Of a stretch of 26,428 bases of DNA, positions 1 to 26,428 are shown piece after piece. The stretch spans positions 1 to 26,428 of IMG/VR virus record IMGVR_UViG_3300049924_000412, one strand, 5' to 3'. The notes under the pieces were generated by a model that was not told where the DNA came from, did no database searches, and was given only the letters and a program-made list of their open reading frames with translations. The position numbers and the translations under genes were made by a program. This DNA comes from a virus. Lineage: Duplodnaviria > Caudoviricetes. Numbering within the stretch: the stretch's first letter is position 1; the number at the start of each line of letters is the position of its first letter.

Positions 1-3000
1 CCTTTCTAAGCTGCATGCCGCCAAGTCCAGCAGAAAGAACCGAATGAGCATCGCTTAAAACGGAATGTGCCTGACTTAAAACGGAATGTGCCTGACTTAA
101 AACGGAATGTGCCTGACTTAAAACGGAATGTGCCTGACTTAAAACGGAATGTGCCTGACTTAAAACGGACACATTTTGTGACAGCGCCACGTGCTGAGCG
201 CTGAGCGTGGAATGCGCCTGACTAAGCAAGGAGAGCTGTTGCGACAGGACAGAGACCGCCTGTGAAACGACATTGACATGAGAGATCCGGTTGCTGATCT
301 CGTTTGAAATGGCATTAGATGCCACATCCCCCGCGCTGAAGGCGTTCGAGAATTGGTTACTGATCGCGTTGAGGACCGATTGCAGGCCCTTCACGGAAGT
401 CGTCCCGCCGATGGTCAACCGACACGATACATCCATCCTCCCAGAGAGCGCGTTAATCACACTTTGCGAGCCCTGCACAGAGGTATTGGCCGAGTTCCTA
501 GCCGATGCCACAAAGCCCCCGGCAATCTGTGAGATTCTGGCCGATAAAGCATTGATCACTGATTGCGACCCTTGGACGCTCACGCCGCCTGTGGTTCTGG
601 CTGACGCCGTAAAGCCGCCACCACCAGCTTGAGAAATGCGGCTGGAGAGGGCATTCACGATACTCTGAAGCCCTTTCACGCTTGCGGCTGCCGTGGTGCG
701 AGCCGACACCGCATTGACCACAGAGAGCGCTTGACTCAAGACGGACACTTGCTGGCTCAGGACTGACACGGCCTGACTGACCACATTGACGTGAGAAATT
801 CGATTGCTGATCTCATTGCTGAGCGCATTCGACACAATCGAAGCGGCATTACTTGCCGCATTCGCCACTGACAAGGCGTTACTGGCTGCATTGCTCACAG
901 TCTGTACATTCACCGAGAGCGTTGAGACGTTTTGACTCAAGACGGAATGGAGCTGTGAGAGCACGCTCACTTGTTGAGAGATGATGCTAACGAGATTGGA
1001 TACCGCATTGACTCGCGCATCAACAGAGGTTGCAGCGGCGGACGCGGTCGAAGCATGGACTTCAACATCACTGATCCTGCCAGACAGGGCGTTGAGCACC
1101 GATTGCGCCCCCTGAATAGACGTGCCTGCTGAATTTCTGACTGATCCCGCGAACCCTCCTCCAGCCTGACTAATCCGAGCAGATAGGGCATTAATTACAG
1201 ACTGATAGCCTTTCACTGAAGCCGCTGCCGTCGTTCTGGCTGATGCGCCATCCAATCGGAGGGATACGGCATTGCCGACACTGAGCGCATTAGATGCGGC
1301 GTTGCTGACAGTTTGGACGTTGACGGATAGCGTTGAGAGTCCTTGTGACAAGACGCTAAGTTGCTGGCTCAATACCGAGACTTGCTGACTAATAATGCTC
1401 ACAGTATTAGACAGCGTGTTGACTCTGGCGTCTACGCTGGTGGCTGCTGCACTCGCTGTGCTGGCATGGGCTTCAGCGTCAGAAATACGCCCCGATAAGG
1501 CATTGACCACGCTCTGAGATCCCTGAATGCTTGTCCCGGCAGAATTGCGAGCTGAGGCTGTGAACCCGCCAGCCACTTGTGAGAGTCTGGCCGAGAGCGC
1601 ATTGATCACACTTTGCGACCCTTGAACTGAAGTTCCCGCCGTCGTCCTGGCGGATGCGACAAACCCGCCTGCTACTTGCGAGATGCGAGAGGACAGCGCG
1701 TTAATGACAGACTGATACCCCTTTACGCTCGTTCCGGCTGTCGTTCGCGCCGACGCCCCAAAGAATGGCGTTGAAATGGCGCTGATCTTATTGCTTGCTG
1801 CATCTCCCGCAGAAAACGCATTGCTGAATTGATTGCTGATCGCGTTCAGTACTGATTGGAGCCCCTTTACTGATGTCGTGCCACCGATGGTCACACGTGC
1901 CGACACAGCCAAGGCCGCGCTTAGCTCCGTACTAGTGACCGATCCAGAGCCGCCGCCTCCAGCCTGTGAGATCCTGGCTGACAGGGCGTTGACGATGCTC
2001 TGAAGACCTTTCACGCTTGTGGCCCCGGTCGTTCTCGCTGAGACCGCACAGACATAAGTATTTAAGGAGGTATGCGCCGCTGATAGTACAGAGACCCGAT
2101 TGTCTACACTGGTGAGGCCTGCCGATACCGCCGAGCCGGATGAAAAGGCATTCGAGAACGTGTTACTGATCTTATTCAGACAGCTTTGGAGCCCTTTGGC
2201 CGAAACGGTTGCCGAGGAAGGAGAGGACCAGCCCCGCACTGACACACCGCTCAAGAGGTTCGACAATGCGGCAATCGATGCAGCATTCTGTGAGATCCTG
2301 GCAGACAGCGCATTGACCACCGACTGTGAGCCTTGAATACTGGTGCCCGCTGAGTTCCGAGCTGAAGCAACGAATCCACCCGCCACTTGGGACAACCGAG
2401 CGGACAGGGCATTGATCACACTTTGCGAGCCCTGTACGGACGTTCCTGCCGTTGTGCGTGCTGAAGCAACGAAGCCACCAGCAACCTGAGATAGCCGAGA
2501 CGAAAGATTGTTGATCGCGCTTTGTACGCCCCTTACAGAAGTGCCCGCTGTTGTCCGTGAGGAGACGGCATTGATCGCAGAGACCGCGTTGCTGATTGTC
2601 TGCACATTGACCGACAAGACGCTCTGCGCTTGAGACAGCAGAGACACTTGCTGTGAAATAATGGAGACAAGGTTCGAGACGGTATTGACCCGCGTATCCA
2701 CCGACGTAGCCGCTAGAGACGCCACTGAGGCATGGGCATCGGCAATCGAAGCGGCATTGCTCGCGGCGTTGCCAACACTGAGCGCGTTGCTGGCTGCATT
2801 GGACGCGGCATTCGCCACAGAGAGCGCATTGCTGGCTGCCGTGCTGACAATAGAGATTGCTTGACTGAGCACGCTGGTGCGGTTGCTGAGTTGATTGACG
2901 ACCGACTGAAGGCCTTTGACCGACGTAGCCCCGCTCACCGCGCTGATCGCAATGGCCGCGCTCAATTCGTTGCTGGTAACGCTCCCGCTACCTCCCCCGA

Positions 3001-3268
3001 CCCCGCTGTTCGCCGAGACGCGATTGACAAGGGAGGTCAAGCTATCGGATAGAGTTGAGACGCGAGCATCCAGCACTGCCGAGGCTGCCGCACGCACGCT
3101 AATCTCATTGGAGAGGGCATTTGAAACGACGTTCACCGCCGCCGTTGCCAGGTTCGCAACCGCTTGCGTGGTCGTGCGCACGGTGGCCCCGGCCTGCACA
3201 ATGGGTAGGACTTCCGATCCGGTGAGCCCTGCGCCTGCTGTCAATGCGCTAATCGTTGTGTCTGGCAT
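1..3268 (-). CDS. Giant Ser/Ala/Val/Asn-rich repeat protein, probable trimeric coiled-coil fibre (partial, >1089 aa, runs off the left end)
   Basis: Not in the ORF track. Hand translation from the ATG at 3268 (TGATG overlap with the upstream stop) gives MPDTTISALTAGAGLTGSEVLPIVQAGATVRTT... with no stop down to base 2 (...SAGLGGMQLRK). It contains about 16 copies of [KQR]GxQSxxNx[LI]S, 33-aa units such as VAGGFVASARTTAGTSVQGSQSVINALSARLSQ, and SVLSQQV/SVLSQAH heptads. It lies downstream of the capsid genes. Confidence 0.9.
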   Translation of the reverse strand, partial: MPDTTISALTAGAGLTGSEVLPIVQAGATVRTTTQAVANLATAAVNVVSNALSNEISVRAAASAVLDARVSTLSDSLTSLVNRVSANSGVGGGSGSVTSNELSAAIAISAVSGATSVKGLQSVVNQLSNRTSVLSQAISIVSTAASNALSVANAASNAASNALSVGNAASNAASIADAHASVASLAATSVDTRVNTVSNLVSIISQQVSLLSQAQSVLSVNVQTISNAVSAINAVSSRTTAGTSVRGVQSAINNLSSRLSQVAGGFVASARTTAGTSVQGSQSVINALSARLSQVAGGFVASARNSAGTSIQGSQSVVNALSARISQNAASIAALSNLLSGVSVRGWSSPSSATVSAKGLQSCLNKISNTFSNAFSSGSAVSAGLTSVDNRVSVLSAAHTSLNTYVCAVSARTTGATSVKGLQSIVNALSARISQAGGGGSGSVTSTELSAALAVSARVTIGGTTSVKGLQSVLNAISNQFSNAFSAGDAASNKISAISTPFFGASARTTAGTSVKGYQSVINALSSRISQVAGGFVASARTTAGTSVQGSQSVINALSARLSQVAGGFTASARNSAGTSIQGSQSVVNALSGRISDAEAHASTASAAATSVDARVNTLSNTVSIISQQVSVLSQQLSVLSQGLSTLSVNVQTVSNAASNALSVGNAVSLRLDGASARTTAAASVKGYQSVINALSARISQAGGGFAGSVRNSAGTSIQGAQSVLNALSGRISDVEVHASTASAAATSVDARVNAVSNLVSIISQQVSVLSQLHSVLSQNVSTLSVNVQTVSNAASNALSVANAASNAASIVSNALSNEISNRISHVNVVSQAVSVLSQQVSVLSQALSVVNAVSARTTAAASVKGLQSIVNALSSRISQAGGGGFTASARTTGGVSVQGSQSVINALSARISQIAGGFVASARNSANTSVQGSQSVINALSGRMDVSCRLTIGGTTSVKGLQSVLNAISNQFSNAFSAGDVASNAISNEISNRISHVNVVSQAVSVLSQQLSLLSQAHSTLSAQHVALSQNVSVLSQAHSVLSQAHSVLSQAHSVLSQAHSVLSQAHSVLSDAHSVLSAGLGGMQLRK
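54..169 (-). repeat. Perfect 21-bp tandem repeat (5.5 copies) encoding SVLSQAH heptads
   Basis: CTTAAAACGGAATGTGCCTGA at 54, 75, 96, 117 and 138, plus a partial copy at 159-169. No spacers; in frame within the giant ORF. Confidence 0.97.
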
Positions 3269-3924
3269 CAGCTCCCTCGGAACATCGGACGCCCAGGTGC
3301 CCCGGCTGCGGCTTCCACCAACGCCATCGCGGCAATGGCCCAGGTCGAACTGCCTGAAGTCCAATCCATCGCCACCGTGCCGGTTGAGGATGTGTCAATA
3401 GAGGCTCCCCCATCGACAGAGCCAACCAGATTGGCGTTATACGAATTGGTGGTATTCTGGCCAGATCCCACCGCCAATGTGGTATTCGCTGACAGGGCAT
3501 CCAGACACACTTCTCCTGAAACCACTGAGGCTACGTTGACCGATGGGGTTCCTGAATCGCCGTCGGCACTGGCCCCCCCGTGTGTACTATCCGCATTGCT
3601 CCACTCTCGAATCGCGAGCCGCCAGAACGCCGTATTGCTGAAGGTGCCGGTGAGGTTAAAGGTGCCCGCTGCTGGATCAGCCAGAAAGTAGACTGCGCAA
3701 CGCTTATCATTGCCGCCGAGGGAATTCGCCGCTTGCGCAACCGTGGTCATCGCTGTGCCGTTCCAACTCAACGTTGGTGCCGCCACGGTGCCTGAGCCGT
3801 TGTAGTAGGAGAGCTGGACGGTCAACCCTTTCGAGCCGGACGTGGTTGTTCGACTGACGGAAATGCTGGTGCCGCCGCCCGTATCAGAGCCTAAGGTCGC
3901 TGTGCCTACTTCCGAAATTGCCAT
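3268..3924 (-). CDS. Putative virion accessory/decoration protein (Ser/Thr/Gly-rich, beta-rich, 218 aa)
   Basis: GGAG and AGGA upstream of the ATG; overlaps both neighbours; composition typical of phage beta-sandwich structural proteins. Function is inferred from context. Confidence 0.7.
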   Translation of the reverse strand: MAISEVGTATLGSDTGGGTSISVSRTTTSGSKGLTVQLSYYNGSGTVAAPTLSWNGTAMTTVAQAANSLGGNDKRCAVYFLADPAAGTFNLTGTFSNTAFWRLAIREWSNADSTHGGASADGDSGTPSVNVASVVSGEVCLDALSANTTLAVGSGQNTTNSYNANLVGSVDGGASIDTSSTGTVAMDWTSGSSTWAIAAMALVEAAAGAPGRPMFRGS

Positions 3925-5075
3925 GCGTCCTGCTCCTGTTGCCGCGTCAGATCAACATGTTCTCCCCTGGACTCCAGCATGAGAGGCGCGTCCCGTTGCC
4001 ACTTCGCAACGGCCCGGCTGTAGCGAATGCGCCAGTACGCGGCACGTAGGAGCATCAGTGCGCGAATGGCTTTCTGGCGCTGCTCCCACAGGAACGCCAA
4101 GATCATGAGGTATTGGAGAGCCGCTACCGCTGTCGCAATCACCGTGCTCTGCTCAATAAACATCGTCACGCGCCCGCCACCTCCGCCGTTAGGGTCTGAC
4201 ATCAGCCCGGCGTTTTGAATGTCGGTCAAGTTATCCGTGAACATAAGCTTGTCCGAGCGACGGTAATGATCCGGGGCATCGTACGCGGGTTGTGCAATCG
4301 TGCCGTGCAAAGTGGCGCCGTCAGAGGACACAATTCCTGTATCCATCGTGACATGCGTGCTGTCGTGAATCAGCGTGCCGTTGATGTACATTTTAATCAC
4401 GCCGCTGGATGAGGTATTCATGGTGATCGCCAGAACCACCGCGTACCACTGCTCGAAATTGCACTCGTAAGGGTTCGATCCGCTATAGGGGCTCACGTTT
4501 GCGGGTTTGTGGTCGAAGTCGTTAATCCCGGTATTCTCACATGCGGAGAAGACCGACGCGGCGCACCAGAGATCAAAGGTAAACGTGTTCGCCGAGTCCC
4601 ACCGGGTTGAGTGATCCGACCCGTTGCCCCCGAATTCCCAGAGTTTATCGAACGTATCGGCGGCCCAGACATTGCGCCCGCCCACTCGGTCAAATCGAAA
4701 GAATCCACCCAGATAAAACGTTTGCCCGGTTTTTGTCGTCCAGTCTATGGCCGTATGGTGCGTGACGAATCCGGCCTGATTGGTGGTCACCGTGGGGTCA
4801 TTCCCAGGGGTACACCGAGATCCACTGTAGCCGCCGCAAATCGTCAACACTTCATGATAGCGGACCCCTGAGGGGGTCGTAATCGCATTGCGTGTGAACG
4901 GAGTCGGATAGGCGGGATCGCCGCTGAACAACTCAATCAAGGAGCCGTCATGGGTACTACTGTTGGTAATCGCCGCATTCACGGTGCTACTTTCCAGATC
5001 CAGATTGACGTAGACTGTACCCCATGCAGGGGCTACCATTGCGAGCCACGCAATGAGCAAGAGGTTACGCTTCAA
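3906..5075 (-). CDS. Signal-peptide protein with concanavalin/LamG- or polysaccharide-lyase-like domain and C-terminal TM helix (~389 aa)
   Basis: Probable TTG start at 5075 overlapping the upstream stop gives MKRNLLLIAWLAMVAPAWG, a classic signal peptide ending AxA/AxG. The motif WYAVVLAITMNTSSSGVIKMYINGTLI is LamG/PL-like. A Gly5 linker precedes the hydrophobic segment VIATAVAALQYLMILAFLW and a basic tail. Confidence 0.65.
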   Translation of the reverse strand: MKRNLLLIAWLAMVAPAWGTVYVNLDLESSTVNAAITNSSTHDGSLIELFSGDPAYPTPFTRNAITTPSGVRYHEVLTICGGYSGSRCTPGNDPTVTTNQAGFVTHHTAIDWTTKTGQTFYLGGFFRFDRVGGRNVWAADTFDKLWEFGGNGSDHSTRWDSANTFTFDLWCAASVFSACENTGINDFDHKPANVSPYSGSNPYECNFEQWYAVVLAITMNTSSSGVIKMYINGTLIHDSTHVTMDTGIVSSDGATLHGTIAQPAYDAPDHYRRSDKLMFTDNLTDIQNAGLMSDPNGGGGGRVTMFIEQSTVIATAVAALQYLMILAFLWEQRQKAIRALMLLRAAYWRIRYSRAVAKWQRDAPLMLESRGEHVDLTRQQEQDAWQFRK

Positions 5076-5562
5076 GCAACGCTCGCTTGGCTTCTCGCGC
5101 ATTGGCCACTTGCTTCTCGATCTTGCGCAATTCATTGACGAGATCTACCGACTGTTGCTGGAGCTGGCTCACTTCGATCTTCTTCGCTTCAACCTTCACC
5201 GACAGATCGGCTAGCTCGCGCTGTAGCTTATCTTGCTGTGTCTGGGTTGAATTGCGGATCTTGAGAATGGCGGCTTCCTCGTCCTTGCGCACCGCCGCCA
5301 TGTCCGCCAGAGATTTTTCTTTGACCACCGTGACTTCACGGCTCCACTGATCGCAGGCATCCCGATAGCGCTGCTCCACCTGCTCAGTTGCCTTACGCGC
5401 ACTCTCAGCCTTGGCAATCAATTCCCGCTCCACCTGTTCGTGGTTGGCGAGACGTTGCCCCACTTCGAGGGCATACTTAAAGCATTCGTAGGTTCGCTTG
5501 CCTTTTTCGAGCGTGTCGAGAAATTCACTGATACTCACGTCGGTGTTGGGGTCCTTCGCCAT
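5065..5562 (-). CDS. Coiled-coil hypothetical protein (165 aa)
   Basis: Start reassigned to MAKDPNTD at 5562 because of the TAATG overlap with the upstream stop. Heptad-rich E/K/Q/A sequence. Confidence 0.75.
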   Translation of the reverse strand: MAKDPNTDVSISEFLDTLEKGKRTYECFKYALEVGQRLANHEQVERELIAKAESARKATEQVEQRYRDACDQWSREVTVVKEKSLADMAAVRKDEEAAILKIRNSTQTQQDKLQRELADLSVKVEAKKIEVSQLQQQSVDLVNELRKIEKQVANAREAKRALLEA

Positions 5563-5960
5563 TAGACGGCCCTCCCTCTGACGCGCCGACAATAGAGCTT
5601 GGCCACCAGCGCCGTTGTACCGTCCCCGGCGGTCACGTTCGGCCTGACCCAAATACTCGGCTCCTCCACCCCTTCAAAGGCGGCGGCGGTTTTCACGATG
5701 TTGTTGCCTTGATAGTCGGTGAGGAGAAACCAGTTTGTGGGAGAGGTGAGATCGTTGCTCCCCTCCAACTGGATTGATCCGCCTGCGCCAAACGTGCCGG
5801 TGAATTGGATGCTCCGGTCGGAGAACTCCGCAAACGAGACCGGCGTGCCTTGGTCGCCGTTTGCCAGCGTCCATTGCACATGGGCCGACTCGCCAAACCA
5901 ATTGGATTGACCGACCTGTTCCGGCGGTACCCCGCTTTTTGTGGCTGCGACGACTGCCAT
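5562..5960 (-). CDS. Hypothetical virion protein (132 aa)
   Basis: GAGGT RBS; beta-rich sequence with SIQFTGTFG...LEGSND...W, a pattern I associate with small phage structural proteins after capsid genes. Confidence 0.7.
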   Translation of the reverse strand: MAVVAATKSGVPPEQVGQSNWFGESAHVQWTLANGDQGTPVSFAEFSDRSIQFTGTFGAGGSIQLEGSNDLTSPTNWFLLTDYQGNNIVKTAAAFEGVEEPSIWVRPNVTAGDGTTALVAKLYCRRVRGRAV

Positions 5961-5963
5961 AAA

Positions 5964-6176
5964 TTACCTCTTCTTCTTGCTGGTAGGTTCGTCTTTATCG
6001 ACCTCAACCTCGACAAACTGCACCGGGGGCTCTACGATTTTCTCCATCCATTTGTCGCTGAAGTGCCGCCCGTCGGTGATGTCGAACTCTTCCCCGCCCT
6101 TGTAGAGCTTCAGGTCGTAATAGCCGACGCCGTACAGTTCGTTTCCGCTCACTGCCTGTTTGGCCCGTACTCGCAT
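5964..6176 (-). CDS. Small hypothetical protein after the capsid genes (70 aa)
   Basis: GGAGGAG RBS; the pattern GYY...GEEFDI...FSDKWM resembles small genes following Bbp16-like genes. Confidence 0.75.
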   Translation of the reverse strand: MRVRAKQAVSGNELYGVGYYDLKLYKGGEEFDITDGRHFSDKWMEKIVEPPVQFVEVEVDKDEPTSKKKR

Positions 6177-6190
6177 GACTCCTCCATTGA

Positions 6191-6224
6191 GAAAGAAGAA
6201 CTGCCGGGGCCATGCGACCCCGGC
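6191..6224 (-). terminator. Putative (leaky) intrinsic terminator after the capsid/cement genes
   Basis: Minus strand GCCGGGG-tcgcatgg-CCCCGGC followed by AGTTCTTCTTTC. Confidence 0.5.
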
Positions 6225-6238
6225 TCATCCCATCAGCC

Positions 6239-6682
6239 TTAGCTAATGGTGTAGTTCTTCGGATAGAACACTTCCGCGGCCTGGGCCATATCGGCCCGCC
6301 CGATTGTGGACGTGACCGTTGATGTCGGAGAGGTCCCGCCCATCGTGTACGACAACCGGAAATACTGGAGTTGTTCGTCCAATTGCGGGATCACATACCG
6401 AAGGATCTTCCCAGCCGGCAGACTGGCTGCACCAGAGAAGGTCTGACTGGTCATGAGCGTCACCGGCGAACTGAACGCCGAATCGGTCGCCGTCTGAATC
6501 GCAACGAGCCAGGTGGGAGAGGTGCCAGCCAAGGCTACGTCGAACGTGATGGTTACGACCAACGGCTCGCCTGTGCTCAAGTTCCGATCAGAGCTGCCGT
6601 CATAAATATTCGTGCTGATCACAGCGGATGTCCCAGTGAGTGCCTGGGCATCCGACAGTGTGGCTTGTGAATCGATGATCAT
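6239..6682 (-). CDS. Bbp16-like capsid cement (decoration) protein
   Basis: MIIDSQATLSDAQALT...STN..D...QTATDSAFSS...YFRLSYT matches the BPP-1 Bbp16 pattern. It lies immediately after the MCP. AAGGAG sits 8 nt before the ATG at 6682. Confidence 0.8.
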   Translation of the reverse strand: MIIDSQATLSDAQALTGTSAVISTNIYDGSSDRNLSTGEPLVVTITFDVALAGTSPTWLVAIQTATDSAFSSPVTLMTSQTFSGAASLPAGKILRYVIPQLDEQLQYFRLSYTMGGTSPTSTVTSTIGRADMAQAAEVFYPKNYTIS

Positions 6683-6732
6683 GGTCAAAGCTCCTTTAGT
6701 TAAGTGCTGCTAGTGGACTCCAAAGGACTCCA

Positions 6733-7734
6733 TTAGCTCACAACAGATTCGGTTTCGAGCAACGCATCTGTCCGATGGACCGGAATGCCTCGGAAGGCCA
6801 TATTTGGCTGCCCATCGACATTGCTGTAGCCCAACTGTCCGCCGGTCTGGACATCGTCACGGCGTTGAATGTCGAGCATCTGGTAGCAGCTCCGGTTCAT
6901 GTAGAACACTGGCCGCACACCGGAGATCGTCGGAATACGATGGATCGCCTTGATCATCAATTCGATCAAGTCCGCCGCAGACGACTTGCTCACCAAGTTG
7001 GAAATATCGATGTTGGCAATCCGAACGGCATAGCGCCAATCGCGAAGCGCGATGCCGTGCTTCCACTGGAAGCGCGATTGATAAGCCCGCATCCGGCCTG
7101 TGCCGGGGCCGGTGGCGGTCTGGACCGTCACGAGGCCCAAGTCCTCATGCTGCAATCCTGCGACGGACCCCTTCGGGTAAATGCCGTGCACGGATTGCTC
7201 GCCCCATCCCACCAACCAGACCGAGGAGTTGTCGGAGCCTGCGCCACCGCCGAGCAGGATGTTGCTGCCATTCCCGGCTGTGGTCAGACTGTAGCGAGGA
7301 GACAACCCGGTGAATTCCTCTTGGTTGAGGCCGGTGTTGCCATAGAACAAGGTGGAACAGAACTTGATGCCCATCGACTCAATGAACGCCTTGTCTTCCG
7401 ACAAGCGGAATGCGCCCACATCGCCGTTGAGTTCGGCCAAGTCCTTATCGACCTCAGACCATCCTTCCAGCATGCCGCACTGTTCATCGATCTGTGCGGT
7501 CGTGCTCTTGCTTGGCGTAATGCCCGCATTCATCAAGCGGTACGCCACTGTCGGAAGTCCGGTGCGCACCACTGTGCGATGTCCGGTAGGAAGGTTGCCT
7601 TCTACCCATGGAATGTCGTCAACCACTTCGTTGCGTTGAGACAGGAGTTCTGCAATGCCCTGAATTTTCCCATTCGGCTGCACGCGCTTTGCGTGATCAA
7701 CCAATGTGAGGAGACTGGAGCCTAATGTAGCCAT
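6733..7734 (-). CDS. Major capsid protein, BPP-1 Bbp17/epsilon15 gp7-like
   Basis: Recognisable family motifs: LTLVDHAKR..PNG....IAELLSQRNE, EGNLPTGHRT.VRTGLP, SEVDKDLA, RDWRYAVRIANID, FRGIPV...DALL.TE. Confidence 0.92.
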   Translation of the reverse strand: MATLGSSLLTLVDHAKRVQPNGKIQGIAELLSQRNEVVDDIPWVEGNLPTGHRTVVRTGLPTVAYRLMNAGITPSKSTTAQIDEQCGMLEGWSEVDKDLAELNGDVGAFRLSEDKAFIESMGIKFCSTLFYGNTGLNQEEFTGLSPRYSLTTAGNGSNILLGGGAGSDNSSVWLVGWGEQSVHGIYPKGSVAGLQHEDLGLVTVQTATGPGTGRMRAYQSRFQWKHGIALRDWRYAVRIANIDISNLVSKSSAADLIELMIKAIHRIPTISGVRPVFYMNRSCYQMLDIQRRDDVQTGGQLGYSNVDGQPNMAFRGIPVHRTDALLETESVVS

Positions 7735-7755
7735 ATCAACTTACCCTTTCACGGT

Positions 7756-8601
7756 TTAGGCCGGTGGGGGTGCGCCATACATCAGTTCTGCAAGTGATTT
7801 GGTGCGCTGTGTTGGCCCACCATCGCCACGGGCTTGTGTCACCGATGGAGCCGGTTGCCCTGTCGGTGTCACATGAAGTGTTTTCTTGAAATCCTCCACA
7901 ATGGCCGGTTTCGCTTCCGCGATAATCTTGGCCTTCCACTGCGAAGGGTCGTTTCCGTACTGTGTTTTAAAGGCGTGCTCTTCGAGGACGTTCCAAGCTT
8001 CAAGGGTCGGGTGCGGGCTATTCGCCACACGGACGTGATACCAAGGCTCCTGTGCAATCAGGCCCTTGTATTCAGACTGGTCCGCGTAAATACGCTCCTC
8101 AACCTTGTCCTGCCCGTACTTGTCATAGGCGAGTTCTCGGCTGGCGATTTCGCGCCCTTCAAACTTCGCCCGCTCCACAATCTGCTCAGGAGTCGGCTGT
8201 TGCGGCTCCTCATAGGTGCCTTCCAGCTTGGATTTGAGCGTGCGGGTTTCCTCAATGGCCTGCGCCAATTGCTGTTTCAGGTCTTGCACTTCTCGCCCGA
8301 GCTTCCGAGCTGCCGCCCGGTGGCTTTCTTCGGTTTTGGCCCGCTCTTCAGCTTTCTTGGCCTCTGCCGCTTTCGCCTGCTCAGCCTCAGCATCCTTCTG
8401 AGGGTCAGGTTTCACCTCTCCAGCGGGGACAACGGACGCCGTAGGCGTGGTTGTGCTTCCGGTTTCTGGGGTCGGTGTGGATGTGGTCGCTCCATCCGAA
8501 GTCGCTGCTTCAGCCTTCGGCTGACTGTAGAGCTGCGTGAGCAAGCTCCCAGGGGCCGTAGCCGTCGCAGGGGCGGACGGTTCAATGACTGCGGTACTCA
8601 T
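7756..8601 (-). CDS. Putative capsid scaffolding protein
   Basis: Between portal and MCP; low-complexity N-terminus, central coiled coil, C-terminal LAELMYG. Confidence 0.75.
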   Translation of the reverse strand: MSTAVIEPSAPATATAPGSLLTQLYSQPKAEAATSDGATTSTPTPETGSTTTPTASVVPAGEVKPDPQKDAEAEQAKAAEAKKAEERAKTEESHRAAARKLGREVQDLKQQLAQAIEETRTLKSKLEGTYEEPQQPTPEQIVERAKFEGREIASRELAYDKYGQDKVEERIYADQSEYKGLIAQEPWYHVRVANSPHPTLEAWNVLEEHAFKTQYGNDPSQWKAKIIAEAKPAIVEDFKKTLHVTPTGQPAPSVTQARGDGGPTQRTKSLAELMYGAPPPA

Positions 8602-10715
8602 GCCGGTTGTGCTCCTTGTGCGGGTTGCTGGAATTCCTGTCGCAATTGCATCCGGCCTTCAACCGCCGTTTGCAGGGCAGACAGGTCGAGACGGCCCCGT
8701 TCTACCGTCGCGCGTGTGCCTTCTTTGATTTGCGTGTTAATCAGATCGGCCTTGAGCTTCTTGATGAAGGCGGGATCGTTCCCGGCCTGCATAATCGCCT
8801 CAGCCAGTTCAGGGCTTTGATAGGCTGTCATCGCGTAATACGCTTGCATTTCTGGCGTGAGGTCTTTCCAATCCTGCGACAGCGAAATCTTCGGCATGGC
8901 GGGGCCGGTTGAGGATTGCTGATCGATCATCTTGATCAGCCCTTCTTTGTCCCTCAGTTCCGTCAACTGAATGCCGAGCTTCACCATGCCGGGGCCGAGC
9001 GTGGCCAACTGCGGCAAGACCGTCAGCAGCATTTCGGCCTGTTGCTCACGCAAGACCGCGTAGTCCTTCTCTTCGGTCAACACCAGATCGTAAGTCCGCT
9101 CCTTAATCGCTTGGATCGCCCCTTTCGTCATCTGCACGACGCGAGGCGCGTTCGGATCGTCAGTGATCTGAAACGACATCTCTTCGGTGAGGTACTGTTT
9201 CATGTAGGCATGGGCCAACCGAGCCCGCATGAACCGCGAACGGCGCAAATTGGAATGCAGGGGGGTAATAACCTGCGCCCCCACCATCTGCTTCCGCGCC
9301 ATGCCGGACCCAGAGCGAATCTCGCTCGGCTCCTCAAGGGCTTTTTCCTGACCGGCTACCCTCAGAATCGCGTCTTTGTCTTCCTGGAGTAGCGCCAATT
9401 GCCCTTGGCCGATCTCCGTATTCGCGCGAAGGACTACTTTGCCGTTCGACAGCGCCCCTTCCATCACTTCCATCAAGCCATCCGGACGGGCTTTCTCTTT
9501 TTGGAAGGCTTCGGGGTCTTCAATCGCGTTCTTCTCAGCAATGGCCTGATTGTTGGAAAGAGCTGCCAGCGCTTTACTTTCGCGCTTATTGATCGCTTCG
9601 ACCAATGGCACGAGGCGCGACGCCAGCGGCAAGGGGAGGCCGTTTTTCTTCAATCCGGAGTAGAACGGCACATAGGGAAAGAGATTGGTTTCGTGTTCCG
9701 ACACATCGTGATGGAGGAGGAGACTCCCGAGGAGTACACCCGTATACATGCGGTCCTGCAAGACGGAGGACAGGACGAATTCGTCGCCAGCTTGCTTGAT
9801 GAGTGCATGGGCTTGCTTGGCATCGAGCGGAACAGGGAGTGCGACGACCCCGTCTTGATTCAGGAGGTAGTAGACCTTGATTTTCCGCTTGTACCAGATC
9901 TCAAACGGCCTGATTCTGGCCCGCCCGCCGGTCCCATGCACGGACAGCGAGTACATCGTCCCCGGCATCGCCTGCTCATTGAGGAGGGACGCGGCGATAT
10001 TGCCGAGATGGGGGAGTCCTAGGCCTGGTCCGCTCGAAATGTAGTCTCGGATTTCGTCTTCCTTATCGGGGAAGAAGGCGATTCCGTCTTCTTGATCCAT
10101 CCAGGACCCTTCAATGATGTATTTCGCGTCATCGTTGGGGTCATAGCGCACCGAAAAGTGGTCTTTGTAGATATGAAAGGGGTTAACCGAGCGGACCTTG
10201 TTGTATTTTTGGCCGAGTTCGTTGGTTGCAATGTAGGATTTGAGCCAACCGACGCCGCCGAGGTTCCCATCCCAGACTTGCTCTTGCTCCTCGAACTCAA
10301 TTTGGTTGAGCGTGTCGTTATGCGCGAGGTAATCCTTCGCGAGATTGGCGACCGGATCATCTGATGGGACGTTGCGACCGAGAAAAGTGACTCGTTGGCG
10401 CGTTTGGATGAACTGACCAGCAATCCGTTCGAGGATTGGGGCCATTTCATTCCGTTTCGTGGGAGGTTGCCCGCGCTCTAAGAGGGCTTGGAGTTCATCG
10501 GCGGTGTAGAATTCGTTTTCGGCGAAAGCGTGATTGATCGAGGCTTCGGCTTCATAGAGACGACGCAACGGCGACGTGGTCGCTTCCACAACAAACCGCT
10601 GCAAGCGTTGAATGATGAGTGCTTCGTCTTCCTTCTTGGCGGACGAAACAAGGAAATCGAGCTGTTCTTTAGAAGAAGTCTTGGCGTTGGAGTTGGAAGG
10701 AGCTGGAGCCACCAC
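8598..10715 (-). CDS. Portal protein, P22-like (705 aa)
   Basis: Size, position after TerL, and motifs LLERGQPP...NEMAPILERIAG, GNLGGVGW, FPYVPFY, INKRESK, SGSG...KQ, YDLVL. Confidence 0.85.
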   Translation of the reverse strand: MVAPAPSNSNAKTSSKEQLDFLVSSAKKEDEALIIQRLQRFVVEATTSPLRRLYEAEASINHAFAENEFYTADELQALLERGQPPTKRNEMAPILERIAGQFIQTRQRVTFLGRNVPSDDPVANLAKDYLAHNDTLNQIEFEEQEQVWDGNLGGVGWLKSYIATNELGQKYNKVRSVNPFHIYKDHFSVRYDPNDDAKYIIEGSWMDQEDGIAFFPDKEDEIRDYISSGPGLGLPHLGNIAASLLNEQAMPGTMYSLSVHGTGGRARIRPFEIWYKRKIKVYYLLNQDGVVALPVPLDAKQAHALIKQAGDEFVLSSVLQDRMYTGVLLGSLLLHHDVSEHETNLFPYVPFYSGLKKNGLPLPLASRLVPLVEAINKRESKALAALSNNQAIAEKNAIEDPEAFQKEKARPDGLMEVMEGALSNGKVVLRANTEIGQGQLALLQEDKDAILRVAGQEKALEEPSEIRSGSGMARKQMVGAQVITPLHSNLRRSRFMRARLAHAYMKQYLTEEMSFQITDDPNAPRVVQMTKGAIQAIKERTYDLVLTEEKDYAVLREQQAEMLLTVLPQLATLGPGMVKLGIQLTELRDKEGLIKMIDQQSSTGPAMPKISLSQDWKDLTPEMQAYYAMTAYQSPELAEAIMQAGNDPAFIKKLKADLINTQIKEGTRATVERGRLDLSALQTAVEGRMQLRQEFQQPAQGAQPA

Positions 10716-10778
10716 GAGAGAGTTGATCCCTCGTGCGCGGCTCCAAGGAGGCGGACACGTATTTAGGCGTTACATCAG

Positions 10779-10807
10779 GAGCTACCACATCTGCTTGAGC
10801 GTGTCAA
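10779..10807 (-). promoter_or_regulatory. Putative sigma70 promoter upstream of the portal/head genes
   Basis: TTGACA-17 bp-(TGG)TAGCTC on the minus strand, about 60 nt before the portal start. Confidence 0.45.
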
Positions 10808-10943
10808 GGTTTTCATAGGCCATGTGGAGTTCCCGAAGAGCGCCTTTCACTTTGCGGTGGGCATCGTGAATGAGGGCCTGCTTCTTCTCCTCACTTAGCA
10901 ACCCTTCTTCTTGCCGGACTTCTTGGCTGGCTTTTTCATGCAT
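10782..10943 (-). CDS. Small hypothetical protein (53 aa, MHEKASQEVRQ...KQMW)
   Basis: Hand translation; G-rich RBS upstream. An alternative-frame 14-aa peptide shares the same RBS. Confidence 0.45.
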   Translation of the reverse strand: MHEKASQEVRQEEGLLSEEKKQALIHDAHRKVKGALRELHMAYENLDTLKQMW

Positions 10944-10954
10944 GTCACCCCCCT

Positions 10955-11281
10955 TCATTTGTTACTGGTCCTCGCTCGAATGGTCTTCTTATTCACGGCA
11001 TACTCAAGGGAGGAAACCCGGCTCTCTATCTCATGCAGGTCCACATTGAGCCGATCAAAGAGCGGCCCTGGCGCACATTGCCGCATGGTTTGCTGCATGC
11101 CCTCGCAGGCTTCTTTCACGAGTGCCACTTGATTAAGCGCCGCACGAAGCTGGTCTGCTAATATCAAGACCGTGTCAACCTTCTCCTTCAGCTCACCAAT
11201 ATCCTGCATGCCGGTCGCCCTTGCAAGATGTTCCCCTGAAATGCTCTGCCCGCAGTGCGCACAATAGTTTTCGTTTAGCAT
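10955..11281 (-). CDS. Hypothetical protein (108 aa; CxxC plus coiled coil)
   Basis: ORF directly after TerL, co-oriented. Confidence 0.65.
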   Translation of the reverse strand: MLNENYCAHCGQSISGEHLARATGMQDIGELKEKVDTVLILADQLRAALNQVALVKEACEGMQQTMRQCAPGPLFDRLNVDLHEIESRVSSLEYAVNKKTIRARTSNK

Positions 11282-11284
11282 GTC

Positions 11285-12904
11285 TCACAGTACCTTCCAT
11301 GATGGTTGTTCATAGCGTTGATAGCGTCCTGGTCGTTTAAATCGCCCCGGTACCTTGGAACAATAGCGCAAGTAGCCGCGCCAGGCCAAACAAAGACTAT
11401 CCGCCTCATTTGGGCTATGCACGAGCGGCTTCACGTTGGGGATACCGGAGCTACTGCCTTTGCCTTGCACCTTCGTGCGCGTGCGTCCGTTCAATTCGAC
11501 TGCTGCCCACTTGATGGAGGTCAATTGAGAGATGAGGTCATCGAAGGTCTTGATGTGGGGATCAATCGCGAGTTCTTTGGATTCCATGAAGGCTTCTCGG
11601 ACTTCCCACCAGAGTTCATCGCGCATTCGATGAAATTCACTGTCCCTCGATGGAGACTCGGCGGCATCAACCCCGTAGCAATTCCGTATTCCGTGTTTAT
11701 CGGTCAGCATCTTGTAGGTACTCCGTCCGAGTCCTCCGGAGTCCACCATGACGACAAACGAGGCATCCGGTCCCAGATTGGCGCGTTCCGCGCTCAAGAG
11801 ATCCGCCACATAATCCGCCAATCGGAATTCATCGACCTCCTCGTACTTGTACTGTGCGACCAATTTGGGACCACGCATCACGGTTACTACGGAGGGATCG
11901 CCGCCTGAGCCGCCGCCGCCGACATCGACCCCGATAGACAGCGCATCATGTGGCTGAATCTCCACCTGACGTTCGGACGCCGCCATCGCGGCATCGTAAT
12001 GAATGAGGGTATCATTCGCCTGCTTGGGAGGGAGGCCAATGACACGAATGCGGACGGTATCAGAGTCTTCCCCGTACTTCTCAATCAACGCATCTTGGGC
12101 GCGTTCGTTGAACCAGACAAACCGGCCTTCACTCGCCAGCTTCTCTTTCTTCAGTTCTCGCGCGTCCCACTGGAGACAATGCCAATACTTGCGGTTCTTG
12201 AGATGGGATTCAGCGGCAAAGCCGGTGCGTTTCGTGGGATTGAAGATCATGATCACCAAGGAGAGGGGATCAGAGAGACCGCCTTCGATGGGCTTGAAGA
12301 CCGGCTCAGGGACGCCGGAGGCTTCGGTGATGAGATACAGCACCCCGGTGGCATGAATCCCGGCCAGGACGACGCCTTGCTCCTCAGGATTGGAATTCTG
12401 TTGAATCGTGCGCGGCTCAATGCGCATGAACTTGCCGCGAAAGGGATCATCCTTCAGAAAGATCCGATCCGCGTTCTTCTCGAACAGGGCTTGCATGGTT
12501 TCGGAGCCCGCAATGACCTTGCTGAATTCAGGCCATAAGGTGGATTGGAGGGTGGGGCCGGCGGGCGCGGTGCAGATCCCTTTCGGGTTGTACTGCTTCA
12601 GGACGAACATGTAATGCAGGCCGATCCCGGTGACGGAACGCTCCTTGCCCAACCCATGCCCCGACATCACCGAAATACCCATCTTGTCGGCTAACTGCGT
12701 TTCCTCTGCCGTCAGAGCGGAGGGACCGACTTGATAGCGCTTCAACTTCGCATTGAGAATCTTGCCGTAGGCGTCCCATAACTTCTCTTGTCCAGACCAA
12801 GGATCGAAATCCTTCCCCAGAAACCGCTTCGCCCAATACAGCGGCTCCTCCATCCAGCGCCGCACCTCCGCGGCTTGCTTGCGCTGCTTCTCGGCTGCCC
12901 GCAT
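11285..12904 (-). CDS. terL: Terminase large subunit
   Basis: DPWSGQ adenine-binding motif, Walker A SGHGLGKE, Walker B LYLITEASG, motif III IFNPT, RNase H-like nuclease motifs IGVDVG, VDSGGLG and SPNEADSL. Confidence 0.93.
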   Translation of the reverse strand: MRAAEKQRKQAAEVRRWMEEPLYWAKRFLGKDFDPWSGQEKLWDAYGKILNAKLKRYQVGPSALTAEETQLADKMGISVMSGHGLGKERSVTGIGLHYMFVLKQYNPKGICTAPAGPTLQSTLWPEFSKVIAGSETMQALFEKNADRIFLKDDPFRGKFMRIEPRTIQQNSNPEEQGVVLAGIHATGVLYLITEASGVPEPVFKPIEGGLSDPLSLVIMIFNPTKRTGFAAESHLKNRKYWHCLQWDARELKKEKLASEGRFVWFNERAQDALIEKYGEDSDTVRIRVIGLPPKQANDTLIHYDAAMAASERQVEIQPHDALSIGVDVGGGGSGGDPSVVTVMRGPKLVAQYKYEEVDEFRLADYVADLLSAERANLGPDASFVVMVDSGGLGRSTYKMLTDKHGIRNCYGVDAAESPSRDSEFHRMRDELWWEVREAFMESKELAIDPHIKTFDDLISQLTSIKWAAVELNGRTRTKVQGKGSSSGIPNVKPLVHSPNEADSLCLAWRGYLRYCSKVPGRFKRPGRYQRYEQPSWKVL

Positions 12905-12932
12905 CTATGACTGGACTCCGGGAGACTCCACC

Positions 12933-13061
12933 TTACCGCCCTCGCTCACTCACCAGCCGCCACCAGCGTTCTAACAGCGCCACCTCAGCCCGCTCCTGCG
13001 TCACGTACCCTCGCCCCAGATACGCCATCAACCACTGTCGCCAGGGCTCAGGACGCTCCAT
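12933..13061 (-). CDS. Small hypothetical protein (42 aa)
   Basis: Hand translation MERPEPWRQWLMAYLGRG...; fills the gap between co-oriented genes. Confidence 0.4.
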   Translation of the reverse strand: MERPEPWRQWLMAYLGRGYVTQERAEVALLERWWRLVSERGR

Positions 13062-13072
13062 CACTGAACCCC

Positions 13073-13264
13073 CTACTCCCCTTGCATGAGGCGCTGCATC
13101 ACCTGCTGAGCGTTTGGCCTCGACACATAGATCCGCTCACCCCCACCGCGCAGCATCACCCATGACTGCCCCGCATAGTCCTCACACACACTCACCGCAC
13201 TCACCTCCTGCAAGCACACCGCCGTTTGTATCCCGCTGGCTTCCAGTACCATCCAGCTCGTCAT
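13073..13264 (-). CDS. Small hypothetical protein (63 aa)
   Basis: Start reassigned to MTSWMV at 13264, after AGGGGTGTAGGA. Confidence 0.55.
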   Translation of the reverse strand: MTSWMVLEASGIQTAVCLQEVSAVSVCEDYAGQSWVMLRGGGERIYVSRPNAQQVMQRLMQGE

Positions 13265-13480
13265 TGTCCTACACCCCTTTTTGTGAAAGAAAAATTTTTG
13301 GATGGGCCTGCCCTCGCAACTGTTGCAACTTCTGCCACAGTTCACTTTCCAGAACGCCTTTGCGAAGAGGGCTCCGTGTAGTCTTTCAAATCAAGCAACA
13401 TAAAAGACTACATGCCTCGTGTTTGTGAAGAGGTCTACTGCGGAGGAGGCGATGACGTTGACACTGATCCGTCTTCCCCC

Positions 13481-14173
13481 CTACCCACCGGCCTCGCCTC
13501 CCTCACTTTCCTGGCTAGCTGGCCGCTCCGCTACGTCTTCCGCCGCACTTCCTGCTCCCTCGTTAGACGCAGGAACAGTATCACGTGTAGTCTCAACAGG
13601 TTTGTACATCCCACCGATCACTGTATCCACCATTCTACTTACTACGTTCAGGTTATGGGTACTCTGGCCACTCTCCAGCCGTTCCTTGTCAAAGCTTGTT
13701 CCCATCATGATATTGAGGGTTTGCATCAATCCAGCCTTTTGACTGACTGTTGCATCGATGGGGAGCCCATCTCTCATCAACTCATCCAACAGCTTGACTT
13801 GTAACGCGAGTGCCTTGCCTTGGACTTGTGACAGGGCATCTACACGGCTGGATCGAAACCGGCTAAGCTCGTGTTTTTCTTGATCAATCGTATCGAGCCA
13901 GGAGCTGATGGAGCTAGGGGCCATACCAAGCTTGGCGGCTATCTGGCGTTGCGATTGGCCTTGATCGAGGGCAGTGAGGATTTGGGTACGGTATCGCTCA
14001 GGCTTACTCAGCTTTGTGCGCCGTTTGGGCTTAGCTGGAGCAGGGGCAAGATCCATAGCGAGAGATGTACTCCGCTGGAGTACGGGAGTCAAGGAGCAGA
14101 GGGGATGCGCCGACGGCTCAGCTATTCCGTCCGTTCTTGTTCGCATCTCGATGAGATGCTGAACGGACTCCAT
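13481..14173 (-). CDS. terS: Putative terminase small subunit (HTH protein)
   Basis: HTH GQSQRQIAAKLGMAPSSISSW, helical core ending FDKERLESGQST, acidic disordered tail; upstream of terL. Confidence 0.65.
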   Translation of the reverse strand: MESVQHLIEMRTRTDGIAEPSAHPLCSLTPVLQRSTSLAMDLAPAPAKPKRRTKLSKPERYRTQILTALDQGQSQRQIAAKLGMAPSSISSWLDTIDQEKHELSRFRSSRVDALSQVQGKALALQVKLLDELMRDGLPIDATVSQKAGLMQTLNIMMGTSFDKERLESGQSTHNLNVVSRMVDTVIGGMYKPVETTRDTVPASNEGAGSAAEDVAERPASQESEGGEAGG

Positions 14174-14219
14174 GAACGAAGGCCCTCTCTTCCCTCAGTT
14201 CGGGTTTCTCTCATACAAA

Positions 14220-14248
14220 ATTCTAGCACGCCTCTTTTTTCATCACAA
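14220..14248 (-). promoter_or_regulatory. Putative late promoter for the terS/packaging operon
   Basis: TTGTGA-17 bp-(TGC)TAGAAT with an extended -10. Confidence 0.55.
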
Positions 14249-14307
14249 CAATCTGCCCCTGTGAGGATTATCAAGAGGTTACGATGTTCCAATGAGCTAT
14301 TTCTCTC

Positions 14308-14336
14308 TTGACTGTAGCGCTATGGTGTGCTAGCAG
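14308..14336 (+). promoter_or_regulatory. Putative promoter giving a leaderless transcript of 14343..14543
   Basis: TTGACT-17 bp-(TGC)TAGCAG; the ATG follows 6 nt after the -10 and there is no SD. Confidence 0.45.
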
Positions 14337-14342
14337 CTCCGC

Positions 14343-14543
14343 ATGAGCAAGCCTGAAAAGAATAGCGCCGCGCAATCCTTAGGCCGACTTGGAGGATTGG
14401 CCAGACGGGCCGCACTCACGCCAGAGCAACGAGTAGCTGCCTCACAGCATGCCAATGCAATCAAGCGTAAACGTGCCGCGCTACGACGGCTCTTAGGGGG
14501 ACACGATGGGGCGGAGAATTCCAGCACATTACATCCAAATTAA
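14343..14543 (+). CDS. Small basic KGG-like protein
   Basis: AAQSLGRLGGLARRAALTPEQR resembles the common small basic 'LGRxGGxARAxxLTPExR' proteins. Confidence 0.65.
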   Translation: MSKPEKNSAAQSLGRLGGLARRAALTPEQRVAASQHANAIKRKRAALRRLLGGHDGAENSSTLHPN

Positions 14544-14988
14544 TAAGCCTGCGAACCAGAGAGAATCCAAGGAAGAATGCATCCGGCGTATCTTAGAGCG
14601 AGATCGACAAGAGGAACTAGCTGAACGCGAATGGCAACGTGAAGAACGGCAATGGAAAGTTGAGTTTAATCGCTGGTGGGAGAAGAGAGTTGAGCAGTGT
14701 AACCGGAATAGCCATATCAGACGAATGCGGTTTGCAGGAACAATTGCAGCCCATGGAGAAGCGGTCAATTCGCTCACACTCCAGGAATGGAAAGCCATTA
14801 TGGCCCGCTATCAGTACCGTTGCGCCTACTGCCAACAGCGGAAACCGTTAACGAAAGATCATATTGTCCCCATCTCAAAGGGTGGATTTCATACCCATCT
14901 CAATGTCATTCCTGCATGCAAATCGTGCAATTCACGAAAGCAAGCCAGGCCCGCATTCCTGTACAAGCCTAAGTTAGTCCCATTCTAA
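14506..14988 (+). CDS. HNH endonuclease
   Basis: CAYC...LTKDHIVPISKGG.H...NVIPACKSCNSRK. Confidence 0.9.
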   Translation: MGRRIPAHYIQINKPANQRESKEECIRRILERDRQEELAEREWQREERQWKVEFNRWWEKRVEQCNRNSHIRRMRFAGTIAAHGEAVNSLTLQEWKAIMARYQYRCAYCQQRKPLTKDHIVPISKGGFHTHLNVIPACKSCNSRKQARPAFLYKPKLVPF

Positions 14989-15141
14989 CTAGAACATTTC
15001 CGCCACACTTGCAATTTCGCCTCACTTCTTCTCATCGCCGCTCCAGTAGCGACGTTTATCAATATTTCCGATAAATACGCGACATTCTCGCCACATGCAA
15101 TCTCTAGATCAAGCCTGTATCTATTCAGATACACATAAGAA

Positions 15142-15193
15142 ATACAAGATGTTATGAGCTATATGCCATGTCATATTACGGCCCAGATTTTGC
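15142..15193 (+). promoter_or_regulatory. Putative sigma54 (-24/-12) promoter with upstream IHF-like site
   Basis: cGGCCCagattTTGCt with GG at 15180-81 and GC at 15192-93 (10-nt spacing). ATACAAgatgTTA at 15142-54 resembles the IHF consensus. AT-rich context. Confidence 0.5.
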
Positions 15194-15251
15194 TTTATCC
15201 TTTTACATGACCGCAATGACAACCGCGAACCAAAACCAAGGAGACGCCATC

Positions 15252-15470
15252 ATGAAGACGGATACCGCAACACTCAGCGCCTATTTTAACGGGGGTTACC
15301 ACTATTGCACGGTCCGACGCACCGCAACCGGCACACTTATCTATGTGATGCATGAGGGGGGATCAGCGTCTCGCTGGAGACATGCCATCCGCCAGATCAA
15401 TGCCGGGGCAACTCCAGCGAGCTACGTATCCTCCGCAGGCGATTGTTTCGAGGTTAAAATTACTCACTAA
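15252..15470 (+). CDS. Hypothetical protein (72 aa)
   Basis: AAGGAG RBS before the ATG at 15252 (MKTDTATLS). Confidence 0.7.
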   Translation: MKTDTATLSAYFNGGYHYCTVRRTATGTLIYVMHEGGSASRWRHAIRQINAGATPASYVSSAGDCFEVKITH

Positions 15471-15504
15471 CCTGCCCGCTGCAACGGGCAGAAAGGCACA
15501 CATC

Positions 15505-16320
15505 ATGAATTTCACATCAAACAGCCAGCTGACAAACGAGAATCTTCGAGAGCTCGTCCCATCCGTCTTTGCGGACAAACCATGGACAGCCATGAGTAGC
15601 AAGTACCAGTTCATCCCTACAATCTCCATCATTGAGGGCATGCGCAAGGAGGGCTTCTCTGTTGTCGCCGCCAGACAATCCCGAACGAAGATCGAAGGGA
15701 AAGGCGATTTTACCAAGCATATCCTCAGGTTTCGCCGGAACATACAGGAGTTGGTGGTCGGCGACATCTTTCCGGAAGTCGTCTTGATCAACTCGCATGA
15801 TGGATCTAGCTCGTATCAACTCTCCTCCGGGCTCTTCCGTCTGGCCTGTTCTAACGGTATGGTCTGCCAAATGGGCCAGAGTCATGCCGACTATCGGACC
15901 CGCCACACTGGCGACATCATGGGCCAGGTGATCGAAGCGAGTTACAAGATTGTCGAAGACTTCCCGGCAATCATTGACCGCACCCAGGAATGGAGAGGCA
16001 AGAGCCTCACGACCGCGCAACAAGTGGCCTTCGCGCAATCCGCCGCCTTGCTCCGATGGGACGAAACGCAAGCGCAACCGGCTCCAGAATCCCTATTAGC
16101 CGTCCGACGGTATGCCGACAAACCAGAAGAGGGCAATGTGTGGGGCACGATGAACCGCGTACAAGAATCGCTGATCCGTGGCGGAAACCGCTACACGCAA
16201 CGAGATGAACAGGGCTATACCACACGTCGCCGCACTCGCCCCGTAACCGGGATTGATCAAGACGTGAAACTCAACAAAGCGTTGTGGGCTTTAACTGAGA
16301 AAATGGCGAGCTTGCTGTAG
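15505..16320 (+). CDS. DUF932/DUF945 (YubP/YafZ-like) family protein
   Basis: PSVFA...SSKYQFIPT, KHILRFR, PEVVLINSHDGSSSYQL..GLFRLACSNG, NRVQE.LIRGG, IDQDVKLNKALW. Start reassigned to 15505. Confidence 0.88.
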   Translation: MNFTSNSQLTNENLRELVPSVFADKPWTAMSSKYQFIPTISIIEGMRKEGFSVVAARQSRTKIEGKGDFTKHILRFRRNIQELVVGDIFPEVVLINSHDGSSSYQLSSGLFRLACSNGMVCQMGQSHADYRTRHTGDIMGQVIEASYKIVEDFPAIIDRTQEWRGKSLTTAQQVAFAQSAALLRWDETQAQPAPESLLAVRRYADKPEEGNVWGTMNRVQESLIRGGNRYTQRDEQGYTTRRRTRPVTGIDQDVKLNKALWALTEKMASLL

Positions 16321-16328
16321 GAAGAGGC

Positions 16329-16397
16329 GGATCAGGGGGAACTGCAATCCCCCCTGATCCTACTTCCCTTCCCTCGGCACACTGAGGGGCGGGAAGT
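16329..16397 (+). terminator. Tandem hairpins after the DUF932 gene
   Basis: GGATCAGGGGG-aactgcaatc-CCCCCTGATCC (11-bp stem) followed by ACTTCCC...GGGAAGT. No strong U-tract. Confidence 0.4.
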
Positions 16398-16461
16398 TGT
16401 CTCAGTTATAGCAAGAGGCAAGAGGAAAATCATCCCTAACTGGACTCCATAGGAGTACATC

Positions 16462-16824
16462 ATGCGCCTACTCACGAAACTCGTCACCCTCCTCCGCAAC
16501 GCCTGCACCAACAGCTATTGGATCTGGCAGACCAGCACGCCAGAGCCACCAGAGGACCATGCTCCCCTCTGGTACATCCAAACCGCTTACGCCAATGATG
16601 ATGGGACGTTTCGCAAAGATCCCGACCGAGGCCCCTTGTGGTCTGATCGAGCCGCCATGCTGGAGGAAATGGCTCGCCATACCGGGCCTGGAGGGGTGAT
16701 CAATCAATGGTCTCCTACCAGCACGCTTGGCTACGGCAAACCCGACGAGGAATTGCACCAATGGCGAGATGCTGAGGGGACCATGCGCTATTTCTATGTC
16801 ATGCGCTATCGGGATATGGTATAA
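16462..16824 (+). CDS. Hypothetical protein (120 aa)
   Basis: AGGAG RBS; co-oriented within the accessory island. Confidence 0.7.
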   Translation: MRLLTKLVTLLRNACTNSYWIWQTSTPEPPEDHAPLWYIQTAYANDDGTFRKDPDRGPLWSDRAAMLEEMARHTGPGGVINQWSPTSTLGYGKPDEELHQWRDAEGTMRYFYVMRYRDMV

Positions 16825-16830
16825 TCTGAC

Positions 16831-17001
16831 ATGGCAACCAACACCACACATAATGTTTACATCCCGAAAGATCTCATCACGCCCCTAGCAAAGTACATGG
16901 TCGATCAAGGGGTGATGAGCATGTCAAAACTCGTCCAACAAGCCCTTCGCGAGAAATTGCAGCGGGAAGGGTATCTGGAGCCGCCTACATCATCTGACTG
17001 A
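16831..17001 (+). CDS. Ribbon-helix-helix (CopG/Arc-like) protein, leaderless (56 aa)
   Basis: Not in the ORF track. MATNTTHNVYIPKDLITPLAKYMVDQGVMSMSKLVQQALREKLQREGYLEPPTSSD. Extended -10 TGGTATAAT at 16817-25, 5 nt before the ATG. Confidence 0.75.
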   Translation: MATNTTHNVYIPKDLITPLAKYMVDQGVMSMSKLVQQALREKLQREGYLEPPTSSD

Positions 17002-17157
17002 CGGCGGACTTACCGTAGGATCGCCGCTATTCATGCGGCGGGGGTGGTCTGTGGACCATTTCAGCCATCGACATGTTGCACTACAAAACCGTTGCCACGT
17101 TGGACGATTAGCCTGAAAGTTTTTTTGGCACCACTGGCACTGCATCTCATGCCCCAT
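16990..17157 (-). CDS. Small Zn-finger protein
   Basis: CQWCQKNF...QRFCSATCR; GGAGGGGGAG RBS before the ATG at 17157. Confidence 0.6.
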   Translation of the reverse strand: MGHEMQCQWCQKNFQANRPTWQRFCSATCRWLKWSTDHPRRMNSGDPTVSPPSVR

Positions 17158-17407
17158 AATGGCTCCCCCTCCATTGCAACCTCTTGCGAATGTCGTCCCG
17201 TACCGCAAGGTTGCGTTGAATCATGCCACGCAACCCGTCCCCTAACTCCAGTAATTGCGCCCTCATGTGACGTGGCGGGATATGGTCAACGCTACTAGCA
17301 GGCATTCCACAATAAATACATGGCGTTAGGTAAAGCGACTCCTCCTCTGCTGAGAGAAAACCTTCCCCACTGCAAAAACTCAACACATCCACGTCATCAG
17401 ATTTCAT
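17147..17407 (-). pseudogene. HNH endonuclease remnant with apparent in-frame internal deletion
   Basis: Has CIYCG...SVDHIPP but lacks the downstream CxxCN half of the HNH fold. Confidence 0.55.
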
Positions 17408-17449
17408 GGGATCCCCCTCTCACAACGCGTTGTAGGTACATTGCAATGC

Positions 17450-17478
17450 ATTGTAAGATATTCCAGCGATGGAGTCCA
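17450..17478 (-). promoter_or_regulatory. Putative promoter (TGGACT-17-TACAAT)
   Basis: Exact 17-bp spacing; upstream of the ORF starting at 17407. Confidence 0.5.
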
Positions 17479-17493
17479 GGGGACGCCACTATC

Positions 17494-17733
17494 TCACACC
17501 AGCAGCCACGGGTACTGTCTCGCTAACCTGGCCGCATCCTCTTGGCTCATCCCCTCCGCTTGAGCTAAGATCTTGGCTCGCTCTTTCTCGCTCGTATACC
17601 GCTCTGACAGGTGGCTGACGTCCTTCCCGGCATGCACGCCGGAGGAAATCATCCTCAGGAGTTGCTGCACGCCAGAACAACACGCGATTGCGTCGTAGAG
17701 CGCAAGGCCAAATTCTTCCCGTGTCTGAGTCAT
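17494..17733 (-). CDS. Hypothetical protein (79 aa)
   Basis: Start reassigned to MTQTREEF at 17733 (ATGA overlap with the upstream stop). Confidence 0.65.
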   Translation of the reverse strand: MTQTREEFGLALYDAIACCSGVQQLLRMISSGVHAGKDVSHLSERYTSEKERAKILAQAEGMSQEDAARLARQYPWLLV

Positions 17734-17891
17734 GACTTGTGCGACCTCCCACTCTGGCACCATTTACACGTCGTTAGCCCCTGAGTTGAGCCCACAGTAA
17801 ACCCGATCACGACGGTACAGCCTGGCGTACTACATTCGCGAAAGTCGTACTTTTGCGGGTAGTGATTTTCATTTCTTACATACGGCTTCAT
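17730..17891 (-). CDS. Small Cys-rich (Zn-ribbon) protein (53 aa)
   Basis: Not in the track. MKPYVRNENHYPQKYDFRECSTPGCTVVIGF...TCKWCQSGRSHKS; ATGA overlaps at both ends. Confidence 0.65.
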   Translation of the reverse strand: MKPYVRNENHYPQKYDFRECSTPGCTVVIGFTVGSTQGLTTCKWCQSGRSHKS

Positions 17892-18490
17892 GCAATCCTC
17901 TTCATATCCATCTCACCAACCAACTGCATAAGTGATTCATGCGCGTCTACCGGAAGCTGCCCCATCGCCCAGGCACGATCAATAAGCCCTTTCTTCGATG
18001 CCTCAGTAATCGCGAGCGCTTTCATATTCCGGTCTGTCCCTGGCATCATCGACCATTGCGGCTTCTTCCCAGTCGCCTCAGCCGCATTCACCGCCTGCAC
18101 GTACACGTCTTTAAACGCCATACGTGCGGCAACCATGTCACCCCCTAAGGCGAGTGCCGCGCCAAACGCTTCACGCATCGGATCAGTGACAAACACAGTT
18201 GGGGCATCGCTCGACACCTTCGGCGCAATCATGGCCCATGCCTGCTCCGCGCTCGGATGTCCGGTCGGATCTAGTAGCGCTCTTACCTCGCTGATAGACG
18301 GCCACTGCTTTGATTTCGATGCTAGGGCATAGCAGGTCTTGAGCCACTGCTCAGGGCTCGCGTCTTTAAACGTCGCGAAATACAGCTCTTGCTGGGCAAT
18401 CGCGATATCAGTTTCCCCCTCATAGCGTGCCCCCCACGGCTGTGCAATCAACGTAAACCAGCCCTTCAAAAACTCTTTCGGTGTCATCAT
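17888..18490 (-). CDS. Putative replicative helicase loader/inhibitor-like protein
   Basis: Follows the initiator; WPSISEVR...PSAEQAW...ARMAFKDVY resembles G39P-like phage proteins. Confidence 0.55.
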   Translation of the reverse strand: MMTPKEFLKGWFTLIAQPWGARYEGETDIAIAQQELYFATFKDASPEQWLKTCYALASKSKQWPSISEVRALLDPTGHPSAEQAWAMIAPKVSSDAPTVFVTDPMREAFGAALALGGDMVAARMAFKDVYVQAVNAAEATGKKPQWSMMPGTDRNMKALAITEASKKGLIDRAWAMGQLPVDAHESLMQLVGEMDMKRIA

Positions 18491-19281
18491 TCCTCCTCCT
18501 TGTGGCGTTCAAGAAAGCTATTCAGTCCACGTTTAAAAGCACTCTCCAAAGGCCGCACATCATCCGCCCACATCCCGCGATTGAGCCAGGTTGCCGGATA
18601 GGGAATGTACTGCCCTCCATCTCGCTTCCATTGCTCCGCTTGCTTTGCGTTCTCAAGCACTGCGAGCAGATCAGCGAGCGGCGGCTTATCCCTCGCCTTC
18701 TCCCATGCCTTCAGTGCGCTCTTCTTCCCTCCGACCTTCCGAGGGTAGGCTTGCCAGAATTGCTCAAATTCCGATTCAGAAGAATTAAGAGAAGAAGAAT
18801 TAAGAGAAGAAGATATAGAAGTAGAAGTAGGATGATATGAGTTTGTTATATCAGGTGATATAACATGTGTTATGACTGGTTTTCTCTTATTCCACCTAGA
18901 CTTCATGCCCTTCTTGCCAGCTATGCTCTTCTTTTTTACGAACACTTCTTGCTCTTTTTTTGAGAGATTCCATTTCAAATAATCATGAATGTAATACCCA
19001 CCATCTCGTGTTTCCCATAACCCATACTCAACCATATACGGAGCCCATTCGATATCATTTGCTTGACATCCTACTGTCGCGTATTCACCTACTGATCCTG
19101 TGTCAATGCCTAAATTTTCAAAACCAGACTGGAGCAAGAGAACTGCAGAGTGCGGAATGAATCCATCCGTTTTATTCTGACTAGCAAAGCAGATAGCGCG
19201 GATTTGCAGTAAGGCGGCTAATGGTCCAGCTGCTAGCAACTTCGGGTGTGTTGCAAACCCATCATCAATCTTCACCCACAT
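18487..19281 (-). CDS. Phage replication initiator protein
   Basis: N-terminal WVKIDDGF..HPK...GYYIHDY; C-terminal FEQFWQAYPRK..KKSA.KAW...YIPYPATWLN; low-complexity central linker. Confidence 0.85.
   Translation of the reverse strand: MWVKIDDGFATHPKLLAAGPLAALLQIRAICFASQNKTDGFIPHSAVLLLQSGFENLGIDTGSVGEYATVGCQANDIEWAPYMVEYGLWETRDGGYYIHDYLKWNLSKKEQEVFVKKKSIAGKKGMKSRWNKRKPVITHVISPDITNSYHPTSTSISSSLNSSSLNSSESEFEQFWQAYPRKVGGKKSALKAWEKARDKPPLADLLAVLENAKQAEQWKRDGGQYIPYPATWLNRGMWADDVRPLESAFKRGLNSFLERHKEEE
18778..18873. other. Probable replication origin inside the initiator gene
   Basis: AT-rich; 15-bp direct repeat AGAAGAATTAAGAGA x2 (18778-18807); inverted repeats TGTTATATCA-gg-TGATATAACA (18844-65) and ATAACA-tg-TGTTAT. 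Lambda-O-like arrangement. Confidence 0.55.
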
Positions 19282-19292
19282 TTCCACCCCTC

Positions 19293-19441
19293 AAAAAGAG
19301 AACGGCTCTCAAGGCTGGAAGGTCCTCAAGAGCCGTTCAGGTCCGCGACTCACGCGAACGTGAGCCAGAGACTTTTCTTGCCTGCTTCCAGTCAGGCGTT
19401 ATTTGTGCGCCACTTTTACCACAGGCTTACACTGGAGTCCA
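19293..19441 (-). ncRNA. C4-like structured leader/attenuator upstream of the replication genes
   Basis: Promoter TGGACT-17-TAAAAG; CTGGAAG; UUCG hairpin CTCACG-TTCG-CGTGAG; terminator stem GAACGGCTCT/AGAGCCGTTC plus U-tract, with CTTCCAG in the loop. Confidence 0.55.
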
Positions 19442-19446
19442 CACGA

Positions 19447-19851
19447 TCACACCACATCCTTGACTCTCGCCCCATGCCGCATCGCATAATTGCCACCGAC
19501 TCGGACACAGTAATAGGCTGCCTTGGCCACTGGCCAGGACACGCCACGCTCGCGCAAGAGGCGGTAGAAAATGCCGTCAACGGTTTTGCGATACGAACTC
19601 TCCAGCTTACTTTCGCGCATGAGCTGATAGAGGGCATCGTGGATCAATGATGGGACCATCCATTTCTTAGGCGTGCCGAACCAATAGAACAAGATGAAGC
19701 TCGCGCCGTCCCACGGATACTCACTCTCAACCGTCAGCACGCCATCACATAAATCTACATACCCTGTTTGCAAAGTTAGCTTTGCCAACTCCGGAACATC
19801 CGCCCGTTCCTGCGCCTCCGTCTTGTACTTCCACCCATCGCTATACTTCAT
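19447..19851 (-). CDS. DUF1353-like protein
   Basis: Y.WDGAS...PSLIHDALYQ...D..F..LL...GV......YY.VR.GG. Confidence 0.75.
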   Translation of the reverse strand: MKYSDGWKYKTEAQERADVPELAKLTLQTGYVDLCDGVLTVESEYPWDGASFILFYWFGTPKKWMVPSLIHDALYQLMRESKLESSYRKTVDGIFYRLLRERGVSWPVAKAAYYCVRVGGNYAMRHGARVKDVV

Positions 19852-20039
19852 GGCCGTCGCGCCTCTTCAATCAGCCGTTCCTGCCGCACTAATTCCGCCT
19901 TGACCACCGCTAGATGCTGTTCAACCTGCTCCACCGTCGCCGGTCGCACCGGCTTCTGCTTGACCGCCCATTCAGACGCCGTGTAGGTTCCCGCTATCAC
20001 CAACAGAATCACGCCAATTGATCGTAGGTAGTTCGTCAT
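19848..20039 (-). CDS. Small membrane-anchored hypothetical protein
   Basis: N-terminal hydrophobic helix followed by a coiled coil. Confidence 0.65.
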   Translation of the reverse strand: MTNYLRSIGVILLVIAGTYTASEWAVKQKPVRPATVEQVEQHLAVVKAELVRQERLIEEARRP

Positions 20040-20046
20040 GTTTTCC

Positions 20047-20256
20047 TCACTTTCTCCGTTCTCTCAGCTCTTGCAAAATTGCGAATGTTACCGTTCCCCC
20101 TGGCATATACCGATAGGCTTTATCGTGCTCCTTCACCATCCGCACGACCCAGGCATGCTCACGCCTGAGCAGATCCACAGCGGTATCCGACCAAATCCCC
20201 CCATCAATCTCCATGCGCTCTTTCACCATTCGCTCAAATAGATCTGGTTGTTTCAT
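20047..20256 (-). CDS. Hypothetical protein (69 aa)
   Basis: ATGA overlap with the upstream stop. Confidence 0.65.
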   Translation of the reverse strand: MKQPDLFERMVKERMEIDGGIWSDTAVDLLRREHAWVVRMVKEHDKAYRYMPGGTVTFAILQELRERRK

Positions 20257-20972
20257 GATTCCACCTTCTTAAATTTCAAGCACCATACCCAAGGGTTCAG
20301 ATCCCACGAGCCCTTGCCGTTTATCGATTCCCAGAGATACTCATAGGCCTGGATAGGATTCCAGCGCATATCACCATCTGGTGTAACCCCTTCCGCGATC
20401 GCATCTTCCTCACTGATCTCTTGCAACCGCTCCACCCGTACGTCGGTCAGTTCCAGCACGGTCCGGCAGGCCCAGCGCGGCATGTAGATACCAGGTATGG
20501 TCTTGTCAAACCGTCCGATGCAATGATCATAGATGGGGTGTGGATAGGCCCATTCCGAAAGTAATCGTTTTACTCCTCCTCCTTTGTAAACCAGGTAGTC
20601 CTTGCCGTACATTGCTGCTCTCTCAATGAGAGCTGTTTGTTGTTGCGGGCTCAGATCCTCCCACCGCACATGCTTGGTGCGCTTTGACTCCTCCTCCATG
20701 CATTCCCAGTATGTAAAGGCCTCGCGCACCCAGAGCCGATCGCCGACGACCCCGAAGGGCGATTGCACTCTTGTCACCAGTCCTCCGCTCTGCTCATTCC
20801 CAATGTAGGCAACACCGTTCGAAGTACCTAACTCCCCCATTAAAATCTTGGCATCGTCATCAGGTTGCAGCTTCACAATCCGCCTGGTTTGATTTTTTAT
20901 CCCATCAAATACACGCTGGGCATTCTCAGGTGTAAATAAAATAGGCCTCTCCTTTACCGTTGGTGGGGACAT
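20253..20972 (-). CDS. ASCH/PUA-like phage protein (KERPILF...QTRR family)
   Basis: KERPILF, KNQTRR, GDRLWVRE, P.IYMPRWA.R..LE.TDVRVERLQEISEEDAIAEG, W..NPWVW...F. Confidence 0.85.
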   Translation of the reverse strand: MSPPTVKERPILFTPENAQRVFDGIKNQTRRIVKLQPDDDAKILMGELGTSNGVAYIGNEQSGGLVTRVQSPFGVVGDRLWVREAFTYWECMEEESKRTKHVRWEDLSPQQQTALIERAAMYGKDYLVYKGGGVKRLLSEWAYPHPIYDHCIGRFDKTIPGIYMPRWACRTVLELTDVRVERLQEISEEDAIAEGVTPDGDMRWNPIQAYEYLWESINGKGSWDLNPWVWCLKFKKVES

Positions 20973-21397
20973 ATCCCTCCATTCCGCACCTTGCCTTGAT
21001 TGCAGTTCGCACAGAGCAACTGGTACGCATCTTTAGGGAAACCATTTCTCTTGAGAAAGAAGTAGATAGGGCGGGCTCCACGGCCGAGCGTTTTCCTGTG
21101 ATGACATCCGTCGTTCAGAATATGGTCTAACTCTAGGAACTTCGGCTCTTTCTCCCCGCAACAGGCACAAACAGAACCGTATGCCTCAATCACTGTGGCT
21201 CGTAATCCAGCGTATCTAGTTTTCTCACGTTCATTGTTCTTGGCCTTATGCCTGTCTGACAATTCTAGCCGCCTCAGGCGAATCGCTTCCCTATTTTCCA
21301 TATACCGATCACGCTCCATACGTTTAAGCTCTTCCCTGTTATTCCTGTACCTTCGTCTGCTATAGGCAATCCGTGCGGCCCTGTCTTTTAATGGCAT
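20954..21397 (-). CDS. HNH (putative homing) endonuclease
   Basis: Basic helical N-terminus; YGSVCACCGE...LELDHILNDG...YQLLCANCN. Confidence 0.85.
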   Translation of the reverse strand: MPLKDRAARIAYSRRRYRNNREELKRMERDRYMENREAIRLRRLELSDRHKAKNNEREKTRYAGLRATVIEAYGSVCACCGEKEPKFLELDHILNDGCHHRKTLGRGARPIYFFLKRNGFPKDAYQLLCANCNQGKVRNGGICPHQR

Positions 21398-21450
21398 TCA
21401 TACACCTGCTGCGCATTCTCTGGATCCATCAAGATCGGTCGCTCTTTCAT
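21388..21450 (-). pseudogene. 5' stub of the ASCH-like gene (MKERPILMDPENAQQVYECH*)
   Basis: GGAGGA RBS; 12 of 17 residues identical to KERPILFTPENAQRVFD at the start of 20253..20972; runs into the HNH start. Confidence 0.85.
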
Positions 21451-21453
21451 AAC

Positions 21454-21540
21454 CTATTCCTCCGCCATCGCCTTGCGCCGCTCAATATAAAAGTCCCACG
21501 CCGCTTGTTCGGCTGCTTGTTCTTCCGGTGTCCTGATCAT
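21454..21540 (-). CDS. Tiny hypothetical peptide (28 aa)
   Basis: MIRTPEEQAAEQAAWDFYIERRKAMAEE; AGGAGGAG RBS and ATGA overlap. Confidence 0.55.
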   Translation of the reverse strand: MIRTPEEQAAEQAAWDFYIERRKAMAEE

Positions 21541-21734
21541 GGCTCCTCCTTTTGGTAGCGTGTGAGTTTTTGCCGTAACCGCCAAATGCCCTTATGCGCC
21601 CCCAGGACCTCACGCCGCAATTGCAGGTATTCGGCCCTGAATAATTCCGCTCTGTGACCATGTTGGTGTGCCAATCCCTCATAGTGCTGAGCCAACTGTT
21701 TCCACTTGGCAATTTCACTCCATGGCCACATCAT
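21537..21734 (-). CDS. Hypothetical protein (65 aa)
   Basis: Start/stop overlaps with both neighbours. Confidence 0.6.
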   Translation of the reverse strand: MMWPWSEIAKWKQLAQHYEGLAHQHGHRAELFRAEYLQLRREVLGAHKGIWRLRQKLTRYQKEEP

Positions 21735-22219
21735 ACCACCACATCCATGACCTCAAACCCACTCTTGCCGTTGCGAACCACCTTTTTCCACTGGAAGAAG
21801 GGAAACCGTTGGGCACTCCACTTCAGGTGTGTCATGGCGTCCCTGTAGTTGCGATGCCAGCCCTTACATTCGTATGCCGTCATCTCCATGTGCGGTTCCA
21901 AGCCGATGGTCATCTTCCACGAAATAAAGTCCACGCGATACCGCTTCCCCTCCGCGAGCTTGAACGTGAACGGCTCGTACAGCCAGCCGTCTATCTCGCC
22001 CATGCGCTTCATCGCCTCCAGCCGTACAGCCCAAGAAAGCTCCAGCTTGCTTCGGTAGGGAGGTTTAGAGGGTGAGGGGGCCAGAGTCGAACTGGCTCCG
22101 CTTATTTTCTTCGTCGGATATGTCCTCGTTACACTTCCGCGTATTGAGGCTTCCATGTGGCCCCCGCCACCGCCCCTCACCTGCTTCAAATCCTCTTCAC
22201 TCCAACGATAGGCTTTCAT
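21731..22219 (-). CDS. PD-(D/E)XK endonuclease (DUF1064-like, possible resolvase)
   Basis: YRSKLE..WA..L...K..GEI..W.YEP..FKLA....Y.VDF...YECKG. Confidence 0.75.
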   Translation of the reverse strand: MKAYRWSEEDLKQVRGGGGGHMEASIRGSVTRTYPTKKISGASSTLAPSPSKPPYRSKLELSWAVRLEAMKRMGEIDGWLYEPFTFKLAEGKRYRVDFISWKMTIGLEPHMEMTAYECKGWHRNYRDAMTHLKWSAQRFPFFQWKKVVRNGKSGFEVMDVVV

Positions 22220-23070
22220 CGAAGGACCCCCAAGCGTTTCAAGGTCAACGCTTTGGCTTTCTCGACCGCCTGTTGATCCTCCTCGCTATGTGCGTCGCGC
22301 TCATCCATCCACGCATTCATAACTGCCGCGAATTCCGCCTTGCTTTCGCACAGCACCAATTGCTGGCAGACATTCGAGGCGATGAGTTGAGGTGGAGCAG
22401 CATCGCGAGCTTGCTGAGTGACACCTTCTTCCGGTTGTCTCACGCCGTCCCGCTCCACCGGCTTGTTATTGCGTTGCATCTTATCCAACACCGCCGCGCC
22501 CTTGTCCGGCTTGCGTTCCGGTGTCCGTGGCCGCTGCATGGGCTCTTCCCCGGCCTGATCCAGCTCCTCACGCACATAGAGCCCGCTCAATTCCGACGGG
22601 AATGCCTTGCGTAGCGCCAGAGCCTCCGCACATTTCTCCAACATCCTGTTCGGCATCTTCTTCCACATATGCCCTTGCTGATCGCCAGGGTAGTATTCAC
22701 TCCATCGCGCCGTAGCCGACCATGCCCCCCGATTGCCCATGCCACGATCCCGATGCACCCTTACCGTCGCTTCAAAATCGACCGATCCCGGTTTCCCCTT
22801 GAACACCGTTTCATCCTGGCCTGCAAACTGATTTGTGGCGTGTGCGCGTTGATAGAAGAAATCAATACTGGTAATCGGGACATACCGCCCGCCACGCTTG
22901 GTAAAATGAATCAACCGATCCAACGGATGCACGCCACGCCGCTTACAATCATAGAAATACAACTGCATTTCGGAGTCCGTCGCATCCTTACAGACCGTGC
23001 TCTTGATGATGTCCACTTGTTCCCCTGTAATCACCACTTCTCCCGCTTCCTTGACCATCAGCTCGTTCAT
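22216..23070 (-). CDS. bet: Phage recombination protein Bet (RecT/Red-beta family)
   Basis: TSIDFF...A..T.QFAG, ARWSEY, W.KMP..ML.KCAEALALRKAFP.ELSGLY..EE. Confidence 0.9.
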   Translation of the reverse strand: MNELMVKEAGEVVITGEQVDIIKSTVCKDATDSEMQLYFYDCKRRGVHPLDRLIHFTKRGGRYVPITSIDFFYQRAHATNQFAGQDETVFKGKPGSVDFEATVRVHRDRGMGNRGAWSATARWSEYYPGDQQGHMWKKMPNRMLEKCAEALALRKAFPSELSGLYVREELDQAGEEPMQRPRTPERKPDKGAAVLDKMQRNNKPVERDGVRQPEEGVTQQARDAAPPQLIASNVCQQLVLCESKAEFAAVMNAWMDERDAHSEEDQQAVEKAKALTLKRLGVLR

Positions 23071-24014
23071 ACTGCCTCCTTTGCTGGCTTGATGAGAAAC
23101 CGACGTGAGCCCGGCCTTGTCTTCGCTTCCAGACAGGCCGCGTACGCATCAGGATAAGTCGCTTTCAGCTTCTCGACGTTCAGCTTTTCACTCACCGAAT
23201 CCTTCGCCCGTTTCCAGGTGATGCTACCAAACCCCTCAAGGATCATTTCCGACGCATCTCCACAGGCATTCTTGAGCATGTTCTCGTAGCGCGTCTGATC
23301 CGCCTCATACCCCTTCAGTGCGGTTTTGAGCGCCACCAACGAGTTCGCCGCTTCGATCAATTCCGGTGCATTCACCGTCAACACCTTGCCGGTATCCTTG
23401 GGGTACATCCGTTTAATCAGATCAGCAGTCCTTGTAGACCCATCCACCGGCGGCGGGTTGCGCGTCTGCACCCGCTCCCAAAATTCCGCCTCTTGTTTGA
23501 TCAGTTCAGCAATTACATCGTCATTCCGGTCGATGTCGAACCAGACAAACCGAGAGGTGCCGATCAGCACGCCGAACGAGGCCCATGCGTAGTCATAGAC
23601 CGCCATATAATGTTGGGCCTGAATGTAGTAGTGATCCGGCACATCATTGGCCCCATGGATCTCGCGCCCGCTCCATTCGTTCGTCGTCTTCCCTTCATAG
23701 ATCCCCGGCCCACGTGGATCATTGATAATCTGTCGGTCAATGTTCGCCAGCATCCATGGGTAGTCGTCGTGTGCCACCATCGGTTGTCGCCGCACCGCCC
23801 GACCAGTTCTGAGGCGGTAGAGCTGTACGACGGGCTCCTCCAGGATGTTCCCCAGTTCCATCGCCAAGGTTTCTTCTTCATCAGGGAGTTCAACCCCCAT
23901 CTTTTCCAAACAGAGCTGATAGGGGCTCTTAAATGGAGACAATCCGACCACCACCGCCGCATCTGTGCCCCCAATGCCAGCTTTCCGTGCTTCCAATTGT
24001 GCTTCCGTCAGCAT
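23067..24014 (-). CDS. YqaJ-like (lambda-exo family) exonuclease
   Basis: RKAGIGGTD...GLSPFKSPYQL, G..LE, ANIDR, YEGKT, VPDHYYIQAQHYM, FWERV. Confidence 0.92.
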   Translation of the reverse strand: MLTEAQLEARKAGIGGTDAAVVVGLSPFKSPYQLCLEKMGVELPDEEETLAMELGNILEEPVVQLYRLRTGRAVRRQPMVAHDDYPWMLANIDRQIINDPRGPGIYEGKTTNEWSGREIHGANDVPDHYYIQAQHYMAVYDYAWASFGVLIGTSRFVWFDIDRNDDVIAELIKQEAEFWERVQTRNPPPVDGSTRTADLIKRMYPKDTGKVLTVNAPELIEAANSLVALKTALKGYEADQTRYENMLKNACGDASEMILEGFGSITWKRAKDSVSEKLNVEKLKATYPDAYAACLEAKTRPGSRRFLIKPAKEAV

Positions 24015-24184
24015 GCTTCCTCCCCCTTCCCTAACAACCGATCCGCAAGCGTCGCCGCCTTCCGCGCAAAGATCGAATTGCGCCTGCCTTGATTCCGTGC
24101 GGCATCAATTTGCGAGCTGATCGACTGCCCGCCGAAGTAGCGCTTCTCTTTACTTTTTGGCCTGGCCGGTCGTTTCTTTCGCAT
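24008..24184 (-). CDS. Small basic hypothetical protein (58 aa)
   Basis: Not in the track. MRKKRPARPKSKEKRYFGG...; TGATG overlap with the upstream stop. Confidence 0.55.
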   Translation of the reverse strand: MRKKRPARPKSKEKRYFGGQSISSQIDAARNQGRRNSIFARKAATLADRLLGKGEEAC

Positions 24185-24450
24185 CAGTCCACCGCCACAT
24201 GGGAGGCGTCGTCCCCGTCACGCTCCCAGTACTGATCCGCATCCGTCACCAATCGCAGCCCACGCTTGTCCGCGAGGTACCCCTCGATAATCTCCAGGCA
24301 AAACTTTTCCAACGAGGTCCGACCCGCGCCAGGTGCAACCCCCACTTGTGAGATCCGGTGCCACGCCCGTAGTCTCCCGGCGTACACCCCGGTAATCGTG
24401 ATCGCAATCGGCTCCCCCTCCGGCCCTTTCATCCGTTTCACGTACGGCAT
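24184..24450 (-). CDS. Hypothetical protein (88 aa)
   Basis: TAATG and TGATG overlaps with neighbours. Confidence 0.65.
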   Translation of the reverse strand: MPYVKRMKGPEGEPIAITITGVYAGRLRAWHRISQVGVAPGAGRTSLEKFCLEIIEGYLADKRGLRLVTDADQYWERDGDDASHVAVD

Positions 24451-24632
24451 TATTCCCTCTTCCTCCTTTCACCCACCTTCTCATCCGCGTACAGATCCGC
24501 CACGTCTAACCGACACTCCCCACATAACGCCTCATTACTCCCCACATAACTCCCCACATAACTCCCCACATACCGCCCACAGGCCGCACAGGTGCCGGAT
24601 GGGTCGTCAAGTAAGTGGTCTGGTAGCGACAT
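24450..24632 (-). CDS. Small Zn-finger protein with YVGS repeat
   Basis: CAACG...YVGS x3...LCGEC. Confidence 0.55.
   Translation of the reverse strand: MSLPDHLLDDPSGTCAACGRYVGSYVGSYVGSNEALCGECRLDVADLYADEKVGERRKRE
24515..24572. repeat. 12-bp repeat ACTCCCCACATA, three tandem copies plus one displaced copy
   Basis: Copies at 24515, 24537, 24549 and 24561. Confidence 0.9.
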
Positions 24633-24963
24633 ATGCCTCGTCTGGCTTTTTCACTAACACGTCATACTCGCCCATCACAGGGGCATATTCTGTACTCCTC
24701 TGAAATCCACTACGCTGACAGATACCCCGCATCCGAGCGGAAGGAGTGGGCACTTTCACGGTTAACCCCTTGGCAAGCACTCGATCCACCATCGTGCGAA
24801 AATTCCCCTGCCCCGGATGCAGCGAGATAATCAGCGAGACATAGAACGCCCCATCCTTCACCCACCCATACCCCTCAAATAGATCAGGGGTAAAGCCGAT
24901 CTCGTTCGCAAATGCACTCCCTAGGCGCACCATGCCCTCTTCAACAGCGCTCACCTTACTCAT
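24607..24963 (-). CDS. GNAT-like hypothetical protein
   Basis: YVSLIISLHPGQGNF resembles GNAT motif A; ends with ..MRGICQRSGF. Confidence 0.5.
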   Translation of the reverse strand: MSKVSAVEEGMVRLGSAFANEIGFTPDLFEGYGWVKDGAFYVSLIISLHPGQGNFRTMVDRVLAKGLTVKVPTPSARMRGICQRSGFQRSTEYAPVMGEYDVLVKKPDEAYVATRPLT

Positions 24964-25079
24964 TTCATCCCCTCATACATCCGCTCTGCTGCCTCATCCG
25001 CCCGTCCTGCCACCACACACAGCGCCCACACGAAGCACATAATCGCCACCCATAAGACCGCCCCAATCAACCAGATCAT
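24960..25079 (-). CDS. Small membrane peptide (39 aa)
   Basis: MIWLIGAVLWVAIMCFVWALCVVAGRADE...; GAGGAGGAG RBS. Confidence 0.65.
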   Translation of the reverse strand: MIWLIGAVLWVAIMCFVWALCVVAGRADEAAERMYEGMK

Positions 25080-25088
25080 GTCTCCTCC

Positions 25089-25280
25089 TCAATACTGGAC
25101 AATCACCGAAGCAGCCGCCACGGCAAGAACCAACATCCACAACCACGCCACTAATGGACGCCAGCCCCGCCGCTCCTGTAGACGCTCTTCAATCTCCCGC
25201 ATCTTCACCGCCCGGTTGACATAGTCTCTCGTAAGCGAAGGCTCCAACCGTAATGGTCGTTCTCGTAAGCCTGTCATCAC
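25089..25280 (-). CDS. Small membrane protein (63 aa)
   Basis: GGAGG RBS; C-terminal TM helix. Confidence 0.6.
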   Translation of the reverse strand: MMTGLRERPLRLEPSLTRDYVNRAVKMREIEERLQERRGWRPLVAWLWMLVLAVAAASVIVQY

Positions 25281-25505
25281 ACTACCTCCAAAAATCTAAA
25301 AATTGGCATGCCTCGTCCTTCTTTTTCCCTCCGAATCCGCCACTTTAGGGCTATTCGGCCTAGTCGGTCGCGCCTCGTTCGTGAGGTCGCGGAGGAGAGA
25401 AGGACTCCAGTGGAGTGCACCAGAGAGGAAGCTCCTTGACCCGCGCTAGGGGCGTTTCTTTCTTTTCCAGCGTGGAGAGGGGATCGGTTGACCACCACGG
25501 ACGAG

Positions 25506-25645
25506 AAATAAAAAGGCCCGCCGGTTGCTGGTGGAGCAGCAACCATTGGGCCTCGTCGGGTTTCCCCGAAAAACATCGGCGACAATGACACGCTCCACCG
25601 TATCTCGTCTAACGCAATCATACCTGAATACTCCTGATGAGTCAA
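25506..25645 (-). ncRNA. C4-like antisense/attenuator leader RNA with strong promoter
   Basis: TTGACT-17-TATGAT (25645-25617); GGTGGAGC; GAAA-tetraloop hairpin TCGGG-GAAA-CCCGA; terminator AGGCCC...GGGCCTTTTTATTT with GCTCCACC in the loop. Confidence 0.65.
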
Positions 25646-25650
25646 GTGGA

Positions 25651-25899
25651 TTACACCTTCTTGCGCTTGACTACTGGCGTCCAGCCTACCAACACTAACC
25701 GCAAGTCCCCATTTGATAACGTCTTTTGGCTAAACACCATCCCGCGATGCCAGCCAATCGCACTGAGCCGCCCCTTCGGTCGGTACTCTTTCTTGATCGT
25801 GAAGCCATCCCCTACCGCCTTAATCTTATCGAGTGGGTATCGATTGCGCGGCTTCCGGTCAGGCACTGTGAACCGTTTCACTGTAAATTTCACCTGCAC
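25651..25899 (-). CDS. Small basic putative DNA-binding protein (82 aa)
   Basis: AGGAGG RBS; RYPLDKIKAVGDGFTI pattern; first gene of the leftward operon. Confidence 0.7.
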   Translation of the reverse strand: MQVKFTVKRFTVPDRKPRNRYPLDKIKAVGDGFTIKKEYRPKGRLSAIGWHRGMVFSQKTLSNGDLRLVLVGWTPVVKRKKV

Positions 25900-25919
25900 A
25901 CCTCCTTTCGTATGGCTAG

Positions 25920-26039
25920 GATATAAGCTAGTGGATAATAGATGTCAACACATATTTAGTAGAATATATCCCCGGAGTCCACATTAGTGCAATAGATCAT
26001 AGATTGTAGTTGACAATTTACACACCTGTGCCGTAGGGT
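25920..26039. promoter_or_regulatory. Divergent promoter region (probable genetic switch)
   Basis: AT-rich. Leftward TTGACA(25948-43)-17-TATATC and TGGACT(25981-76)-17-TAAATA; rightward TTGACA(26010-15)-18-TAGGGT. Confidence 0.6.
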
Positions 26040-26081
26040 AGTCCTATGGTTGCCACACTGCACAGGGAAGGAGGTGAGTAT

Positions 26082-26360
26082 ATGCGGAAAGAACGTGTCC
26101 CTATGCGTGAAAGCGCCAATCGTAAGAAGCGATATGGCAGGCACCGCGTTGACTCTGTTCCACTCATGGTGTGGGAGGATCGCGAGTTCAAGGAAATGCT
26201 GAAGGAGGAAGCCGCTGGTGTAGAGCTGCCGAAGTGGTCCCTCTCTGATCACATTTCCTTTATCCTGCGTGACCATTTTGGGTTGTGGGATAAGCCGTAT
26301 CGTCCTTATCCGAAGACGCCTACTTGCGAGGCCCCCAGCGAAAAGAAAGCGAGCAAGTAG
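26082..26360 (+). CDS. Putative ribbon-helix-helix regulator (92 aa)
   Basis: GGAGGTG RBS before the ATG at 26082; beta-alpha-alpha pattern VPLMVWEDREFKEMLKEEA...WSLSDHISFILRDHF. Confidence 0.6.
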   Translation: MRKERVPMRESANRKKRYGRHRVDSVPLMVWEDREFKEMLKEEAAGVELPKWSLSDHISFILRDHFGLWDKPYRPYPKTPTCEAPSEKKASK

Positions 26361-26428
26361 GGAGAATGGCGGGGCAGTTCGGTAGCGCTCCCCTGAGAGG
26401 GAGCGGGGCAGGTTGGTCGGGGCGAAAG

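Follow-up and report, generated by a model that had tools for sequence, protein, structure and literature searches.

Prokaryotic homing elements are described as introns, inteins or intergenic genes. At one locus of the DNA analysed here (the window, a stretch of 26,428 nt) a gene for an HNH endonuclease lies between a short open reading frame resembling the start of an ASCH-fold gene and a complete ASCH-fold gene whose own start lies within the end of the nuclease gene. What kind of element has this form, and how would it move?

Organization of the locus

The window is a 26.4-kb tailed-phage fragment from a source record that is 55% complete (IMG/VR), and identical DNA is present in aquatic and freshwater-sediment sequencing runs. 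Pfam and PHROG matches show that it encodes a P22-like portal, capsid, terminase and replication initiator, as well as a RecE/RecT pair. The locus lies on the minus strand, within the recombination-replication part of the window. Its features are as follows, where the stub is the short reading frame, the replacement is the new gene start, the body is the remainder of the ASCH-fold (host) gene, and the cassette is the HNH gene with the replacement.

23067-24014, minus: RecE-like exonuclease (context at 22216..24014, outside the cassette)
22216-23070, minus: RecT-like annealing protein (context, outside the cassette)
21458..21463, minus: GGAGGA, ribosome-binding site of the original gene start, 7 nt upstream of the stub ATG (from the sequence)
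21388..21450, minus: stub ORF, MKERPILMDPENAQQVYECH and a stop codon; the 18 first codons of the original ASCH-fold gene plus 2 read-through codons
21403..21407, minus: AGGTG within the stub, candidate ribosome-binding site of the HNH gene, 5 nt upstream of its ATG (from the sequence)
20954..21397, minus: HNH (His-Me finger) endonuclease gene, 147 aa (PHROG match, conserved residues)
20976..20980, minus: GGAGG formed by the HNH Gly-Gly codons, candidate ribosome-binding site at a short spacing, 3 nt before the restart ATG
20970..20972, minus: restart ATG; the final A of HNH Ile142 (ATA) followed by the TG of Cys143 (TGT)
20886..20972, minus: codons 1-29 of the ASCH-fold gene (replacement 5' end), whose silent positions are AT-rich; putatively part of the cassette
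20886..20897, minus: presumed target in altered form, AAA AAT CAA ACC (K-N-Q-T); intact alleles mostly have AAG ACG CAG ACG (K-T-Q-T)
20253..20885, minus: ASCH-fold gene body (PHROG 874); its closest relatives, P0077 and P0074, are proteins that begin like the stub

A sequence-only reading of this DNA had proposed the order of stub, HNH gene and restarted gene, and we confirmed it at 21450-21388, 21397-20954 and 20972-20253 (minus strand). The stub stop ends 10 nt within the HNH gene, and the start of the complete ASCH-fold gene (20972-20253) precedes the HNH gene end by 19 nt. A recount of the residues shared by stub and replacement gave the same result as that reading, 12 of 17 identical and 8 of these 12 with other codons. 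The AT-richness that it attributed to the new copy was also borne out, as codons 7-23 of the replacement head (GC 0.41, GC3 0.35) are even more AT-rich than the HNH gene (GC 0.49, GC3 0.53). Most large genes of this phage have a GC of 0.55-0.57 and a GC3 of 0.60-0.70, the exception being one replication gene (0.46/0.44).

The window stub scores 65 against the family motifs and none of 108 controls, taken from the DNA preceding unlinked HNH genes, reaches 35, indicating that its resemblance to the gene start is not due to chance. It holds the native start, since 50 of 69 proteins of the PENAQ type begin like the stub and none has an extension beginning M-S/P. Three of its residues are absent from all 68 close relatives (the PENAQ subfamily), which indicates that it is decaying. 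The replacement in the window belongs to the same subfamily, and the Asn that follows its Lys occurs in none of these 68 proteins.

There is no sign that the layout is an assembly slip: a contig of run X3, which may itself be the source of the window, spans 19600-23000 with no differences or gaps. Elsewhere in the window, the strand opposite the phage genes carries a second HNH gene (14506-14988, plus; Pfam HNH_5, E 9e-11) and a DUF932 gene (15352-16320, plus), both upstream of the terminase region.

The host gene and the nuclease

The host gene is a PHROG 874 match and is widespread, with 348 matching phage records that include P1, F116, Mx8 and Eta. In Foldseek searches its predicted model (mean pLDDT 68) matched an ASCH protein of L. 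crispatus and E. coli YqfB with probabilities of 0.98-1.00; the best E value was 0.016 (probability 1.00), with no match at E ≤ 0.001. Some of the ten best rows are structural-genomics proteins, which we take to be of the ASCH/PUA fold, and the remainder are ASCH proteins. The model thus points to a PUA-like ASCH fold. In YqfB, an amidohydrolase, Lys21, Thr24, Arg26 and Glu74 are catalytic and a Thr24Ser variant retains activity, according to the excerpt of PMC6972931. Host-gene K26, T29 and R31 (K, T+3 and R+5) are spaced as YqfB Lys21, Thr24 and Arg26.

Two further observations concern this gene. In the body of locus L167 and in protein P0095, an in-frame HNH_3 domain separates the G-D-R-L block of the ASCH-fold protein from the M-P-R-W block, such that L167 has two different nucleases within one gene. 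At L012:4251-4290, a lone 13-codon copy of a gene start (M-K-T-Q-I-K-E-R-P-I-L-F-S) lies 1.26 kb downstream of an intact gene.

The nuclease matches PHROG 2255 (E 9e-7) and PHROG 589 (E 1e-5), and a Pfam search gave no match for it or for the ASCH-fold protein. Long N-terminal helices are followed by C77/C79/C80, D91-H92, C129-x-N131-C132-N133 and C143-P144-H145, which are all invariant across 34 aligned relatives; D91, H92, N131, N133 and the six cysteines among them are presumably the catalytic and zinc-binding residues. The best Foldseek match to its model was a Geobacter HNH nicking enzyme (E 0.044), and nearly all top rows were HNH domains. A wide VIA-align search with the model returned only long-helix matches (Z < 5), and the HNH alignment, used as a profile against PDB sequences, returned none. 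Three close pairs gave pN/pS values of 0.02/0.35, 0.10/0.75 and 0.11/0.80, and the HNH is under purifying selection.

No close relative of the HNH was found in cultured phages, where 33 records were all below 60%, the best at 48% over 80% of the query. The cassette HNHs may have a single origin: FastTree placed 29 of 34 in one clade, but IQ-TREE (L195 omitted) placed six unlinked HNHs among them at weak nodes. Directly after the HNH in many of the unlinked loci (for example L052, L068, L072, L088, L106, L125 and L204) there is a similar GGTTCAACGACTATCCC-like motif, which may be a group I intron core element.

Recurrence of the arrangement

Scans with the HNH yielded 159 loci, 91 on viral, 57 on metagenome and 11 on genome contigs; three of 160 HNH rows, in which the C-P-H end was not readable, were dropped. 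A complete copy of the host gene begins at or inside the HNH end in 41 of the 159 (3/91 viral, 36/57 metagenome, 2/11 genome). Addition of the window and removal of four duplicates (L142, L146, L165, L199) gave 38 distinct cases, which are not independent events, since the cassettes share ancestry.

The layout noted in the window recurs in this family: a stub scoring at least 35 was found in 25 of the 38 cases and in none of the 108 control regions, although two of the four scoring motifs were derived from stubs already seen, which favours five of the cases. The other 13 comprise two that score 29-32 (9 of the 108 controls reach 28), four that have no upstream DNA and seven in which the scoring gave no stub. 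Five of these seven are HNH remnants; L200 has a short stub recognizable by eye, and L147, whose HNH is intact, lacks one. Stubs scoring below 35 were excluded from the comparisons of site, codons and GC3 between stub and replacement.

In six loci (L172, L190, L191, L195, L196, L197) only the C-terminal 26-92 positions of the HNH profile are left before an intact host gene. Such C-terminal remnants are the expected end of a homing cycle. Locus L144 differs in that its stub lies ~380 nt upstream of the HNH start, with further DNA in between.

None of 165 loci selected by the host gene carried this HNH, indicating that the cassette is rare among alleles. Fifteen of the 165 were dropped because the N-terminus was unusable or not distinct, leaving 150 intact alleles for comparison. 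A near-identical empty allele of the window phage was not found: the closest proteins are 50-54% identical and known as protein only, and scans of viral contigs with the host gene gave full-length identities of no more than about 40%. Four sequencing runs contained no joint that skips the HNH, a result that carries no weight for contigs.

The insertion site and its alteration

Positions at the junction were numbered from the Lys of the motif G-x-K-T-Q-T-R-R. The stubs end at K+1 to K+3 in 18 of 25 cases; five, including the window, stop short of the Lys by two to three codons and two stop earlier still. The intact alleles mostly read AAG ACG CAG ACG here, a tandem AGACGC. Comparison of stub and replacement showed that AAGAC is present in 17 of the 18 K-site stubs and that one of the 18 corresponding replacements has it. 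In the wider sets, it occurs in 110 of 148 intact alleles and in 6 of 38 replacements; its loss is not explained by base composition, as 27 of the 45 intact alleles in the AT-richest class keep it. The protein sequence differs as well. The residue after the Lys is Thr in 144 of 150 intact alleles vs 13 of 38 replacements, and Ser in 0 of 150 vs 21 of 38. Among 30 codons examined, the junction codons show the strongest differences between the alleles. Homing elements target functionally critical codons, according to the excerpt of a review (PMC2988022).

Four of the six replacements that keep AAGAC (L063, L075, L169 and L200) have stubs of ~9-10 codons and form their own HNH branch (IQ-TREE, SH-aLRT 97) in which AAGAC is kept in 4 of 4; judged from these sequences, the short-stub lineage probably uses a second target site. 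The remaining two, L147 and L168, belong to the main lineage and are true exceptions. Locus L163 is also in the short-stub lineage, on a contig that is cut.

The host gene of L298 (1476-2100) shows a stub-nuclease-restart arrangement with an unrelated HNH_3 nuclease (Pfam E 4e-13), a case of convergence. Here the stub stops two codons short of the Lys (R-A-I-L-E-G), and the replacement keeps AAGACGCAGAC and differs just upstream.

The window stub stops three codons before the family insertion site and has no promoter after it. The junction in the window therefore probably reflects a later deletion that took the site-proximal stub codons together with the promoter. A sequence AAGACRCAGAC is absent from the window, which has one match with one mismatch (0.89 expected) and is too short to inform on this point.

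Composition and ancestry of the replacement heads

The GC3 of the replacement heads (20 codons to K+3) is 0.43, vs 0.63 for the stubs (lower in 22 of 25) and 0.55 for the bodies (lower in 27 of 35), and is not different from that of the HNH genes (P 0.27). Intact genes have a GC3 of 0.72 in the same stretch vs 0.62 in the body, the head falling below the body in only 23 of 148. The low-GC3 stretch of the replacements stops between K+3 and K+4.

Two loci, L162 and L167, are ~90% identical from the stub ATG via promoter, HNH and head to about K+10 (HNH 92%, head 88%), while their flanks and variable body are unrelated, bar one conserved block further in. Across the 13 loci with all blocks, similarity between heads tracks that between HNHs and not that between bodies (partial Mantel r 0.31, P 0.012, vs -0.30). 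The cassette-bearing bodies are scattered among intact ones, with 21 changes for 29 rows vs 27.6 in shuffles, i.e. they cluster more than shuffled rows. Nine of the 38 bodies were too short or incomplete and were left out of this tree, which is weak: its starred branches force only 2 changes. The window body is nearest P0077.

The stubs differ in subfamily, and their GC3 follows that of the body (rho 0.86) more than that of the HNH (0.71). Stubs of close pairs differ mostly at silent sites, as if they came from different working genes. Within a locus, stub and replacement share 0.60 of residues vs 0.51 in permuted pairs (0 of 2000 permutations); with the common subfamily of stub and replacement in the window, this indicates that the head is not a fixed foreign passenger.

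The 8 of 12 changed codons in the window (0.67) had been read as a sign of active recoding, a reading that we reject. Intact alleles differ from one another at 0.56 and replacements at 0.66 of codons for shared residues, making the window value unremarkable by itself. Within loci the difference is 0.776 vs 0.729 in permuted pairs (P = 0.043; the loci are not independent), a silent excess that is weakly compatible with selection against recombination between the copies. The site-specific change is a stronger signal than the overall codon difference, and much of the apparent recoding may be the divergence of a foreign donor.

Expression and the embedded start codon

A sigma70-like promoter (at least 10/12) directly follows the stub in 10 of 18 long-stub cases; none of 150 intact genes has one at the corresponding place, and the rate in random stretches is 1.7%. 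Several of these promoters would be nearly leaderless. A promoter scan of window positions 20200-21800 gave none above chance and none before the HNH gene. In L154, L063 and protein P0003 the stub is fused in frame to the HNH, and other stubs read far into the HNH out of frame. Translational coupling of the HNH to the old start, as proposed earlier, fits the window, with its stop 10 nt inside the HNH gene and no promoter, and is not a rule of the family in view of the promoters and fusions. In L062, L148, L149 and L150 the spacer between stub and HNH that holds the promoter contains GTGTCTT, the reverse complement of the K-T codons. It is possible, as a lead only, that GTGTCTT is a candidate operator or a hairpin partner of the stub end. 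I-TevI has an operator that overlaps its promoter, as noted in the excerpt of PMC2988022.

The restart ATG sits in the HNH motif G-G-I-C-P-H, where it is formed by the last base of the codon before the Cys and the TG of the Cys codon, and the Gly codons yield GGAGG. Among linked HNHs, 30 of 38 have A as the third base of the codon preceding the Cys, vs 13 of 82 unlinked HNHs (background 0.27 and 0.25); split by frame, the linked count is 30 of 31 where the ATG shares the reading frame of the host gene and 0 of 7 where it does not. Because the host start codon lies within the last codons of the nuclease, the nuclease tail is predicted to outlast the rest of the gene.

Proposed mechanism and alternative explanations

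We consider it reasonably likely (probability roughly 0.7) that the locus is a splicing-free homing cassette that uses the stub as its left homology arm, a reading based on comparison of sequences. The mobile, non-splicing cassette in a conserved coding site that had been suggested from the window is upheld by the common insertion point, the altered site, the GC3 edge and the L162/L167 pair. The cassette would comprise the HNH gene and its own copy of the ~29 first codons of the host gene, leaving the old 5' end as a stub and the gene whole. The nuclease would cut or nick intact alleles at or near AAGACGCAGAC. On co-infection, the phage carrying the cassette would serve as template for repair of the break, possibly by the phage RecE/RecT pair. 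Homology would be provided on the left by the stub and on the right by gene sequence downstream of the site, and the recipient's own 5' end would become the new stub. The replacement would escape cutting via its changed site (AAA TCN CAA, or AAA AAT CAA in the window) and would still encode the Lys, Thr/Ser and Arg whose spacing matches that of the YqfB catalytic residues. Translation of the HNH in the window may have been left dependent on reading of the stub or on the AGGTG inside it.

An alternative that we regard as unlikely takes the cassette to be real and dispenses with homing at the site: an HNH-gene module would have spread by mosaic recombination, with the stub as an old illegitimate insertion and the codon changes as neutral donor divergence. 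Given shared ancestry, one event each could indeed account for the Ser and for the A-ending codons, the silent divergence of stub and replacement in a locus is barely above that of permuted pairs, and the body tree is poorly resolved for a host gene that is mosaic anyway. Such a module does not account well for stubs that differ in subfamily and track body GC3 more closely than HNH GC3, for the mostly silent divergence of close-pair stubs, as from separate working genes, or for the concentration of the strongest allele differences at the junction and the separate stub ends of separate HNH lineages.

It is quite improbable that the HNH and the ASCH-fold protein form a functional pair, like a split PUA-HNH modification-dependent nuclease, with the stub being incidental. 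Tight overlap and purifying selection would suit a pair, and fusions of PUA-superfamily and HNH domains are known as restriction enzymes (excerpts of PMC7897488 and PMC6765204). Yet the HNH is missing from all 165 host-gene-selected loci, the host gene persists in six loci where only a dead HNH remnant precedes it, and a pair predicts neither the stub nor the changed junction site. It is very improbable that the gene start was duplicated locally in tandem and that an unrelated HNH came to lie between the two copies, an origin that the sequence-only reading had named as a possible refutation and that the family survey largely refuted. The window stub and replacement are of one subfamily, as it predicts; against it, the layout occurs in 25 distinct loci with one HNH family, the restart codon lies inside the HNH, and the copies differ at 0.78 of codons for identical residues vs 0.56 for unrelated intact alleles. 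Finally, a self-splicing intron whose removal joins stub to body is hardly credible, even though HNH genes within phage genes are usually intron-encoded (excerpt of PMC2988022), because the overlap of the HNH with both neighbours leaves no space in which a ribozyme core could fit, the gene downstream is whole and has a start of its own, and Rfam gave no match in 9 loci.

The homing cassette may be part of a wider pattern, which we put forward tentatively and at somewhat less than even odds. Phages would host WHO-like non-splicing elements that replace gene starts, and the ASCH-fold gene would be a contested hotspot for at least three HNH lineages (the main clade at K-T-Q-T, the short-stub lineage at codon 9-10 and the unrelated HNH_3 near codon 18), each with a start altered at its own site. 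The stub would be a working arm renewed from each recipient, allowing homing between phages with unrelated flanks; the nuclease would repress its own promoter via the inverted target; and the location of the start codon in a zinc-ligand codon would make the nuclease tail undeletable.

Relation to known homing elements

The WHO elements of Torulaspora and Lachancea (Coughlan et al. 2020, PMC7282813; Osborne et al. 2026, 10.64898/2026.08.13.744650), as described in the excerpts of these papers, resemble the cassette in that an endonuclease gene is combined with an alternative end of the host gene, splicing is not involved, and the native fragment is displaced to the far side. The displaced fragment is proposed to be a second homology region, and resistance comes from allelic sequence difference. 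In WHO elements the 3' half of the essential FBA1 gene is replaced, by a LAGLIDADG-zinc-finger enzyme related to HO, in diploid yeast, whereas the cassette has an HNH nuclease, ~29 5' codons of a phage ASCH-fold gene and a host start codon inside the nuclease gene. WHO elements build clusters, and none was seen for the cassette. WHO cleavage is described in those excerpts as demonstrated, whereas the cassette is known here by its signature in sequence alone (AAGAC in 17 of 18 stubs and 1 of 18 replacements).

The mORFs of fungal mitochondria (Allomyces atp6; Glomus atp6, atp9, cox2 and nad3; Beaudet et al. 2013, PMC3630166) are also similar, as the excerpt of that paper describes endonuclease ORFs that carry a divergent duplicate of a gene terminus. 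These replace the C-terminus in mtDNA and encode LAGLIDADG or GIY-YIG enzymes, in contrast to the N-terminal replacement, HNH nuclease and phage genome of the cassette. The cassette is a 5' mirror of WHO elements and mORFs and a member of neither, since nuclease family, gene end and host differ.

Free-standing homing endonucleases of the T4 type (seg, mob; PMC2988022) share with the cassette the phage host, a free-standing HNH and overlap with neighbours, and the excerpt of the review also describes allele-specific cutting, with the promoter-overlapping operator of I-TevI resembling the candidate operator of the cassette. They are intergenic, with cleavage sites at a distance of hundreds to thousands of bases, or divide one gene so that it yields two working polypeptides (Aeh1 nrdA, T4 gene 39/60). 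The cassette, by contrast, sits within the 5' end of a gene and its presumed site is the insertion point; none of the T4-type enzymes in that excerpt supplies a replacement start. The lack of a ribozyme core match (Rfam, 9 loci) and the complete downstream gene also set the cassette apart from endonucleases encoded by group I introns. The excerpt of an ICP1 survey (PMC10448857) contains no such layout, and a literature search, which covered main texts, mostly of non-subscription journals, found no report of a phage endonuclease with a replacement 5' end.

In the literature found, the design is known only as a 3' replacement, in yeasts and fungal mitochondria. A start-replacing form would add a way for a selfish nuclease to sit cost-free in a gene and would create chimeric phage genes with foreign N-termini. 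The cassette family offers a target predicted at codon resolution, a predicted resistance change and natural remnants, in a host gene that is present in the four cultured phages named above. For annotation, M-S/P-x-Q extensions and short upstream ORFs in the host-gene family should be regarded as traces of the cassette.
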